Virus record (IMG/VR): IMGVR_UViG_3300042542_005523
Length of the DNA stretch: 64,000 nucleotides
Direction: 5' to 3' (one strand)
Origin: a virus
Lineage: Duplodnaviria; Caudoviricetes
Position 1 is the first letter of the stretch. Each line of letters opens with the position of its first letter. The notes beneath the pieces were generated by a model. That model was not told the DNA's origin, searched no databases, and saw nothing but the letters and a program-made list of their open reading frames with translations. Positions 1-64,000 of the stretch are shown one piece after another. Position numbers and translations under genes: made by a program.

Positions 1-38
1 GTGAACTTGAATCAAAAGGAAATTCCTTTGAAAATGGA

Positions 39-245
39 ATGATTGGAAGAGTTCAAATTTCCATAAATGTACAAGACTATCAGAAATTAAAAGACCAGGC
101 CAAGCAAATGGGGAAGGAGCAGATTGAACGAGCATACGTTCGCGGAGATGTAGATTCGTTTGGTGGAATTCATCACTCTGAATACTACGGAAATAAGTCA
201 GCCGAGCAATACTACAACGAAACATACGGAGGACAAGAAGAGTAA
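39..245 (+). CDS. Small hypothetical phage protein
   Basis: 68-aa ORF with KEQIERAY...AEQYYNETY pattern that resembles small proteins of Bacteroidota phages; ends QEE*. Confidence 0.65.
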   Translation: MIGRVQISINVQDYQKLKDQAKQMGKEQIERAYVRGDVDSFGGIHHSEYYGNKSAEQYYNETYGGQEE

Positions 246-249
246 ACCC

Positions 250-271
250 TCGGGGTCTTCTCGGGACTAGG
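250..271 (+). repeat. 22-nt intergenic direct repeat, copy 1 (TCGGGGTCTTCTCGGGACTAGG)
   Basis: Exact match to 520-541; directly follows the stop codon of 39..245. Confidence 0.95.
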
Positions 272-305
272 AGTTACATTTAGGTCAAATCAAAAACTAA
301 ACATT

Positions 306-506
306 ATGAAAAAAGTTTTAGAAGCTCTCATGAACCTCGTATTAAACCCGTTAGTATACGGTGTTATCCTATTCATCATATTTGCGGTTGACCTTGAGTA
401 TGACCGCGATGTCTTTACCTGGTTCTGGTTATTGTATGCTCAGTTGAATCTAATGATATGGGCTATTAGCGAAATCAAAAGAGTAAAACCCGTGCAGGAA
501 GAATAG
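306..506 (+). CDS. Small two-TM membrane protein
   Basis: 66 aa, two hydrophobic stretches, ends QEE* like the upstream gene. Confidence 0.7.
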   Translation: MKKVLEALMNLVLNPLVYGVILFIIFAVDLEYDRDVFTWFWLLYAQLNLMIWAISEIKRVKPVQEE

Positions 507-519
507 TAAGACAGGACCT

Positions 520-551
520 TCGGGGTCTTCTCGGGACTAGGTCCTATATTT
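520..551 (+). promoter_or_regulatory. 22-nt repeat copy 2 followed by a Bacteroidota-type -7 box (TATATTTG, 544-551)
   Basis: Exact repeat of 250-271; TAnnTTTG is the established Bacteroidota housekeeping-sigma -7 consensus. Confidence 0.6.
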
Positions 552-578
552 GCTTCATAACCAATCCACACAAAGCAC

Positions 579-692
579 ATGAAAAAAGGATTTCCATTCA
601 TCTCAGTTTTAGAGGCAGTATGCTACAGCCTAGCCATCAGCTTCCTCTCACTAGTACTCATAGGCACCATCATCATCAAGATCGTCCAATAA
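579..692 (+). CDS. Small hydrophobic protein (37 aa)
   Basis: Hand-translated MKKGFPFISVLEAVCYSLAISFLSLVLIGTIIIKIVQ, downstream of the -7 box. Confidence 0.5.
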   Translation: MKKGFPFISVLEAVCYSLAISFLSLVLIGTIIIKIVQ

Positions 693-910
693 GGGTCCCC
701 TAGGGGAAAGCCGGAGGGGGGCTAAATTGGGGTCCCTAAAATGGGGGTAAACCCCCCTCACGCGTATAGCCTAAATACAAGGGGGAATCCCCTTAGGGGT
801 CCCCAGAAGGATCCCCTATAATTAGGGGGGTTTTGACGGTAAAAACGGGGGGTTTTTAGGGGACCCTAGAGAGGGGGCCAATACGCGGGGGGTAGAACTC
901 GGCATGGGGT
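693..910. other. Non-coding G/C-tract region (candidate origin, terminus or packaging region)
   Basis: About 12 runs of 4 or more G plus several C runs and local palindromes in an otherwise AT-rich sequence; no credible ORF. Confidence 0.45.
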
Positions 911-944
911 TCGCTAAAGCAATTCCATATAGTAACCTTGGACA

Positions 945-1019
945 GAGTCAAAAGGCAGAGTCAATAAGGATCTATGACTAAGACCGAGTCAAGACTGAGT
1001 CAAAGGCAGAGTCAATAAG
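945..1019 (+). repeat. Five GAGTCAA iteron-like repeats
   Basis: GAGTCAA at 945, 958, 986, 997, 1009; longer unit GAGTCAAA(A)GGCAGAGTCAATAAG occurs twice. Confidence 0.85.
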
Positions 1020-1176
1020 TAGTCTGTTCTGTAGTCAATTGGTCATCTCTGTCACTCTCAGTCGTTAGTGTCTCCTCTCCAGCTAAACCTGGCCGCTTGT
1101 CTCGCACTTGATAGCTAGTGATGTTCCTTCCCCTGCAAGCTAGGTGTATAAACTGAGTGAAATGGATACATAAGAT

Positions 1177-1938
1177 ATGAAAGTAACAAAAGTAAACAAT
1201 TACGAGAACTGGCTGTTGGAAAGAGAAATCCTTTCTCTTCTTATTAAACACCTGCATGAAGGTTGCACTATGCTTCCTATAGCTCATGTCATCAATGAGG
1301 GCACTATGAGCAAGGCTGACTATGAGCTTGATAGATTATTAAAGAGAGCTGAGGCCAAGGGTGAGACACCTCTTGTTAAAGACTTCGTGCCTGAGATCAA
1401 GTCTCTGGTTCAGAAGTTTGCAGACTCTGGGCAGTCTGGTGCCTCTGCTCCCTATACATCCGGTGTCATAGTTAGTGTTATCCAGAAGCTTCTTAATCAG
1501 GAACCCTTGGGTGGCATAGAGGGCACTGAGGATGAGTGGGTTGATATAGGCAAGGAAGCAGGAGAGACTCCTGGCACCATGTTTCAGAACAACCGACTGA
1601 GCTCTGTGTTCAAGGATGCGGATGATAAACCCTACTATCTAGATGCCATTGTGTTCAAGGACGCTGATAAGGACTATAGCTTTACTAGTGGCTCTATTGA
1701 CTTGCCTGGACTAGCTGATGATGCTGGGGGTGGCAAGGTAGGCTCTGCTCAGTACATCAAGACATTTCCTTTTGAACCCAAGACGTTTGTCATTGATGTC
1801 ATTAGCACTGAGTACCATAAGAACGAAGACGGTACTCTAGTGCCTCAGGATGGAGGAGGCTGGTGGGAGAGTGTGGTGAAAGATCCCAAGCAGTTAGAGG
1901 AAGTGTGGCAGCACTACGATAGAAAGACTATGAAGTAA
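1177..1938 (+). CDS. Hypothetical phage protein with capsid-targeting-like N-terminus
   Basis: 253-aa ORF starting MKVTKVNNYENWLLE. Confidence 0.8.
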   Translation: MKVTKVNNYENWLLEREILSLLIKHLHEGCTMLPIAHVINEGTMSKADYELDRLLKRAEAKGETPLVKDFVPEIKSLVQKFADSGQSGASAPYTSGVIVSVIQKLLNQEPLGGIEGTEDEWVDIGKEAGETPGTMFQNNRLSSVFKDADDKPYYLDAIVFKDADKDYSFTSGSIDLPGLADDAGGGKVGSAQYIKTFPFEPKTFVIDVISTEYHKNEDGTLVPQDGGGWWESVVKDPKQLEEVWQHYDRKTMK

Positions 1939-2057
1939 CTTTTATGATGCCGGGCCCCGGCCCTCCAAAATGGCACCTAGAGGGGATCCTAAAGCGCCTT
2001 TTCCCCATTGAGATATATAGAGCAACAAAAGAGAAACAGGGAAGCATCCAATTGAGA

Positions 2058-2861
2058 ATGAGACACATTAAACCATATAATCAACTATTTGAAAGCCAGC
2101 AAAGATTGACACAGGAGCAGAAAGACTGGCTGTATGAATGCACCACAGGAAGCTGGGAGATTAACACACAGACCGGTTTGGTTGATGTTGATGGGGATTT
2201 CTCTTGCACGGGTCAGGGTCTGTCTGATTTTAAGGGAGTGAGATTTGGAAACATTATTGAGGATTTCGATTGTGACAACAACCTCCTAACCTCACTACGG
2301 GGAGCACCACATGTGGTGGGAGGGAGCTTCGATTGCTCCGACAACGAGCTCACCTCCCTGGAGGGAGCACCGCAGAGCGTGGGTGGTGCTTTCTTTTGCT
2401 CCTACAACGAGCTCACCTCCTTGGAGGGAACACCGCAGAAAGTGAGTGGGGATTTCTTTTGCTCCTATAACGAGCTCACCTCCCTGGAGGGAGCACCACT
2501 GGAAATCGAAGAGAATTTTGATTGTGGCAACAATCAGCTCACCTCACTAGAGGGAGCACCCCAGAGCGTGGGTGGTAGTTTCGATTGCAGCAGCAACTTC
2601 CTCGTTTCCTTAGAGGGAGCACCTCAGAGCGTGGGCTATAATTTCCTTTGCCACGACAACCCAATATCCGAAAGAGTCATGAAGGGGGTGATTGAGAGGA
2701 TGAGAGGCAAGAAGATCTCATTAGAGCAGGCTGTTGCCGAGTATTGGAAGCACATCCCTCAGGAGGATAGGGTCTACTTGGCCAAACATCATCCAACTCT
2801 TCCAGAAGAAGAGAAGAGGGAATACGCGGCACTAGAGAGATTAAAGAAAAGAATCATATGA
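2058..2861 (+). CDS. LRR-like 21-aa repeat protein, paralog 1 (6 repeats)
   Basis: LTSLEGAPxxVGGxFxCxxNx repeats with 63-bp period; start moved to M39 (MRHIKPYNQLFE) by paralog alignment and the upstream GATATATA. Confidence 0.88.
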   Translation: MRHIKPYNQLFESQQRLTQEQKDWLYECTTGSWEINTQTGLVDVDGDFSCTGQGLSDFKGVRFGNIIEDFDCDNNLLTSLRGAPHVVGGSFDCSDNELTSLEGAPQSVGGAFFCSYNELTSLEGTPQKVSGDFFCSYNELTSLEGAPLEIEENFDCGNNQLTSLEGAPQSVGGSFDCSSNFLVSLEGAPQSVGYNFLCHDNPISERVMKGVIERMRGKKISLEQAVAEYWKHIPQEDRVYLAKHHPTLPEEEKREYAALERLKKRII

Positions 2862-3616
2862 GACACATTAAGAGATATAATCAGCTATTCGAGAACACCC
2901 AAGAGCTCACACAGGAGCAGAAAGACTGGCTCGATGAGTGCGTAGATGAGGACGTAAGGGGCAGAGGAGCTTGGAGCGTTAATCCGAAAACGGGACTAGT
3001 TGATATCAAGGGACTTTTTCAGTCCACAGATGAACAGCTAACCGATTTCAAGGGAGTGAGGTTTGGCAAAGTTAGCGGTGGCTTCTATTGTAATTACAAT
3101 CAACTCACGTCACTAGAGGGAGCACCACAAGAAGTGGGTGGTGATTTCTACTGTCACCATAATAGGCTCACTTCACTAGAGGGTGGTCCACGGAAAGTAG
3201 GGGGTTTTTACTATTGCAACAACAATTTGCTCACCTCCCTGGAGGGCGCACCAGAGGTAGTGCCAAGAATGTTCGTTTGCTCTCATAATAAGCTCACTTC
3301 TTTAAAGGGATGCCCTAAGAAGATCGGCTCACAATTTTTGGCCAATAACAACGAGCTCACCTCACTAGAGGGAGCACCACAGTATGTGGAAGGTCCGTTC
3401 TATCTAGGTGATAACCCAATATCTACCAGGGCTTCTGAAGGCGTGCTTAGAAGAATGATCAGGGATAGGATCACTTTAGAACAGGCTGTGGCCGATTACT
3501 GGAAGAATATACCCAGAGCAGATAAACCATATCTGGCCAAGCACAATCCCGATCTCTCACCAGAGCAGAAGAGGGGATACGAGGCACTATATAGACTTAA
3601 GACAAGAGTTATATGA
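2858..3616 (+). CDS. LRR-like repeat protein, paralog 2 (5 repeats)
   Basis: Same N-cap, repeats and C-cap; ATGA overlap with paralog 1. Confidence 0.9.
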   Translation: MRHIKRYNQLFENTQELTQEQKDWLDECVDEDVRGRGAWSVNPKTGLVDIKGLFQSTDEQLTDFKGVRFGKVSGGFYCNYNQLTSLEGAPQEVGGDFYCHHNRLTSLEGGPRKVGGFYYCNNNLLTSLEGAPEVVPRMFVCSHNKLTSLKGCPKKIGSQFLANNNELTSLEGAPQYVEGPFYLGDNPISTRASEGVLRRMIRDRITLEQAVADYWKNIPRADKPYLAKHNPDLSPEQKRGYEALYRLKTRVI

Positions 3617-4491
3617 GACACATTAAAGAATACCATCAACTATTCGAGAACACTCAGGAGTTGACGCAGGAGCAGAAGGATTGGCTTGACGAGTGTGTAA
3701 GTGGCACTTGGTGGGTTGATCCAAAAACAGGACTTGTTGATGTGGATGGAGAATTCGAATGCAAAGAGCAGGAGCTGACCGATCTTAAAGGTGTGAGATT
3801 TGGTAAAGTGAAATCGACCTTCAATTGCTCGGACAACTTTATCACTTCCCTAGAGGGAGCACCTCAGACAGTGGGTAGATATTTCAATTGCTCCAATAAC
3901 CAGCTCACCTCCTTAGAGGGAGCACCTCAGACAGTGGGCTCTAGCTTCGATTGCTCCAACAACTCGCTCACATCACTCGAGGGACTTCCCAATGGGTTTG
4001 TCTTGGGCGGGAGTTTTTATTGCTCTGAAAACTCTCTCACTTCACTAGCTGGACTTCCTGATGGATTTAGTGCGGAGGGAAATTTCAATTGCTCCGACAA
4101 CTCGCTCACTTCCCTAAAGGGAGCACCCCAGAATGTTAATGGGACTTTCAATTGCTCTGACAATCAGCTCACGTCTCTAAAGGGAGGACCGCAGAGTGTG
4201 AGAGCGGGCTTCTTTTGTGAAGACAATCAGCTCACCTCGCTCGAGGGAGCACCACAGAGACTTGAGGGTGGTTCCATTTGTTTAGGCAACCCCATTTCTG
4301 AAGGAGTCATTAAGGGAGTTCTTAAAAGGATGAGCGGCAAGAATATTTCTTTAGAACAGGCTGTGATTGCCGAATGGAGGCACGCTTCAGAGGATGATAG
4401 GGTATATCTTGCCAAGCATAATCCAGATCTCCCACCGGAGGAGAGGAAAGAATATGCGGCACTAGAGAGATTAAAGAAAAGAATCATATGA
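3613..4491 (+). CDS. LRR-like repeat protein, paralog 3 (7 repeats)
   Basis: Same architecture, two 23-aa variant units; ATGA overlap. Confidence 0.9.
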   Translation: MRHIKEYHQLFENTQELTQEQKDWLDECVSGTWWVDPKTGLVDVDGEFECKEQELTDLKGVRFGKVKSTFNCSDNFITSLEGAPQTVGRYFNCSNNQLTSLEGAPQTVGSSFDCSNNSLTSLEGLPNGFVLGGSFYCSENSLTSLAGLPDGFSAEGNFNCSDNSLTSLKGAPQNVNGTFNCSDNQLTSLKGGPQSVRAGFFCEDNQLTSLEGAPQRLEGGSICLGNPISEGVIKGVLKRMSGKNISLEQAVIAEWRHASEDDRVYLAKHNPDLPPEERKEYAALERLKKRII

Positions 4492-5288
4492 GACATATTA
4501 AGCCATACAATCAACTATTTGAAAGTCAGCAGAAGTTGACACAGGAGCAAATGGATTGGCTTGACGTCTGTGTAAGTGGCAGATGGCAAATTAATCCACA
4601 GACAGGACTTGTTGACGTAGAAGGAGATTTCGACTACGATGCAGATGCTCCGAATTTTAATGGTGTGAGATTTGGTGATATTGGTGGTGATTTCAAATGC
4701 TCTCGTAGCTCACTCACTTCCCTAGAAGGAGCACCACAGAGCGTGAGTGGCAATTTTTACTGCTCACATAACTTGCTCACATCGCTAAAGGGAGCACCTC
4801 AGTCGGTGGGTGGAAATTTCTCCTGCTCCAATAACTCTATCACCTCTCTAGAGGGTGGCCCACAGAGTGTGGGATACATTTACCAATGTGACCATAACTC
4901 TCTCACCTCACTCGAGGGAGCACCACAGAAGATTGGATGGAGTTTTGATTGTAGCCATAACCAGCTCACTTCTCTAGAGGGAGCACCTCTTAGTATTGGT
5001 GGTGATTTTGATTGCTCTCACAATAGCATCACCTCTCTAGAGGGAGCACCACAGGAAGTTGGCAGGACAACCTATTGTTACACAAATCCTATTGGACATA
5101 AGGTTTTTAAAGGAGTTATTTATAAAATGACCCAACAACAGATTCCGCTGGAGCAGGCAGTGGCAAAGGAATGGAGATACACTCCAGAGGAGGATAGGAT
5201 ATATCTTGCTAAGCATAATCCGAAGCTATCACCAGAGGAGAGGAAAGAATACGAGGCACTTGCCAGGTACAAGGAAAGAGTTATATAG
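4488..5288 (+). CDS. LRR-like repeat protein, paralog 4 (6 repeats)
   Basis: Same architecture; ATGA overlap. Confidence 0.9.
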   Translation: MRHIKPYNQLFESQQKLTQEQMDWLDVCVSGRWQINPQTGLVDVEGDFDYDADAPNFNGVRFGDIGGDFKCSRSSLTSLEGAPQSVSGNFYCSHNLLTSLKGAPQSVGGNFSCSNNSITSLEGGPQSVGYIYQCDHNSLTSLEGAPQKIGWSFDCSHNQLTSLEGAPLSIGGDFDCSHNSITSLEGAPQEVGRTTYCYTNPIGHKVFKGVIYKMTQQQIPLEQAVAKEWRYTPEEDRIYLAKHNPKLSPEERKEYEALARYKERVI

Positions 5289-5309
5289 AACCGCTTAAAG
5301 GATAATACC

Positions 5310-5822
5310 TTAGATCAACTGAGATCCGCTTCCTTTTTTGGTTCCCTTTGGTACATTTCCTGTTAGATCCCCCCATTCAAAAATCACGTCTCCGTCTGTT
5401 GTCATATAGACAGATTTAGACTCGCTAGGCGTGTTGTAGATTTCCATTGTGCACCATTTATCTGGCTCTTGCCTGTAGCTTATAGAAACCCCCGACCCGT
5501 AGTATGGGTTATCAAAAGCTTTAATGGCTTTCTCTGGCAGAATGTAATGAATGGTTTGTAGTATGCCATCCGACCATTTCATGATCTGATATGCTTTACT
5601 GTCACCAGATTTAACCAGATCTAGAGCTTCACTTCTAAGGGCTCTTTCTTCTTCCTGATTTTCCGTTTCCTTCATCTTCAATTCAGTGCCGGTTTTTCCA
5701 ATTAGGCTGGCTAATTGTTTTGCGGCTTCAACCATTCTAGGTGTTTTGTTTCTCATCTTGTTATCCGTTGAGCTATCTGTGTCCATTTCAAATAGCTGCT
5801 TAAAGCTTTTTAGTGTTTTCAT
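5310..5822 (-). CDS. Hypothetical protein with capsid-targeting-like N-terminus
   Basis: MKTLKSFKQLFE; GATATATA on the minus strand at 5828-5835. Confidence 0.8.
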   Translation of the reverse strand: MKTLKSFKQLFEMDTDSSTDNKMRNKTPRMVEAAKQLASLIGKTGTELKMKETENQEEERALRSEALDLVKSGDSKAYQIMKWSDGILQTIHYILPEKAIKAFDNPYYGSGVSISYRQEPDKWCTMEIYNTPSESKSVYMTTDGDVIFEWGDLTGNVPKGTKKGSGSQLI

Positions 5823-5827
5823 GTCTT

Positions 5828-5875
5828 TATATATCAGTTCCGTCCAAAAATTAAGTCACTTGAGCGTGATATATA
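5828..5875. promoter_or_regulatory. Divergent pair of GATATATA motifs (putative phage late promoters)
   Basis: TATATATC at 5828-5835 and GATATATA at 5868-5875 between divergent genes; the motif recurs upstream of many genes in the window. Confidence 0.6.
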
Positions 5876-5880
5876 AAGAT

Positions 5881-6876
5881 ATGAAACATATTAGGATATT
5901 TGAATCCGCTTCAGAGAAACTATACCACGGTAACAGGAAAGGTGATTTCCCGCCGTCTAAGAAGAGATTCGCAGATGCTATATTCCTAACATCTAGTTTG
6001 GATTTTGCAAAGGATTTTGCAGGATTTAACGATGGCGATGAGTTTCCAGATGGTGCAGTGTGGGAGGTTGAATTAAAAGAGCTTCTGAATCTCTGCAATC
6101 CAATGGAAACCAAAACGATGATTGAGCTGAATCTAAAGGAAGTCATCCAAAAGATGATCGACGATAAGTATGTTGATGAAGCAAGCGGGACAAAGTTTAA
6201 TGAGGTCGGAGGATCTGGCTTTAAAGGATACGACCCAGATGAAGACAGAGAGTTTGATTTGAAAGATAAATCAGAGAGTGTCTATTTTTATCTATGGAGA
6301 ATAAAGAACGGGGCTTGGAGAATAATCGAGTGCAACCCGGTTATTGAGAGGATCAAGGAATCTGGATTTGATGGGTTCTATATAGTGGAGAGAGGAGCTA
6401 AAAACGTGGCGATCTTTGACGAGAAGTCTATAAAAAGCTTTGAAAAAATTCTAGATCATAAGGAATTAACACCAGACAAAATTAGCGAATCCCGTTTATA
6501 CGTTGGTAGCAGATCAGGAAGCATGAGACACATTAAGAAATTTGAGTCTTTATTTCGAGGCAGCACAAACGAGAACGAGTCCTGGACAGGTGATCTATAC
6601 GATGGCAATATAACATTCGAATTTAGTTATAAGGAACTAGGCTTGGATAAACTCACAGAGGAGTTTTATAAGAAGAGCGGCATTCCCAGAGAGTACATCT
6701 TGAACGAGCTTATCTATTTTATAGAGATGGATGCGGAGGGGGATGATTTAACGGGCTATATAGCGGACTATCAAAAAGACAGACTGGGTCTAATAAGGTC
6801 CAATTGGGATTCATTGGACAGCGAGGAGCAGAGAGAGTTTACAGTCAAGGATAGATTTAGAAGAAGATTAATATAA
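5881..6876 (+). CDS. ADP-ribosyltransferase-like (ART-PolyVal-type) domain protein fused to a second small domain
   Basis: LYHG...IFLTSSLDFAKDFA...VWEVEL...GFDG...VAIFDEKSIK pattern; start moved to MKHIRIFES; second signal-like MRHIKKFESLF in frame at 6523. Confidence 0.55.
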   Translation: MKHIRIFESASEKLYHGNRKGDFPPSKKRFADAIFLTSSLDFAKDFAGFNDGDEFPDGAVWEVELKELLNLCNPMETKTMIELNLKEVIQKMIDDKYVDEASGTKFNEVGGSGFKGYDPDEDREFDLKDKSESVYFYLWRIKNGAWRIIECNPVIERIKESGFDGFYIVERGAKNVAIFDEKSIKSFEKILDHKELTPDKISESRLYVGSRSGSMRHIKKFESLFRGSTNENESWTGDLYDGNITFEFSYKELGLDKLTEEFYKKSGIPREYILNELIYFIEMDAEGDDLTGYIADYQKDRLGLIRSNWDSLDSEEQREFTVKDRFRRRLI

Positions 6877-6885
6877 TACAATAGA

Positions 6886-8307
6886 ATGGAGTCAGCAAGA
6901 AGAATAAAGGATTATCCAGAATTCATTAAATCAATCAGAATAAACGAGGCACTCAGTGTGGGGTCTGGTGAATTCTCGACTTTCACAGTGATAATGCTAA
7001 ACTGGTGTGGTTTTGAAAAAAATGGTTATGTAGATGCAAAATCTCCATTTGCAGAAACAGGAACATATGACCTGGTTTTTGACGCGAAAAACGCGATGAC
7101 GAACGCGAATGGAAAATATGGTATTTACACTAGTGTCTCCCCTCAAGACGGAGAATGTGTGTTTCAGGTCATAGTGCAAGGTGACTACCTAAAGGGTTTG
7201 ATTACAGGATCACAGAAGAAGATATTTAGAGGACCAAAGGCTAAAATACTGGGCGACATCTTATCGAAATTAAGAGAGAGGAGCGGGGGTAATTACCACG
7301 AAAGCCCTTTGTCGGGTGATAAAAAAGATGGATTTTACAAGTTCATCTATAAGATTAGTATGGAAGACCTGATTGAGATTATTCCGATTTGGTCTGATTT
7401 TATGAGCTATATTGGATATGCTCCGAAGAGTGAGATGAAAGCTAACAAGTCGGAAGAAGGCAGTTATTTCGGTCCAGGTATCATGGAAAATTTCCTTGAG
7501 CAATACAGGATAAATAACCCAAAGCTAAAGAGGCTAGAAGTTATTTTTCCGAAAGACTGGGACGAGTACGCTCTTCTTCAATGGGCTAAAGAAAATGGAC
7601 TAGTCGCCCCGATCTTCACGTCAATAAAAGAGGGGATCGAGTATATGAAATCCCTTGAGGGTTTTAAATTCGATGAGGTTCTGGTGGGATCTCATGGTTA
7701 CGATAGTGCGGCATATTCAGATATGCTAGGAGCAATAGTAGATCCAGGTAATTCAGATGCTGAAGTTCAGGAGGTCACGGGATTTCTAAAGCAACTGGCT
7801 AAAATAACAACGAAAGATAGCATTGTATATTTCACTTCTTGCCATGCCGGGAATAAAAAGGAAAGACTTGTTAGGGTAGCTGAAATTATAGGATGCACAG
7901 TTTATGGGTCAGAGGGGGTTAATTACCTAGGTTTTAATTCAGAGAAAGGTAAATTCTGGATGGCTAAAGCAGATGGCACTTTTGAGCTAACAGGAGATAA
8001 ACCTCCTTTCGTTATGGAATTTGACGAGGGTTCTTTTTTAAGCGGTGTATCAATGGTTGCTCAATCCGTGACATATGAACAGATGAATAAAATCAGAGAT
8101 TTTAGTAAATCCGTATCAAAAGAATGGGAAAAATTCGAAAAGAATCCATGGGGATATGTGGCAGACCCGTGTACTGAATACATAGAAAAAAAGGTGGAAG
8201 CATTCAAAAAAAATGCAGAGGGCTTATACAATCAGACCGGGAAGGCGATATCGGACACGTACAACCAGGCAGGGAAGGCTTTATCTAACATGTGGAACTC
8301 CTGGTGA
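6886..8307 (+). CDS. Hypothetical protein with DUF4347/caspase-like peptidase region
   Basis: VLVGSHG...IVYFTSCHAG His/Cys pattern; N-terminus RRIKDYPEF...INE. Confidence 0.45.
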   Translation: MESARRIKDYPEFIKSIRINEALSVGSGEFSTFTVIMLNWCGFEKNGYVDAKSPFAETGTYDLVFDAKNAMTNANGKYGIYTSVSPQDGECVFQVIVQGDYLKGLITGSQKKIFRGPKAKILGDILSKLRERSGGNYHESPLSGDKKDGFYKFIYKISMEDLIEIIPIWSDFMSYIGYAPKSEMKANKSEEGSYFGPGIMENFLEQYRINNPKLKRLEVIFPKDWDEYALLQWAKENGLVAPIFTSIKEGIEYMKSLEGFKFDEVLVGSHGYDSAAYSDMLGAIVDPGNSDAEVQEVTGFLKQLAKITTKDSIVYFTSCHAGNKKERLVRVAEIIGCTVYGSEGVNYLGFNSEKGKFWMAKADGTFELTGDKPPFVMEFDEGSFLSGVSMVAQSVTYEQMNKIRDFSKSVSKEWEKFEKNPWGYVADPCTEYIEKKVEAFKKNAEGLYNQTGKAISDTYNQAGKALSNMWNSW

Positions 8308-8337
8308 TTGGTACCAATATATAAATAGAAACAATAA

Positions 8338-9759
8338 ATGTTAAATCCAAGAATAAAAGACTTCAGAAGTTGGAAATCCCTAAACGAGGGATATTCCTTT
8401 AATTTCGATCCCAATGCTAGCTACCCAGATCCAGATTTCGGTCTTCAGAGTGGCAGTATAGATAGTGGAAAGGTAAACTATGGGGGTGACGGTAATAACT
8501 GGGGTGGCTCCATGGAAAGAGCCCTAGCATTTGCTAAGATAGCAAATGACTTCTCGGGGAAGAATATAATATCGTCTCAGAAAAGATCCAGGGTTAAAAC
8601 AGCTAAAGGAACTGTCTCAGATCACTACCAGGGTAAGAGTGATGCTTATGCTGTTGACCTAAGCTGTACAGGAACTAAGGGTGATCAATTACTAGCTCAT
8701 CTAATGAGCTGGTTCGGTTATCCAAGCTACACAGGCGGATATTGGCTGAATGTTAACAAGGGCGGATATAGATATCAGTTTGGCTGGAAGGTAAAGGATC
8801 ACTTCGATCACATTCATATAGGTGTTAAAAAGACGAGATCCAAAGACACGCCAACAAACAGTTCGGAGGTTGTTAACCCATATCCCGGCAAATCAACAGA
8901 AATGCAGGACGGAACTGTTGTTTATAAAGAGGAGAGAGGCGATCCATACGAGTATAAATTGATAGATGGCATATGGTGGACTAAAGGTCCAAGAATCCCG
9001 GAGTGGAAATCACTGGAGGACAATAAAGAGGCCAACGATATACTAGATTCTAGGTATGGGGTGAGGACAGAAGAGCAGATCAGAAAGAATAACGAGTTCT
9101 ATAAAAGAGATCCTGAGAAATATGGTATTTTAGGTGGTCTTTTTAATAAGGAAAAAAGAGAAAATTATATTCCAGGAAAGGATTCCACAATAAGTGTTCC
9201 TAAGAATATAAACGGACCAGTTTCAGTCTTGGTTTTTTATCCCGGTATAAAAGTAAACGGGCAAACGGGTAAATCTTATATGCCTCCTCTTATAAAAGAG
9301 GCAGTTCCGGATTGGTATGACAAATATGTTATAGTTATCCCAAATGAACACACAACAAAGTGGAAGGATGTTATTAGCGATGTGTCAGACGCTCTATTGG
9401 ATAACAATATGTTTAGTAAAAGCACATCGATAGGCATATTCTCAGGAAGCGGAAACAACAGGAGTTCTGGTGTTGTTGATGAGCTGATTGATATAAATCC
9501 AGAAAATCTGCTGCTAATGGATCCCACACCAGGGTCTGATTTAACTGAAGCTGTTGAAAGACTAGGCAGCAAGACACAAACTCTAATGATGTACAATCCA
9601 TCTGCTTGGACTGGCTATAAATGGTATCCTAAGTCAATAGAGAAGCTAAAAGACGCAGTTACTGCAGTCGGTGTGTGTGAAAAGACATCCACCCCACATA
9701 TGGAGATACCTGTTGAATTTCTTAAAAAATTCAGGACCCAGATAGAGAAGAACATATGA
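8338..9759 (+). CDS. Multidomain protein: M15-like Zn peptidase, small shared module, alpha/beta-hydrolase-like C-terminus
   Basis: SDHYQG...AYAVDLS...HFDHIHIG (H-x7-D...HxH); C-terminal VLVFYPG/GIFSGSG/LLLMDP. Confidence 0.55.
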   Translation: MLNPRIKDFRSWKSLNEGYSFNFDPNASYPDPDFGLQSGSIDSGKVNYGGDGNNWGGSMERALAFAKIANDFSGKNIISSQKRSRVKTAKGTVSDHYQGKSDAYAVDLSCTGTKGDQLLAHLMSWFGYPSYTGGYWLNVNKGGYRYQFGWKVKDHFDHIHIGVKKTRSKDTPTNSSEVVNPYPGKSTEMQDGTVVYKEERGDPYEYKLIDGIWWTKGPRIPEWKSLEDNKEANDILDSRYGVRTEEQIRKNNEFYKRDPEKYGILGGLFNKEKRENYIPGKDSTISVPKNINGPVSVLVFYPGIKVNGQTGKSYMPPLIKEAVPDWYDKYVIVIPNEHTTKWKDVISDVSDALLDNNMFSKSTSIGIFSGSGNNRSSGVVDELIDINPENLLLMDPTPGSDLTEAVERLGSKTQTLMMYNPSAWTGYKWYPKSIEKLKDAVTAVGVCEKTSTPHMEIPVEFLKKFRTQIEKNI

Positions 9760-10685
9760 TGCACATAAAGGGATTCCACCAACTTTTTGAGGACTCCGGA
9801 AAGCTTACACAGGAGCAGATAACCTGGCTTGATGAGTGCACTCAGGGGAATTGGACCCTTAATGAAGAGACAGGCGAGGTTGATATAAAGGGAGATTTTA
9901 ATTGTCAAGGGCAGGACTTATCTGACTTTAAGGGAGTAATATTCGGCTATGTGACTGGTAGTTTCAACTGTTCCTTTAATGAACTAACATCACTGGAGGG
10001 AGCACCCTATAGAGTAAATTCTTATTTCGACTGTAAGAAAAACCGGCTCACCTCATTGGAAGGTCTTCCCGAGGGGTTTCAAGTTGGTGGTTTTAGTTGC
10101 CGCCATAACTGGATAACCACACTCAAGGGTGCTCCACAGGAGGTGTTCCTGAACTTTGATTGTGCTGGCAATGATCTGAGATCTTTAGAATATGCTCCAC
10201 AGAAGGTTCAATCTTTTAACTGCCACGGAAATGAGCTCACCTCTCTAAAGGGAGCACCACAGAGCATGAGCGGTAATTTCACATGCTTCAGCAATAGGTT
10301 AACCTCTTTAGAGGGTGCACCTAAAAAAGTGGGCGGTGAATTCGATTGCTTCAATAACAAGCTAACCTCATTAAAGGGAGCACCGCAGGAAATTGGCTGG
10401 GATTTCAATTGCTCTGATAATGATATCTCGTCTCTAGAGGGAGCACCACTAAGTATAGGGGGTGATATTGATTCAGGTGGTAACGTGATCTCTGAAGAGA
10501 TCATGGAGTTTGTTCTTTCTAAAATTGGAAAGGAAGGAGCTAGTCTAGGGCAGGCCGTGAGCAAATGCTGGGAATCTATGAGTGAAGAAGATAGAATTTA
10601 TCTAGCTAAAGACAACCCAGATCTGTCACCAGAGGAAAGAAGAGGCTACGAGGCACTGAGCAGGTACAAGACAAGAGTCATATAG
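9756..10685 (+). CDS. LRR-like repeat protein, paralog 5 (8 repeats)
   Basis: Same N-cap, repeats and C-cap as 2058-5288. Confidence 0.9.
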   Translation: MMHIKGFHQLFEDSGKLTQEQITWLDECTQGNWTLNEETGEVDIKGDFNCQGQDLSDFKGVIFGYVTGSFNCSFNELTSLEGAPYRVNSYFDCKKNRLTSLEGLPEGFQVGGFSCRHNWITTLKGAPQEVFLNFDCAGNDLRSLEYAPQKVQSFNCHGNELTSLKGAPQSMSGNFTCFSNRLTSLEGAPKKVGGEFDCFNNKLTSLKGAPQEIGWDFNCSDNDISSLEGAPLSIGGDIDSGGNVISEEIMEFVLSKIGKEGASLGQAVSKCWESMSEEDRIYLAKDNPDLSPEERRGYEALSRYKTRVI

Positions 10686-10721
10686 TGTTTAAGTAAGCAC
10701 AGAAATATAATTGGGTGATAA

Positions 10722-10907
10722 TTAAATAACCCTTCTGTTGTGTCTAGCTTTCACTAGATAAAGATTGACCATATCCTCTATGTCCTCATTTGTTATGACA
10801 TCAGGGTCCATGTGAAAAATTATCCTATAGGGATTTCTTGAAAATCTCCACCCGTCAAGATTATCAGAGAATATCTCGGTGGCTAGATCCGTGTATATGT
10901 TCATCAT
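10722..10907 (-). CDS. Small hypothetical protein
   Basis: 61 aa, tightly packed after 10911..11156; ends HNRRVI like the LRR paralogs. Confidence 0.5.
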   Translation of the reverse strand: MMNIYTDLATEIFSDNLDGWRFSRNPYRIIFHMDPDVITNEDIEDMVNLYLVKARHNRRVI

Positions 10908-10910
10908 AAC

Positions 10911-11156
10911 CTATAATATGTTATTCGGCAAATGACCACCGTAAGAGTCTACCTTATATTCAATCTCAAAATCATCAGGATCTGTAGCTGTTTCTTCAAC
11001 GACCAAGTTATACTTCCGGAATATTGCCTTGATATCCGCTTCTGCTTTTTCTAGAAGATAGCTTACAGCCTCCTCCAGAGCTATGAAGGACTTATTAGGA
11101 TCTATCTTATAGGTCTCTTCTTTCCCTGCTTCGTCTATTCTTCTAATGTACTTCAT
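10911..11156 (-). CDS. Small hypothetical protein with capsid-targeting-like N-terminus
   Basis: MKYIRRIDE. Confidence 0.7.
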   Translation of the reverse strand: MKYIRRIDEAGKEETYKIDPNKSFIALEEAVSYLLEKAEADIKAIFRKYNLVVEETATDPDDFEIEYKVDSYGGHLPNNIL

Positions 11157-11157
11157 A

Positions 11158-12105
11158 TTAAAGTATTCTTGATTTTTGTCTCGTTAGAGCTTTAAATATT
11201 TTGAATGTTTCAGGATCTATATCCACTTCCATAGAATCTATTATCCCCGGAACAATATCAGTTCTATAGAAAATAGACTTATCGTTTCCTCTTTCTAAAA
11301 AAAGTCTGGTATAAGCTTCAGGTATCGATATCGATTCAGCCCTTGCTAACTCTGTCATGGCTTTCTCACCCTCCTGAGAGACTGTTCCTGCAATAGCCAT
11401 GTTGTTCTCCATCCCCCTATATTCATTATAGTAATTAGGCCCCAGTCTTTTAAGCTCATTTAGGAAAGCCTGATATTTGTCCTTATATACGTCTAAGATT
11501 TTTTTGACCCCGTAACCGATCAAATTTCTTATGGAAATCCACCAGAGTCTGGGGTATGAAGAATCTGGCTCTTCCTTGTAAAGATTTGCGAAAACAGAAG
11601 CAAATGCCTCGTTAGTACCTACAATACCAAAATTACTGAAAACTTGATCTTTTGATGATTCTCCCCATTCGTTTTCTTTCCATCTATAATCTACGAATCT
11701 AGCATATTCCCTAATAAATCTTCTGATGTCGTCTGTGCTTTTTATTTCTCTCATCTTGAATGTTATGCCCTTAAAGTCTTCAGAATTAAAAAATGCATCC
11801 TCCCCTTCATTCTCAACTTCTCCTAGACCCATTAGATCTTTAGCAAGATTTTTGTTGATATCTTCTTCAGAAATATAATCCAAAAAACCAGGAAATACTG
11901 ACGAGACGTCTGCATTTGTAAGTCCCCCTCCTATCTCTGAATCTATTAGCTTCAGAGCTTGGTGAAAATTCTTTGCAGCAACAAGATAAGAGTCCATAAA
12001 GTCACCATGTACACTTTCTACGTCCAGATTCACCTCCCATAGTTTATATCCACCCGGAGATGCAGATTCAAATAATTTCCATTCAGTAATATACTTCATG
12101 CCCAT
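11158..12105 (-). CDS. Hypothetical protein with capsid-targeting-like N-terminus
   Basis: (MG)MKYITEWKLFES; ends ALTRQKSRIL. Confidence 0.8.
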   Translation of the reverse strand: MGMKYITEWKLFESASPGGYKLWEVNLDVESVHGDFMDSYLVAAKNFHQALKLIDSEIGGGLTNADVSSVFPGFLDYISEEDINKNLAKDLMGLGEVENEGEDAFFNSEDFKGITFKMREIKSTDDIRRFIREYARFVDYRWKENEWGESSKDQVFSNFGIVGTNEAFASVFANLYKEEPDSSYPRLWWISIRNLIGYGVKKILDVYKDKYQAFLNELKRLGPNYYNEYRGMENNMAIAGTVSQEGEKAMTELARAESISIPEAYTRLFLERGNDKSIFYRTDIVPGIIDSMEVDIDPETFKIFKALTRQKSRIL

Positions 12106-12177
12106 ATATATCCGGAGGGGGATTAAAACAGGGTCTTTTCGGGGGATTAACCCCTATATAAAGATATATAGATTCAT

Positions 12178-13074
12178 ATGGCACTAAATAATATATTAAG
12201 CTTCTCTGATTTAATTTTAGAATCCGATGGCACAAATAAAGGATTGAATCGGATAAGAGAACAAATTCTAAATATGCCATTATTCCTTGTAATACTATCA
12301 AGCAGTAATCGAAAAATACTTCCCAAAATTTCAGGGATAAAAAGGGATGCAAATGGCGATTACTATTTAAGATTCGAGGACATGATGAATCTGATAAACA
12401 GCGACGAATTTAAAGACATAATAGAGGAATTATATGGGCCTATCACAGCAGACAAAGGAAAAAATTTATCTGCTGCGGATTACATCTCCCTTAACTTCGA
12501 CGGACAAACTGTTATACCTGTTTCTGATAACGGGCCATATCTTCTAGTTCAAATATCCGGACAGCTTAACGCAGCAAGCAGATATCCAATGGGACACAAA
12601 ATTAAGGTTCGAATTCAGGTATCACCGGACGGGGAAGACTCAAAGTGGAATAAAATAAAAACTGAGGGATTTCACAAATTACGACAGGGCATTGATGGCC
12701 CAAAGTTTTTAGATCCTGAAGTGATCGTAGATTACATATCGGAGGAGTACTTAAAAAATAGGATAAAAAATATTGTTTTCGAATCTAGCAGATACGAGAG
12801 AGACGTAGTGTTAACTTCGAGACAAGGTAGGGATATTCTAGTTAAGGTGCTGGACGGAAAGATTGCATCAGTCGAAAACAACTCAGGTATTCGATTTCCG
12901 TATAACATAGGACAGCACTGGAATAGAAGTATAGAGACATGGGCTTGCACCAATAAATTTAAAATAGACGGTGAGGATCCTTGCCCGGAAGAAAAGATAT
13001 TTGGAATCAGAAAAAAAGACATTCCTATGGGCCACGAGCTTAGAATGATGTATCCTAGCAAATTCAGAAAATAA
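12178..13074 (+). CDS. Hypothetical protein
   Basis: 298 aa, starts MALNNILSFSDLILES after GATATATA. Confidence 0.8.
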   Translation: MALNNILSFSDLILESDGTNKGLNRIREQILNMPLFLVILSSSNRKILPKISGIKRDANGDYYLRFEDMMNLINSDEFKDIIEELYGPITADKGKNLSAADYISLNFDGQTVIPVSDNGPYLLVQISGQLNAASRYPMGHKIKVRIQVSPDGEDSKWNKIKTEGFHKLRQGIDGPKFLDPEVIVDYISEEYLKNRIKNIVFESSRYERDVVLTSRQGRDILVKVLDGKIASVENNSGIRFPYNIGQHWNRSIETWACTNKFKIDGEDPCPEEKIFGIRKKDIPMGHELRMMYPSKFRK

Positions 13075-13082
13075 AAAAAGGA

Positions 13083-13676
13083 ATGAGAAATAGAATATTA
13101 AAATTTTCGGAATTATTTGAGAATTCCAATACATCCGACATACCCGGTGAAATATCTGTTTATGACTTCTGCTCAAAGATAGGATTCCAGAATGAGGATT
13201 GTGGGATTATCTCTGAATGGTGGAGCAGAATGAGACCTAATATAAGACTTCATTATTTTCCGTTTAGGAGTCCACATCCCATAGCTGGAGTTTTTCTTAG
13301 TGGTGATGATGTTGCTATAAATTCTAAACTAAACATGCCAAAAGAGATGAAATTGTTTCTCTCTCTTCACGAGAGCAAGCATGCAGATCAGCATAAGGAG
13401 GGAGATTTTGATGAGGTGTACTTCAAACCTGTACTAGATGGAGACATGGATTCCTTCGTTAGAGGGTACAACGAGACAGAAAGGGAAGCTAACGATTTTG
13501 CAATTGCATGTATGGTAGATCTTGGGTTTGAAAGATTTATAGAAATGCAGGAGAGGAATCTAAGAGGAAATGAATTAGCTGGGAGACAAGTCTATAAGAT
13601 GATGCAAGACGATATAGCCGAGCATAAATCTGATTCTTTTGTGGATCTAATCAGATCCCAGATCCTACCTGATTAA
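13083..13676 (+). CDS. HExxH zinc metallopeptidase-like protein (ImmA/IrrE-like)
   Basis: LSLHESKHADQH...EREANDFA. Confidence 0.6.
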   Translation: MRNRILKFSELFENSNTSDIPGEISVYDFCSKIGFQNEDCGIISEWWSRMRPNIRLHYFPFRSPHPIAGVFLSGDDVAINSKLNMPKEMKLFLSLHESKHADQHKEGDFDEVYFKPVLDGDMDSFVRGYNETEREANDFAIACMVDLGFERFIEMQERNLRGNELAGRQVYKMMQDDIAEHKSDSFVDLIRSQILPD

Positions 13677-13706
13677 AGGAAACAAAACCGATCACTTTCT
13701 CTATTA

Positions 13707-14033
13707 TTGGTGATGAGTAATCAAATTATCACACTAGAATCTGTAGATTTTCATCCAAGAAAACTAAACAGTAGATTTATCGTAAACGATGACGGAAAGG
13801 TGGAGAATCCTCTTGGTATGGATGTCGATAAGGTTGTAATTTTAGAATCAGCCGAATCTGATATATGCATTAAGGGGTCCTGCTATAAGATAATCAGATG
13901 GGATATAAAAGAAGACGTGAGCATAAAGGGATTCCCTGTATTTGATATCATGGAAGCAGGTGAACTTTATGTTGATCTAACGGAGGAAGAAATGAACGAA
14001 TGGCTAATTAAAAAACAACTTCCTGTTTTCTAG
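13707..14033 (+). CDS. Hypothetical protein
   Basis: 108-aa ORF; its last codons (KKQLPVF*) are duplicated at 15814-15837. Confidence 0.7.
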   Translation: MVMSNQIITLESVDFHPRKLNSRFIVNDDGKVENPLGMDVDKVVILESAESDICIKGSCYKIIRWDIKEDVSIKGFPVFDIMEAGELYVDLTEEEMNEWLIKKQLPVF

Positions 14034-14069
14034 TAAGATCTTAGATATAGTATAAATGTACTTTATAAT
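14009..14069 (+). repeat. About 61-bp direct repeat, left copy
   Basis: TAAAAAACAACTTCCTGTTTTCTAGTAAGATCTTAGATAT--AGTATAAATGTACTTTATAAT vs copy at 15813-15875 (3 substitutions, one 2-nt indel). Confidence 0.9.
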
Positions 14070-14089
14070 AGATTAAAAAGGAATAAAGA

Positions 14090-14713
14090 ATGATTAAAAA
14101 GAAAGTAGTAATATCAAGATTTAGTGAGTCCCCCGATTGGGTAAAAAAAATCGATTGTGATTACATTATATTCAATAAAGGTGATAAAATAGAGGATCCT
14201 GAAATATCACCGGAGAAAATAATAAATGTACCAAATCAAGGAAGGGAAGCTGAGACTTTCCTTAGATACATCTGTGAAAATTATTCGGATCTTTCTGATT
14301 TTACTATATTCGTCCAAGGCAATCCATTTGACCATTGGCCAAGAACTTTAGAGTATATTAACAGTGACTCTTTTTTAGATCCAACCGATATAGTTTCTCT
14401 AGGATACGAAACAACAACAGATCGTACGGGTGGGATTTCTTATCCTGGCTTACCAATCGGAGATTTCCAAAAAATGCTAGTGCCTTCTGGTGAACCAGAC
14501 GAAATCCATTTCACAGCGGGTGCTCAATTTATTGTTCCTAAAAAATTAATCATGAACAAATCACTATCTTACTGGAAATCCCTAAGAAATTCTTTTGAGC
14601 ACTATTGGTATAGCAATATACCTTCAGGATACGGTATACCCCCGGGCCATTTTATAGCTCATGTTTTTGAAAGATTATGGCCAATGATTTATAGGTATTC
14701 AGATGATGTATAA
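14090..14713 (+). CDS. DUF3431 family protein (glycosyltransferase-associated)
   Basis: VVISRFSESPDW...PNQGREAETFLRYICENY...FVQGNPFDH. Confidence 0.75.
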   Translation: MIKKKVVISRFSESPDWVKKIDCDYIIFNKGDKIEDPEISPEKIINVPNQGREAETFLRYICENYSDLSDFTIFVQGNPFDHWPRTLEYINSDSFLDPTDIVSLGYETTTDRTGGISYPGLPIGDFQKMLVPSGEPDEIHFTAGAQFIVPKKLIMNKSLSYWKSLRNSFEHYWYSNIPSGYGIPPGHFIAHVFERLWPMIYRYSDDV

Positions 14714-15815
14714 AAAATACGATTATGTTATAGCTGGCTCCGGTCTCTTTGGTGCTGTTTTTGCTAGAGAGATGACCGACCGCGGAAAGACCTGCCTGAT
14801 TATAGAGAAAAGAAATCACATAGGCGGAAATTGTTATACTGAGAATAGGGATGGCATAAATGTTCACGTATATGGACCGCACATTTTTCACACTAATGAT
14901 AAAGATATATGGGATTGGATATCTAGATTTTGTGACTTCCTACCCTATAAGCACTCGCCCAAAGTGAGATATGGCGATAGGACGTTTTCATTTCCCATAA
15001 ATCTAATGACGCTCCACCAACTATGGGGGGTAAATACACCAGAAGAGGCAAAAGAAAGAATCGAAAGGGAGAAAGTAATTTTTGATAATCCAAAAAATCT
15101 AGAGGAATGGGCTCTTTCCCAAATTGGAACAGATTTATACGAAATATTCATAAAAGGATACACCGAGAAACAATGGGGTAGGGATCCAAAGGATCTACCG
15201 GCTTCTATCATAAAAAGACTACCAATACGGACAAACTTTGATGACAACTATTTTTTTGACAAATACCAAGGTATACCAGAGGGGGGATACACTGGGATTT
15301 TCGACAAGATCCTGGATGGTATAGAGGTGATAACGGGAGTTGATTATTTTGAGGATAGAAACAAATGGGATTCATTGGGATCAAAAATCGTTTACACCGG
15401 TAAGATAGATGAATTTTTTAATTATAAATTTGGTGAGCTTGAATATAGGACTCTGGAATTCAAACATCAGAGAATTGACAAGGTTGATTTTCAGGGATGC
15501 CCAATAGTTAATTATACGTCATCTACTATCGAGTGGACTAGAATAACAGAGCACAAGCACTTCGAAAATTCCAAGAGTGAAAAAACTTGGATCACAATGG
15601 AATTCCCTAAAGAGTATAAAAATGGGGACCTTCCACTTTATCCGATTGGTGACGATCAGAACATGGATAGATTTGGGAAGTATAAAAAGATGACAGCGGA
15701 CATGGGTAAATTTATATTTGGAGGAAGACTTGCTGAATATAGGTATTATGATATGCACCAGATCATAGCATCGGCTTTAACTAAAGCTGCGAAAGAATTA
15801 GCTCTTCAATCTTAA
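14703..15815 (+). CDS. glf: UDP-galactopyranose mutase
   Basis: GSGLFG FAD motif, GGNCY, HVYGPHIFHT, YQGIPEGGYT, GGRLAEYRYYDMHQII. Confidence 0.95.
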   Translation: MMYKKYDYVIAGSGLFGAVFAREMTDRGKTCLIIEKRNHIGGNCYTENRDGINVHVYGPHIFHTNDKDIWDWISRFCDFLPYKHSPKVRYGDRTFSFPINLMTLHQLWGVNTPEEAKERIEREKVIFDNPKNLEEWALSQIGTDLYEIFIKGYTEKQWGRDPKDLPASIIKRLPIRTNFDDNYFFDKYQGIPEGGYTGIFDKILDGIEVITGVDYFEDRNKWDSLGSKIVYTGKIDEFFNYKFGELEYRTLEFKHQRIDKVDFQGCPIVNYTSSTIEWTRITEHKHFENSKSEKTWITMEFPKEYKNGDLPLYPIGDDQNMDRFGKYKKMTADMGKFIFGGRLAEYRYYDMHQIIASALTKAAKELALQS

Positions 15816-15875
15816 AAAGCAACTACCTGTTTTCTAGTAAGATCTTAGATATATAGTATAAATATACTTTATAAT
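15813..15875 (+). repeat. About 63-bp direct repeat, right copy
   Basis: Matches 14009-14069 and keeps an intact GATATATAG. Confidence 0.9.
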
Positions 15876-16212
15876 GAATCAGATCTCAAATTTTTTATCA
15901 AAGCTATTCTCTAATGGCGACGAGGTGTCATCTAAAAGATTCAGTGCTTTTTTCACACTTCTGAATATAATTATTTTAGCCTATATTGCTACCATCATGT
16001 CAGAGGATAAGGCAACCCCTGAATTTATGTTCGATGCTTTAGCACTAATAGCAGGCGGTGGACTTGGCCTAACCGTAATAGAGAAGATATTCACCAAGAA
16101 GGATAAAACTGCAGAGGTTACCACCGATAATGCAGAAAAAGACCAAACTAACCAGCTGTGCGCATGTGGATCTAATCCTGGAGAATGTACAAATTGCGCA
16201 CCAAAAAAATAA
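15874..16212 (+). CDS. Two-TM membrane protein (holin-like size and topology)
   Basis: SSKRFSAFF followed by two hydrophobic helices; Cys-containing tail. Confidence 0.55.
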   Translation: MNQISNFLSKLFSNGDEVSSKRFSAFFTLLNIIILAYIATIMSEDKATPEFMFDALALIAGGGLGLTVIEKIFTKKDKTAEVTTDNAEKDQTNQLCACGSNPGECTNCAPKK

Positions 16213-16221
16213 ATAACATAA

Positions 16222-16557
16222 ATGAAAAACATTAAAGCTTACGATGAATTATCGAGTGGCTCATCCGGAATAAATGAATCAATAGATCTTGATAAGGTAC
16301 AAGAGTGTATAGAACTATTAGAAGATGCAAAATCCCAGATGGACGATGCATTAGCAAATCTAAATTCGGTTTATAGAATGTTGCAGGGAACTGAACTTTC
16401 AACTACAGCTGAAAGGCTCAAGGGGTATATCATAGGACATCTAGAGCCAATGATATCTTCAGATCACGGATGGATGACAAGATCAGTTTCTATAGATGAG
16501 ATCATAAAAGACCTTGAGGAGTCTGGATTTGATAATGACTCACTAGAGGAGGAATAA
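16222..16557 (+). CDS. Hypothetical protein with capsid-targeting-like N-terminus
   Basis: MKNIKAYDEL...INES. Confidence 0.75.
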   Translation: MKNIKAYDELSSGSSGINESIDLDKVQECIELLEDAKSQMDDALANLNSVYRMLQGTELSTTAERLKGYIIGHLEPMISSDHGWMTRSVSIDEIIKDLEESGFDNDSLEEE

Positions 16558-16575
16558 TTAAGCTAAGCTAACTTT

Positions 16576-16600
16576 AAAGAGACCCAATGGGTCTTTTTTT
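16576..16600 (+). terminator. Intrinsic terminator
   Basis: AGACCCA-A-TGGGTCT hairpin followed by a T run. Confidence 0.7.
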
Positions 16601-16639
16601 ATATGAAATATTTTTACGTAGTTTGATATAATCTAAACA

Positions 16640-16855
16640 ATGGCAGGAAAAGAAAAGATAACATTAAAAGAGGGCGAGACCTATCTTATAGAGGGTACGC
16701 CCATGATTTACGAATTCACTGAGGCGTCAAAGCACTATTTCCAAAAGATAGACAAGGACGGTAATCCCAAAGGAAGACTTAGAGTTATTATGGGCGATCC
16801 GGATCAAGTTGCATCCATGCTTATTAAGAGAGCAGCTAGATACATTACCCAATAA
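16640..16855 (+). CDS. Small hypothetical protein
   Basis: 71-aa ORF between two terminators. Confidence 0.65.
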   Translation: MAGKEKITLKEGETYLIEGTPMIYEFTEASKHYFQKIDKDGNPKGRLRVIMGDPDQVASMLIKRAARYITQ

Positions 16856-16880
16856 TTTAAAATTATAACCAAGATACACT

Positions 16881-16904
16881 AGTCCCTTCTTTAAGGGACT
16901 TTTT
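16881..16904 (+). terminator. Intrinsic terminator
   Basis: AGTCCCTT-CTTT-AAGGGACT followed by TTTT. Confidence 0.7.
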
Positions 16905-16951
16905 AATTCCGGCAGTACCGATATATAGAAGTAAATACAATCTTACTTAAG

Positions 16952-17713
16952 ATGAAACACTTATTCGAATACGACAAATATGTCATGCCGTCAGCCCCAG
17001 TAAACGAGGGATTTGTAACCGACATATTCCCGGCATTCCTAAAATGGCTAAGAGAGTGGTTTAGCAAAAAAATGAACGATAGAAGTGCGATCTTCCAGCT
17101 CCCAACTGGATTATTACCCCAAGAGATAGAGGGAGACCACATGCTATATGTACCACATCAGCAAGGTGGTAGAGGTGCAGCAAAACTATTTCTAGCAGCA
17201 AAGGGACAGTATAAGTTGGAGGAGAAGGATATCGACAAACTTAAAGCCAACATGCCAGCGTCAGATCCGAATTATAAAATAGTAGTGGATCCTAAGAAAA
17301 CCTCTAAGGAAAGAGCTTTAGCATATTTTAAATACTGGAAAAAGACATGGGAAAATTACAAGAGAGATGCTAAAGCTAATATAGCTAGCCACCCGGAGGT
17401 GCAGAAAGGTATCGCTAAAGTAGATGGTAATCATCCTAAGTTTTTCTCTAATGATTTTCTAACTACAGTTGCTTGGATTGAATCAAGGTTTGACCCAAAA
17501 GCTGGAAAGACCAGGCCATATAAGGGCTTATTCCAGATAGGAAGCGATGCATTTAGTGATCTAAAGAAAACATACAAGAATAGGATCTATTCCAATAGCT
17601 CAGTTATACCTATGGATACTGTAGAAAATCCACAAATGGGAAACGATTACCTTAAATGGGCATATGACAGATTCCAGAATAATTTAGCTGAGCTAGAAAA
17701 AACCAAAGCTTAA
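16952..17713 (+). CDS. Lytic transglycosylase (SLT-like) domain protein
   Basis: VAWIESRFDPKA...YKGLFQIG...NPQMGNDYL catalytic Glu motif. Confidence 0.7.
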   Translation: MKHLFEYDKYVMPSAPVNEGFVTDIFPAFLKWLREWFSKKMNDRSAIFQLPTGLLPQEIEGDHMLYVPHQQGGRGAAKLFLAAKGQYKLEEKDIDKLKANMPASDPNYKIVVDPKKTSKERALAYFKYWKKTWENYKRDAKANIASHPEVQKGIAKVDGNHPKFFSNDFLTTVAWIESRFDPKAGKTRPYKGLFQIGSDAFSDLKKTYKNRIYSNSSVIPMDTVENPQMGNDYLKWAYDRFQNNLAELEKTKA

Positions 17714-17714
17714 A

Positions 17715-18320
17715 ATGAGACACATAAAGGAATATAATTCAGCATCTAAAGGGATTAGTAATCTAAGTGAAGGAATGGTATATCACGTTGAGCGTAATAT
17801 ACCGCTAATGGAAAGCGTCTATAGAATAGAATCTGAATCCTGGATTTCTCTTGTTAATGAAGCAAGGGAACTATGGGAAAGAAATGTGGTAGATCTGAAC
17901 GAGGACGATCTTTTTTTAATATCCACAGATGCCGGAAAGTATGGGATATACGAGAAAAATCTAGTGCTTCTCGACGTTCCTTTTTGGGAAGGGGAATTTG
18001 ATTACGATTGGGAAGAATATGATGCTTTAGAAGAAGCCGAGTATAGAGGTAGAAATGTTAAATTAAACAAGCCATTTAGAACTCCCGGGGGACCTAGAAA
18101 ATTCTCGGTTTACACAAAGAACGATTCCGGAAATATCGTTAAGGTAAGTTTCGGACAACCTGGAATGAGAGTTAATAATGCAGACCCAAAAAAGGCAAGA
18201 TCATTTAGAAAAAGAATGAGATGCGATCAGCCAGGTCCCAGATGGAAAGCAAAATGGTGGTCGTGTAACGTGGCAAGATATAGAAAATTATTAGGTATTA
18301 AAAGTTCTAACCCGTGGTAA
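17715..18320 (+). CDS. Conserved large-phage protein (basic C-terminal domain, DUF6321-like)
   Basis: EAEYRGRNVKLNKPFRTPGGPRKFSVY...VSFGQPGM...RSFRKRMRC...WWSC. Confidence 0.55.
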   Translation: MRHIKEYNSASKGISNLSEGMVYHVERNIPLMESVYRIESESWISLVNEARELWERNVVDLNEDDLFLISTDAGKYGIYEKNLVLLDVPFWEGEFDYDWEEYDALEEAEYRGRNVKLNKPFRTPGGPRKFSVYTKNDSGNIVKVSFGQPGMRVNNADPKKARSFRKRMRCDQPGPRWKAKWWSCNVARYRKLLGIKSSNPW

Positions 18321-18604
18321 ATCTACCATTCGAAGAGCTCACTGGGTCGGATAAAAGAATAAGAATCTTTAAATCCGATACCGTAAGCGAGGAACTTAAA
18401 TGGCATTGGGACGACGAGGATAGGTACGTCGAGCTTATAGAAGAGAGCGACTGGGAATTCCAATTTGACGACGACCTGCCGGTAAAATTTCCTAAAAGAC
18501 TAATAATACCAAGAATGATGTGGCACAGGGTTATTAAAGGAAAGGGCGATCTTAAGATAGCTATATCCAGAATAGATCTAAACAGATTCAGCTTGAGTCA
18601 GTAA
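18314..18604 (+). CDS. Cupin-like small protein
   Basis: ELKWHWDDEDR...IPRMMWHRVIKG two-His pattern. Confidence 0.6.
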   Translation: MVNLPFEELTGSDKRIRIFKSDTVSEELKWHWDDEDRYVELIEESDWEFQFDDDLPVKFPKRLIIPRMMWHRVIKGKGDLKIAISRIDLNRFSLSQ

Positions 18605-19507
18605 GTCCGTCCAATCTCTATCACTCAGCTCTTTTTTGAGTCTTTCTCTTGGACCTATGTCTATCTTTGAAGTTATATCGAATTGTGTTCTTTTTAGATT
18701 TTTTATTCCCTCTATAGAAGAATAAAGAGCACTGGAAAGTCTTTTGATGAATTTAGGATTCTTCTTAGCGAATCTCTCCATGTAACCGCCGCCACCTACG
18801 AACTCTTCGGTCCATTCTATGTCGCCGCTTCGCATCCTATCCAATATAGATTCTATCACCCTTTCCTTTTCGTCTTCATCTAAATTTAAAATGTACTGCT
18901 CCACACCAAAGCAAAGTTCTGATATCCATGCGTCATATTCCGTTGGCGAAGCTGCATAAAGATCGTCACTTTCAATTTCATTAGCTATAAGATGTTCTAC
19001 AAATTTTTCCAGACCCTCTTTTCTCATCATTCCCTTAAGGGATATGCCCATATTTTTAGCTTTCTGCAGAATTTCCAGAGATAACTCCCCACTTTTTTTG
19101 CCTCCTTGCGGATTTGATTTTGGATCTATAGCGTGAACTAACTCGTGGTACAATATCGACAGTTTAGAAAGCCAGTTACGATTGTCATGAAAATATCTCG
19201 GTGAAAGAACTATTCTATCCTGTCCAGGTAGCATTGAGCCGTTCCATTCGCCAACACTTCCTTTAGAAAGCTTGATCCAAGGTCCAAAGCTCACGTAAAC
19301 TTTCTGTGGCTTCCCTTTATATTTGAATTCCAGATAATATCTGATAGATTTTAGATCCTCTCTTCTATCGGGATATTTCTCTACCATTTTTTTCAGAAAC
19401 TCGTATCTTTCTTCTATGAACATTATTATTTCGTAGAAGTTTGAGAATTCCCCATGGAGATATCTTTTCGATTCTAAAACAAAAGAAGAGAATTTTTTAA
19501 TTATCAT
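18578..19507 (-). CDS. HExxH metallopeptidase-like protein with capsid-targeting-like N-terminus
   Basis: LYHELVHAID...SPTEYDAW; MIIKKFSSFVLES. Confidence 0.6.
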   Translation of the reverse strand: MIIKKFSSFVLESKRYLHGEFSNFYEIIMFIEERYEFLKKMVEKYPDRREDLKSIRYYLEFKYKGKPQKVYVSFGPWIKLSKGSVGEWNGSMLPGQDRIVLSPRYFHDNRNWLSKLSILYHELVHAIDPKSNPQGGKKSGELSLEILQKAKNMGISLKGMMRKEGLEKFVEHLIANEIESDDLYAASPTEYDAWISELCFGVEQYILNLDEDEKERVIESILDRMRSGDIEWTEEFVGGGGYMERFAKKNPKFIKRLSSALYSSIEGIKNLKRTQFDITSKIDIGPRERLKKELSDRDWTDLLTQAESV

Positions 19508-19563
19508 ATCTTTTTTATATATCTTTAGAGGTCAATCCAATATATAAAAAAATAGAATAAGCA

Positions 19564-20295
19564 ATGATTTTAAATTTAGATTTTACTAAAGAGGAACCCA
19601 ATATGAAAACACATTGGAGAAGCGGAAATCCATGGGGTGTTATACATCCAGCATTTCCTTACCAGTACAATGCGGAATATTGTGTGAGACATAAGAAGGG
19701 TATTGGTCTTTCACTTAAGTGCGAAAGTGTGGATTCAGTTGAGGTCATAGGACCGAATGGAGTCATTTATTATCCGGATTGTGCAATGGGATTGGTTAGT
19801 AGTAAGTTCCACTTTAAATACGGAAGGCTGGATGTTGAAGCAATATTACCTAAGGGTAAAGGTCTTTGGCCGGCTATATGGACAACAGCCTATGATTCAT
19901 GGCCACCCGAGATCGATATAGTTGAAGGATATTCGGAGGATAGAGACAACTATGGTAATTTAGTAATTCCTGGGATCAGACTGCAATCGAATGTTCATTA
20001 CAAAGAAGGTGAAAACAATCGCAATATCGGGGGAAGAAACCATTGGATGTGGAAGAATCCAACTAAGCACAAAATAAAATATTCTCTGTTATGGACCCCA
20101 GAAAAAATAGAAATATTCTACAACGATTGCAAAGTTAGAAGCGTAGACGACCCAAAAATACTAGAGGGATTCAATAATTCAGCTGGACAATACATAGTTC
20201 TTAACAATGCAATACAGCCAGAAAAATGGGACGGTGGTACCTCTGAATTTATCGTAAGCAGCTTAACTCTGGAAACTGAAAGACTGATTTGGTGA
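19564..20295 (+). CDS. Glycoside hydrolase family 16 (beta-glucanase-like)
   Basis: FKYGRLDVEAILPKGKGLWPAIW...WPPEIDIVEG (EIDxxE catalytic motif). Confidence 0.88.
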   Translation: MILNLDFTKEEPNMKTHWRSGNPWGVIHPAFPYQYNAEYCVRHKKGIGLSLKCESVDSVEVIGPNGVIYYPDCAMGLVSSKFHFKYGRLDVEAILPKGKGLWPAIWTTAYDSWPPEIDIVEGYSEDRDNYGNLVIPGIRLQSNVHYKEGENNRNIGGRNHWMWKNPTKHKIKYSLLWTPEKIEIFYNDCKVRSVDDPKILEGFNNSAGQYIVLNNAIQPEKWDGGTSEFIVSSLTLETERLIW

Positions 20296-20502
20296 TTAAT
20301 AGTTCGGGTGCCAGGAATCCCAAGAACATACCTGCTCCTCTCTTACTACAGTCTTAACGTGTAGATCCTGATTTTCATAGAGATCATATCCGATTTCTTT
20401 GAAATAATCCAGAGCTTTTTCTACACATGATGCTGTAGTTTCTAAAATCTTTTCATTCTCATCGTATAGAGCATAGATTGTCATTTGTGGATAATTGGAC
20501 AT
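20296..20502 (-). CDS. Small hypothetical protein
   Basis: 68-aa ORF. Confidence 0.5.
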   Translation of the reverse strand: MSNYPQMTIYALYDENEKILETTASCVEKALDYFKEIGYDLYENQDLHVKTVVREEQVCSWDSWHPNY

Positions 20503-20560
20503 GGTAGGGATCTTTTTAGATATATAACTATAACCACAAAAAATTTCACATTTTTAATAA

Positions 20561-21388
20561 ATGATACAAGTAAAATACGGACCCGAAATAGCGGATGTAA
20601 CCAACTTCCTTAATGTTTTATCTAAGCATAAGAAAGTTACATTTGTTACAACCAGCAATAGATCACCCTTTGTTGAAAAGAAATACGGAGAGAGTCCAAA
20701 GTCAACACAGCTAGCCAATCACTTGGCTGAATCCCTAAGAAGAAGGGGGGTTAAAGTTTCTGTTATGGACGGGGCTAAGTTAAAGATCTATAATTCTCTA
20801 GGATGTGTGAGCGAATTGAAAGGAAGTTTTTGTGGAGTTAAAGCTTCCATGGTTAAGGATAAAGAAAAGAATCCGCACGGACATCTTAGATGCTGGGCTA
20901 GTCACGATTTCAAAGATGATGAACTATGGAAGATAGTTAACGAAATGTACGAAAGCCAAGCTATTATATTCTTCGGTTCACAAAGATGGGGCAACGTTAA
21001 TGCTGTCTATCAAAAGATCATAGAAAGACTAGACTGGATAGAAAGTAGATGGGCAACACTAGACGGTGAAAATACCGTAAAAGATATCCAAGCAGGACTA
21101 ATTCTTCTCGGTCAAAATTGGAGAGTTCAAGAAAGCTTAGAAGTTCAGAGGGATGTTCTTAAATTCTATGGATTTAAAATAGAAGATCCACTCTTTATAG
21201 GATGGCAATACACTCGTGACGTTAAAGACGAAACGGAGGAATCATATAAACAAGCCCCAGTCACATTCCAGGATTCTTGGAATATGAAGTTGATGGTTAA
21301 AAAACAGCAGGAAGAGTTTGAGCTATATGAAGACGATGTCAAGGAAGAGGGCTTCCCTACATTTCTACAGTATATTAAGACCTTATAA
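20561..21388 (+). CDS. Flavodoxin-fold NAD(P)H-dependent FMN reductase-like protein
   Basis: TTSNR...STQLA...SQAIIFFGSQRWGNVNAVYQKIIERL. Confidence 0.7.
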   Translation: MIQVKYGPEIADVTNFLNVLSKHKKVTFVTTSNRSPFVEKKYGESPKSTQLANHLAESLRRRGVKVSVMDGAKLKIYNSLGCVSELKGSFCGVKASMVKDKEKNPHGHLRCWASHDFKDDELWKIVNEMYESQAIIFFGSQRWGNVNAVYQKIIERLDWIESRWATLDGENTVKDIQAGLILLGQNWRVQESLEVQRDVLKFYGFKIEDPLFIGWQYTRDVKDETEESYKQAPVTFQDSWNMKLMVKKQQEEFELYEDDVKEEGFPTFLQYIKTL

Positions 21389-21439
21389 CTGATTCACTGC
21401 GGACATTTCTCATATTTTTGTAACTATAAAACAAAGAGA

Positions 21440-22156
21440 ATGAGAAATTTAATTCTAGCATTTACACTTTCCCTGTTAGGTTCAGTAAATTTACTTTCAC
21501 AGATAAATGTAACAGAGAGGGAAATTTTAAAATTGCAACCAACCCAATCCGTTCTAAATTCCGATTGGTGCAACCATCTTGAATACTATCGGGATTCTAC
21601 AGGAATCACATCCACAAGAAGTGGCATTCTAGATACTTATGCTCTTGAGAGAGCGATGTATTTCGCAACTGTTCTAGATCACACAGCAAGCGATAAAAGA
21701 ATGAAAGATTGTATCCATAGAATTCCCGGTGACAACTCTGCACACAATAAGCTATTTGGTAATTCGATATTCTTTAGCGCACCGGATACACTCAAATACG
21801 TCTCAGCTTATCCCTCCTTTAAAGAGGACAGATATTGGATCACACCAGGTGGAGAGATCATGCAGGAATACGTGTACCTGATAAAAGGAAAGGATAAGTT
21901 AAGAAGAGAAGATTTGATATCGAAAATGATAGGGTACCACCACAAAAACAGAGGGCATAAAGGTATTATTAATGCGTATCTTAGATCCTATTCACACAAG
22001 AACATTATAGATACAAAAATAAACGATACCTACGGAAGTTCGATAGTTTATGTTGTTCACTCTTGGTTTGATAAAGAGCAATCACTATGGTACCAGGAAG
22101 TAACGATTTTAAACGTTACAGCATTTGGTAGAAAATCATATAGCTTAAGAAGCTAA
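21440..22156 (+). CDS. Exported hypothetical protein
   Basis: Signal-peptide-like N-terminus MRNLILAFTLSLLGS. Confidence 0.7.
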   Translation: MRNLILAFTLSLLGSVNLLSQINVTEREILKLQPTQSVLNSDWCNHLEYYRDSTGITSTRSGILDTYALERAMYFATVLDHTASDKRMKDCIHRIPGDNSAHNKLFGNSIFFSAPDTLKYVSAYPSFKEDRYWITPGGEIMQEYVYLIKGKDKLRREDLISKMIGYHHKNRGHKGIINAYLRSYSHKNIIDTKINDTYGSSIVYVVHSWFDKEQSLWYQEVTILNVTAFGRKSYSLRS

Positions 22157-22693
22157 TTACTTAAGAGAAAGTAAATATCTGTTCTGGTCTATTAGAGCGA
22201 CGATCTCATCTAGAATATTGATTAGCTCACCGTCTTTTTCTTCCGAGAAGTACGATCTGCAGTCCTTATCATAGCATTCATAGAGATGTGCTAAGAATTC
22301 ATTAAGATCTGCATTCTCCGGGTTCTTGTAGTTGGATATCTTTAAATCACCATCGGTATCGCTTAATGTTGGCTTACCGTATTTACCCATTATGGATTCT
22401 GCTAACTTGTCTGTTACCTCGTTGAATTCATGCTGGAAAGCATCTAAAGCCTTATGTTGACCGTAGAAGTTAGTTTGCCAGTGTAGAAGTTTAATCTGTG
22501 CTGAATTCCTAAGAATCTTAGCGAAGATAGGTGCAAAGCTTTTCTTGTCCTCAGCCTCTGGCTCGTTACCACTTGGAGCTTGAACCATATTACTCCTCAT
22601 TTGATCAAAAGTTATAAATTCATTCCCGCCCTCTTCTTTTTTAGGCTTCTCTATAATATCGCCAAAAGCGCTCAAATTAACTACGTTTTCCAT
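22157..22693 (-). CDS. DUF5856 family ferritin-like helical protein
   Basis: LLHWQT..YGQHKALD...DKLAESIMGKYG...NILDEI...YLLSLK. Confidence 0.7.
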   Translation of the reverse strand: MENVVNLSAFGDIIEKPKKEEGGNEFITFDQMRSNMVQAPSGNEPEAEDKKSFAPIFAKILRNSAQIKLLHWQTNFYGQHKALDAFQHEFNEVTDKLAESIMGKYGKPTLSDTDGDLKISNYKNPENADLNEFLAHLYECYDKDCRSYFSEEKDGELINILDEIVALIDQNRYLLSLK

Positions 22694-22795
22694 CTAGTCT
22701 TTATTTTTGTTTATATATCAAATTAGCCACAGGTTTATCTTTTTTCCTACGGGGGTTTCGTTTACTTTTACTCTATAACAATAAAGGAACAAGAT

Positions 22796-23533
22796 ATGAA
22801 AAAGCTAACAATCTTCTTACTGCTAAGTCTAACCCTAACGAATGCTTTCACCCAAGATCTCGATTCTATCAGAATGGAATTCAACAAATTGATGAAAGAC
22901 TATATCGACAAGAACAACGGAAACACAATCCGTGACATCGTTAGAGCTGAAGATGATGTTTGGGTAAAGAAGGGGTTTTGGATTTTCAGACATAACGAGA
23001 AAGTTCACATTGATGCTATCTACGGTCCCAACCATGGTAAATTAGACGAAGCTAAAGAGGTTCAGCATCTTACAGAATGGTCAGCTGATCAGGCTAGATA
23101 CTTAAAGGAGGTTTCTGTTTATTTGCAAAAGACAAACCCAGGAATGATAGCTTACTTGTCCCACGGACAGAAGGCAGAATTAGATAGCGTACCCGATTCT
23201 GCATTAAGTAAACCGAGAGAGAGCCTATTGAAAATGGAGGTTTTAGTTATGAAGCAGGGTTTCAGAACTGAAGAAGGTATACCGGATGAATCAGCTAAAG
23301 AATTTGCCAAAGAGGCTTTCGATAACCTTTTAAAGTCAAAGCAACACAAGAAAATTATTGATGATGCATCTAGCAAATTCGGGACTGGAATTACACTAAT
23401 ACCAGTAGCTCCCGAACAAATCGTAAGATACAGCGAAACTAGCAACGGTATAAAAAATGAGGGGATACGTATAGAGAAAGCAAGCGACTTTCATAAAAGA
23501 GGTTATACGGTAATAATTGTCTGTAACTTCTAA
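22796..23533 (+). CDS. Exported hypothetical protein (possibly CAP-like)
   Basis: Signal peptide MKKLTIFLLLSLTLTNAF; C-terminal AFDNLLKSKQHKKII...FGTGI. Confidence 0.6.
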   Translation: MKKLTIFLLLSLTLTNAFTQDLDSIRMEFNKLMKDYIDKNNGNTIRDIVRAEDDVWVKKGFWIFRHNEKVHIDAIYGPNHGKLDEAKEVQHLTEWSADQARYLKEVSVYLQKTNPGMIAYLSHGQKAELDSVPDSALSKPRESLLKMEVLVMKQGFRTEEGIPDESAKEFAKEAFDNLLKSKQHKKIIDDASSKFGTGITLIPVAPEQIVRYSETSNGIKNEGIRIEKASDFHKRGYTVIIVCNF

Positions 23534-23548
23534 CAATTAACCAGAAAT

Positions 23549-23574
23549 AAAAAAGAGCCCTTAGGCTCTTTTTT
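23549..23574. terminator. Bidirectional intrinsic terminator
   Basis: AAAAAAGAGCC-CTTA-GGCTCTTTTTT between convergent genes. Confidence 0.85.
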
Positions 23575-23590
23575 ATTATAAGAAATGATT

Positions 23591-25081
23591 CTATGATGTT
23601 TTAAAATAAGAACCCCCGGGACGCCAATCTCTACCTCCACCGCCTTTTCTTTTCTTTAACCACCAAGGCAATCCACTGGGATCTAGGCTAGGACCAAAAT
23701 CAATATTTTTAAATGGTCCCTTTCTGGTGTATTTAGGTCTTGAGAAGTCCCAGCCATCGATGCTAATGAAATCCTCACCGCCGCCTCCGATAGAAAAGCT
23801 AGCACCTAACTCTATTGTTGTATATTTCAGATATGCGCTCAATTGACCGGGTTCTGATTTCACACCTTTTGCTTCAATGTTCATTCTTACCTCTACAAAT
23901 TGACCCGCTGGTTTACCCGTTTTGTTGTCTATATTATACTGGTCCGTCTTTCCCCCTGTATCAGTTACTTTCCATTTTTTAACAAACTCAGCATCTTTAC
24001 CCAGCACTTTTTTCTCTTTGAGAATATTGACTATAGCCTCCTCAAACGAGTCCGCTCTTTTCTTAGCAAGGTCGTCGTTCTTTTCTGTGTTTCCGGTGGT
24101 TGTTCTAGATGGATCATCAAAATCCATTTCTTCGGTTGGCTCTAATGTTTCATTACCCCAAACGTTACTAGCAGAGGAAAGAACTTCAAGCTTCGATATT
24201 TCCATATTGAATTCCGCATCTGGCCCTAGCTTTTTTATAGCTTCTTTTTTGGCATTCTCTATTTTAGACTCAATTTCTTTGGCAACTTCCTCAGCGAATC
24301 CAGATTCTAGTTCAGCAGATTCGGTTTTAAATTTGGAATCTCTTTTAACCGAATCTGTGGTCTCAAATGGTACCTCAGTGCCTGAGGTTCCTGAAGCTTC
24401 AATATATGGTGCTTTAGCTGCTAGTTTAGCACCTGCACCAATTCCATCCACTGGTGGTATTATAATCACCGCAGTCATCGGGTTAGTGGAACCATTCACC
24501 TCTCCTAAAACGAATTTATTCTTGACATTTTTTATTGCATTTATTTGCTTTACCTGAAATTTACCATCCTCGACACCAGCAATTAAATCCTCCGTGTTTT
24601 TCTCCGTTACCTTAATTAGGAATTCAGATGCCTCCATTGCTCCAGCCTCTCCTGGAACATTCACAATTTTAAATTGATCGTTTGGTATGATCTGCTCATC
24701 CTCTGTTAATTTAACATCTGATGTGTACATCTCATCCTTCTTGAGAAATGTTCTTCTATTATCAGATCTAGTTTTAACTGCTAACTTTATCTTAGGCATA
24801 ACCCCGCCTTCTTTTAAATTCTTAAGCTCTGATTTTTCCATAGTGGATAATAGAGTAGCTGCAACGCTATATAGAATAACATCTGCGTAGCCGTCCATCT
24901 CCATTAGTTCATTAATAACTGCACCGTATTTCTTTGGCGTATCCCCGTTACAATAATCATCTATAGCTTTATCAGCTACAAGTAATAGAGCTTCGAGAGA
25001 TGCTTTGAATTTTTTATTGGTCAAGTTTATTTTCAATTCCTCCTTCAGGTATTCTGCGAAGTTTAGTAATCTTTTATTCAT
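23591..25081 (-). CDS. Large putative virion protein with capsid-targeting-like N-terminus
   Basis: MNKRLLNFAEYLKEE; 496 aa. Confidence 0.75.
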   Translation of the reverse strand: MNKRLLNFAEYLKEELKINLTNKKFKASLEALLLVADKAIDDYCNGDTPKKYGAVINELMEMDGYADVILYSVAATLLSTMEKSELKNLKEGGVMPKIKLAVKTRSDNRRTFLKKDEMYTSDVKLTEDEQIIPNDQFKIVNVPGEAGAMEASEFLIKVTEKNTEDLIAGVEDGKFQVKQINAIKNVKNKFVLGEVNGSTNPMTAVIIIPPVDGIGAGAKLAAKAPYIEASGTSGTEVPFETTDSVKRDSKFKTESAELESGFAEEVAKEIESKIENAKKEAIKKLGPDAEFNMEISKLEVLSSASNVWGNETLEPTEEMDFDDPSRTTTGNTEKNDDLAKKRADSFEEAIVNILKEKKVLGKDAEFVKKWKVTDTGGKTDQYNIDNKTGKPAGQFVEVRMNIEAKGVKSEPGQLSAYLKYTTIELGASFSIGGGGEDFISIDGWDFSRPKYTRKGPFKNIDFGPSLDPSGLPWWLKKRKGGGGRDWRPGGSYFKTS

Positions 25082-25100
25082 AATTTTATTGCGATGCTGG

Positions 25101-26180
25101 TTAAGCTAGGTCGGTGATGCCTGCTTTAGGGAATTTCTTGTTTAGTGTGTCCTGTGCTGCTTTATTACCCGTTAGAGAACGCCAATCTGAATCTGACTTC
25201 CATCCTTTTTTAGCAGCAAACCAAACACCATCTCTAATTTTATAATCCCACGATTTATCCCCTGGTAAATTGTAAATTTTATCCGGGATACCTAGTTGGT
25301 CAGACTTTTCTTTAGCTAGATTTTTTTGGTCTCCCGCGATCTCGTTAAAATATTTATCGACTGCACCAGTGTCTCTCTTAATTGATGCTATAAAATCAGG
25401 ATCGTCTATATAGGGAAAGAATTGGCCAAGAGTATATCCTCCCTCTATAATATAATTCCAAGTTTCTTTGATGTTCTTAGAACAATATGCTGAAGAATCG
25501 TTTCTCGATGGCGATAAATCTTTCTCCTTTGCAATTTGAGGAAAGTGATCATTAACGAATTTTCTGAATTTATTAGATGCATCCATCTTACTTTTTTCAG
25601 TCTTGTAATATCTTGTATCCAGGAAAGGATTTGCATCAATCCAATAGCAAGCTGATTTATTCCACCCTGACTCCATTTTGGGGTTGTAGTTAAAAGCAAG
25701 CCCTCCCCCTCCGGTATATTCTTTATTGACTACAAAATCAAGAGTTACTACGCTACCTTTTATTAAGACTTTATACTGACCTGTTTGAATGATATTTTCA
25801 TCGGAAACTGTTAAATTTCTTAATAGATTTGATTTATCATACTGAGCTGCCTCTCCAACTCTTGCCATAGAGAAATTTCCATATGCATCAAAAAGTGTTA
25901 CTGTTGATGCGTCTTGTCCTGTTTCTCCGTTGTATGCCAAATCAAATCTTGCATAGCAAGCGTACGTCCCCTCGTAATTTCCTTTAACACCAAGGGAAGA
26001 CAGTGTTTTAAATTTAATAGCGGAGGATCTATAAGCATCTTCCATATAGAGAAAAACATTTTCAAATTTTTCCATCGGTTTACCTTTCCATAAGTAACTA
26101 ACTCCCGGTTTATAGAGTATAGCTTCATCTATGTGGGACATTCCGACGAAGTCTTTGAATCCTAATAGTCTTTTATTCAT
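25101..26180 (-). CDS. Putative virion protein with C-terminal shared GD-YK-W module
   Basis: MNKRLLGFKDF...IDE; C-terminal GDKSWDYKIRDGVWF...WRSLTGNKAAQDTLNKKF. Confidence 0.75.
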   Translation of the reverse strand: MNKRLLGFKDFVGMSHIDEAILYKPGVSYLWKGKPMEKFENVFLYMEDAYRSSAIKFKTLSSLGVKGNYEGTYACYARFDLAYNGETGQDASTVTLFDAYGNFSMARVGEAAQYDKSNLLRNLTVSDENIIQTGQYKVLIKGSVVTLDFVVNKEYTGGGGLAFNYNPKMESGWNKSACYWIDANPFLDTRYYKTEKSKMDASNKFRKFVNDHFPQIAKEKDLSPSRNDSSAYCSKNIKETWNYIIEGGYTLGQFFPYIDDPDFIASIKRDTGAVDKYFNEIAGDQKNLAKEKSDQLGIPDKIYNLPGDKSWDYKIRDGVWFAAKKGWKSDSDWRSLTGNKAAQDTLNKKFPKAGITDLA

Positions 26181-26213
26181 TATGCTTTATTTTTTGTTTA
26201 TATATCCTATTAA

Positions 26214-26507
26214 TTAATAGTTGTTAGGTAATTGTCCAGACTCGTATCTGGACTTGCCATTCTTTAAAAGAAACTCTAGTTCTAGCCACTGTCTCTTAGT
26301 TAACTCCTTTTTAGTTTTAACCTTGTCCCACATATTAGAGAAAAACTTATTGTTATGATGTCTGACGTTTAGCCAGTTCCATAATTTCTCGTAATATTGT
26401 ACCTCCGCGTCTGTGAACTGTTTCTTTCCTGCGAGATCCCCTGTGTTTCTATTTTGAGCGCCATAATTAGGATGGCTATAGCTCTCAAAAGTTTTGATGT
26501 TTTTCAT
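26214..26507 (-). CDS. Hypothetical protein with capsid-targeting-like N-terminus
   Basis: Start moved to MKNIKTFESY; GATATATA upstream on the minus strand. Confidence 0.7.
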   Translation of the reverse strand: MKNIKTFESYSHPNYGAQNRNTGDLAGKKQFTDAEVQYYEKLWNWLNVRHHNNKFFSNMWDKVKTKKELTKRQWLELEFLLKNGKSRYESGQLPNNY

Positions 26508-26596
26508 TTTACTATATATCAAAATTACATCCACAACTGTCTTTGTGACACTACTGGATCGGAATAATATTCCGGTTCACCAATATAAATAGAAAC

Positions 26597-26724
26597 GGTC
26601 AGGTGGCGGAAAGGGAGATTTATCCTAGGTAAGTCCCCGCGGTAGACGTGCCTCAATACCCTGGGGTGCTCACAGAAGAGGGTTAACAAAGGTGAGCGTA
26701 CAGGTTCAATCCCTGGACTGACTA
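26597..26724 (+). ncRNA. tRNA-like element (orphan copy) with D-loop and central insertions
   Basis: GGTCAGG-TGGCGGAA...GGTAGACG...ACAGGTTCAATCCCTGG-ACTGACT-A, same scaffold as the 32211-33237 copies. Confidence 0.7.
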
Positions 26725-26866
26725 CAAGAGATATTGGAACTTTTTTTAGAACCAATATATAATCATAGTAACTGTTCGCCAGTTCTGTGTCCAGCAATCT
26801 TGAGTTGCTGTTGAGATTTAGAAATGAATCGATGATACAGGAAGAACAAAAAAAGAATAGTAAAAT

Positions 26867-27841
26867 ATGAAAACAAAACAAAAAAGCGGAGCTAGCCTAC
26901 CGGCTGCCTGGATCGTAAATCCAAAAGACAAAGGTAGGAAGTCAATCAAAGGAGATAAGATCTATCTCGATAACGGACAGGAATTTGAAATTGAAATCTT
27001 CAATCCTCTCACTGAATCAGTTCTAGCTGATATCCGTTTAAATGGCAACTCAATTTCTAAAACTGGATTGGTTATAAAACCGGGACAGAGAGTCTATCTG
27101 GATTGCTTCGTAGATGACAGAAAGAAATTCATCTTCCAAACCTATGAGGTTGACGGAAGTCAGGAGTCAATAGAAGCAATTGCTGATAATGGTCTTATGG
27201 AGGTCTTCTTCTATAAGGAGCAAGCAGTGGCACTTCAGGACTGGAGCAATAGATTCCATAAGGTAATCGTTCACGAGTATCGTCCCTATTATTATCCAGT
27301 GTACCCTGCAATTTATCATAGACCATACTACTACGACGGTACTGTTATATGCTCAGGTTTATTGACAACGACATCTAACCTTACCTTCACAAATGGAACG
27401 TATAACACCATAAATGCAACGAATAGCTACCTGGTGAATAATAGCGTTACTACTGGAGCTATTAATACCAACACTTCTAGCTTCCTAGGATCCACATTAT
27501 CGGGGGATGCATCATACTACTCATCTCCTGTTAGTGTGCCTATTGAAACCGGCAGGGTCGAGAAGGGAGAAAAATCAGATCAGCAATTCTCCTCGATCGA
27601 TATGGAATTTGAAAAAAATTACATACACCACTTAGTATTTCAATTGCTACCAAGTTCTAGAAAGCCTAAGTATGTTAAAGAGATGCAGAAGGCTAAGAAG
27701 GCAGAGGATAAGAATAGAGTCTTAGATGGAAATGATGAAATAATAGATCTCATTAAAAAGCTAAGCGATCTGCACTCATCTGGGATTTTAACCGACGAGG
27801 AATTCTCAAATAAGAAGTCAGATCTATTGTCAAAAATTTAA
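26867..27841 (+). CDS. Hypothetical protein with C-terminal SHOCT-like domain
   Basis: LIKKLSDLHSSGILTDEEFSNKKSDLL at the C-terminus. Confidence 0.75.
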   Translation: MKTKQKSGASLPAAWIVNPKDKGRKSIKGDKIYLDNGQEFEIEIFNPLTESVLADIRLNGNSISKTGLVIKPGQRVYLDCFVDDRKKFIFQTYEVDGSQESIEAIADNGLMEVFFYKEQAVALQDWSNRFHKVIVHEYRPYYYPVYPAIYHRPYYYDGTVICSGLLTTTSNLTFTNGTYNTINATNSYLVNNSVTTGAINTNTSSFLGSTLSGDASYYSSPVSVPIETGRVEKGEKSDQQFSSIDMEFEKNYIHHLVFQLLPSSRKPKYVKEMQKAKKAEDKNRVLDGNDEIIDLIKKLSDLHSSGILTDEEFSNKKSDLLSKI

Positions 27842-27863
27842 AAAAATAGCGAACAGTTACACT

Positions 27864-27889
27864 AAAAGGAACCTCGGGTTCCTTTTTTT
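27864..27889 (+). terminator. Intrinsic terminator
   Basis: AAAAGGAACC-TCG-GGTTCCTTTT followed by further T. Confidence 0.8.
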
Positions 27890-27953
27890 ATTTGATCCTC
27901 CGTGTTTCTACGGAATCTTTATTTACTTTTGGCTAAAGAATAAAACATGAAGA

Positions 27954-28472
27954 ATGGCTATAAAAGACATGGTAATATCAAAAGGTAGAAAAAAAGGTAT
28001 AATACACACACGGGATATCACATTGGATGATATACGTGAAGTGTTCTTTCCTAAAGACTTTAATGAAAAATATGGTTACCTGGGATACATTTACACCTCA
28101 GACGATGGCGATGTATGTAAAGTAATACGACCACTCGTACTTGCTATGGACAAGAAAGCCAAACCAAAATGGTGTCCGAGATGGTTTCTACGATTATTAG
28201 ATTTGGTTGGTAACGATAAGTCTATTGTTCGTGTGCGTAACTATAAAGTGAGTAAGCTATTCCAAAGAATAACCAAGGGAATGAGATTCATGGACTGGAA
28301 GACAAAATGGGAATGGTATGACTTACGCATCAGTATTGTAGCAGACCAAGAACTACAAGACATGGCTTCTAGGATTGAGAGAGATTATTACAAGAAGGGC
28401 AAACAAAAAGATGCTCTTATTGAATTAATGAAAGAAGATGAGAGAAATGGATTATATGATGATGTTCTATAA
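27954..28472 (+). CDS. Hypothetical phage protein
   Basis: 172-aa ORF. Confidence 0.75.
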   Translation: MAIKDMVISKGRKKGIIHTRDITLDDIREVFFPKDFNEKYGYLGYIYTSDDGDVCKVIRPLVLAMDKKAKPKWCPRWFLRLLDLVGNDKSIVRVRNYKVSKLFQRITKGMRFMDWKTKWEWYDLRISIVADQELQDMASRIERDYYKKGKQKDALIELMKEDERNGLYDDVL

Positions 28473-28484
28473 AATTAAAAAACT

Positions 28485-29306
28485 ATGAAAAACGTACATT
28501 TGTTACCAACAGACAAACCAAGCAGGTTATATAACAATAATGGTCAATTGCATTTAGATAGTGTTTCAACAACTTCTAATGGACATACGATTAACCAAAA
28601 CATCTACATCACTAATGATGAGGAGATTAAATTTGATGATTATTATTTAGGTGAAGATAATAATCTTTATTGTTTAGTATCTAAAGTTAATTCTAATGGT
28701 AAAAAAATCATTTTAACAACAGACCAAGAATTAATAGATGAGGGTATTCAACCTATAGATGATGAGTTCTTAGAATGGTTTGTTAAGAATCCAAATTGTG
28801 AGGAAGTTTTTCTTACTTATGAGTATGTGCAAGTCAATCAAGGCAATCCAATATTAAGAGGTAGTACTAATGTATCACATAGGTACGAAATCATCATTCC
28901 ACAAGAAGAACCTAAACAAGAAACACTCTCAACTAAATTGCATATAGGTGAAGTAGTTGATGAATCATACCCAGAAGCATTTAGAAAACAAGAAACACTT
29001 GAAGAACCTAAACAAGAAACACTCTCAACTAAATTGCATATAGGTGAAGTAGTTGATGAATCATACCCAGAAGCATTTAGAAAACAAGAAACACTTGAAG
29101 AAGCTGCTATTTTAAACTGCCAAAGTATAACTCATCCTTATTGTGATAGAGAAAAATTAATGTTTATTAAAGGTGCTAAATGGCAAGAGGAGAGAATGTA
29201 TAATGAGGAAGAAGTATTAGAAATCATAAGACAATATGCTCTTGAAGAACATTTAATAACATCAAGTAAACCTGATATATGGTTTGAACAATTTAAAAAG
29301 AAATAG
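28485..29306 (+). CDS. Hypothetical phage protein with KQETL repeats
   Basis: MKNVHLLPTDKPSRL start; internal exact 32-aa duplication. Confidence 0.75.
   Translation: MKNVHLLPTDKPSRLYNNNGQLHLDSVSTTSNGHTINQNIYITNDEEIKFDDYYLGEDNNLYCLVSKVNSNGKKIILTTDQELIDEGIQPIDDEFLEWFVKNPNCEEVFLTYEYVQVNQGNPILRGSTNVSHRYEIIIPQEEPKQETLSTKLHIGEVVDESYPEAFRKQETLEEPKQETLSTKLHIGEVVDESYPEAFRKQETLEEAAILNCQSITHPYCDREKLMFIKGAKWQEERMYNEEEVLEIIRQYALEEHLITSSKPDIWFEQFKKK
28905..29096 (+). repeat. Perfect 96-bp tandem duplication
   Basis: 28905-29000 is identical to 29001-29096. Confidence 0.95.
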
Positions 29307-29309
29307 GTT

Positions 29310-29687
29310 ATGATACAGGACAAAGAAAATCAAACACCACCAATAGCTGCAGCTATCGTAGTAATGGCAATATTAATTGGAATCTCATTTGCTATTTTTA
29401 AAGCGGGGGAACGTGGAGCCTCCGATAAACAACATTATGAGCAACCCGCTATCTCAGACTCGGTAAAACCAGCTCCAGAACAACCCCATGAATCAAAGGA
29501 GGATAGTTTAATAAAACAGCTATATCCTATTTGTGTGGTTGAAGTAAATAAATCTACTCATAAAGAGTATAAGTGGGAAGTGGTAGCAGAGAATGGTTTG
29601 ATGTATTATACCAATAAGAAACCAAAAATTGGTGATCCTGCTTTTTATATCGGCAGTGACAGCGAAACGTTATATTGGACTAAATAA
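29310..29687 (+). CDS. Membrane-anchored hypothetical protein
   Basis: Single N-terminal TM helix. Confidence 0.7.
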   Translation: MIQDKENQTPPIAAAIVVMAILIGISFAIFKAGERGASDKQHYEQPAISDSVKPAPEQPHESKEDSLIKQLYPICVVEVNKSTHKEYKWEVVAENGLMYYTNKKPKIGDPAFYIGSDSETLYWTK

Positions 29688-29708
29688 GTTACGGATAAAG
29701 AAGAAAAA

Positions 29709-29834
29709 ATGGATCGAATAGAAATACACTGGATGACACTTATAGTAAGTACAGTCTTATTAGCGCTACTGTTAGCCCGTCTTATAAAGGAACACATACA
29801 GGAAAAGCGCTGGGAAAATAGAAATCGTAAATAG
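29709..29834 (+). CDS. Small membrane protein (41 aa)
   Basis: Hand-translated MDRIEIHWMTLIVSTVLLALLLARLIKEHIQEKRWENRNRK. Confidence 0.45.
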   Translation: MDRIEIHWMTLIVSTVLLALLLARLIKEHIQEKRWENRNRK

Positions 29835-29862
29835 AAAGTTACGGTACAAAGATAAAACAACT

Positions 29863-30048
29863 ATGGAGAAGTTAATAACGAAATTAAAGACCTTGCAAGA
29901 CAGGCAAAAGGAATTAATGTCTATGATGGCAGAAGAAAAGTATGACAATTTTATTTCCGTTTTAAGGGCTAAAGGATATGCTGATAGCATTATAGAATTA
30001 GAGGCAAAAATAGAAGTTTTAATGGATGCTATATCCATATTAAGATAG
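29863..30048 (+). CDS. Small coiled-coil hypothetical protein
   Basis: 61-aa ORF. Confidence 0.6.
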   Translation: MEKLITKLKTLQDRQKELMSMMAEEKYDNFISVLRAKGYADSIIELEAKIEVLMDAISILR

Positions 30049-30169
30049 CAGTAAAACAATATACATCGGTGTTACTGCGGGAATCACACATATATTTGCA
30101 AAATAAATTAAAAAAGGATCTGAAAAAGACCGAAACAAAAAAGAGAATCTGATATATAAAAACCAAACA

Positions 30170-30319
30170 ATGAGAAACACTCAGAAAAATATGGCAATTA
30201 TTAACCCGGCGAATCCGAAAGGATTTATCGCAGAGGCAGTGAAGCAGCAAGGCTTTTTTGCGTGGGAGAAAGGGATATGCCCAGGTCTGGAGTTTCGATT
30301 TAGTTTACAGGAAAGATAA
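30170..30319 (+). CDS. Candidate leader peptide 1 (49 aa) of tRNA array 1
   Basis: Hand-translated MRNTQKNMAIINPANPKGFIAEAVKQQGFFAWEKGICPGLEFRFSLQER; GATATATA at 30151-30158; overlaps attenuator segment A. Confidence 0.75.
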   Translation: MRNTQKNMAIINPANPKGFIAEAVKQQGFFAWEKGICPGLEFRFSLQER

Positions 30320-30376
30320 GATTTAAACTAAATATCACATTGAAACTCCAGATCGAAAGTCTGGAGTTTTTTTTTT
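30286..30376 (+). promoter_or_regulatory. Attenuator 1: mutually exclusive antiterminator (A:B) and terminator (B:C + T10)
   Basis: A TCTGGAGTTTC 30286-96; inner stem 30298-307/30324-33; B GAAACTCCAGA 30342-52; C TCTGGAGTTT 30360-69; T run 30367-76. Confidence 0.8.
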
Positions 30377-30380
30377 ACAT

Positions 30381-30454
30381 GGGGTTATAGCTTAAATCGG
30401 TGAGAGCGACGGTCTGAAAAACCGTAGATCCGGACTCGAGGCCCGGTATCCCCA
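30381..30454 (+). tRNA. tRNA-Phe(GAA), atypical T-arm
   Basis: Anticodon arm ACGGT-CTGAAAA-ACCGT; T-loop CTCGAGG. Confidence 0.75.
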
Positions 30455-30495
30455 CAAAAGAATCTGATCAACGGATTAGATGCAGAAGATTAAAT

Positions 30496-30569
30496 ACATC
30501 ATTGGTGAAATTGGCTAATCATCTTGGACTCCAAATCCAAGGTTCTGGGTTCGAATCCTAGATGGTGTG
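30496..30569 (+). tRNA. tRNA-Trp(CCA)
   Basis: TTGGA-CTCCAAA-TCCAA; canonical T-arm. Confidence 0.92.
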
Positions 30570-30602
30570 CAGAAATAAGTTCTTTGACATATTGGAAACC
30601 AT

Positions 30603-30675
30603 AATTCCTTAGCTCAGTTGGTAGAGCGCCTCCCTTACATGGAGGAGGCCGCAGGTTCGAGCCCTGCAGGGATTA
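30603..30675 (+). tRNA. tRNA-Val(TAC)
   Basis: CCTCC-CTTACAT-GGAGG; full cloverleaf. Confidence 0.93.
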
Positions 30676-30684
30676 CTTAATTAT

Positions 30685-30757
30685 GCTCGGTTCGTCTAGA
30701 GGCCTAGGACATCCCCCTTTCACGGGGAAAACATGGATTCGAATTCCATACCGAGTA
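30685..30757 (+). tRNA. tRNA-Glu(TTC)
   Basis: TCCCC-CTTTCAC-GGGGA; full cloverleaf. Confidence 0.92.
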
Positions 30758-30830
30758 CAAACATATTAAACAAGAAATTGCCTCGCTAAACTAACCAGGT
30801 TTAGCAAGACAAAAACAGGTTTAGCATAAT

Positions 30831-30918
30831 GACCTCGTGGCGCAATTGGTAGCGCAACTGACTTTTAATCAGTAGGGAAGCTGTATAGCCGTTGTGGGTT
30901 CGAGCCCCACCGGGGTCA
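30831..30918 (+). tRNA. tRNA-Lys(TTT) with 20-nt variable region
   Basis: ACTGA-CTTTTAA-TCAGT; variable region 30874-30893. Confidence 0.85.
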
Positions 30919-30924
30919 CTTTAG

Positions 30925-31033
30925 CGATGGTGGTAACGCGCTTTGAGGAGAAAGTAGCTTTGGACCTGCAAGTCCAGTCAAGCGAAGAGTATCCAATTAG
31001 GAGGATAATTCCACTCGTCACTTGCAGGTGACG
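30925..31033 (+). ncRNA. Candidate structured RNA with complementary hairpin loops
   Basis: Hairpins TGGAC-CTGCAA-GTCCA and CGTCAC-TTGCAG-GTGACG with complementary loops, plus two more stems. Confidence 0.55.
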
Positions 31034-31038
31034 TAAAT

Positions 31039-31112
31039 GGGGTAGTAGCTCAGCTGGTTAGAGCACATGACTGTTAATCATGTGGTCATAGGTTCGAATC
31101 CTATCTACCCCG
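31039..31112 (+). tRNA. tRNA-Asn(GTT)
   Basis: CATGA-CTGTTAA-TCATG. Confidence 0.95.
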
Positions 31113-31119
31113 CTAAAAA

Positions 31120-31192
31120 GCGGAAGTAGCTCAATTGGTAGAGCGCGGCCTTGCCAAGGCCGAGGTTGCCGGATCATTCCCGGTCTTCCGCT
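31120..31192 (+). tRNA. tRNA-Gly(GCC)
   Basis: CGGCC-TTGCCAA-GGCCG; T-loop ATCATTC. Confidence 0.88.
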
Positions 31193-31200
31193 CAAAAAAT

Positions 31201-31273
31201 GCGATAGTAGCTCAATTGGTAGAGCACCGTCCTTCCAAGTCGGGGGTCGCAGGTTCGAGCCCTGTCTATCGCT
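31201..31273 (+). tRNA. tRNA-Gly(TCC)
   Basis: Loop CTTCCAA; acceptor GCGATAG/CTATCGC. Confidence 0.92.
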
Positions 31274-31284
31274 CACCCAAAGAT

Positions 31285-31356
31285 AGCGAGGTAGCTCAGA
31301 GGCAGAGCAACCGACTCATATTCGGTAGGTCAGGATCTCGGAATTCCTCCTCGCTA
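31285..31356 (+). tRNA. tRNA-Met or Ile2 (CAT), atypical T-arm
   Basis: ACCGA-CTCATAT-TCGGT; T-loop CTCGGAA; lacks initiator hallmarks. Confidence 0.72.
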
Positions 31357-31362
31357 CTATAT

Positions 31363-31433
31363 TGTCCCTTCGTCTAAGGGCAGGACAGCTGATTTTGATT
31401 CAGCTAATGGTGGTTCGAATCCATCAGGGACAA
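31363..31433 (+). tRNA. tRNA-Gln(TTG)
   Basis: GCTGA-TTTTGAT-TCAGC. Confidence 0.92.
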
Positions 31434-31444
31434 CAATTTAAAAT

Positions 31445-31519
31445 ACTCAGGTAGCTCAATTGGTTAGAGCACCTCGCTGATACCGAGGAGGCCTGAAGGT
31501 TCGAGTCCTTCTCTGAGTA
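31445..31519 (+). tRNA. tRNA-Ile(GAT)
   Basis: CCTCG-CTGATAC-CGAGG. Confidence 0.92.
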
Positions 31520-31526
31520 CTTAATT

Positions 31527-31601
31527 CGGGATGTAGATCAGTTGGATTAGATCGCCTGGTTTGGGACCAGGAGGCCGCAGGTTCGAGTCCTGCTATCCCG
31601 A
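31527..31601 (+). tRNA. tRNA-Pro(TGG)
   Basis: CCTGG-TTTGGGA-CCAGG. Confidence 0.94.
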
Positions 31602-31608
31602 CTAAAAT

Positions 31609-31681
31609 GGGCCGGTAGCTTAAGAGGCTAAAGCGCTGCACTTGCAATGCAGAATATTGGGTTCGAGTCCCACCGTGTCCA
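31609..31681 (+). tRNA. tRNA-Ala(TGC), irregular acceptor stem
   Basis: CTGCA-CTTGCAA-TGCAG; G3-U70 identity pair present. Confidence 0.82.
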
Positions 31682-31689
31682 CTAAATTT

Positions 31690-31762
31690 GCTCTCATAGC
31701 TCAATGGTCAGAGTCGGACGCTTATATCGTCAAGGTTGCAGGTTCGAGTCCTGTTGGGAGTA
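31690..31762 (+). tRNA. tRNA-Ile(TAT)
   Basis: GACG-CTTATAT-CGTC; canonical T-arm and acceptor. Confidence 0.85.
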
Positions 31763-31889
31763 CAAGTTTCCAATATAAAATTAAAAGTTCATCTGGTTTT
31801 CTGCGGAATCCTGTTCTATATTTGTAAAGTAATTAAAAACTTAGGCATGAAGGAAGGAAAGGAGTTTAAACTAAAAAAGGGTAACTAGA

Positions 31890-31988
31890 ATGGATCAAAT
31901 CGGACACGTCGTTCTCTTTACAATAATAGGATTGCTAATAGCAATGTTAGTATATCTAGCGGCATGGCAACCTAAAAAATGGAAATAA
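31890..31988 (+). CDS. Small membrane peptide (32 aa)
   Basis: Hand-translated MDQIGHVVLFTIIGLLIAMLVYLAAWQPKKWK. Confidence 0.45.
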   Translation: MDQIGHVVLFTIIGLLIAMLVYLAAWQPKKWK

Positions 31989-32210
31989 TGGGATACTGGC
32001 TCTGGGCAGATTGAAAACACACAGGTTAAAATCCTGTACTGATTACAAAAATAAAACCTCAACAAATAAAGTTGTGAGTTGTATTGAAATAGCCAATTAT
32101 AAGCCAACATAAAGCTGTTGGGTGCAGATGGAGTAATTAACCAGGAGCGCAGGCACTGATTGTGACGGTACAACAAATACCCCTCTGAGTTTGGGTTTTA
32201 TTTTAAATAT

Positions 32211-32308
32211 AGTTAGGTGGCGGAATGGTAGACGCACAAGACGGGCGATGCATTTAAAACAGAAATAAGCCTGGTCGGTTTTTACAGGTTCGAATCCTGT
32301 CCTGACTG
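32211..32308 (+). ncRNA. tRNA-like element 1 (48-nt central insert, no anticodon loop)
   Basis: AGTTAGG-TGGCGGAATGGTAGACGC-[insert]-ACAGGTTCGAATCCTGT-CCTGACT-G. Confidence 0.78.
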
Positions 32309-32321
32309 CTAAAAGAAAGTT

Positions 32322-32564
32322 ATGAATAAAATAGAGAATTACAATTTTGACAAAAATGATTGGGCACATTTCCATGATGTTATTTTAGATGTGACTTGGA
32401 ATGATGGTAAAGTGAATCTAAATCAAAAAGAAATGGAACAATTATTTTGGGAGTTACCAGAAGATATGAGAATTGATGCTCAAAAATATGGTATGAATGA
32501 TACACCTTGGAGAGATAGTCTGCGGGTATGGTATGAACGAAATAAAATGGGTAAGACTGTTTAA
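32322..32564 (+). CDS. Hypothetical protein
   Basis: 80-aa ORF between tRNA-like elements. Confidence 0.7.
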   Translation: MNKIENYNFDKNDWAHFHDVILDVTWNDGKVNLNQKEMEQLFWELPEDMRIDAQKYGMNDTPWRDSLRVWYERNKMGKTV

Positions 32565-32579
32565 TTGGTTATAAAACAT

Positions 32580-32698
32580 AGTCAGGTGGCGGAATTGGTA
32601 GACGCTGCTGTGGGGCGACACCACTCTTTTAAAAACAGCATAAGCTCTTGCAATGATGTACACATTGCAAGGTACAGGTTCAAGTCCTGTCCTGACTA
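32580..32698 (+). ncRNA. tRNA-like element 2 (68-nt central insert)
   Basis: Same scaffold; TGCTG/CAGCA stem with expanded loop and 9-bp CTTGCAATG/CATTGCAAG arm. Confidence 0.78.
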
Positions 32699-32700
32699 CT

Positions 32701-32779
32701 CTGGGCTCAGTAAAGCCTCTTATCGTAAGATAACGTAACTGAAGTGGATAACCTAGAAATAGGTGACGCTCCACTATGG
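32701..32779 (+). ncRNA. Candidate structured RNA with two GNRA hairpins
   Basis: TTATC-GTAA-GATAA inside TCAGT/ACTGA; ACCTA-GAAA-TAGGT inside AGTGGA/TCCACT. Confidence 0.55.
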
Positions 32780-32859
32780 AGTCAGGTGGCGCAATTGGAA
32801 AACGCAACTCGCGGTGTACACAGAGGAGTGAATTACAGGTTCGAGTCCTGTCCTGACTA
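32780..32859 (+). ncRNA. tRNA-like element 3 (29-nt central insert)
   Basis: Same scaffold; ACTC/GAGT stem with 15-nt loop. Confidence 0.75.
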
Positions 32860-32861
32860 CA

Positions 32862-33070
32862 CGTTCCGACTAATCATCGGATAGTATGCCTCATACGATG
32901 AGAAGTGGTGTGATAGCCACAGAGGAGAGTTGAAGGTTCGTATATACAAACCTTCCAGTTGACTACTGACGTCGGTAAAACCCTTCACGAGGGGAGCAAG
33001 ACAGTCTATTCCTAACTCAGCAATGAGGACAGCCATATCACCTGTAAGTTGGATAAATTAGGGTGTTTTT
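32862..33070 (+). ncRNA. Candidate multi-hairpin structured RNA (about 205 nt)
   Basis: At least six hand-found hairpins and long-range CCGAC/GTCGG and TAGT/ACTA pairings; no ORF. Confidence 0.55.
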
Positions 33071-33074
33071 ATAT

Positions 33075-33237
33075 AGTCAGGTGGCGGAATTGGTAGACGC
33101 TATCGTACTCAAGTAAGGCAAAGCAATGTAGATGAAACGTCGTCGCATGGTGAGTTAACACCTAAAAGTCTTTGGACTTGAAATCCAAAAAACCTTGAGT
33201 ATGTTCTACGATACAGGTTCGAATCCTGTCCTGACTA
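33075..33237 (+). ncRNA. tRNA-like element 4 (112-nt central insert)
   Basis: Same scaffold; insert closed by TACTCAAG/CTTGAGTA; contains TTTGGA-CTTGAAA-TCCAAA. Confidence 0.78.
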
Positions 33238-33262
33238 CAAAAATTAAAATCTAAGGTAATAA

Positions 33263-33544
33263 ATGAAATGCTACGAATGTAAACACAGAGGAAATGTAAT
33301 AGGCTCAGCTCATAGCAGCTGTGGTGTTATCAGAAGCACAGGTAGTGAGAAGGGACAGGAGTTAGAATTCATGCTGGCGATGGGGCAGGTCGAAATGAAA
33401 GATCAAGATGGTAACCCTATTGTTGATATAGACCCTCATGGTATTCAAAACGGATGGGCTGCTTGGCCTATAGATTTCGATCCAGTTTGGATAAGATCCT
33501 GTAAATTCTATACAGAAAAAGAGAAAACAGGTGAATTGAAATAA
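33263..33544 (+). CDS. Cys-containing hypothetical phage protein
   Basis: CYECKHR...SAHSSC...GWAAWPIDFDPVWIRSC. Confidence 0.75.
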   Translation: MKCYECKHRGNVIGSAHSSCGVIRSTGSEKGQELEFMLAMGQVEMKDQDGNPIVDIDPHGIQNGWAAWPIDFDPVWIRSCKFYTEKEKTGELK

Positions 33545-33553
33545 ATAACATAT

Positions 33554-33627
33554 GCTACCGTGGTGTAACTGAATAACACGTCTAACTACGGATTAGAAGA
33601 GCGAGGGTTTGAATCCTTCCGGTAGTA
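33554..33627 (+). tRNA. tRNA-Arg(ACG)
   Basis: TCTAA-CTACGGA-TTAGA. Confidence 0.9.
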
Positions 33628-33685
33628 CAAAAAATAATCGAAATTAGAAGAAACAAAAAGATGTTCTGATATATAATAACATAAT

Positions 33686-33778
33686 ATGAAAAACTTGATC
33701 CATACATCCTTACATTTATCCACCACGAGTACCACTTGTGATTCGGATTTATTGTGGAGGAGGCTAATGGATCAATAA
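33686..33778 (+). CDS. Candidate leader peptide 2 (30 aa) of tRNA array 2
   Basis: Hand-translated MKNLIHTSLHLSTTSTTCDSDLLWRRLMDQ; GATATATA at 33668-33675. Confidence 0.78.
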   Translation: MKNLIHTSLHLSTTSTTCDSDLLWRRLMDQ

Positions 33779-33830
33779 TAATATTGAATTTTGATTCTGA
33801 AAAAGCCTCCCCTAAAAAGGAGGCTTTTTT
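33755..33830 (+). promoter_or_regulatory. Attenuator 2: antiterminator (A:B) versus terminator (B:C + T run)
   Basis: A GGAGGCT 33759-65; inner TCAATA-ATAA-TATTGA; B AAAAAGCCTCC 33800-10; C GGAGGCTTTTTT 33819-30. Confidence 0.8.
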
Positions 33831-33860
33831 ATTGGCTCTTTGATTTATTAGATTTAACAC

Positions 33861-33944
33861 GGAAGAGGAATCACAGCGGCCTGTGAGCTAGTCTTGAAAA
33901 CTATGCGTACCTCCGGGTATTGGGATCGACACCTACCTCTTCCG
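33861..33944 (+). tRNA. tRNA-Ser(TGA), 8/4 acceptor/T-stem type
   Basis: GGAAGAGG/CCTCTTCC 8 bp; T-stem TGGG/CCTA 4 bp; loop CTTGAAA; 6-bp D-stem; variable arm. Confidence 0.8.
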
Positions 33945-33952
33945 CTTTTTCC

Positions 33953-34028
33953 GGGGCCTGTGGTGTAATGGCTTGCATAACACACTGTCACTGTGTAGGT
34001 CGGGGTTCGAATCCCCCAGGTCCCGCCA
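33953..34028 (+). tRNA. tRNA-Asp(GTC), 8/4 type, encoded CCA
   Basis: GGGGCCTG/CAGGTCCC 8 bp; GGGG/CCCC T-stem; ACACA-CTGTCAC-TGTGT; G73 then CCA. Confidence 0.85.
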
Positions 34029-34030
34029 AT

Positions 34031-34118
34031 GGAAGATGATCCTAAACGGAGATAGGATCCGCCTGCTAAGCGAGATGTTCGGGTAAAACCGGATGAGGTT
34101 CGATCCCTCCGTCTTCCG
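34031..34118 (+). tRNA. tRNA-Ser(GCT), 8/4 type
   Basis: GGAAGATG/CGTCTTCC 8 bp; GAGG/CCTC T-stem; loop CTGCTAA; variable arm. Confidence 0.8.
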
Positions 34119-34123
34119 CAAAC

Positions 34124-34196
34124 TCCAGAGTAGCTCAATTGGTAGAGCCCTTGTTTTGTAAACAAGTGGTTGTCGGTTCGATTCCGTCCTCTGGAT
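34124..34196 (+). tRNA. tRNA-Thr(TGT)
   Basis: CTTGT-TTTGTAA-ACAAG. Confidence 0.92.
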
Positions 34197-34201
34197 CTAA
34201 T

Positions 34202-34274
34202 GACACCGTGTCTGAATGGTTTAGGTCCAGGTCTGCAAAACCTTGGTACGTGGGTTCGAATCCCTCCGGTGTCT
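34202..34274 (+). tRNA. tRNA-Cys(GCA)
   Basis: Loop CTGCAAA; acceptor GACACCG/CGGTGTC. Confidence 0.9.
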
Positions 34275-34280
34275 CTATAT

Positions 34281-34355
34281 GGTGTCTATAGTGTCAGCGG
34301 TATAGCACGACGGGTTGTGGTTCCGTTAGCACCAGTTCGAATCTGGTTAGACACA
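34281..34355 (+). tRNA. tRNA-His(GTG)
   Basis: ACGGG-TTGTGGT-TCCGT; G-1 encoded, discriminator A rather than the usual bacterial C. Confidence 0.88.
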
Positions 34356-34362
34356 CTAATAA

Positions 34363-34447
34363 GCCCCGGTGGCGAAACAGGCTATACGCACCAGACTTAA
34401 GATCTGGCGATCAGTGAATCGTGTGGGTTCGAATCCCACCCGGGGTA
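34363..34447 (+). tRNA. tRNA-Leu(TAA)
   Basis: CCAGA-CTTAAGA-TCTGG; variable arm. Confidence 0.93.
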
Positions 34448-34479
34448 CATAATTTTTTGTACTTTGATATATAGGTATT

Positions 34480-35079
34480 ATGATTGAAGGATACAAAAAA
34501 TACCAAAACGGATTTGTCAAAGACCCAGCTTCTTACTTGTTAAAAGAAGAAGAAAACGTTACTGCCAGCACAAGCCTGGTAACACCGAAAACTCTTAATG
34601 ATTTTTCGGAATCAATATCATCCTCCCTGAATGAGAGAATCGGTGACGAGTATGCTGCTCACTATTTCTATAGAAATGCTGCCAATTGGTGTAAAAATGT
34701 CAATTATAAAAATGCCACAGCATATTTTGAAGCTGAGGCTGCCAGCGAATTAGATCACGCTAAGGGATTACAAGACTACCTGACACAGTGGAACCTAATG
34801 CCTGCTATTCCTGCTGCTCCAACGCAGCATTCTTTTGAAAATCTAGCAGATATTATCAATAAGGCTTACGAGATAGAGTATGAGTTAATGCTTAAATACT
34901 CCGACAATCAAAAAGAGTTCTTAAATGATCACCCAGCAACTTTCAATTTTATTCAGAAATATGTTGATATACAGAATGAAGCTGTTGCTGAATACTCGGA
35001 TCTTTTAAATGCTCTTAATCTAGTGGACATCAACAATAGATTGGATGTCCTTTACTTCGAGAACAATTACTTCGGATAG
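34480..35079 (+). CDS. ftnA: Non-heme ferritin
   Basis: ERIGDEYAAHYFY...EAASELDHA...EIE...QNEA ferroxidase-centre pattern. Confidence 0.8.
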   Translation: MIEGYKKYQNGFVKDPASYLLKEEENVTASTSLVTPKTLNDFSESISSSLNERIGDEYAAHYFYRNAANWCKNVNYKNATAYFEAEAASELDHAKGLQDYLTQWNLMPAIPAAPTQHSFENLADIINKAYEIEYELMLKYSDNQKEFLNDHPATFNFIQKYVDIQNEAVAEYSDLLNALNLVDINNRLDVLYFENNYFG

Positions 35080-35093
35080 TAATTAGTTACCCG

Positions 35094-35513
35094 TTACAAT
35101 TCTTTAGAAAAGGTTAGACCCGCATATCCTCTCGAGAAATCGAAAGAGAAGTTCGTGTTTGGTATGTAAACTGATGCTCCTAAATATTTACTATTTCCAG
35201 TTTCATCCTGCCAATCGTCTACGTATATCTCAATTCCCTTGTTTGCCAATAAGTCTGAAGCTTTGGATATGAAATCTGGATCATCTGGCTTAAACTTTAT
35301 GATCTGCGATTTTATTGACGAGTCCATTGATATCTTAGGTACGTTCAGCAGAGATTTTTTAAAATCAGAATTCATCTTTAGATAGTCGACTTTACCAAAT
35401 TTTGGAGCCTCTATCTTAAAATTAGTTAGAGACATTTTTGGATCTGGTTTAACTGTGGTAGACTGCCCACCCTCATTTATAAAATCTTCGAAAAGTTTTA
35501 TGTTTTTCATCAC
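35094..35513 (-). CDS. Hypothetical protein with capsid-targeting-like N-terminus
   Basis: MKNIKLFEDFINE. Confidence 0.78.
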   Translation of the reverse strand: MMKNIKLFEDFINEGGQSTTVKPDPKMSLTNFKIEAPKFGKVDYLKMNSDFKKSLLNVPKISMDSSIKSQIIKFKPDDPDFISKASDLLANKGIEIYVDDWQDETGNSKYLGASVYIPNTNFSFDFSRGYAGLTFSKEL

Positions 35514-35612
35514 TGATTTTTTATTTTATATATCGAGAGAATCCCTTTGTAAATGAATAAATAAAGGAGGACCCGGATTTTTAAGGGTTCTTTTCAGTAT
35601 AATAAAAGAACT

Positions 35613-36122
35613 ATGGAAAATCGACTTGACGGTAACTGGAGAAGACTAACAGATTCACAAGAAATTGAATTGCTGTCTTATATTAAATCCTGGATGGACG
35701 AAAATCCAGGACACAAGATCTATATTGGATGTGACTCCCAAAACAAGGGCAGATCTACAACTTATGCAACTGTCATAGTTCTACACTATCCTAGCGGTGG
35801 TGGACACGTCTTGTACAAAAAAGAGAAAATCGAAAAGGTGTCATCCAGTTTCGAGAGGCTCTGGAAAGAAGTAGAGCTTAGTGTGGAAATTGCTAATCTT
35901 TTAATAGATTCAGGTCTAGGTAAACCCGATTGCATAGACGTCGATCTAAATCCAGATCCGAGATACAACTCAAATCAATTACTAAGAGCAGCTGTTGGTC
36001 TTATAGAATCCATGGGGATTCAGGCTAGATATAAATCGAAATCGCCATGGGCTATTAGTATAGCTGACACTATGTGTAAAAGTAAGACGGGTAAGAAACC
36101 AAGAAAAAAACCAGTTAGATAA
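35613..36122 (+). CDS. Ribonuclease H-like YkuK family protein
   Basis: IYIGCDSQ...TYATVIVLH...RLWKEVELS...IDVDLN...ADTMC. Confidence 0.85.
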   Translation: MENRLDGNWRRLTDSQEIELLSYIKSWMDENPGHKIYIGCDSQNKGRSTTYATVIVLHYPSGGGHVLYKKEKIEKVSSSFERLWKEVELSVEIANLLIDSGLGKPDCIDVDLNPDPRYNSNQLLRAAVGLIESMGIQARYKSKSPWAISIADTMCKSKTGKKPRKKPVR

Positions 36123-36415
36123 TGCCTTGCAAAGTAGTACATTTTAAAAAGGATCCATATGATGTTTATGTAGGAAGAGGATCTAAATGGGGAAATCCAT
36201 TTTCTCATAAGGACGGGACAACGGCCCAATTTAAAGTTTCAAGTAGACAGGAAGCTATAGAAAGCTACAGAACATGGATAAAAACTCAGCCACGTCTGAT
36301 GGAAAGCTTACATGAGCTAAAGGACAAAACACTGGGTTGCTGGTGTAAGCCACAGGGCTGTCACGGTGATGTTCTAAAAGAATTAGCCGACTCGTTGGGT
36401 CGTAATTTATTCTAG
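36122..36415 (+). CDS. DUF4326 family protein
   Basis: YDVYVGRGSKWGNPF...LGCWCKPQGCHGDVL. Confidence 0.88.
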   Translation: MPCKVVHFKKDPYDVYVGRGSKWGNPFSHKDGTTAQFKVSSRQEAIESYRTWIKTQPRLMESLHELKDKTLGCWCKPQGCHGDVLKELADSLGRNLF

Positions 36416-36465
36416 TTACGAAATGATAATTTCTAGCGATATATAGATAAAATCACTAGATTATA

Positions 36466-37224
36466 ATGGCATATAGAATTCTTTTTCGTAGAGACACAGC
36501 AGCTAACTGGGCGACTAATAACCCTGTTTTATCTGCAGGTGAACCTGGATTTACAACAGACACAAACATATTTAAAATAGGAGATGGCGTTACCGCTTGG
36601 TCTTCCCTTCAGGATATAAATCCTGCAGGAGTAACCGGTCCAACTGGTGATGTTAATTTCGATAATATAGCATCCGACGTTATTGCTTCTGCCGATGCTA
36701 CTTATAATCTAGGAACTCAAACCTATCAATGGAATAACCTTTACGTTGCGGGCAGCATGTATCTTGGGGATTCCACTGTTACAGTATCTGGTTCTGGAAC
36801 TAATTTTATATTAGCAGGTGGAACAGGAAATCAGATAACTGGAAATCTTGAAATATCTGGTAATCTTACCGTAAACGGGACTACTAATATTAGACCGTAT
36901 AAGGTATATTCCGCTCTGGTTTCTCAGACGTCCTCTCTAGATCCAACAGATTTAGTTTTAGAAAGCACTTTCAATAGCACATTAACTTGGAACAGAGATT
37001 ACACGGGTAGATACACAGTTTCTTCTTCTACGGAGTTTACGATGGATAAGGTATTTGTGATGTTCTCACAGAATGCTGCTCTAGCCACTTCAACGACACC
37101 TTGTCATTATAATTGGCAGTGGTACGATTCAAGCACGCTGTATGTTGAATCTTTAAATGTTACGGGGGCTACAGCGGATAACCTTTTCTCTGCTACTTCG
37201 GTTGAGATTCGAGTTTATAATTAA
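36466..37224 (+). CDS. Tail fibre/collar-type structural protein (Mtd/hyaluronidase N-terminal-like domain)
   Basis: RRDTAANWATNNPVLSAGEPGFTTDTNIFKIGDGVTAWSSL. Confidence 0.75.
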   Translation: MAYRILFRRDTAANWATNNPVLSAGEPGFTTDTNIFKIGDGVTAWSSLQDINPAGVTGPTGDVNFDNIASDVIASADATYNLGTQTYQWNNLYVAGSMYLGDSTVTVSGSGTNFILAGGTGNQITGNLEISGNLTVNGTTNIRPYKVYSALVSQTSSLDPTDLVLESTFNSTLTWNRDYTGRYTVSSSTEFTMDKVFVMFSQNAALATSTTPCHYNWQWYDSSTLYVESLNVTGATADNLFSATSVEIRVYN

Positions 37225-37260
37225 TTTCTCCGAAATTAACTTATTTGCTACGGAATTTTT

Positions 37261-39411
37261 ATGTATTATTGCGATAAGATTTTAATGGAGAAAGAATATA
37301 TGGAAAATTACGAGGAAGACTATGATCTAAACCTTTCGCCCTCTAACAAATACGGGGACGACGAAGACGATGACACACCAACAGGTGGTTTCAAATCATC
37401 GCAGAATAAATCATCAAAAACACCTGCACTAGACACCTATTCGAGGGATCTGACAGCTATGGCTGCTAGGGGTGAACTCGATCCTATTATAGGAAGAGAT
37501 CACGAGATCGAAAGGGTGTCCCAGATTCTATGTAGAAGAAAAAAGAACAATCCGGTTCTAATAGGAGAACCCGGTGTTGGTAAATCAGCAATTGCAGAAG
37601 GTATCGCCATCCGAATAGTTCAGAGAAAGGTTTCGAGGAATCTTCTTAATAAAAGGATCATTAGTCTGGACATTGCCTCGATTGTGGCCGGTACTAAATA
37701 CAGGGGTCAGTTTGAGGAAAGAATGAAGGCTATCATCGAGGAGCTAAGAGACGATCCTAGTGTGATCATCTTCATTGATGAAATCCACACTATGGTTGGA
37801 GCAGGTGGAGCATCCGGATCCCTTGACGCTTCGAATATGTTTAAGCCTCCTCTTGCTAGGGGTGAACTCCAATGCATAGGTGCCACAACCCTAAACGAAT
37901 ATAGACAGCATATTGAGAAGGATGGAGCTTTGGAAAGAAGATTCCAGAAAATCATCGTGGAAGCTCCAGATGCTGATACGACAATCAAGATCCTCAATAA
38001 CATCAAGTCTAAATACGAGGACCACCACAACGTTACTTACACAGAGGATGCTATTCTAAATTGTGTTAAGCTAACAGAGAGATACATCACCGATAGAAAT
38101 TTTCCAGATAAGGCACTAGATGCTTTAGACGAGGCAGGATCAAGAACACAGCTAACAGAAGTTAAAGTTCCTGATGCAATCAAGAACCTAGAGAAGAATC
38201 TTGATAATATTCACATTGATAAAAAAGACGCAGTCACTAAACAAGACTACGAAGCTGCTGCTAAATTCAGGGACTTAGAAAGAAAGATCAGAGTTAATTT
38301 GGAGCTGGAACAGAAAAACTGGGAGAGTAAACTTAAGGAAGATCGAAAAGTGGTTGATGGAGATAAGGTAGCCGAGGTAGTTTCGATGATGAGTGGGGTT
38401 CCTTTGAAAAAAGTAACACAGGAGGAGAATGAAAAACTTGCTAATCTTGGTCCGGATCTTAAATCTAAAGTGATAGGGCAGGATCCAGCTATCGAGAAAA
38501 TAGCAAAGGCTATTCTTCGTAATAGAATGGGACTAAAAGATCCTAATAAACCAATTGGCTCCTTTATATTCCTAGGTCCTACAGGGGTTGGAAAGACTCA
38601 ACTTGCCAAAGAATTGGCAAAACAATTATTCGGGGATGCCGATGCTTTAATTAGAGTCGATATGAGTGAGTATATGGAGAAGTTTAACTCAACTAAACTC
38701 ATTGGCGCACCTCCGGGCTATGTTGGTCACGAAGAAGGTGGGCAACTGACAGAAAAGGTTAGAAGAAAGCCATACTCGATAGTTCTTTTCGATGAGATTG
38801 AAAAAGCACACCCGGATATCTTTAATTCTTTGCTTCAAATTCTGGACGAAGGTTTAATAACCGACGGTCTCGGCAGAAAGATTAACTTCAAGAACACCTT
38901 GATTATTCTGACATCCAACGTGGGGCAGAGAAAACTAAATGAGTTTGGATCTAGCATTGGATTCTCTAAGGACAAGGCGGAGAAGGCAAAAATAGAAGGC
39001 GAGATCCTACTTAAGAAAGAGCTGGAAAAAACATTTTCTCCGGAGTTCTTAAACAGACTTGACGAGATCATCTACTTTGATCCGCTGGCTAAGGAAAACA
39101 TTATTAAGATCCTTGATGTCGAATTGGATATAATGAAACCTAGGTTTGAATCAATTGGTATTAAAATCAAGATAACTGACACATTAAAAGAGAAGATAGC
39201 TGAGGTTGGCTACGATCCTAAATTCGGTGCTAGACCACTAAAAAGAGTTCTTCAGAAATACGTAGAAGACACTGTTGCTGAAACAATGATCAATAATAAG
39301 ATCAATCCAGGCGATACCTTTACCCTTGACTTTGATCCTAAGAAGGAGGGAACGACTTCTACTCCGGTAAAAGTTAAAATAACCGCCAAAAAACAGAAAC
39401 CAACTGAGTAA
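37261..39411 (+). CDS. clpC: ClpC-like AAA+ chaperone lacking the Clp N-domain
   Basis: Two Walker A motifs (GEPGVGKS, GPTGVGKT), UVR-like middle domain, IGFS loop; acidic N-terminal extension; true start may be M9 or M14. Confidence 0.88.
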   Translation: MYYCDKILMEKEYMENYEEDYDLNLSPSNKYGDDEDDDTPTGGFKSSQNKSSKTPALDTYSRDLTAMAARGELDPIIGRDHEIERVSQILCRRKKNNPVLIGEPGVGKSAIAEGIAIRIVQRKVSRNLLNKRIISLDIASIVAGTKYRGQFEERMKAIIEELRDDPSVIIFIDEIHTMVGAGGASGSLDASNMFKPPLARGELQCIGATTLNEYRQHIEKDGALERRFQKIIVEAPDADTTIKILNNIKSKYEDHHNVTYTEDAILNCVKLTERYITDRNFPDKALDALDEAGSRTQLTEVKVPDAIKNLEKNLDNIHIDKKDAVTKQDYEAAAKFRDLERKIRVNLELEQKNWESKLKEDRKVVDGDKVAEVVSMMSGVPLKKVTQEENEKLANLGPDLKSKVIGQDPAIEKIAKAILRNRMGLKDPNKPIGSFIFLGPTGVGKTQLAKELAKQLFGDADALIRVDMSEYMEKFNSTKLIGAPPGYVGHEEGGQLTEKVRRKPYSIVLFDEIEKAHPDIFNSLLQILDEGLITDGLGRKINFKNTLIILTSNVGQRKLNEFGSSIGFSKDKAEKAKIEGEILLKKELEKTFSPEFLNRLDEIIYFDPLAKENIIKILDVELDIMKPRFESIGIKIKITDTLKEKIAEVGYDPKFGARPLKRVLQKYVEDTVAETMINNKINPGDTFTLDFDPKKEGTTSTPVKVKITAKKQKPTE

Positions 39412-39420
39412 ATATAGATT

Positions 39421-39618
39421 ATGATCAATATTAAACTAGAAGGTAAAATGTCAATAGAGCAAGCTCTAAAGAAGTACAAGATGAAATTCTCTAAGCACAA
39501 GGTAATTGAAGAACTAAGAGAAAGAACGCATTACGTAAAAGATAGTGTGAAGAGGAGGGATGAATTAAAAAGAGCCGAATATCGGGAAACAAAGAGAAGA
39601 GAAGAAAACGGAGAATAA
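39421..39618 (+). CDS. rpsU: Ribosomal protein bS21
   Basis: SIEQALKKYKMKF...VIEELRERTHYVKDSVKRR matches the bS21 pattern. Confidence 0.82.
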   Translation: MINIKLEGKMSIEQALKKYKMKFSKHKVIEELRERTHYVKDSVKRRDELKRAEYRETKRREENGE

Positions 39619-39620
39619 CG

Positions 39621-39647
39621 AAAAAGCCTGCTTAAGCAGGCTTTTTC
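39621..39647. terminator. Bidirectional intrinsic terminator
   Basis: AAAAAGCCTGC-TTAA-GCAGGCTTTTT between convergent genes. Confidence 0.88.
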
Positions 39648-39662
39648 TTTGGTGTAGTATTT

Positions 39663-40178
39663 TTATTCAGGGAGTACCTTCGACATAACTACCTTTAAGG
39701 TATATGGAGGATTGTTACCGTCGGTACCGGTTAATTTTCTTTTTCCCGTTTCATAAGGATATTTATCAGCAATAGCTTTGTTTTTGATCTTCTTCTTAAT
39801 TATTTCCCTATCATTTCCTGTTTCAGCATAAAGTTTTTCATTAGGTCCATCTGCTTGAGGGTCATCGGCTATAACAACTTCAGCTTCACCTATATTTCTA
39901 ACAGCTTTTAAAGCTTTATCTACAACACTATTCTTACCATCAGATGGCCAGTTAGCAGCAAAGGCAAGCATAGATGCAGCTTTTTTCTTAACGTCTTTCC
40001 TTGGAACAATCTTAGATCTTTCCAGTGCACTAACAAGATCATCCGCTAATTTTTTACCGCTTGAATATTTAGATGATATCTTGTCCTCATCCGGAACATT
40101 TAACAATTTGTGCATTAAACCCTTTTCTGCCTCGTCTATATTTTGGACAAAGTTTTCAAAAACCATTAAATTTTTCAT
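39663..40178 (-). CDS. Hypothetical protein with capsid-targeting-like N-terminus
   Basis: MKNLMVFENFVQNIDE. Confidence 0.78.
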   Translation of the reverse strand: MKNLMVFENFVQNIDEAEKGLMHKLLNVPDEDKISSKYSSGKKLADDLVSALERSKIVPRKDVKKKAASMLAFAANWPSDGKNSVVDKALKAVRNIGEAEVVIADDPQADGPNEKLYAETGNDREIIKKKIKNKAIADKYPYETGKRKLTGTDGNNPPYTLKVVMSKVLPE

Positions 40179-40218
40179 CTATAACCTTTTTAGTTATATA
40201 TTCTATAACAATAATAAA

Positions 40219-40410
40219 ATGGAAGCACTGAAAGAGAAAAGCCTAGAAAAAGAAATTGCTCACCTAAAAGCAGCTCTTGCTTTAGCAGTAGGTTCTTTAG
40301 AATCTATGAAATGGCTTGTAAACTCAAAAGAGGATAGTGAAGAAAAGATGGACCACATCAATTCTATTCTTGAAAGAGTTCTGACTGATATAGAAAAACT
40401 GGTAGATTAA
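40219..40410 (+). CDS. Small coiled-coil protein
   Basis: Start moved to MEALKEKSLEKE; 63 aa. Confidence 0.55.
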   Translation: MEALKEKSLEKEIAHLKAALALAVGSLESMKWLVNSKEDSEEKMDHINSILERVLTDIEKLVD

Positions 40411-41078
40411 AGTTTGACTGTTATCTTCCTGGTAATGTCACCGAGCTTAGATTCGCCGGTTTTCTCGTAGACAAGTGTAGAAAGACCGTCCTTTAATATC
40501 CTCTCAGGAGAGGACTTTATTAGAAATAGGTTAAGTTTGTCTAGATTTTTTTCGTATAATGGGGTTTCTATTAATCTCTCGTGTGGTAAAGAACGGTATC
40601 TCCCTGGTTTTCTGAAAGTCTCTATTTCCATAATATTGCAACGGGTTAATATATCATCATCCTCTGCTCCCCATCCCCAATATCCGTTAGCATATCCATT
40701 TATTTTTTCAAAAGATTCTTTATCGAACATTGTAACACCGCCGAAGTATCCCACGTATGGTAGCTTCCATCCGAATTGTTCGGCTTCTGTCGCCATATGA
40801 GTCGGTGCTTTGACCGATGAGTAATCCGAATTAACTGGAAGCATGTCGACATCATGGAAGCAGAAATAGTCGCAATCTTTAGATTCATTAAACCCAACAT
40901 TTAAAAGTTTACCTCTATTGAATGGCTTATCGTCTTCCTGCTCAACGATCAATATCCGGGTCTCGAATTCATTTTCATCTTTAGGAAGACTCTTCAGATA
41001 TTCTTCCATGAACGGTACAAATTGAGCTAGATGTTGTTCCCTGTTTCTATAAGGTACGACTATTGATAACTTCTTCAT
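40407..41078 (-). CDS. GT7 family beta-1,4-galactosyltransferase-like
   Basis: FNRGKLLNVGF, FCFHDVDMLP, YFGGV, NGYWGWGAEDDD. Confidence 0.9.
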   Translation of the reverse strand: MKKLSIVVPYRNREQHLAQFVPFMEEYLKSLPKDENEFETRILIVEQEDDKPFNRGKLLNVGFNESKDCDYFCFHDVDMLPVNSDYSSVKAPTHMATEAEQFGWKLPYVGYFGGVTMFDKESFEKINGYANGYWGWGAEDDDILTRCNIMEIETFRKPGRYRSLPHERLIETPLYEKNLDKLNLFLIKSSPERILKDGLSTLVYEKTGESKLGDITRKITVKL

Positions 41079-41145
41079 ATCTATAAATACTATCTAATGG
41101 CTCTTTTGTTTCGAAACACCAGTAAAAATTACAGTATAATGTATC

Positions 41146-41931
41146 ATGAAAGACAGCGATATAATTTTTATTACGCCGACCCTACATACTAAGTGGCTTG
41201 GCTATCAAAGTGAGATAATAAAAAATTTTTTCCCAGGAAGCACCCACATTATAGTGGACGGAAGACAAAATTGGCCGTATGCTTGGTTCTATTGGATGGA
41301 CGAGATAAAAAACATTCCCGGAAAATGGTTCGTACATATAGACGAGGATTGCTTTTTAGAAAGCAAGGAACAATTACTAAGACTAATTCAAAAAATGGAG
41401 GATGAAGACTATTCTTTATCCGCGGTTTCTGATGGATTTCACCACTACAGGGGCGCAAACGGGACGGCGATAAATTCATTTTTTATGGTGGGGAAAAAAG
41501 ATGATTTTTTAGAATCTGATTTTAATCATAGCGATATGGAATTTAACTTTGACGGTAGGGGCTGGAGGAATAATAAAAATATCAGTTTTGACCCAGCAAA
41601 GCATTTACACAGCTTCCCATATCCTCATGAAAAAATGGAAAATGGTGAAGACACAAGTTACGAACAGGAGCCATATTATTCATTACTTTGGAAATTGAGA
41701 GAGGAGGGTAAAAAATTCTATTACCTGTATCCCCAATTTGACGAAAGGTTCAAGTCAACAAACCCAAGGATAGATTCTAATTCCGGAGACATTGCTATAC
41801 ACATGTGGTATGCAAGGACTTGGGAAAGTCCGATGGACGTACACGGTATGCCTAATGTGGAAAGATACAGGAGGCTGGAAGAGTATCTCTTAAAAAATAA
41901 ATCAGTCAGTTCAAAAAATACTAATGACTAA
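41146..41931 (+). CDS. Putative GT-A glycosyltransferase
   Basis: FVHIDEDCF DxD-like motif; cluster context. Confidence 0.5.
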   Translation: MKDSDIIFITPTLHTKWLGYQSEIIKNFFPGSTHIIVDGRQNWPYAWFYWMDEIKNIPGKWFVHIDEDCFLESKEQLLRLIQKMEDEDYSLSAVSDGFHHYRGANGTAINSFFMVGKKDDFLESDFNHSDMEFNFDGRGWRNNKNISFDPAKHLHSFPYPHEKMENGEDTSYEQEPYYSLLWKLREEGKKFYYLYPQFDERFKSTNPRIDSNSGDIAIHMWYARTWESPMDVHGMPNVERYRRLEEYLLKNKSVSSKNTND

Positions 41932-42691
41932 TATGAAAAAAGAAATAACGTATTTAACCTCTTCCAATTACGGATATATTAGGTTTTGCATTTCATCTGT
42001 TAAGAATTTTCATAACATATTTGGAAAACAAAATAAGCTAATTGTCCAGTGCTTAGATGAAAAAACTTTTGATACTGTAGAGGAATTATTAAAAAGTTTG
42101 GGATCTAGTAATATATTCCTAGAGAAGGAATACGGAGGTCCCGCAGAATTTCAAAGTTTTTATAGTAATGGATTCATTCAGACCGTATATAAGAAATTTA
42201 TACTAGTGTATAACAAGCTAAAAGAAAATGAATTTGTTTATTTTTTTGATTCCGATGTGCATTTCTTCAGCGATCCAACTGACTACGTTTTAGGGATGTT
42301 AGAAAAAAACGATCTCGTATTTCAACAGGATGCGCCCTTAACGGACAACCACGAAATAGGGGAGACGTATGTGTGCTCTGGGAACTTCGCAGCAAAGTGT
42401 TCCCCTGAATCCTTGAAGTTTATGGAGACAGTTATATCAAAATTTGACGGTCTAAAAAACGATCAGGAGGTCGCTTATGAATATCTATATAGCTCCTGTC
42501 CTAATAACGATGTTAGAAATTATCCAAACGCAAAAATGGACATAATGGATCCTTATAAATATCAAAATGGATTCGATGCATTTAGATCCGGCTGGTATAA
42601 AAAACCTGATGTGGTGTGTGTTCATGCAAATCACATGGTTGGTATAGAAAATAAAATAAATGCTTTTAAGACATTGGGGGTTGATCTATGA
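41924..42691 (+). CDS. Nucleotide-diphospho-sugar transferase (GT77-like)
   Basis: YFFDSDVHFFSDP, NDQ, VHANHMVGIENK. Confidence 0.75.
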   Translation: MTNMKKEITYLTSSNYGYIRFCISSVKNFHNIFGKQNKLIVQCLDEKTFDTVEELLKSLGSSNIFLEKEYGGPAEFQSFYSNGFIQTVYKKFILVYNKLKENEFVYFFDSDVHFFSDPTDYVLGMLEKNDLVFQQDAPLTDNHEIGETYVCSGNFAAKCSPESLKFMETVISKFDGLKNDQEVAYEYLYSSCPNNDVRNYPNAKMDIMDPYKYQNGFDAFRSGWYKKPDVVCVHANHMVGIENKINAFKTLGVDL

Positions 42692-43482
42692 TAACGTGTT
42701 CTTCAATAGGGTACATGGGTAGATTAGCAAACCAAATGTTCCAATTTGCATCCACTGTTGGGATAGCTAGAAAACTTGGATATGATGTGAAATTTCCTGG
42801 TGAAAATTTCATATCAGGAAATCCTCACGATTATAACGGAGGAAAACTGAGAGAGTGTTTTAATATAGACGATAAGTATTTTGCTCCCTCCCATTTAATA
42901 TCGAAAGAAATTTTGTACTCTTATAAAGAATCTTCATTTAATTTCAATCCGGATACTTTAGGGCTTCCTGATAGAACAGATCTTCATGGGTATTTTCAAA
43001 ACGAGAGGTATTTCTCTCATTGCTCAGAAGAGGTCCTAGAATGCTTTACCTTTAAAAAGAATACGATAGAAAACACACCGCACGTGGAGCCAAATTCAGT
43101 CTCTGTTCATGTCAGAAGAGGCGACTATTTGAATTCACCTGGTCACCACCCGACTCAAACTCCTGAGTATTATAATAAAGCAATCGAAATATCCGGAAAG
43201 AAAAACATTTACATTTTTTCGGAAGATCTCAATTGGTGCAGGGATAATATAAATAAAAATGACAATAATTTATTTTTTGTTAATGAAAATGATCCCTTTG
43301 TATCTATGAGAATGATGAGTTTATGCGAGGATAATATAATATCAAATAGCTCATACGGCTGGTGGGGGGCTTGGCTTAATCTTAATCCCCATAAAAAAGT
43401 AATCGGACCGATTTCATGGTTTGGCCCGCTGCTACCTAATGACACAAGCGATGTTCTACCTCCCAACTGGATAAAAATATAA
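42688..43482 (+). CDS. GT11 alpha-1,2-fucosyltransferase
   Basis: GRLANQMFQFA, SVHVRRGDY, SNSSYGWWGAWL. Confidence 0.92.
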   Translation: MITCSSIGYMGRLANQMFQFASTVGIARKLGYDVKFPGENFISGNPHDYNGGKLRECFNIDDKYFAPSHLISKEILYSYKESSFNFNPDTLGLPDRTDLHGYFQNERYFSHCSEEVLECFTFKKNTIENTPHVEPNSVSVHVRRGDYLNSPGHHPTQTPEYYNKAIEISGKKNIYIFSEDLNWCRDNINKNDNNLFFVNENDPFVSMRMMSLCEDNIISNSSYGWWGAWLNLNPHKKVIGPISWFGPLLPNDTSDVLPPNWIKI

Positions 43483-43484
43483 GT

Positions 43485-44180
43485 ATGAATATTAACATAG
43501 ATGTGCTACTCCCCGTTTATAACGATGAAAAATATATAGGATTTTGTTTGGATAGCATAAAGGGCCAGACATATCGCAATTTCAGATGTCTCATAGGATT
43601 TAATGGAACCTATGATAAAAGCAAAGATATAGCTAGAGAAAAAATAGGGAACGATCCAAGGTTTATTATTTTTGATTACGGTCACGTTAGTGGGAAATCT
43701 ATAACGCTAAATAAACTTTTGAAAGAAGCTGAATCTGAATATATCTGTCTAATCGACGGGGATGACTGCTGGGCTCCGAATAAATTAGAAAGACAGATTC
43801 CTCATATTAATAAATATGATGTAATAGGATCATTATGTAATTACGTGGACGAACACAATAACATAACATCGACCATAAGGCTACCTGAATTTGACATGGG
43901 TATAAAGATTTGGATAGAATCAATAAAAAACCCAATAGTGAATCAGTCTTGCCTGTTTAAAAAGAATGACATAATTGAAGCAGGCGGGTGGAGATCTGAT
44001 AAAGAAACTATAGAAGATTTTGATATGTGGATAAGGCTATCGAGAAGCGGAAAAACCTTCTATAATATACAGGAACCCTTAGTTTATCATAGGATACATA
44101 ATAATAGTAATTTTAATGCAAATCCAGAGCAAGGAACTATACTAAAGGAAGCTATAATAAGAACACACTTTAAAAATTAA
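43485..44180 (+). CDS. GT2 family glycosyltransferase
   Basis: VLLPVYN, LIDGDD, EDFDMWIRL. Confidence 0.9.
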   Translation: MNINIDVLLPVYNDEKYIGFCLDSIKGQTYRNFRCLIGFNGTYDKSKDIAREKIGNDPRFIIFDYGHVSGKSITLNKLLKEAESEYICLIDGDDCWAPNKLERQIPHINKYDVIGSLCNYVDEHNNITSTIRLPEFDMGIKIWIESIKNPIVNQSCLFKKNDIIEAGGWRSDKETIEDFDMWIRLSRSGKTFYNIQEPLVYHRIHNNSNFNANPEQGTILKEAIIRTHFKN

Positions 44181-44193
44181 ATATAATAAAAAT

Positions 44194-44829
44194 ATGTTAA
44201 TAAAATTTGAAAATCTAGTAAAAAAATACGGAACACCAAGAGGTATAATACACTTAGGCGCTCATTTAGCTGAAGAACTGGGGGATTATATTCAGCACAA
44301 CCAAAGAAATGTAGTATGGATAGAGGCAAATCCAGATTTATTCGAGGATCTTGATAAAATAGCGAAAGATGCAGGACACCTAGCTTTTTGCGAACTTCTA
44401 TCGGACGAAGATGGTACTGAGATGAAATTCAATATAGCCAAGAATAATTATAACGGAAATTACCAGTCTTCTTCTGTTTTAGATTTCGGAACACACGCTA
44501 TCCACCACCCGAATGTAGTAATGGAGAGGAGTATAAATCTTAGATCTAAAAGAATAAGCACTATCTTCAATGAAAACGATCTTAATTTCGACGACTATAA
44601 TTTCGTAAATATAGATTTACAGGGATACGAGCTCCCGGCTATAAAAGGTTTTGGGAATTCCATATCCAAAATGGATTACATATACACGGAGGTGAACACT
44701 GGTGAGGTTTATAAGGGATGTACAAAAATAGATGAACTTGATGCTTATCTAGGTGAGTATGGTTTTACAAGAGTGGAAATTGAAATGACCGATGCTGAAT
44801 GGGGTGATGCTTTTTATATAAAAAAGTAA
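44194..44829 (+). CDS. FkbM family methyltransferase
   Basis: IIHLGAHLAEE, NIDLQGYEL, IYTEVN. Confidence 0.88.
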   Translation: MLIKFENLVKKYGTPRGIIHLGAHLAEELGDYIQHNQRNVVWIEANPDLFEDLDKIAKDAGHLAFCELLSDEDGTEMKFNIAKNNYNGNYQSSSVLDFGTHAIHHPNVVMERSINLRSKRISTIFNENDLNFDDYNFVNIDLQGYELPAIKGFGNSISKMDYIYTEVNTGEVYKGCTKIDELDAYLGEYGFTRVEIEMTDAEWGDAFYIKK

Positions 44830-44840
44830 ATGCTAAACAT

Positions 44841-45674
44841 ATGAAGTTTTTTTTTGAGGGTCCATGTCACCATAAAAATACGATAGGATTAAACCTTATG
44901 ATAAACGAGGGAATGGATGTAGACCTATCCTATTCGGCAAGTAAAGAATATGACTGGATAGTTAATTTTAGCGAATTTAAAACTTACAGCGGACATAAGG
45001 GAGGAGTCATTTACGGTCCTCAAATTATGTTTCCCACTATACCAGCATCATCCATACCTAACGTTCACGGTAAAACGTACTGTAACCTTCTTTCTGATTG
45101 GCTAGTAAATCTAAATTCTGACATAAATCCAGATATAAAATCCATAGCTTTACCCTTTGCAGTTGAGGTAAACAAATTCGTACCCTCTGAGAAAAAGGGA
45201 AACCCCGTGATATATTTTAAACACGTAAAAGAGGATAGACTTCAATCAGTGATAAGTAAATTGGGTAACGAATTTATAGTAATTAGGTACGGGAGCTATT
45301 CCGAGGATCACTATTTAAAATCGATAGCTGAAGCACCATATGTCATATGGATCGGATGCCACGAAAGCCAGGGATTTGCATTCCAGGAGGCATTAAGTTG
45401 TAACACGCCTATATTTGTTATAAACGTAAGATCTCTGAGAGATGAAATTGGCTCAGGTTGGCTTAATTTTATGCCCGATCGTGAATTAAGAGCTACGTCT
45501 GCTTCTTATTTTGACGAAAGATGCGGTCTCATATCTTACTTTGAAACATGGGAGAATGACATCGATAATTTTTTATCCAATATTCATAACTATTCGCCAA
45601 GGAAATTCATTATGGAAACCCTTTCCCCCCGTGCATGCCTCGATACATGGGTTAATAAATTAAGTAAGCTGTAA
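44841..45674 (+). CDS. Putative glycosyltransferase
   Basis: ESQGFAFQEALSCNTPIFV resembles the GT-B C-terminal motif. Confidence 0.6.
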   Translation: MKFFFEGPCHHKNTIGLNLMINEGMDVDLSYSASKEYDWIVNFSEFKTYSGHKGGVIYGPQIMFPTIPASSIPNVHGKTYCNLLSDWLVNLNSDINPDIKSIALPFAVEVNKFVPSEKKGNPVIYFKHVKEDRLQSVISKLGNEFIVIRYGSYSEDHYLKSIAEAPYVIWIGCHESQGFAFQEALSCNTPIFVINVRSLRDEIGSGWLNFMPDRELRATSASYFDERCGLISYFETWENDIDNFLSNIHNYSPRKFIMETLSPRACLDTWVNKLSKL

Positions 45675-45688
45675 AAATAAAACATAAA

Positions 45689-45967
45689 ATGAAAACTCTA
45701 GACGAAATAGGACTTAATTATTATACGGATAAAGCTTCGTATCATCATAAATATCTGGATTATTACGACACTAATCTTTCCGCCAAAAGGAACAATGAAA
45801 ATAACATACTAGAAATAGGTATACTTTTTGGACAATCTACCAAAATGTTCAAGGAATATTTCACCAATAGCAAGATTTATTCTTTCGATATCGAGGATAA
45901 AAGAAATCTCGCGGAAGATAGAATAGAAATTTTATACTCGAAACACTATCTCCTAGAGCTTGTATAA
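45689..45967 (+). pseudogene. Truncated class I SAM methyltransferase
   Basis: TDKASYHHKYLDYY...ILEIGI...IYSFDIE then stops at 92 aa, before the rest of the Rossmann fold. Confidence 0.55.
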
Positions 45968-45971
45968 ATAA

Positions 45972-46649
45972 ATGGATAAAAACATTAGAATGATTTTGGT
46001 AGAACTTAGATCCTCTATATTTCCTCCTGAATCTGTTGATTTCCCTATAAATTCACACGGGGATAGAATAGATCAGATTGAATCTGGAATAATTAATTTT
46101 GTTGAAAAATTAGGGGAAATATCTAAAAAAGATAATATAGATCTATATTTTTCGGATAATACGATAATTGATGATTTTCATATACCGGAAAAAATATCAA
46201 AATTGCTAAAGCTAAATTTTATAAACACTTCGTGTAAAATAAAAAATGATTTTGGGCCAAAAAATAAAGGGGCAGGATTAATTGAAATGTGGTTATCCAA
46301 TATAGAAATAATAGAAAAATATAAATGGATAATCTATTTTGAGCCTAGAACTTTATTGAAGGATAAATTCTTTATAGAAGAATGTTTAGAATTTCCGGAT
46401 AATCGTTTTAAAGTTTTAAATGAAAATGGAAATCTTCATTTTTACACTGGATTATTTATGATAGAATCTAAAATACTAATAGAATTCTGTAGATCAGTAG
46501 ATATCAATGATATGATAAATAAAAAAATTTGCATAGAAAACTCTCTTAAAGATTTTATGGATACTAGATATCCTAACTATTCAAAATACGAAAATAAATT
46601 AAATATAATTTGGCATGACGTTACACAAAATAGATTTATCGAATTTTGA
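45972..46649 (+). CDS. Hypothetical protein (glycan cluster)
   Basis: 225-aa ORF. Confidence 0.65.
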   Translation: MDKNIRMILVELRSSIFPPESVDFPINSHGDRIDQIESGIINFVEKLGEISKKDNIDLYFSDNTIIDDFHIPEKISKLLKLNFINTSCKIKNDFGPKNKGAGLIEMWLSNIEIIEKYKWIIYFEPRTLLKDKFFIEECLEFPDNRFKVLNENGNLHFYTGLFMIESKILIEFCRSVDINDMINKKICIENSLKDFMDTRYPNYSKYENKLNIIWHDVTQNRFIEF

Positions 46650-47202
46650 TAATAATTTTAAAGGAAGAAGCTCCTATATAAATGAAAAATTTTCTAAAGT
46701 ACTACGAACAATATGTCTGATGAAGAGGCCAAAAAAAATAGTAGAGTTTGGTATACTCGATGGGTACTCACTGGATTGTTTTCTAGAATCCACGGATGAC
46801 GATTGCGAAATACTGGCATATGACCTCTTTGAGGAATTTCCTTATAATTCTGCAAAGTTTGATTCAATGGAAAAAAAGTATGACCAAACAAGAGCTTCGA
46901 TAAGGAGAGGCAATCTATTCGAAGCACATAATATATTTGAGAGCGAATCGGTAGATATAATACATATAGATATAGCTAATGATGGAGATGTTTATGATTA
47001 TTGTATCAATAATCTAATGTCCAAAATTAGCGATTCAGGCGTTATGATACTAGAGGGAGGAAGTAAGGAGAGAGATGATATAGAATGGATGATAAAATAT
47101 AATAAACCCAAAATTAGGGAAGTTTTATATAGATACGAAACTGAATATAGAATAAATGTTTTTACCGAATTTCCATCATTAACAATAATCACTAAAAAAT
47201 AA
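46615..47202 (+). CDS. Class I SAM-dependent methyltransferase
   Basis: IVEFGILDGYS, YDLFE, DIIHIDI. Confidence 0.75.
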   Translation: MTLHKIDLSNFDNNFKGRSSYINEKFSKVLRTICLMKRPKKIVEFGILDGYSLDCFLESTDDDCEILAYDLFEEFPYNSAKFDSMEKKYDQTRASIRRGNLFEAHNIFESESVDIIHIDIANDGDVYDYCINNLMSKISDSGVMILEGGSKERDDIEWMIKYNKPKIREVLYRYETEYRINVFTEFPSLTIITKK

Positions 47203-47205
47203 AAT

Positions 47206-48402
47206 ATGGAAAAACCAAACAATATGATACCACTATTTAAGGTATTTATGGACAACAAAGCGGGAGAAGAGGTTAATAAAATTTTAAATTCCGGATTTAT
47301 CGGCCAAGGTAAAAAGGTAGAAGAATTTGAGGCTTTACTTAAAAATTATTTCAGAAACTATCTAGTACTAACAACTAATGCTGCGACCTCAGCAGAGCAT
47401 TTAGCTCTACATATGCTAAGAAATCCATCAACTAATAACGTTTCGGTTGATGGTGTTGCACATTATCAATCAAGCTGGCCAGGAATAAACCCAGGAGATG
47501 AGATATTAACTACCCCCTTGACATGCACAGCAACCAATTGGCCAATCCTTGCTAATGGATTTAAGATAAAATGGGTGGATGTAGATCCTAATACATGTAA
47601 CATGGATTTAGATGACTTAGCAAGAAAGATAACACCAAAGACTAAAGCTATAATGGTAGTTCACTGGGGAGGATATCCGGTAGATCTTGATAAATTGAAA
47701 GATATACAAAATAAAGCTAGCAAAATAATAGGGTTTAAACCGGCTATAATAGAGGACTGTGCACACGCATTTGGAAGCTCGTATAAGGGTAAAAAAATAG
47801 GTAACCATGGTAACATATGTACATTCAGTTTTCAAGCAATTAAACATCTTACAACAGGAGACGGCGGAGCTTTAGTGGTTCCCCATAAAGACCTGTATGA
47901 CAGAGGAAAACTACTAAGATGGTATGGAATTGACAGGGAAACCAATAGTAAAGATTTCAGATGTGAGGATGACATTAAGGAATGGGGCTATAAATTTCAT
48001 ATGAATGATATAAATGCAACCATAGGGATTAATAATTTCAACAAGGTGACGGAGGAGCTGATAAACATAAATATAGAAAATGCTAATTTCTATAATGATA
48101 AACTATCGGGCTTAAAAGACGTCGAACTTATGGAGGTATCGGAGGATAAAAAATCATCGTATTGGATATACACGATCAAAGTAAAAAATAGGGACAGATT
48201 CATGGACCATATGAGGGATTGCAACATAATGGTCAGCAGAGTTCATGAGAGAAATGACAAGCATACGTGCGTGGCAGAATATAAATCAATTCTTCCGAAT
48301 TTAGAAAAACTAACCGAAGAAATGATCTGCATTCCCTGCGGATGGTGGGTATCTAAGGAGGACAGAGAATATATCGTAGAATGCATAAAAAAAGGATGGT
48401 AA
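47206..48402 (+). CDS. DegT/DnrJ/EryC1/StrS PLP aminotransferase
   Basis: IIEDCAHAFG, TFSFQAIKHLTTGDGG, GYKFHM. Confidence 0.93.
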   Translation: MEKPNNMIPLFKVFMDNKAGEEVNKILNSGFIGQGKKVEEFEALLKNYFRNYLVLTTNAATSAEHLALHMLRNPSTNNVSVDGVAHYQSSWPGINPGDEILTTPLTCTATNWPILANGFKIKWVDVDPNTCNMDLDDLARKITPKTKAIMVVHWGGYPVDLDKLKDIQNKASKIIGFKPAIIEDCAHAFGSSYKGKKIGNHGNICTFSFQAIKHLTTGDGGALVVPHKDLYDRGKLLRWYGIDRETNSKDFRCEDDIKEWGYKFHMNDINATIGINNFNKVTEELININIENANFYNDKLSGLKDVELMEVSEDKKSSYWIYTIKVKNRDRFMDHMRDCNIMVSRVHERNDKHTCVAEYKSILPNLEKLTEEMICIPCGWWVSKEDREYIVECIKKGW

Positions 48403-49163
48403 TGGAAAGAAACTGTAAAGTTATAGCTACATACTTTGGTCCAAGAAGATATTTCCCTAGGGATGCCAAAGATACGATCAATCTAATCAGAGAGGTTGTA
48501 GATACAGAGATCAATGTAGATCCGGGTGTTGATCTGGACGTAATTCTAGTTAATCATGATTTCGGAAATAGCGAGGTTACTAATTTTTTAGATTCACTAA
48601 ACGGGACTAAATTAAATAGGGGTAACCTAATTATAATAAACAGGCCATGGGAGAATGGCACAGGAATGAGCTATTCATCTTATAATTATGCATTTGAAAA
48701 ATACAGAAACGAGTATGATTATTGGTTTTTTACTGAGGATGATGTGATAACAATCCTACCCGATTATTATAAAATAGCAAAAGATCAGTTATTATCGGAT
48801 GCGATGAATGCTTTTATAGGATGTCATCGATGCATATCGGAGGATTCAGTACCCGTGCATGCTCATTCGGGATGTGGTTTAACTAGCAAGGAGTTCATAG
48901 AAAAGGCTATAATAAATAACAATGGTACCCTTCCATATTCTAAGCTACCTATGCCATCTGAGGTTTCAGATCTTGTTGTAAATATGGATAGGGATAGATT
49001 TTTAGCATCAATAGCTCTAAAAGAATGGTATAGATCGGCAGAAATTGAAGGTGAAGTTGCATTCACAAACATCTATAATAGAATGGGATTCAATATAAAA
49101 AATATAGAAACAGATAACCCAGTGGTAAAGGTTTATCAACAAGACAATCCATATTATTTATAA
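48381..49163 (+). CDS. Hypothetical glycosyltransferase-like protein
   Basis: YWFFTEDDV motif; cluster context. Confidence 0.5.
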   Translation: MHKKRMVMERNCKVIATYFGPRRYFPRDAKDTINLIREVVDTEINVDPGVDLDVILVNHDFGNSEVTNFLDSLNGTKLNRGNLIIINRPWENGTGMSYSSYNYAFEKYRNEYDYWFFTEDDVITILPDYYKIAKDQLLSDAMNAFIGCHRCISEDSVPVHAHSGCGLTSKEFIEKAIINNNGTLPYSKLPMPSEVSDLVVNMDRDRFLASIALKEWYRSAEIEGEVAFTNIYNRMGFNIKNIETDNPVVKVYQQDNPYYL

Positions 49164-49783
49164 TGGGAACTGCCAAATATAATTCAGGATTAAAAAAATA
49201 TAAAGATCTCCATAGAGGTTCCGAATTTGTATTAATCGCTACTGGTCCAACTTTAAATAAATTTCATAAATTCGATGAATATGAAAAAACAATAAAAGTT
49301 GGTGTTAATAAGATTTATGACAATCCAATAATAAATGATCTTGATTACTATTTCTTCGGTAGCGACTATTATCTTAATAGTGAGCATCGAGAAAAAATAG
49401 AAAAATTAAGTCCCGATATTAACAAGTTTTCATCAGTCTACAGAGACGGCAGTGAAACCGGTCTTGGAAATATAAATAGAAGCGATTCGGATAGATTAAA
49501 TTGTACACCCTTTGAATGCTGCTTGGATAGATTTCCCGACGATCAGGCAGATGACAAATTACTAGGTCATAGCATAATATTCCCAGCTATTCAAATTATT
49601 CTATATATGGGAGCATCCAAAGTATACCTAGTTGGATGTGATCTAAACGAGCATGCATCAGAATTACCACATTGGTGGAATGAATTCAAAAAATGGAAAG
49701 ATTATAAATATCCGCATGTGGGGATATCAGTAATAAACGCTATTGGATTAAGCGGAATATTTGATGGGTATACAGAAATATAA
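49163..49783 (+). CDS. DUF115/Maf-like (nonulosonate transferase-related) protein
   Basis: LIATGPTL, VGVN, AIQIILYMGASKVYLVGCD. Confidence 0.6.
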   Translation: MGTAKYNSGLKKYKDLHRGSEFVLIATGPTLNKFHKFDEYEKTIKVGVNKIYDNPIINDLDYYFFGSDYYLNSEHREKIEKLSPDINKFSSVYRDGSETGLGNINRSDSDRLNCTPFECCLDRFPDDQADDKLLGHSIIFPAIQIILYMGASKVYLVGCDLNEHASELPHWWNEFKKWKDYKYPHVGISVINAIGLSGIFDGYTEI

Positions 49784-51032
49784 AAAAATACTATCCGATC
49801 TTTTTTTAATGGATAGAAATATAGTTTCCGATGGGAATTTAGAAGCTCTCAACTATATTAAGAATTATTATAAAGATCTAGAAATATATAAATTCAAATC
49901 AGGATCTGAATTCTATGATTGGAAGGTTCCTAAATCATGGAAACTAAATAGTGCCTCTATAAAAAATTCCAACGGGCAAACCATACTAACTCATAACACA
50001 TCGCCAATGTCGGTGGTCTTTTGTTCGTCACCAATAAAGTCTACTATAAGCGGAATAGATCTTATTGAAAGTCTGCATACAAACGAATTCATTCCCGAAG
50101 CTGTACCATATAGACAAAGCACATATGATAATAAATGGGGATTTTGTGTAGATCACGAATTTAAAAAATCCATATTGCCAGACGAAATATATTCGGTTGA
50201 AATAGACTCAGAATTTTCAGACGGAGAGCTACTTGCTGGCGAGTTAAAAATAAAGGGTGAATCCGATAGAGAAATAATACTAACATCCTATATGTGTCAT
50301 CCCAGACAAGCACACGATGGACTTTCTGGAGTAGTTATGTTATTAAGATTATACGATTTTCTAAATACAAGAAATAATAAATTCACTTACAGATTCCTGA
50401 TGTTTCCTGAAACGATAGGAAGCATATGCCTTCTTGGCAGCAAAAAAATAATACCAGATAATATTGAATATACCCTGGTATCCACCTGCTTAGGTAAGAT
50501 TTCAAATCGACCAGTATATAAAAGTACATTCTTAAATAACCATTCCATAGATAATCTAATCAATCATTTATTCGGAAATTCTGTTGACATAAGAAAATAT
50601 TATCCCTTCGGAAGCGACGAAAGACAATTAAGCAGTCCGGGGATAGAAATACCATCCGCTATTATAATGGGTAATCCTTTTGGTGAATTTAATGAATATC
50701 ACACAGATAAGGATAATCTTGAATTTATGGATTGGGATGATTTTGAAGTCCTCTTTAATATCTATGCGTCCACTATAACAGAATATGAAAAATACAAAAA
50801 GCCAATATATCTATTAAACGGGTGCGAGCCAATGTTGGGTAAAAGAAATCTATATTCAGTAATAGGTAACTCTAAGCACACTAGCGAATCGATAATAAGG
50901 AATTGGATATTACATCTAGCAAACGGTAAGAATAATACAATGGACATCTCGATAAAATCCGGATTTGAAATAGATCTAATAGATCAATATTGTGACGAAT
51001 TGGTTGAACATGGAATAATAAAGCTCATATAG
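49761..51032 (+). CDS. DUF4910 aminopeptidase-like polysaccharide biosynthesis protein with C-terminal HTH
   Basis: DWKVPKSW, SYMCHP, FPETIGSI, GSDERQ, EYHTDKDN. Confidence 0.85.
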   Translation: MMGIQKYKKILSDLFLMDRNIVSDGNLEALNYIKNYYKDLEIYKFKSGSEFYDWKVPKSWKLNSASIKNSNGQTILTHNTSPMSVVFCSSPIKSTISGIDLIESLHTNEFIPEAVPYRQSTYDNKWGFCVDHEFKKSILPDEIYSVEIDSEFSDGELLAGELKIKGESDREIILTSYMCHPRQAHDGLSGVVMLLRLYDFLNTRNNKFTYRFLMFPETIGSICLLGSKKIIPDNIEYTLVSTCLGKISNRPVYKSTFLNNHSIDNLINHLFGNSVDIRKYYPFGSDERQLSSPGIEIPSAIIMGNPFGEFNEYHTDKDNLEFMDWDDFEVLFNIYASTITEYEKYKKPIYLLNGCEPMLGKRNLYSVIGNSKHTSESIIRNWILHLANGKNNTMDISIKSGFEIDLIDQYCDELVEHGIIKLI

Positions 51033-51782
51033 ATGAAACTGGGAATAATAATACAGGCAAGACTTGGATCTACAAGATTGCCAGATAAAATAATATTGGA
51101 TTTCGATAAAGGTGAATCCGTAATGGATATAATAATAGGAAAAATAAAGTCCAGATTTTCACAATATCCCATAATATTAGCAACGGGAGATTCTCCGAAA
51201 AATTCCAAGTTAATCGAATTTTCATCCAAGCATAATATACATTTTTTCATGGGGAGTGAGAATAATGTACTGTCCAGATTTATAGAAGCAGCTGAGCTTT
51301 ATGATTTAACTCATGTGATTAGAATATGTTCAGATAACCCATTTATAGACATGGATCTATTGGATGAACTATTATCAATTCCGGATAAATTTTCATATGA
51401 TTATATAAGTTTCAAAAATGATGACGGGGTACCAGTAATAAAATCACACTTCGGATTATTTGCTGAATTTGTATCAGTATCGGGACTAAGGAAAGCGATG
51501 TCTACGGAAGGAAATAATTCACATTACATAGAACACGTTACGAATTATCTATACGAGAACCCTGCCGAATTCGGATTAAAACTAATCGATCTACCTAAAG
51601 TAATTTCGGGTAGACATGACATTAGATTGACCCTCGATACACAGCGAGATTTTAATATATTATCGGATCTTTACACGAAAACTAAAAATATGAATCTAGA
51701 TTACATTATTGGTTTTATCGACGAAAATAATGATCAATATATAGATGAGATGCTTATTAACATTAAAAATAATAGCAAATGA
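51033..51782 (+). CDS. SpsF/KdsB-type cytidylyltransferase
   Basis: IIQARLGSTRLPDK, GSENNVLSRF, RICSDNPF, RLTLDT. Confidence 0.88.
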   Translation: MKLGIIIQARLGSTRLPDKIILDFDKGESVMDIIIGKIKSRFSQYPIILATGDSPKNSKLIEFSSKHNIHFFMGSENNVLSRFIEAAELYDLTHVIRICSDNPFIDMDLLDELLSIPDKFSYDYISFKNDDGVPVIKSHFGLFAEFVSVSGLRKAMSTEGNNSHYIEHVTNYLYENPAEFGLKLIDLPKVISGRHDIRLTLDTQRDFNILSDLYTKTKNMNLDYIIGFIDENNDQYIDEMLINIKNNSK

Positions 51783-52819
51783 CATACATCATAGGAGAAA
51801 TTGGACAGAACCACAATGGATCAGTGGATATTGCAAAATTGATAGTTGATGCAGCAATAAGACCGGTAAAGGAGATAGATTTTAATTTAGATCTAAAACC
51901 ATTTAATGCTATAAAATTAACAAAGAGGGATCTTGATTTTGAATTATCCAAGGATCAGATGGAGCTACCATATATTGGAGTAAATTCTTTCGGTAGAACC
52001 TACAGAGAACATCGGGAATTTCTGGAGCTAAATGACGAGGAGCATTTTGAGATTTATAAATATGCAAAAGAGAAAGGACTTGATTTTATAGAAACCTTAT
52101 GCTCACCAACTTGTCTATCCCTATTAAATCTCTTCATCCCAGATAAACTTAAGGTTGCAAGCAGGGATCTGACAAATATACCTTTGCTCGAGAGATTAGC
52201 AGAAACTAAAATACCCATCATATTATCCACGGGTATGGCTGGACAATCTGAGCTTGATTCCGCATTGGATGTAATATCGAAGCATCATGAAAATGTGTCA
52301 ATACTACATTGTGTTTCTCAATACCCTACGCATCCGGATAATGCCAATCTGAATACTATAAGATATTTGATTAAAAAATATCCACAATTCGATATTGGGT
52401 ATTCCGATCATACCATAGGTATTTCTGCACCGGTAATTGCTGTTGGTATGGGTGCTAAAATAATAGAAAAACATATCACCCTAGATAGAAGCATGAAGGG
52501 TACTGATCAAGCGGGATCCCTTGGGATAGATGGTATGAATAGAATGGTTAGAGATATAAGAATAGCGGAAAAATTTCTTGGCAAAGAAAGCATATTCGTG
52601 GACGATTCGACACAATCCGCTAAAATAAAACTGGAAAGATCCATAGCAGCAAAACATGACATAAAAGCTGGTAATATTATATTTGAATCAGATATAATTA
52701 TGTTAAGTCCAGGTGATGGACTTAAATGGAAGGACCGGGATCTTATTGTAGGTAAAATTGCTAAATCTGATATAGATGAACATCAAATAATATATTCTAA
52801 TCTATTGGAAAATGCTTAA
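51779..52819 (+). CDS. NeuB/SpsE family nonulosonic acid synthase with SAF domain
   Basis: IIGEIGQNHNG, LHCVSQYP, GYSDHT, IIEKHITLD. Confidence 0.92.
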   Translation: MTYIIGEIGQNHNGSVDIAKLIVDAAIRPVKEIDFNLDLKPFNAIKLTKRDLDFELSKDQMELPYIGVNSFGRTYREHREFLELNDEEHFEIYKYAKEKGLDFIETLCSPTCLSLLNLFIPDKLKVASRDLTNIPLLERLAETKIPIILSTGMAGQSELDSALDVISKHHENVSILHCVSQYPTHPDNANLNTIRYLIKKYPQFDIGYSDHTIGISAPVIAVGMGAKIIEKHITLDRSMKGTDQAGSLGIDGMNRMVRDIRIAEKFLGKESIFVDDSTQSAKIKLERSIAAKHDIKAGNIIFESDIIMLSPGDGLKWKDRDLIVGKIAKSDIDEHQIIYSNLLENA

Positions 52820-52876
52820 TATAAAAATTAGTAATTACAGATATAGACGGAGTATGGACGGACGGCGGAATGTATT

Positions 52877-53767
52877 ATGATAATACAGGAAATGAATCCA
52901 ATTAAATCGGCGGAAAAAATTAAAGTGATCTTTAACTGCTCAATATTCGAATTCCATAAGGACTACTGTTATAACATAGCAAAAGAATTAACTAACAGAG
53001 GACATATAGCAATCATAGAGGAGGATAGAAATGCATTTCATGCTGATGCAGACTTTACAATACAACCCGATGAAGCATGCTTAAGAATGGGTGGTAAGGG
53101 TATCTGGATAAATCACGCATTTCCTTTCGTGCCGCAGAATGAATTTTATTCATCAACAGAATTTATGGATGAGCTAAATAGAAACTCTGATTACATATTT
53201 ACTTTTTCCGACGAATGGGTCGAAAATCAAAAACATTACGGACTTCCGATATTTAATGTGGGAATGCCAAAATTGGACAATTTCTCCAGGATTCAAACCG
53301 ATGTGTTTAATATTCTGTATGTTCCTACGTGGAACGAAGAGCTTACAAGTTCAAGAGTAATAGATATCGAAATGCTAAAGACCAAAGGTAACCTCATTTA
53401 TAGGGGTCACCCAGCATTTAACACCAGTGAAATTCCACTAATGGAAGCTTTATCAATAGCTGATGTTGTGATAACAGATTATTCTTCGGTTGGATTAGAA
53501 TCGATAGTGCTGGATATACCAACAATATTTTACACTAATGAAAGATATGGTTCAGTTGGTGATCATATATCAAATAAAGCGATGGAAGCTGGTATCTGCG
53601 TTAGTGACGATGTTGCATTGGAAGTAGCAATAGAAACATACCGAAACAATCCATCATTTTTATCTATAGAAAGAGAGAAGTATTCAAAAATACTAGCATC
53701 AAATTTGGGGGAATCATCAATATGCTTTGTCAATACCCTAGAAAAAATAAAATCAGAATGCATATGA
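52877..53767 (+). CDS. CDP-glycerol glycerophosphotransferase (TagF-like) family protein
   Basis: [24 protein letters not shown]. Confidence 0.78.
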
Positions 53768-55053
53768 AAAAAGTCTATATAGCAATGAGTGCCGATTTAG
53801 TCCACCATGGTCACTTAAACATAATCGAGGAAGGTAGAAAATTAGGCGATGTTATTGTCGGAGTATTAACAGATAAAGCTATAGCATCATATAAGAGACT
53901 TCCGTATTTAGATTTTGAAGCAAGAAGTAGAATAATAGAAAATATAAAAGGTGTAAATCTAGTTGTTCCCCAGGAGACCCTTGATTATGTAGAAAATCTT
54001 AGAAAATACAAACCTGATTACGTTATACATGGTGACGATTGGCAAACGGGAAGACAAAAACAAGTAAGAGAAAGAGTTATAGAAACCATAGGCGAATGGG
54101 GAGGTGAATTGGTAGAGATTCCGTACACCGAAGGAATATCTTCAACACAGTTGAACTATATACAAAAAAGTATAGGTACTTCTCCCGCTATCAGACAATC
54201 TAAGTTAAGAAGGCTACTTGATTCCAAAGAAATAGTTAGAGGCATGGAAGCACATACTGGATTGAGCGGAATAATAGTAGAAAAAGCTTTTGTTGTTAAA
54301 GATGATAAAACCGAAGAATTTGATTGCATATGGATGTCAAGTTTAACAGATTCTACATCAAAAGGGAAACCCGATATTGAGTTGGTTGATAGACTTGATA
54401 CATTAAATCAGGTGCTAGAGGTAACAACTAAGCCTATTATAGTAGATGGTGATACTGGAGGTGTAGAAGAACATTTCTGTTATACAGTAAGGACTTTGGA
54501 AAGACTAGGGGTTTCGGCTATAATTATAGAGGATAAAATCGGTCTTAAGAAAAATTCACTATTCGGAACTGACGTCGACCAAGAGCAAGACACGGTCGAT
54601 AACTTTTGCTCCAAGATAGCAGCAGGTAAAAAATCTCAGGTATCAAATGAATTCATGATCATTGCCAGAATAGAGAGCCTTATATTAGGTAATGGTCTTG
54701 ATGATGCTATATTAAGAGCTGAAAAATATATAGCCGCTGGTGCTGATGGTATTATGATACATAGCAAAAAAACAGATCCGAATGAAATATTCGAATTCTG
54801 TAAAATGTATCAGAAGCTAAATAATAAAGCACCTCTTTTTGCTGTTCCTTCAACGTATGATTCAGTAACAGAGAAAGAACTAATAGACAATAATATAGAT
54901 TTAGTAATCTATGCAAATCATCTAATAAGAAGCGCATACCCCGCAATGCTTAAAACCGCTGAAAGCATACTGCTTCACGAGAGGGGCAAGGAGGCATCGG
55001 AAAATTGTTTAAGCATAAAGGAAATATTAGATCTAATACCAGGGACAAGATAA
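53764..55053 (+). CDS. pepM: Phosphoenolpyruvate mutase with N-terminal cytidylyltransferase domain
   Basis: ADLVHHGH (HxGH) N-domain; [13 protein letters not shown]-mutase motif; start moved to MKKVYIAMS. Confidence 0.93.
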
Positions 55054-55631
55054 TGACAAGAATCTCAAGTATAAAGAATTTATATATTGGGTATCATAAT
55101 TTCTACAGGAAATACTATGGCATGGATAGAGAAATTTTCTCCTTTAGAGATCCAGTAGAACAAATAATAAAAACGGAGAAAAATATAGGATCCAAGGAAG
55201 CTTTCATATTGGAATATGGATGCGGAACAGGATTTAATCTGGAATATCTTTATAATATTGGTTATACAAATCTATTTGGCATAGAACAGAATACGGAGGT
55301 ATACTCAGGTATTGATACGAATAAAAAAATAAAAATTATAAACGGTAATCTATCAGAAGATATTCAATTAACCGGAAATAATAAATTTGATTTTATATTC
55401 ACAAGATCTGTTCTTCAACAAAGGATAGGCATAGGAAAAATACAAGGTGATTTTAATACTGACGATGATATTGTTAAAATACTTTCAGTATTTTCAAGAA
55501 TATTAAATACCGATGGTGTAGTTTTTCTTAATGAAGGCACACAGACAAGAGATTGGGGAGAGATAATAATAAAAAGCGGATTCAAGTTAATAGACAGCGG
55601 TAATAATTTTTTCAAATTAAAAATAAAATAA
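55053..55631 (+). CDS. Class I SAM methyltransferase
   Basis: ILEYGCGTGFN; start moved to MTRISS. Confidence 0.75.
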   Translation: MTRISSIKNLYIGYHNFYRKYYGMDREIFSFRDPVEQIIKTEKNIGSKEAFILEYGCGTGFNLEYLYNIGYTNLFGIEQNTEVYSGIDTNKKIKIINGNLSEDIQLTGNNKFDFIFTRSVLQQRIGIGKIQGDFNTDDDIVKILSVFSRILNTDGVVFLNEGTQTRDWGEIIIKSGFKLIDSGNNFFKLKIK

Positions 55632-55635
55632 AAAT

Positions 55636-56025
55636 ATGATAACTTTAGAAGAACTTAAAAATCAAGGTTATTCCTTTTTCACAGGCGTTCCTGATAGCTT
55701 GTTATCTCCGCTAATAAGAGAAATAGAAAAATCAACAGAAACACATATCATAGCACCCAACGAAGGGTTAGCATTAGGATTAGCTGTTGGCGCAGAACTT
55801 GCGGGAAAGAAAAGCTGTGTATATTTACAAAATTCAGGTCTTGGTAATTTAATAAATCCTCTAACAAGTCTATGCATTCCCTTTGATATTCACCCTCTCC
55901 TCATAATAGGTCATAGGCATACTCTGGAGCAACATAAAGTGATGGGGAATACCGATAGAGAGATATTAGAATTATTGGGATATGAGAACTTCATAATAGT
56001 GGAGGGATCGAATAACGAATCATAA
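55636..56025 (+). CDS. Phosphonopyruvate decarboxylase-like, alpha subunit (TPP N-terminal)
   Basis: FFTGVPDSLL, NEGLALGLAVG, YLQNSGLGNLINP, QHKVMG. Confidence 0.88.
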   Translation: MITLEELKNQGYSFFTGVPDSLLSPLIREIEKSTETHIIAPNEGLALGLAVGAELAGKKSCVYLQNSGLGNLINPLTSLCIPFDIHPLLIIGHRHTLEQHKVMGNTDREILELLGYENFIIVEGSNNES

Positions 56026-56026
56026 T

Positions 56027-56491
56027 ATGACAAGCAGAAAACAAGCGATATTGGAAATATTTAAGAATCATCCTGATTCTTTTTTTATAGCTAGCACGGG
56101 ATACATTTCGAGGGCTGTATTTGAATTATTTCCTGATAATAAAAATATATTCTATATGCAAGGAAGCATGGGTATGGCTCCTGCTATAGGTTTAGGTTTA
56201 GCATCACAAACAGACAAGAACGTAGTGGTAATATCCGGTGATGGTTCATTGCTTATGCATCTGGGGATTACCCACACGATAAGAGATCTGAATCTTCCAA
56301 ATTTATTCAATTATGTTCTAGATAATGGTACGCACGAGTCAGTGGGTGCATATCCTGTAAGCGATCTTGAAATGGAATATCCGGGAATAGATAGGATATT
56401 TAAAATTACAAATGATGGTAAGCCACCTAGAGTGGGTATGGATTTTAAAACCAATAAGGAATGCTTCATAAAAGAATTAAAAGGACTATAG
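56027..56491 (+). CDS. Phosphonopyruvate decarboxylase-like, beta subunit (TPP-binding)
   Basis: STGYISR, YMQGSMG, GDGSLLMH, DNGTHESVG. Confidence 0.88.
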   Translation: MTSRKQAILEIFKNHPDSFFIASTGYISRAVFELFPDNKNIFYMQGSMGMAPAIGLGLASQTDKNVVVISGDGSLLMHLGITHTIRDLNLPNLFNYVLDNGTHESVGAYPVSDLEMEYPGIDRIFKITNDGKPPRVGMDFKTNKECFIKELKGL

Positions 56492-57249
56492 TTTGTTCAC
56501 AGTCAACAAAAAAATTCATAGAGGGTAATGCAGGTGACGAATATATCATAGTAACAGGACCTCCTGATGAAAAAATATTAGACCTTGTCGATAGTATAGA
56601 AAATGTAATATGTATCGGCGGAGGCGCGGTTATAGATTATGCTAAGATAATTTCTAAGGGTCCAATAGAAATATGCTATCCAACTACCGCATCAGGATCA
56701 TCAGAAACTTCACATGCAGTTTATTGGATCGGTAACAATAAAATGGGGATTAAAAGATTTATTCCGAAAGAGGTTAGAATAATCGAAGAATCACTAGTTG
56801 GTCTTTCCGATGATATGATTCTATGGACCAAATGCGATATGATAGCTCATTGCTTAGATGTTAAATGGTCATCCGGAGCAACAATAGATAGCATAGGATT
56901 AGCAGATGGAGCATTAGATTTAATAGGATCATCAGACTCCAATCTATCACTGGTGAATGCTGGTATAATTGCTGGGAGAGCAATAGAAATTACCCCGACG
57001 ACGATACTGCATTCCTTATCATATCCACTTACAGGTTTTTATAATATATCTCACGGAAAAGCTCTGTCATATCTTATACCAAAATTAGCAAACCATCTGA
57101 ATCAAAAAATACCTAATATCAAATATGTTGAGTATATTGGAGAAATAGATTGGGATTTGGTTGTAGATAAGGCTTATGAGTATGATAAAATTTCTAATGT
57201 AAACTTCAATATCAATAAAGAAGATTTGATAAAAATATTAAGCCGATGA
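56461..57249 (+). CDS. Iron-containing alcohol dehydrogenase (phosphonoacetaldehyde reductase-like)
   Basis: IGGGAVIDYAK, PTTASGSSE, LHSLSYP, HG. Confidence 0.8.
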   Translation: MLHKRIKRTIVCSQSTKKFIEGNAGDEYIIVTGPPDEKILDLVDSIENVICIGGGAVIDYAKIISKGPIEICYPTTASGSSETSHAVYWIGNNKMGIKRFIPKEVRIIEESLVGLSDDMILWTKCDMIAHCLDVKWSSGATIDSIGLADGALDLIGSSDSNLSLVNAGIIAGRAIEITPTTILHSLSYPLTGFYNISHGKALSYLIPKLANHLNQKIPNIKYVEYIGEIDWDLVVDKAYEYDKISNVNFNINKEDLIKILSR

Positions 57250-57328
57250 AAATAGCAATTTATTGGAATAATTTAGGATCAACGTAGTACAAGTACTAAC
57301 GGAAAGTTACTAATTTTTTAAATGACGT

Positions 57329-58015
57329 ATGAATATTTGCATAAATTTAATAGCTACAGGTAAATACGTAGATTTTTTAGACGGGATAATAGAAAGCTCC
57401 GAGAAAAATTTTTTTCCTAATGATTCAGTTTATTATATTATCCACACAGATTGCACGGACCGGGTATTTCCAAAAAATTCAATAATTAATAGAATAGATT
57501 TTGAGGAGTGGCCAAATCCAACTCTTAAAAGATTCCATTATTTTTTAATGGCTGAGGATGATATATTGAAGTCCGATTTTTCTTTTTATGTTGATGTAGA
57601 TAGTTTATTTGTTAACCTTATAGATTTTGAATTAGAACCAATAAAGGGTATAATATCAACTTTGCATCCTGGATTTTACGGTACCTCCGGAACTCCGGAA
57701 AGAAATCCTAATTCTAAATCATATTTACCAATTGGTTCCCAAAATTTATATTTCTGCGGTGGATTTTTTGGAGGTGATTCTGTATCCTTTGTCAAGATGT
57801 CAAGGAGGATAAAAGAAAATATAGATGATGATCTAAAGAATGGTATTATAGCAATATGGCACGACGAATCCCATCTAAATCACTACCTTTTCTACAATCC
57901 TCCTGCAAATATATTAGGGAACTATTTCGCTATATCGCAAAATCAAATTAACCAGCACCCTGATTCTAGGATAGTTTTTCTAGATAAGAACCACAAACAT
58001 TTAAGAAAAAAATAA
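57329..58015 (+). CDS. GT6 family alpha-1,3-Gal/GalNAc transferase (ABO-like)
   Basis: IATGKY, WPNPTLKRF, YVDVD, HPGFY, YFCGGFFGG, WHDESHLN. Confidence 0.92.
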   Translation: MNICINLIATGKYVDFLDGIIESSEKNFFPNDSVYYIIHTDCTDRVFPKNSIINRIDFEEWPNPTLKRFHYFLMAEDDILKSDFSFYVDVDSLFVNLIDFELEPIKGIISTLHPGFYGTSGTPERNPNSKSYLPIGSQNLYFCGGFFGGDSVSFVKMSRRIKENIDDDLKNGIIAIWHDESHLNHYLFYNPPANILGNYFAISQNQINQHPDSRIVFLDKNHKHLRKK

Positions 58016-58022
58016 AATAAAA

Positions 58023-58862
58023 ATGATAGATTTAAGAAAATGCACGTTCATAATTCCTATAAAGGTAGAACACGAGGATAGACTTAAAAATCTAAGGACA
58101 ACATTAGGTTATCTTAACCATCACTTTATAACAAATGTAATACTCTACGAAATAGAGGATCCCGTTTCTCTGGAAATAAAAAATAAAAATATAGACCTCT
58201 ATAATCTTAGTTTATTACCCAATCTAAATCTACATCACATTTTAAAAAAATTAGAATCTATTGATTTTTTTCATAGGACAATGTATCTAAACGAAATGCT
58301 AGAAATGGTTGAAACGGAGGTAGTTTGTAACTATGATATAGATGTCGTTCTACCGGTTGAATCCTACGTTGAAGCAGTAGATAAAATATCTGGCGGTGAA
58401 TTGGACGTGGTCTATCCATTTTCATTCGGGGCTAGTCAATTTCAAGTTTTTCAAAATCTAGACCGAGACGGATTTGAAAAAAATTGGGATCTTTCTGAAA
58501 TAATATCGCAGGATGAGAAGATAAATCGGTATTATTCTGAATATGGTCACTGTATATTTTTTAATACTGGTGTTTATAGAGAGCTAGGTGGTGAAAATGA
58601 AAATTTTAAATCATACGGTCCCGAAGATAAAGAAAGAGGAACTAGGTTCATAAAATTAGATAAAAAAGTAGAATGGCTAAAGGGTGACGTTTTCCATTTT
58701 GAGCATTACCGCAGCAACGATAGCTCACCATCAAATCCCAATATAGATTTCAACAACTATCTATTTTCGAAATTATCAAATAAAACAAAAGAGGAGCTTT
58801 TTGACTATTACGCTAATGTGGAATATAGAAAGAAATATAGCAAGATGTCCAGTCACAATTAA
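58023..58862 (+). CDS. GT2/GT7-C-like glycosyltransferase
   Basis: NYDIDV, GGENENFKSYGPED, FHFEH. Confidence 0.72.
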   Translation: MIDLRKCTFIIPIKVEHEDRLKNLRTTLGYLNHHFITNVILYEIEDPVSLEIKNKNIDLYNLSLLPNLNLHHILKKLESIDFFHRTMYLNEMLEMVETEVVCNYDIDVVLPVESYVEAVDKISGGELDVVYPFSFGASQFQVFQNLDRDGFEKNWDLSEIISQDEKINRYYSEYGHCIFFNTGVYRELGGENENFKSYGPEDKERGTRFIKLDKKVEWLKGDVFHFEHYRSNDSSPSNPNIDFNNYLFSKLSNKTKEELFDYYANVEYRKKYSKMSSHN

Positions 58863-58874
58863 CTAGATCAAATA

Positions 58875-59609
58875 ATGAAGACAGGCGTTATTTTCTATCA
58901 TAAAAACTCCAGTATCTTATATGAAAAAAGATGGATTGATAAATGCATAGATACTATATTGAATCAATCCTATCCTGATTTTAATATCTATGAACTGAAT
59001 TATGGCGGAGATGATTTTTCTATATTTTCCGGAATTAATCACAATAGGGATTTAAATTTTTACAGCAAAAAATTTGAAAATCATGCGGAGGCAATGAACT
59101 TTATAATAGATACTGCCTTTTGTGAAGGATGTGATGTAGTTTTTAATACTAATGTGGATGACTTCTATTCATTGGATAGGTTTAAGGAGCAATTAGAAAT
59201 ACTATCAAAGGGGTATGATCTAGTTTCCTCTGATTTTTACTATGTAAAAGATTTTAACGAGAAAGAGTTGGACGTCGTAACTAATGGTCTTTGTGTTTCT
59301 AATGAAGGCTCAATAGAAGATGCATTGGAAAAAAACAATAACGTGATAGCTCATCCGTGTGTTGCTTTTAGCAAAAAATTCTGGGGTAGCAATAGATACA
59401 ATCCTGAAGAAATACCGGAGGAGGATCTTCTGCTCTGGAAAAGAGGAATTGAATCCGGTATGAAATTTTACATAATACCGGAAAAGCTACTTTTTTATAG
59501 AATACACCAAAATCAGATATCATCTTCCCCTGTTCTATTGGAGGAAAAGAAAGTAGATAATTCAAGTAAAAGCGGGGGAAGTGTGTGGTTTAATGATTAT
59601 AATATTTAA
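58875..59609 (+). CDS. GT2-like glycosyltransferase
   Basis: NVDD, IAHPCV, EDLLLW, LFYRIHQNQIS. Confidence 0.7.
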   Translation: MKTGVIFYHKNSSILYEKRWIDKCIDTILNQSYPDFNIYELNYGGDDFSIFSGINHNRDLNFYSKKFENHAEAMNFIIDTAFCEGCDVVFNTNVDDFYSLDRFKEQLEILSKGYDLVSSDFYYVKDFNEKELDVVTNGLCVSNEGSIEDALEKNNNVIAHPCVAFSKKFWGSNRYNPEEIPEEDLLLWKRGIESGMKFYIIPEKLLFYRIHQNQISSSPVLLEEKKVDNSSKSGGSVWFNDYNI

Positions 59610-59614
59610 AAACA

Positions 59615-60598
59615 ATGAATAAAAGAGCTCTTATAACGGGTATTAACGGACAGGATGGATCTTATCTTGCAGAATTTCTAATCGACAAGGGGTATGATGT
59701 ATTTGGTACAGTTAAAAGAAATTCAGTAGCAGAGAACCAAACTGCCAGGCTTGATTCAGTTTATGATAAGATCGGAAAGAATCTAATTTATGCAGATCTT
59801 ACTGATATGTCTTCCCTGCTGAATGCTTTGAGAATCTCTAACCCGGATGAGGTTTATAATCTAGCTGCACAGTCTCACGTTAGAATATCTTTTGACCAGC
59901 CAATCTATACAGCTAATGCTACAGGTTTAGGAACTCTTAATCTTCTAGAAGCAGTTAGATCTTTCAATCCAAAGATAAAGATCTACCAAGCATCATCTTC
60001 TGAGATGTTTGGTAACTCCATAGACTCCGATGGATTCCAAAGAGAATCCACGCCTTTGAATCCAGTTTCACCCTATGGCTGTGCAAAAGTTTTCTCCTAT
60101 AATATCTGCAGAAACTACAGAAACTCGTACGGGATGTATATTTCAAACGGTATTCTATTCAATCACGAGTCACCCAGAAGAGGAACTAATTTTGTAACCA
60201 ATAAGGTATGCAAAGAAGCGGTAAAGATCAAATTAGGTCTATCTAACAAACTAGCTCTTGGAAATCTAGATGCTACAAGAGACTGGGGACACGCTAAAGA
60301 CTACGTGGAGGCGATGTGGCTCATACTTCAGCAGGAATCTCCGGAGGACTATGTTTGCTCTACCGGTGTATCGCATTCTGTGGAGGATCTAGTTGAGTAT
60401 GTGTTTAGTAAACTGGGTCTTGATTGGAAAGGCTATGTGGTACAGGATGAAAAATTCCTTCGTCCAGAGGAGCTTGATGATTTAAAAGGAGACAGCAGAA
60501 AGCTTCGGTCTTTAACGGGATGGTCCCCTAAATACACATTCGAAACTATGCTCGACGAGATGATAGAGCATTGGCTAAGTTACTACTCCGGTAAATAG
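59615..60598 (+). CDS. gmd: GDP-mannose 4,6-dehydratase
   Basis: ITGINGQDGSYL, YNLAAQSHV, YQASSSE, SPYGCAK, FNHESPRRG, RDWGHAKDY. Confidence 0.96.
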   Translation: MNKRALITGINGQDGSYLAEFLIDKGYDVFGTVKRNSVAENQTARLDSVYDKIGKNLIYADLTDMSSLLNALRISNPDEVYNLAAQSHVRISFDQPIYTANATGLGTLNLLEAVRSFNPKIKIYQASSSEMFGNSIDSDGFQRESTPLNPVSPYGCAKVFSYNICRNYRNSYGMYISNGILFNHESPRRGTNFVTNKVCKEAVKIKLGLSNKLALGNLDATRDWGHAKDYVEAMWLILQQESPEDYVCSTGVSHSVEDLVEYVFSKLGLDWKGYVVQDEKFLRPEELDDLKGDSRKLRSLTGWSPKYTFETMLDEMIEHWLSYYSGK

Positions 60599-60653
60599 AG
60601 ACAAAGAGGATTGAAAATGGTTGGATATATAATATTGCAAAAAAATCCAATCA

Positions 60654-62981
60654 ATGAGAAAAATAGTCTCCTTTTCACTTTTTAATAAAATATTAGAAGG
60701 CGAGCAAACATACGAGGAACTCGTTCCGGAGTTCTCTGAGTACAACTCCATACTATCCACATTTCTTAATACCACAACTTCCATTCTTACGAGAACTAAG
60801 GGTATTGACAGGGAAGAGTTAGCAAATCTAGTTGATGATATAAAAACAGTTCCTTTAGCAGGCAAGGCTAATGCACTAACGAAAGTCTTTGACGGCGTCA
60901 TAAAATACGAAAATCCAGATTTAGATCCCGCTGTAAAGAGTAAGTTAAATGAGATTCAAGCGGAGATTAAAAAGATAGAGCCTCTCCTATCTGAACTCAT
61001 TGCACAGGAGGAAGATGTAGAGGTTAAGGAAAAATTACTAGACTTTATATCTAAATGGTGCGATAAGAGCAGGGATGTGATTCTAAAACCAGAAGACGTA
61101 AAGGAGTCTTTAAGAATTTTCGAATCGATTAAGCTCGATCCTAGAAACATGTTCAATGTTTTCAGCTCAGATGTTTCTAATCTTTTAACACAGGCCAATG
61201 CAGTAAAAACTGACATTGATGCACTCTACAATAATCCAACCAGTGCTAGATTAAAGAGAAGTATAGATCCCTATAAAAGAAAAATAGATTTGTTAGTAGA
61301 CGAGCTTCAAACCGGAAATGGGCAGGGCGTAAATTGGTCTATACTCAATAGACCGCAGGCAAAAGAAAGAATATCTTTTATTCAAAATGCAATAAGGGAT
61401 ATAGTTAACGACTACACGGAGATAAGCTTCAAGGAAACTGCTTATGATGGTAGGATTAAACCTATAATGGCTAAATTAAGCTCCGTAACAGACAGAATAA
61501 ACGTTCTGTTTTCAGATCTATTAAAAATAGAAAAGGAGATAGAGGAAGAAAAAGCTATATCTGCATCAACGAAGGAGGCTAATCTTGACTGGAGCATGAA
61601 AACCGACTTTAATGAAATAATTGGGCAGAGAAAGGGGAAATGGTACGTGCCAGGTTCTATAGGAGGGAATTTTACATTACAAGAATCATCAATAAGCTTT
61701 GGTCCAGATGATCTTTTAAAAGGGGACACATCCTCTTACAAATTAGAAAATAGCAAATGGTATACAGTCAAAGGCGAACTCGTAGATTTCGATTCAAAAG
61801 AATGGACTGAAATAACAGACCCTGAGTCTATTAAGATTTTAAATAATGCATACGCATACCATCTAATAAAAGTGGTGGAATGGTGTTTAGATAACAAAAA
61901 ATCATTTTACGACGAGAATGGAAATACCGTAATGACGGATGAGGAATATAGAAAATGCATACCTGCTTTAGAGGTGGCTAAAAACTTTGATCCTATAGCA
62001 GCTTCTAAGAGGGTTAAAGGTAAAGCGGGATATGATGCATTTAATTACCAGGACGGAGCGGGATCAGACACACAGGAAACTAATGACGGTGTGTCTGGAT
62101 CAGACAGATCAGATGGATCCTCTAACAATACCAATCCAGTAAAAAAGGAGGAGAAGACAGCTACATGGGAAACAATTTCAAAAGAACTACCAGGCTTAAC
62201 TTTTAGAGTAGGTGATAGCGTAGTTACCAATGATAATGCGGAAAGAAAATGGCAGAAGGCAGGAAAGGATCTCACCACAACATGGTTTACACCAGGTACT
62301 TTCACTACACCGGATAACATAAAGTCAGAAGGATTTGAGATGAGCGGCTATTGGATAAGACTAGCATCAGGTTATTGGGAGATGTACAAGGGAACGAATA
62401 AACCTTCCAACGAAGATAGTAAAATATTAAAAATGAAGATTTTTCAGAACAAGGATAAAAAAGCTTCCGAGCTTTTTAAAAATATAATTACAAGTTTAAA
62501 CGGTCAACTAGAAAGAAACCTTAATGATTTAAGGGATTTATCTAGATACTGGGGTGTTGGTTCCGGTAAAACTAATATCGTTGATAATGCTTGGGGATCT
62601 GAAAAGGAAGCAAGAGCTATTATTAAAGGAGGAGGAACAAAGGACGAAAGAATAGAGGTTGAGATCTGGCCTGATAAATTAGGCGGAAGTTCCGTATCCG
62701 ACGACGTCATTCTAAAGGTTTATAAAAACGGAGGGCTGGGAATACAGGACGATGATTATTCCGATAATATCTGGGGTAGCTGGAAGGTTGATGACGACGG
62801 CGATAACTTTATAGTAAAATGGGAAATGTATAGTGGCTCCTCCAATAAAGGATGGAAACCAATTAGCGATTATTCAAGCGGAAGAATAGGCGCAATTACT
62901 AAATTTACTGGACCCGTTAGCGGAGGGCTAAAACCAATTTTAGATGACGCAATGAGAAGATTCATACAGGTTTTCTATTAA
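60654..62981 (+). CDS. Large putative virion protein with capsid-targeting-like N-terminus and shared GD-YK-W module
   Basis: MRKIVSFSLFNKILE; internal GDTSSYKLENSKW...WTEITDPESIKILNNAY. Confidence 0.75.
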   Translation: MRKIVSFSLFNKILEGEQTYEELVPEFSEYNSILSTFLNTTTSILTRTKGIDREELANLVDDIKTVPLAGKANALTKVFDGVIKYENPDLDPAVKSKLNEIQAEIKKIEPLLSELIAQEEDVEVKEKLLDFISKWCDKSRDVILKPEDVKESLRIFESIKLDPRNMFNVFSSDVSNLLTQANAVKTDIDALYNNPTSARLKRSIDPYKRKIDLLVDELQTGNGQGVNWSILNRPQAKERISFIQNAIRDIVNDYTEISFKETAYDGRIKPIMAKLSSVTDRINVLFSDLLKIEKEIEEEKAISASTKEANLDWSMKTDFNEIIGQRKGKWYVPGSIGGNFTLQESSISFGPDDLLKGDTSSYKLENSKWYTVKGELVDFDSKEWTEITDPESIKILNNAYAYHLIKVVEWCLDNKKSFYDENGNTVMTDEEYRKCIPALEVAKNFDPIAASKRVKGKAGYDAFNYQDGAGSDTQETNDGVSGSDRSDGSSNNTNPVKKEEKTATWETISKELPGLTFRVGDSVVTNDNAERKWQKAGKDLTTTWFTPGTFTTPDNIKSEGFEMSGYWIRLASGYWEMYKGTNKPSNEDSKILKMKIFQNKDKKASELFKNIITSLNGQLERNLNDLRDLSRYWGVGSGKTNIVDNAWGSEKEARAIIKGGGTKDERIEVEIWPDKLGGSSVSDDVILKVYKNGGLGIQDDDYSDNIWGSWKVDDDGDNFIVKWEMYSGSSNKGWKPISDYSSGRIGAITKFTGPVSGGLKPILDDAMRRFIQVFY

Positions 62982-63026
62982 ATGAAATAGAAAAAAGATA
63001 TATAAGAAAATAAAAAAAACACAACA

Positions 63027-64000
63027 ATGAAACCAATTTTAGATTTTAAAACGTTCCAGAGGATATTCGAAGCTGACGAGCCTGCAAAAGAGGGGGTTTC
63101 AGCTATTGCTCCTTTGGTGTTAAGCTTATATTTTCAGGCTTACGGAGAACTAGCTTCCAAAGTGGAGGGATATAAGGATGTAGTTAAGGATCTTCAAGCC
63201 ATAATGAAAGCAGAGGTTGATAAAAAACCGGAAGTAATAGAAGCTATAGCTAAGAAGATAGCAGGACTAGTTAAAGATGCGGAGATAAAGAAAGAATTAG
63301 AGGCTTCTATAGTACCAGCTGTTACAGTTTTAGGTGAAGCTTATAAAGAGCTCTTAAAGACAGCTAGCGACGAAGATAAGAAGAAAATGCAAGAGGCATT
63401 CTCTGATGGTGTTTTGGACTACCAAAACAGTCTTATTCAAGCTGTTAAATCAGTTAACGAAAACTATTTTATAGAGGGAGATCCTATCGTTGAAAAGAAT
63501 ACCTTCAAGGACGATAGATCTGATTTAATCAGAGACCTCAACACTCTAGAAAGCGGAATTAACATGGTTCTTTTAAATCCTCCAACAGAGAGAATAAAAG
63601 GAGCAATGTCAGGCCTAGCAGCACAGGTTAAAGAACTTAAAAAAGAACTTTCCGATGATGCTAAATGGGAAGGAATGAAGAGAAAGGATAGAAAGGACAG
63701 AGTGCAAGAAATCCCTCAGTTGATTGCTAAAATAAAAGAGGATCAGAATAAAGCTATTTCTGATGAGGTTGTTAAATCCGGGATAGAGAAAACAGTATTA
63801 ACCAAAATACAGGATGCACAAGCTAAATTAAAAACAGGAACTGAAAAGATAGGTGGTATAGTTCAGAAGAATATAGAAACCGCAAAAGCAGAGGGGGATA
63901 AAAAAACAGCTGATGAAAAAGCTAAGGAAGCGAAAGAATTAGAGGATTTCAAGAAAGCTAGTCTTAAATTAGACGATTACAAAGAGATCGTAACTGGCAA
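63027..64000 (+). CDS. Large helical protein with capsid-targeting-like N-terminus (runs off the window)
   Basis: Hand-translated MKPILDFKTFQRIFEADE...; no stop seen before 64000; GATATATA upstream. Confidence 0.75.
   Translation, partial: MKPILDFKTFQRIFEADEPAKEGVSAIAPLVLSLYFQAYGELASKVEGYKDVVKDLQAIMKAEVDKKPEVIEAIAKKIAGLVKDAEIKKELEASIVPAVTVLGEAYKELLKTASDEDKKKMQEAFSDGVLDYQNSLIQAVKSVNENYFIEGDPIVEKNTFKDDRSDLIRDLNTLESGINMVLLNPPTERIKGAMSGLAAQVKELKKELSDDAKWEGMKRKDRKDRVQEIPQLIAKIKEDQNKAISDEVVKSGIEKTVLTKIQDAQAKLKTGTEKIGGIVQKNIETAKAEGDKKTADEKAKEAKELEDFKKASLKLDDYKEIVTG

Follow-up and report, generated by a model that had tools for sequence, protein, structure and literature searches.

tRNA array and flanking genes

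The window described here is a stretch of 64,000 nucleotides from a virus of the Caudoviricetes (IMG/VR record IMGVR_UViG_3300042542_005523). It contains a tRNA array at positions 30381–34448, in which 20 genes were called by ARAGORN and three further genes were matched by Rfam, giving approximately 23 tRNA genes. One of these, on the plus strand at 33953–34028, was called as tRNA-Asp(GUC) by both programs. It is the only Asp tRNA of the window and the only member of the array in which a full CCA is encoded, the others having just a C after the discriminator.

The tRNA-Asp gene is flanked on the same strand by two serine tRNA genes. The upstream neighbor, a Ser(UGA)-type tRNA at 33861–33944, possesses a long variable arm and, like tRNA-Sec, a 6-bp D stem with a 4-nt loop; it was detected neither by ARAGORN nor by Rfam even at E ≤ 1, and its RNAfold minimum-energy fold is a cloverleaf with eight acceptor-stem pairs and four T-stem pairs (8/4). 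The downstream neighbor, a tRNA-Ser(GCU) at 34031–34118, starts two bases downstream of the tRNA-Asp and is drawn by ARAGORN with eight acceptor and four T-stem pairs. In both serine tRNAs, positions 8, 49 and 65 are G, U and C, respectively, and in other loci of the family described below (L085, L100 and L120) the Ser(GCU) gene has A at 8 and U at 65. As both serine neighbors are of the 8/4 type, an 8/4 fold of the tRNA-Asp would place three such tRNAs in a row.

The array also holds its own tRNA-His, and an 88-nt tRNA-Lys(UUU) with an extra arm or insert is located at 30831–30918. Versions enlarged in this way to 82–90 nt were observed for Lys, Asn, Arg, Gln, Val, Trp, His, Cys, Thr and Met tRNAs, also in other loci (L093, L181, L224 and L116); the variable loops of these tRNAs are normally short. 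No aminoacyl-tRNA synthetase was found among the 11 large ORFs scanned, out of 18 ORFs of at least 300 aa in the window. A ClpB-like ATPase is encoded at 37261–39411, and its nearest proteins are found in uncultured phages of 630–640 kb; the nearest phages by this protein (72–73% identity; L001 and L002) have an ordinary tRNA-Asp with seven acceptor and five T-stem pairs (7/5). Sugar and phosphonate genes are present at 14703–15815, 47206–48402 and 53722–55053, with products comprising a UDP-galactopyranose mutase, a DegT-family aminotransferase and a PEP mutase fused to a cytidylyltransferase. A near-identity search with positions 33000–35000 against deposited phage genomes returned no match, nor did an exact pattern with the acceptor sequence of the window tRNA-Asp itself in IMG/VR. 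An identical copy of the tRNA-Asp is present on an independent metagenome contig (L257).

Structure of the tRNA-Asp gene

The 7/5 split between the acceptor and T stems is treated as near-universal for elongator tRNAs, with exceptions among Sec, some Ser, His and Cys tRNAs. A first-pass annotation, made from the sequence alone, had proposed an 8/4 fold for the tRNA at 33953–34028, and its individual elements were borne out base by base. The 8-nt 5' strand of the acceptor stem (33953–33960) faces the 3' strand (34017–34024) in eight consecutive pairs, seven of them Watson-Crick and one a G.U at 33956:34021, so the annotated full pairing of the two strands holds if the wobble is counted. The eighth pair joins G33960 to C34017. 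A 2-nt connector (33961–33962) follows, with U33961 directly after the eighth pair, where U8 had been said to fall in register, and G9 beside it. The D arm (33963–33978) has a stem of 33963–33966 with 33975–33978 and an 8-nt loop that includes A14, A15 and the GG pair, and the anticodon arm (33980–33996) has a 5-bp stem (33980–33984 with 33992–33996) and a loop at 33985–33991, with the GUC anticodon at 33987–33989 and C38 at 33991. A 5-nt variable loop (33997–34001) leads to the T arm (34002–34016), in which 34002–34005 pair with 34013–34016 to form the predicted GGGG/CCCC stem of four G:C pairs, closed by a 7-nt T loop. The expected G73 is found at 34025 and is followed by CCA at 34026–34028.

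The first-pass annotation was also correct in that a 7/5 reading of the same gene requires a G (G33960) at position 8 and a C (C34001) opposite C34017 at 49:65. Such a reading demands in addition a 3-nt connector and a 4-nt variable loop; in the 8/4 reading the connector is the canonical 2 nt, the variable loop is 5 nt, and C34001 occupies position 48 rather than 49. The positions that tell the two readings apart are thus 33960, 34001 and 34017. Both termini (33953 and 34025/34028) are common to the 7/5 and 8/4 readings, so mapping of the mature 5' end does not tell them apart and would exclude only the register of the Rfam alignment, with a start at 33954.

The available programs represent this gene in different ways. 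ARAGORN draws a 7/5 cloverleaf with three spacer bases and the 49:65 pair open. The match to the Rfam tRNA model scores 52.6 bits; here 33960 is paired with 34017, one pair of the T stem is deleted, and the alignment runs from 33954 to 34024 and takes C34024 as the discriminator. The 8-pair stem and the 4-pair T stem are both present in the minimum-energy and centroid folds obtained with RNAfold.

Covariation in the 8/4 tRNA-Asp set

Comparative data from IMG/VR and metagenomes support the 8/4 interpretation. A set of 52 distinct sequences was chosen on the presence of seven of seven acceptor pairs, four of four T-stem pairs and the 3-nt connector geometry, and the 8:65 pair was left unconstrained. 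Parts of the T arm were set in advance in several of the patterns by which sequences were gathered, and the sample is therefore no random draw of phage tRNA-Asp genes. The 8/4 covariation that the first-pass annotation had suggested seeking in phage tRNA-Asp genes was looked for in this set: pair 8 is G:C in 48 sequences, A:U in four and unpaired in none. Across the alignment, substitutions affect both bases of all eight acceptor pairs, and 100% of the cells of these pairs and of the four T-stem pairs are paired; 99% of D-stem cells are paired, and five of five anticodon-stem pairs covary. The alternative 49:65 pair is non-standard in 22/22 sequences, and position 49 (by the 7/5 count) is a pyrimidine opposite C or U at 65 in 52/52, never complementary, in a set to which two of the patterns contributed with a fixed pyrimidine at both positions. 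In the 8/4 register, the eighth pair is followed by U in 52/52 and the A at position 14 is invariant. The last base of the variable loop is always a pyrimidine, which fits position 48 opposite A15; in the window tRNA-Asp, A15 lies opposite C48, a less usual Levitt pair than the A15:U48 of most members. By nearest-neighbor energy, the 8/4 fold is better than the 7/5 fold by 1.2–2.8 kcal/mol in all 52 sequences.

The first acceptor pair is C:G in 27 sequences, G:C in 16, A:U in five and U:A in four. Its appearance in all four Watson-Crick forms indicates that the helix truly begins at 33953. The bacterial Asp identity elements include G73, G10, C38 and G2:C71 (Giege and Eriani 2023, PMC9976931). 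The second pair is G2:C71 in 50 of the 52 sequences, and G73, G10 and C38 each reach a conservation of 90% or more; the window tRNA-Asp has all of these as well as G1:C72. The family differs from bacterial tRNA-Asp, in which G1:C72 is said to be conserved, in that its first pair is often C:G, A:U or U:A. Stems that drift by compensation while the identity bases stay are the signature of selection for charging by AspRS.

Variation at the extra pair is limited to G:C and A:U, and few independent changes from one to the other are evident. Two A:U lineages in the alignment are each nearest to G:C sequences and not to each other, and a further A:U sequence (L253) resembles by eye G:C genes such as L265. 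On these sequence relationships, the A:U form would have arisen at least twice, and probably a third time. In the Asp and Ser versions alike, the extra pair is purine:pyrimidine only.

Two classes of phage tRNA-Asp

A further scan of IMG/VR, in which nothing but the two loops (anticodon and T) and the distance between them was specified and positions 8, 49 and 65 were free, returned 115 distinct sequences, nearly all of which are tRNA-Asp genes. Among those with a 2-nt connector (n = 91, nearly all with U8), 49:65 is paired in 90; the sole exception (L188), which was scored as having a 2-nt connector only through a 3-of-4 D-stem match, has G8, C65 and U49. The 15 sequences with a 3-nt connector share G8 and C65 without exception and carry a pyrimidine at 49, so that 8:65 can pair and 49:65 cannot.

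Scans directed at other base combinations gave the same association of positions 8 and 65. In a scan for a pyrimidine at 49 opposite U65, four loci were recovered, and all four have A at position 8. In metagenomes, a scan for pyrimidine opposite pyrimidine at 49:65 found G8 in 36 of approximately 38 well-formed genes with C65, and A8 in three distinct sequences that combine U65 with a connector of 3 nt. No match was obtained for a purine at 49 opposite G65, and the scan for a non-U at 49 opposite A65 returned one tRNA in the canonical register and one sequence that is un-tRNA-like by eye; with no 8/4 match in the G65 and A65 scans, no pyrimidine:purine form of pair 8 was seen. A D-arm pattern recovered 48 loci in IMG/VR, a sample biased by the G fixed at position 8 in the pattern; the same pattern with position 8 freed returned no new IMG/VR locus, only genes with G8, and so provides no test of covariation.

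Both canonical and 8/4 tRNA-Asp genes are found in some phages (L090, L116 and L248), and on one scaffold (L249) a second Asp gene, of 79 nt, combines G at position 8 with a 49:65 that can pair. Rare tRNA-Asp genes in the canonical register that combine U8 with a 49:65 mismatch also exist (L377, L299 and L271).

Distribution of the family

More than 50 relatives of the 8/4 tRNA-Asp are carried by uncultured phages, and one is carried by the cultured gut phage crAss001. The recurrence of the layout in 52 distinct homologs with covariation, together with the identical copy on the independent contig L257, is, at the level of sequence, beyond chance. In Bacteroides phage crAss001 (MH675552), the gene is located at record positions 2068–2143 and is annotated plainly as tRNA-Asp; its acceptor stem consists of eight pairs and its T stem of four, and C faces C at 49:65. 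The tRNA-Asp of the Cronobacter jumbo phage GAP32 is canonical 7/5. The commonest 3'-half signature of the family is present in IMG/VR and metagenome sequences from gut, from freshwater, from soil and from other kinds of sample. In a set of 185,579 prokaryotic species, each represented by one genome, this signature was found in two contigs only; both are 8/4 and are located in dense tRNA arrays on phage-looking MAG scaffolds. Two scaffolds with family members, L249 (JBAZIW010000001.1, 362,763 bp; also the scaffold of L256) and L248, were deposited as bacterial MAGs, one of them under the label Candidatus Paceibacterota. They carry dense tRNA arrays typical of huge phages, with a tmRNA also present in L249, and may be mis-binned phage genomes.

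Among 343 tRNAs in 23 loci of the family, the 8/4 signature extends beyond Asp and Ser only to one Ala and one Pro tRNA. The gene annotated as tRNA-Ala in crAss001 (L374, 1501–1574) and a gene at 1215–1289 of L103 are tRNA-Ala(UGC) genes with the body of the 8/4 Asp family, together with G3:U70 and A73. The L103 gene is a clean 8/4, and the crAss001 gene has eight acceptor pairs, a bulged U and a 3-pair T stem. By sequence, these look like an Asp scaffold remolded into an alanine tRNA. A tRNA-Pro(UGG) on the minus strand of L093 (4482–4556) has an 8-pair acceptor stem and only three clean T-stem pairs, and may represent a further case of a shifted junction in a short-loop tRNA.

HNH insertion in gut-phage relatives

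An insertion of ~660 nt divides the 8/4 tRNA-Asp gene after position 37 in relatives from gut phages, as at 378–1036 of L081 (MT836666.1) and in approximately 27 IMG/VR loci (e.g., L083, L087–L089 and L094). The insert contains an ORF for a 183-aa HNH endonuclease followed by a complete 7/5 tRNA with a GUC anticodon. No group I intron was detected in the insertion by Rfam; an intron was rejected on this basis, and the insertion is read as an endonuclease-plus-tRNA cassette. From its gene content, it looks like a homing cassette that carries its own replacement tRNA. Since the cassette supplies a 7/5 GUC tRNA, it suggests that the 8/4 and 7/5 forms of tRNA-Asp are interchangeable.

Proposed role and alternative explanations

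We propose that the gene at 33953–34028 encodes an aspartate-accepting elongator tRNA of a large phage whose native cloverleaf is 8/4. In this structure, G33960 would pair with C34017 in place of the usual 49:65 pair, and the stacked acceptor/T helix would thereby keep its 12 pairs. U33961 would fill the structural role of U8 and C34001 that of pyrimidine 48, such that the exit of the 5' strand and the entry of the variable loop are shifted by one pair with the length and ends of the helix unchanged. By established tRNA biology, it is this 12-pair stack that RNase P, EF-Tu and the CCA-adding enzyme recognize. The tRNA-Asp would be released from a Ser-Asp-Ser-Thr-Cys-His-Leu transcript by RNase P and 3' nucleases of the host, with 5' cleavage at 33953, host AspRS would charge it by way of the conserved identity bases, and the charged tRNA would read GAU and GAC. 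From the observed sequence, covariation and distribution we infer expression, processing, charging and decoding of the 8/4 tRNA-Asp; because the 12-pair helix, the termini, the D- and T-loop elements and the Asp identity are all kept, normal processing, charging and decoding appear most likely. The default view is that the 8/4 layout is a stable structural isomer functionally equivalent to 7/5. The 8/4 fold of the window tRNA-Asp, taken alone, is very likely, and the combined statement that this fold is native and belongs to a working Asp tRNA is likely.

Two other readings concern the fold itself. The gene could be an ordinary 7/5 tRNA-Asp with flaws, in which G8, one connector base too many, a variable loop of 4 nt and a C.C mismatch at 49:65 are tolerated. 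This is how ARAGORN draws it, the termini are the same under either reading, and the rare canonical-register genes with U8 and a 49:65 mismatch show that a mismatch at this pair does occur. The same four departures would, however, have to co-occur in 52 distinct sequences, and position 8 would have to follow position 65 without reason, with G only beside C and A only beside U; base 49 is never complementary to 65 in this set, compared to 90/91 paired in phage tRNA-Asp of the normal register, and the 7/5 energy is worse in every one of the 52. We therefore consider a flawed 7/5 tRNA very improbable. A layout like that of tRNA-His, in which G33953 would be G-1 paired with C34024 as the discriminator above a 7/4 body, agrees with the Rfam register of 33954–34024 and with a weak blastn similarity to phage tRNA-His genes. 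It was rejected and is scarcely credible, since the anticodon is GUC instead of GUG, the G34025 and CCA that follow C34024 fit G73-CCA, the first pair takes four Watson-Crick forms as opposed to the fixed G-1:C73 of tRNA-His, the conserved G:C at the second pair is that expected of G2:C71 counted from 33953, and the array has a separate tRNA-His.

The remaining alternatives accept the 8/4 fold and differ in function. The molecule could serve not as a translation adaptor but as a decoy for a host tRNA-cleaving defense, as a regulatory or processing element of the operon, or as a tRNA that is charged and left unused. Irregular 8/4 tRNAs that are charged yet unused in translation are described by Mukai et al. 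(PMC5389517), and in the phages that also hold a canonical tRNA-Asp the 8/4 copy could serve another purpose. Against this, the anticodon loop, C38, G73, G10 and G2:C71 are kept while the stems drift by compensation, which is the pattern of a charged decoder; there is no second Asp tRNA among the ~23 tRNA genes of the window, and the HNH cassette that disrupts the 8/4 gene brings a replacement 7/5 GUC tRNA. A non-adaptor role is accordingly judged unlikely. A different departure from the default of equivalence is that the 8/4 layout is an adaptation of phage tRNAs, spread over Asp, Ser and, on an Asp-like body, Ala and Pro. Moving the junction by one pair might evade a host factor that reads the corner formed by positions 7, 8, 49 and 65, for instance a tRNA-cleaving defense nuclease or a modification or quality-control enzyme, and RNase P, AspRS, EF-Tu and the ribosome could still use the tRNA. 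This idea is rather doubtful; if true, the HNH cassettes, with their specific disruption of the 8/4 gene, would be the sign of a further level of conflict.

Under the preferred reading of a native 8/4 tRNA that is charged with aspartate, the family is conserved and widespread in phages and is drawn by gene finders as a flawed 7/5, rather than being a one-off. It would constitute a natural test of whether enzymes count pairs from the T loop or read strand connectivity, with RNase P, EF-Tu and the CCA-adding enzyme as candidates for pair counting. The restriction of the extra pair to purine:pyrimidine in both Asp and Ser versions may reflect a structural rule that the shifted junction obeys, and the 8/4 tRNA-Asp may serve as a natural scaffold for tRNA engineering. 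The presence of a member in crAss001, a cultured phage of human-gut Bacteroides, opens the fold, expression, charging and modification of the shifted U8 to direct testing.

Comparison with known tRNAs

Bacterial tRNA-Sec has an 8/5 branch of 13 pairs, a long variable arm, a 6-bp D stem and a UCA anticodon. The window tRNA-Asp shares with it, and with selC* tRNA-Cys, an acceptor stem of eight pairs; both of these differ in having a long variable arm, longer D or anticodon stems, and other identities and anticodons. An identity as tRNA-Sec was rejected for the window gene on its 12 pairs, short variable loop, 4-bp D stem and GUC anticodon, and Rfam gave no tRNA-Sec match. By Mukai et al. (2017, Nucleic Acids Res 45:2776, PMC5389517), the selC* tRNA-Cys is described as a bulged (modified) 8/4, with the fold confirmed by mutants locked into 7/5 and 8/4.

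The same study describes 8/4 folds in phages and some bacteria, where they occur in tRNA-Ser and tRNA-His. The tRNAs of phage clusters were all folded by hand there, and only Ser and His were reported as 8/4. The window tRNA-Asp resembles these phage tRNAs in its 12-pair branch split 8+4, its location in a phage tRNA cluster and the occurrence of several 8/4 tRNAs side by side; its two serine neighbors are of the published type. Unlike the published Ser type, it has the Asp identity set and a short variable loop of 5 nt. Allo-tRNAs, which include 8/4 and 9/3 forms, possess a long V-arm, and they are grouped with tRNA-Ser; within the covered parts of PMC5389517 the GUC anticodon is found only in allo-tRNAs, and it is among their commonest anticodons (PMC5389517, PMC7609411). 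The 8/4 branch and the GUC anticodon are common to GUC allo-tRNAs and the window tRNA-Asp. An allo-tRNA identity was rejected, as the variable loop (33997–34001) is 5 nt with no long arm and the Asp identity set is present. The statement of the first-pass annotation that 8/4 folds are known for Ser, His, Cys/Sec-like and allo-tRNAs, and not for Asp, holds for these two sources within the parts covered: the 2020 review (PMC7609411) contains no 8/4 Asp case and, the supplementary cloverleaf figures of PMC5389517 aside, no 8/4 tRNA-Asp with a short variable loop was found in the literature. The comparative sequence data support an 8/4 layout of an aspartate tRNA, not previously reported, as a short-loop Asp member of the 8/4 tRNAs, and the list of exceptions to the 7/5 rule would gain an ordinary short-loop aspartate tRNA.

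With canonical bacterial and phage tRNA-Asp, such as that of GAP32, the window tRNA-Asp shares the anticodon loop, G73, G10:U25, C38, G2:C71, the T loop, the D-loop GG and the overall length. One base that canonical tRNA-Asp has on the variable-loop side of the junction lies on the 5' side in the window tRNA-Asp, and the pair stacked under 7:66, made by base 49 in the canonical 7/5 form, would be made by base 8 in the 8/4 tRNA-Asp.
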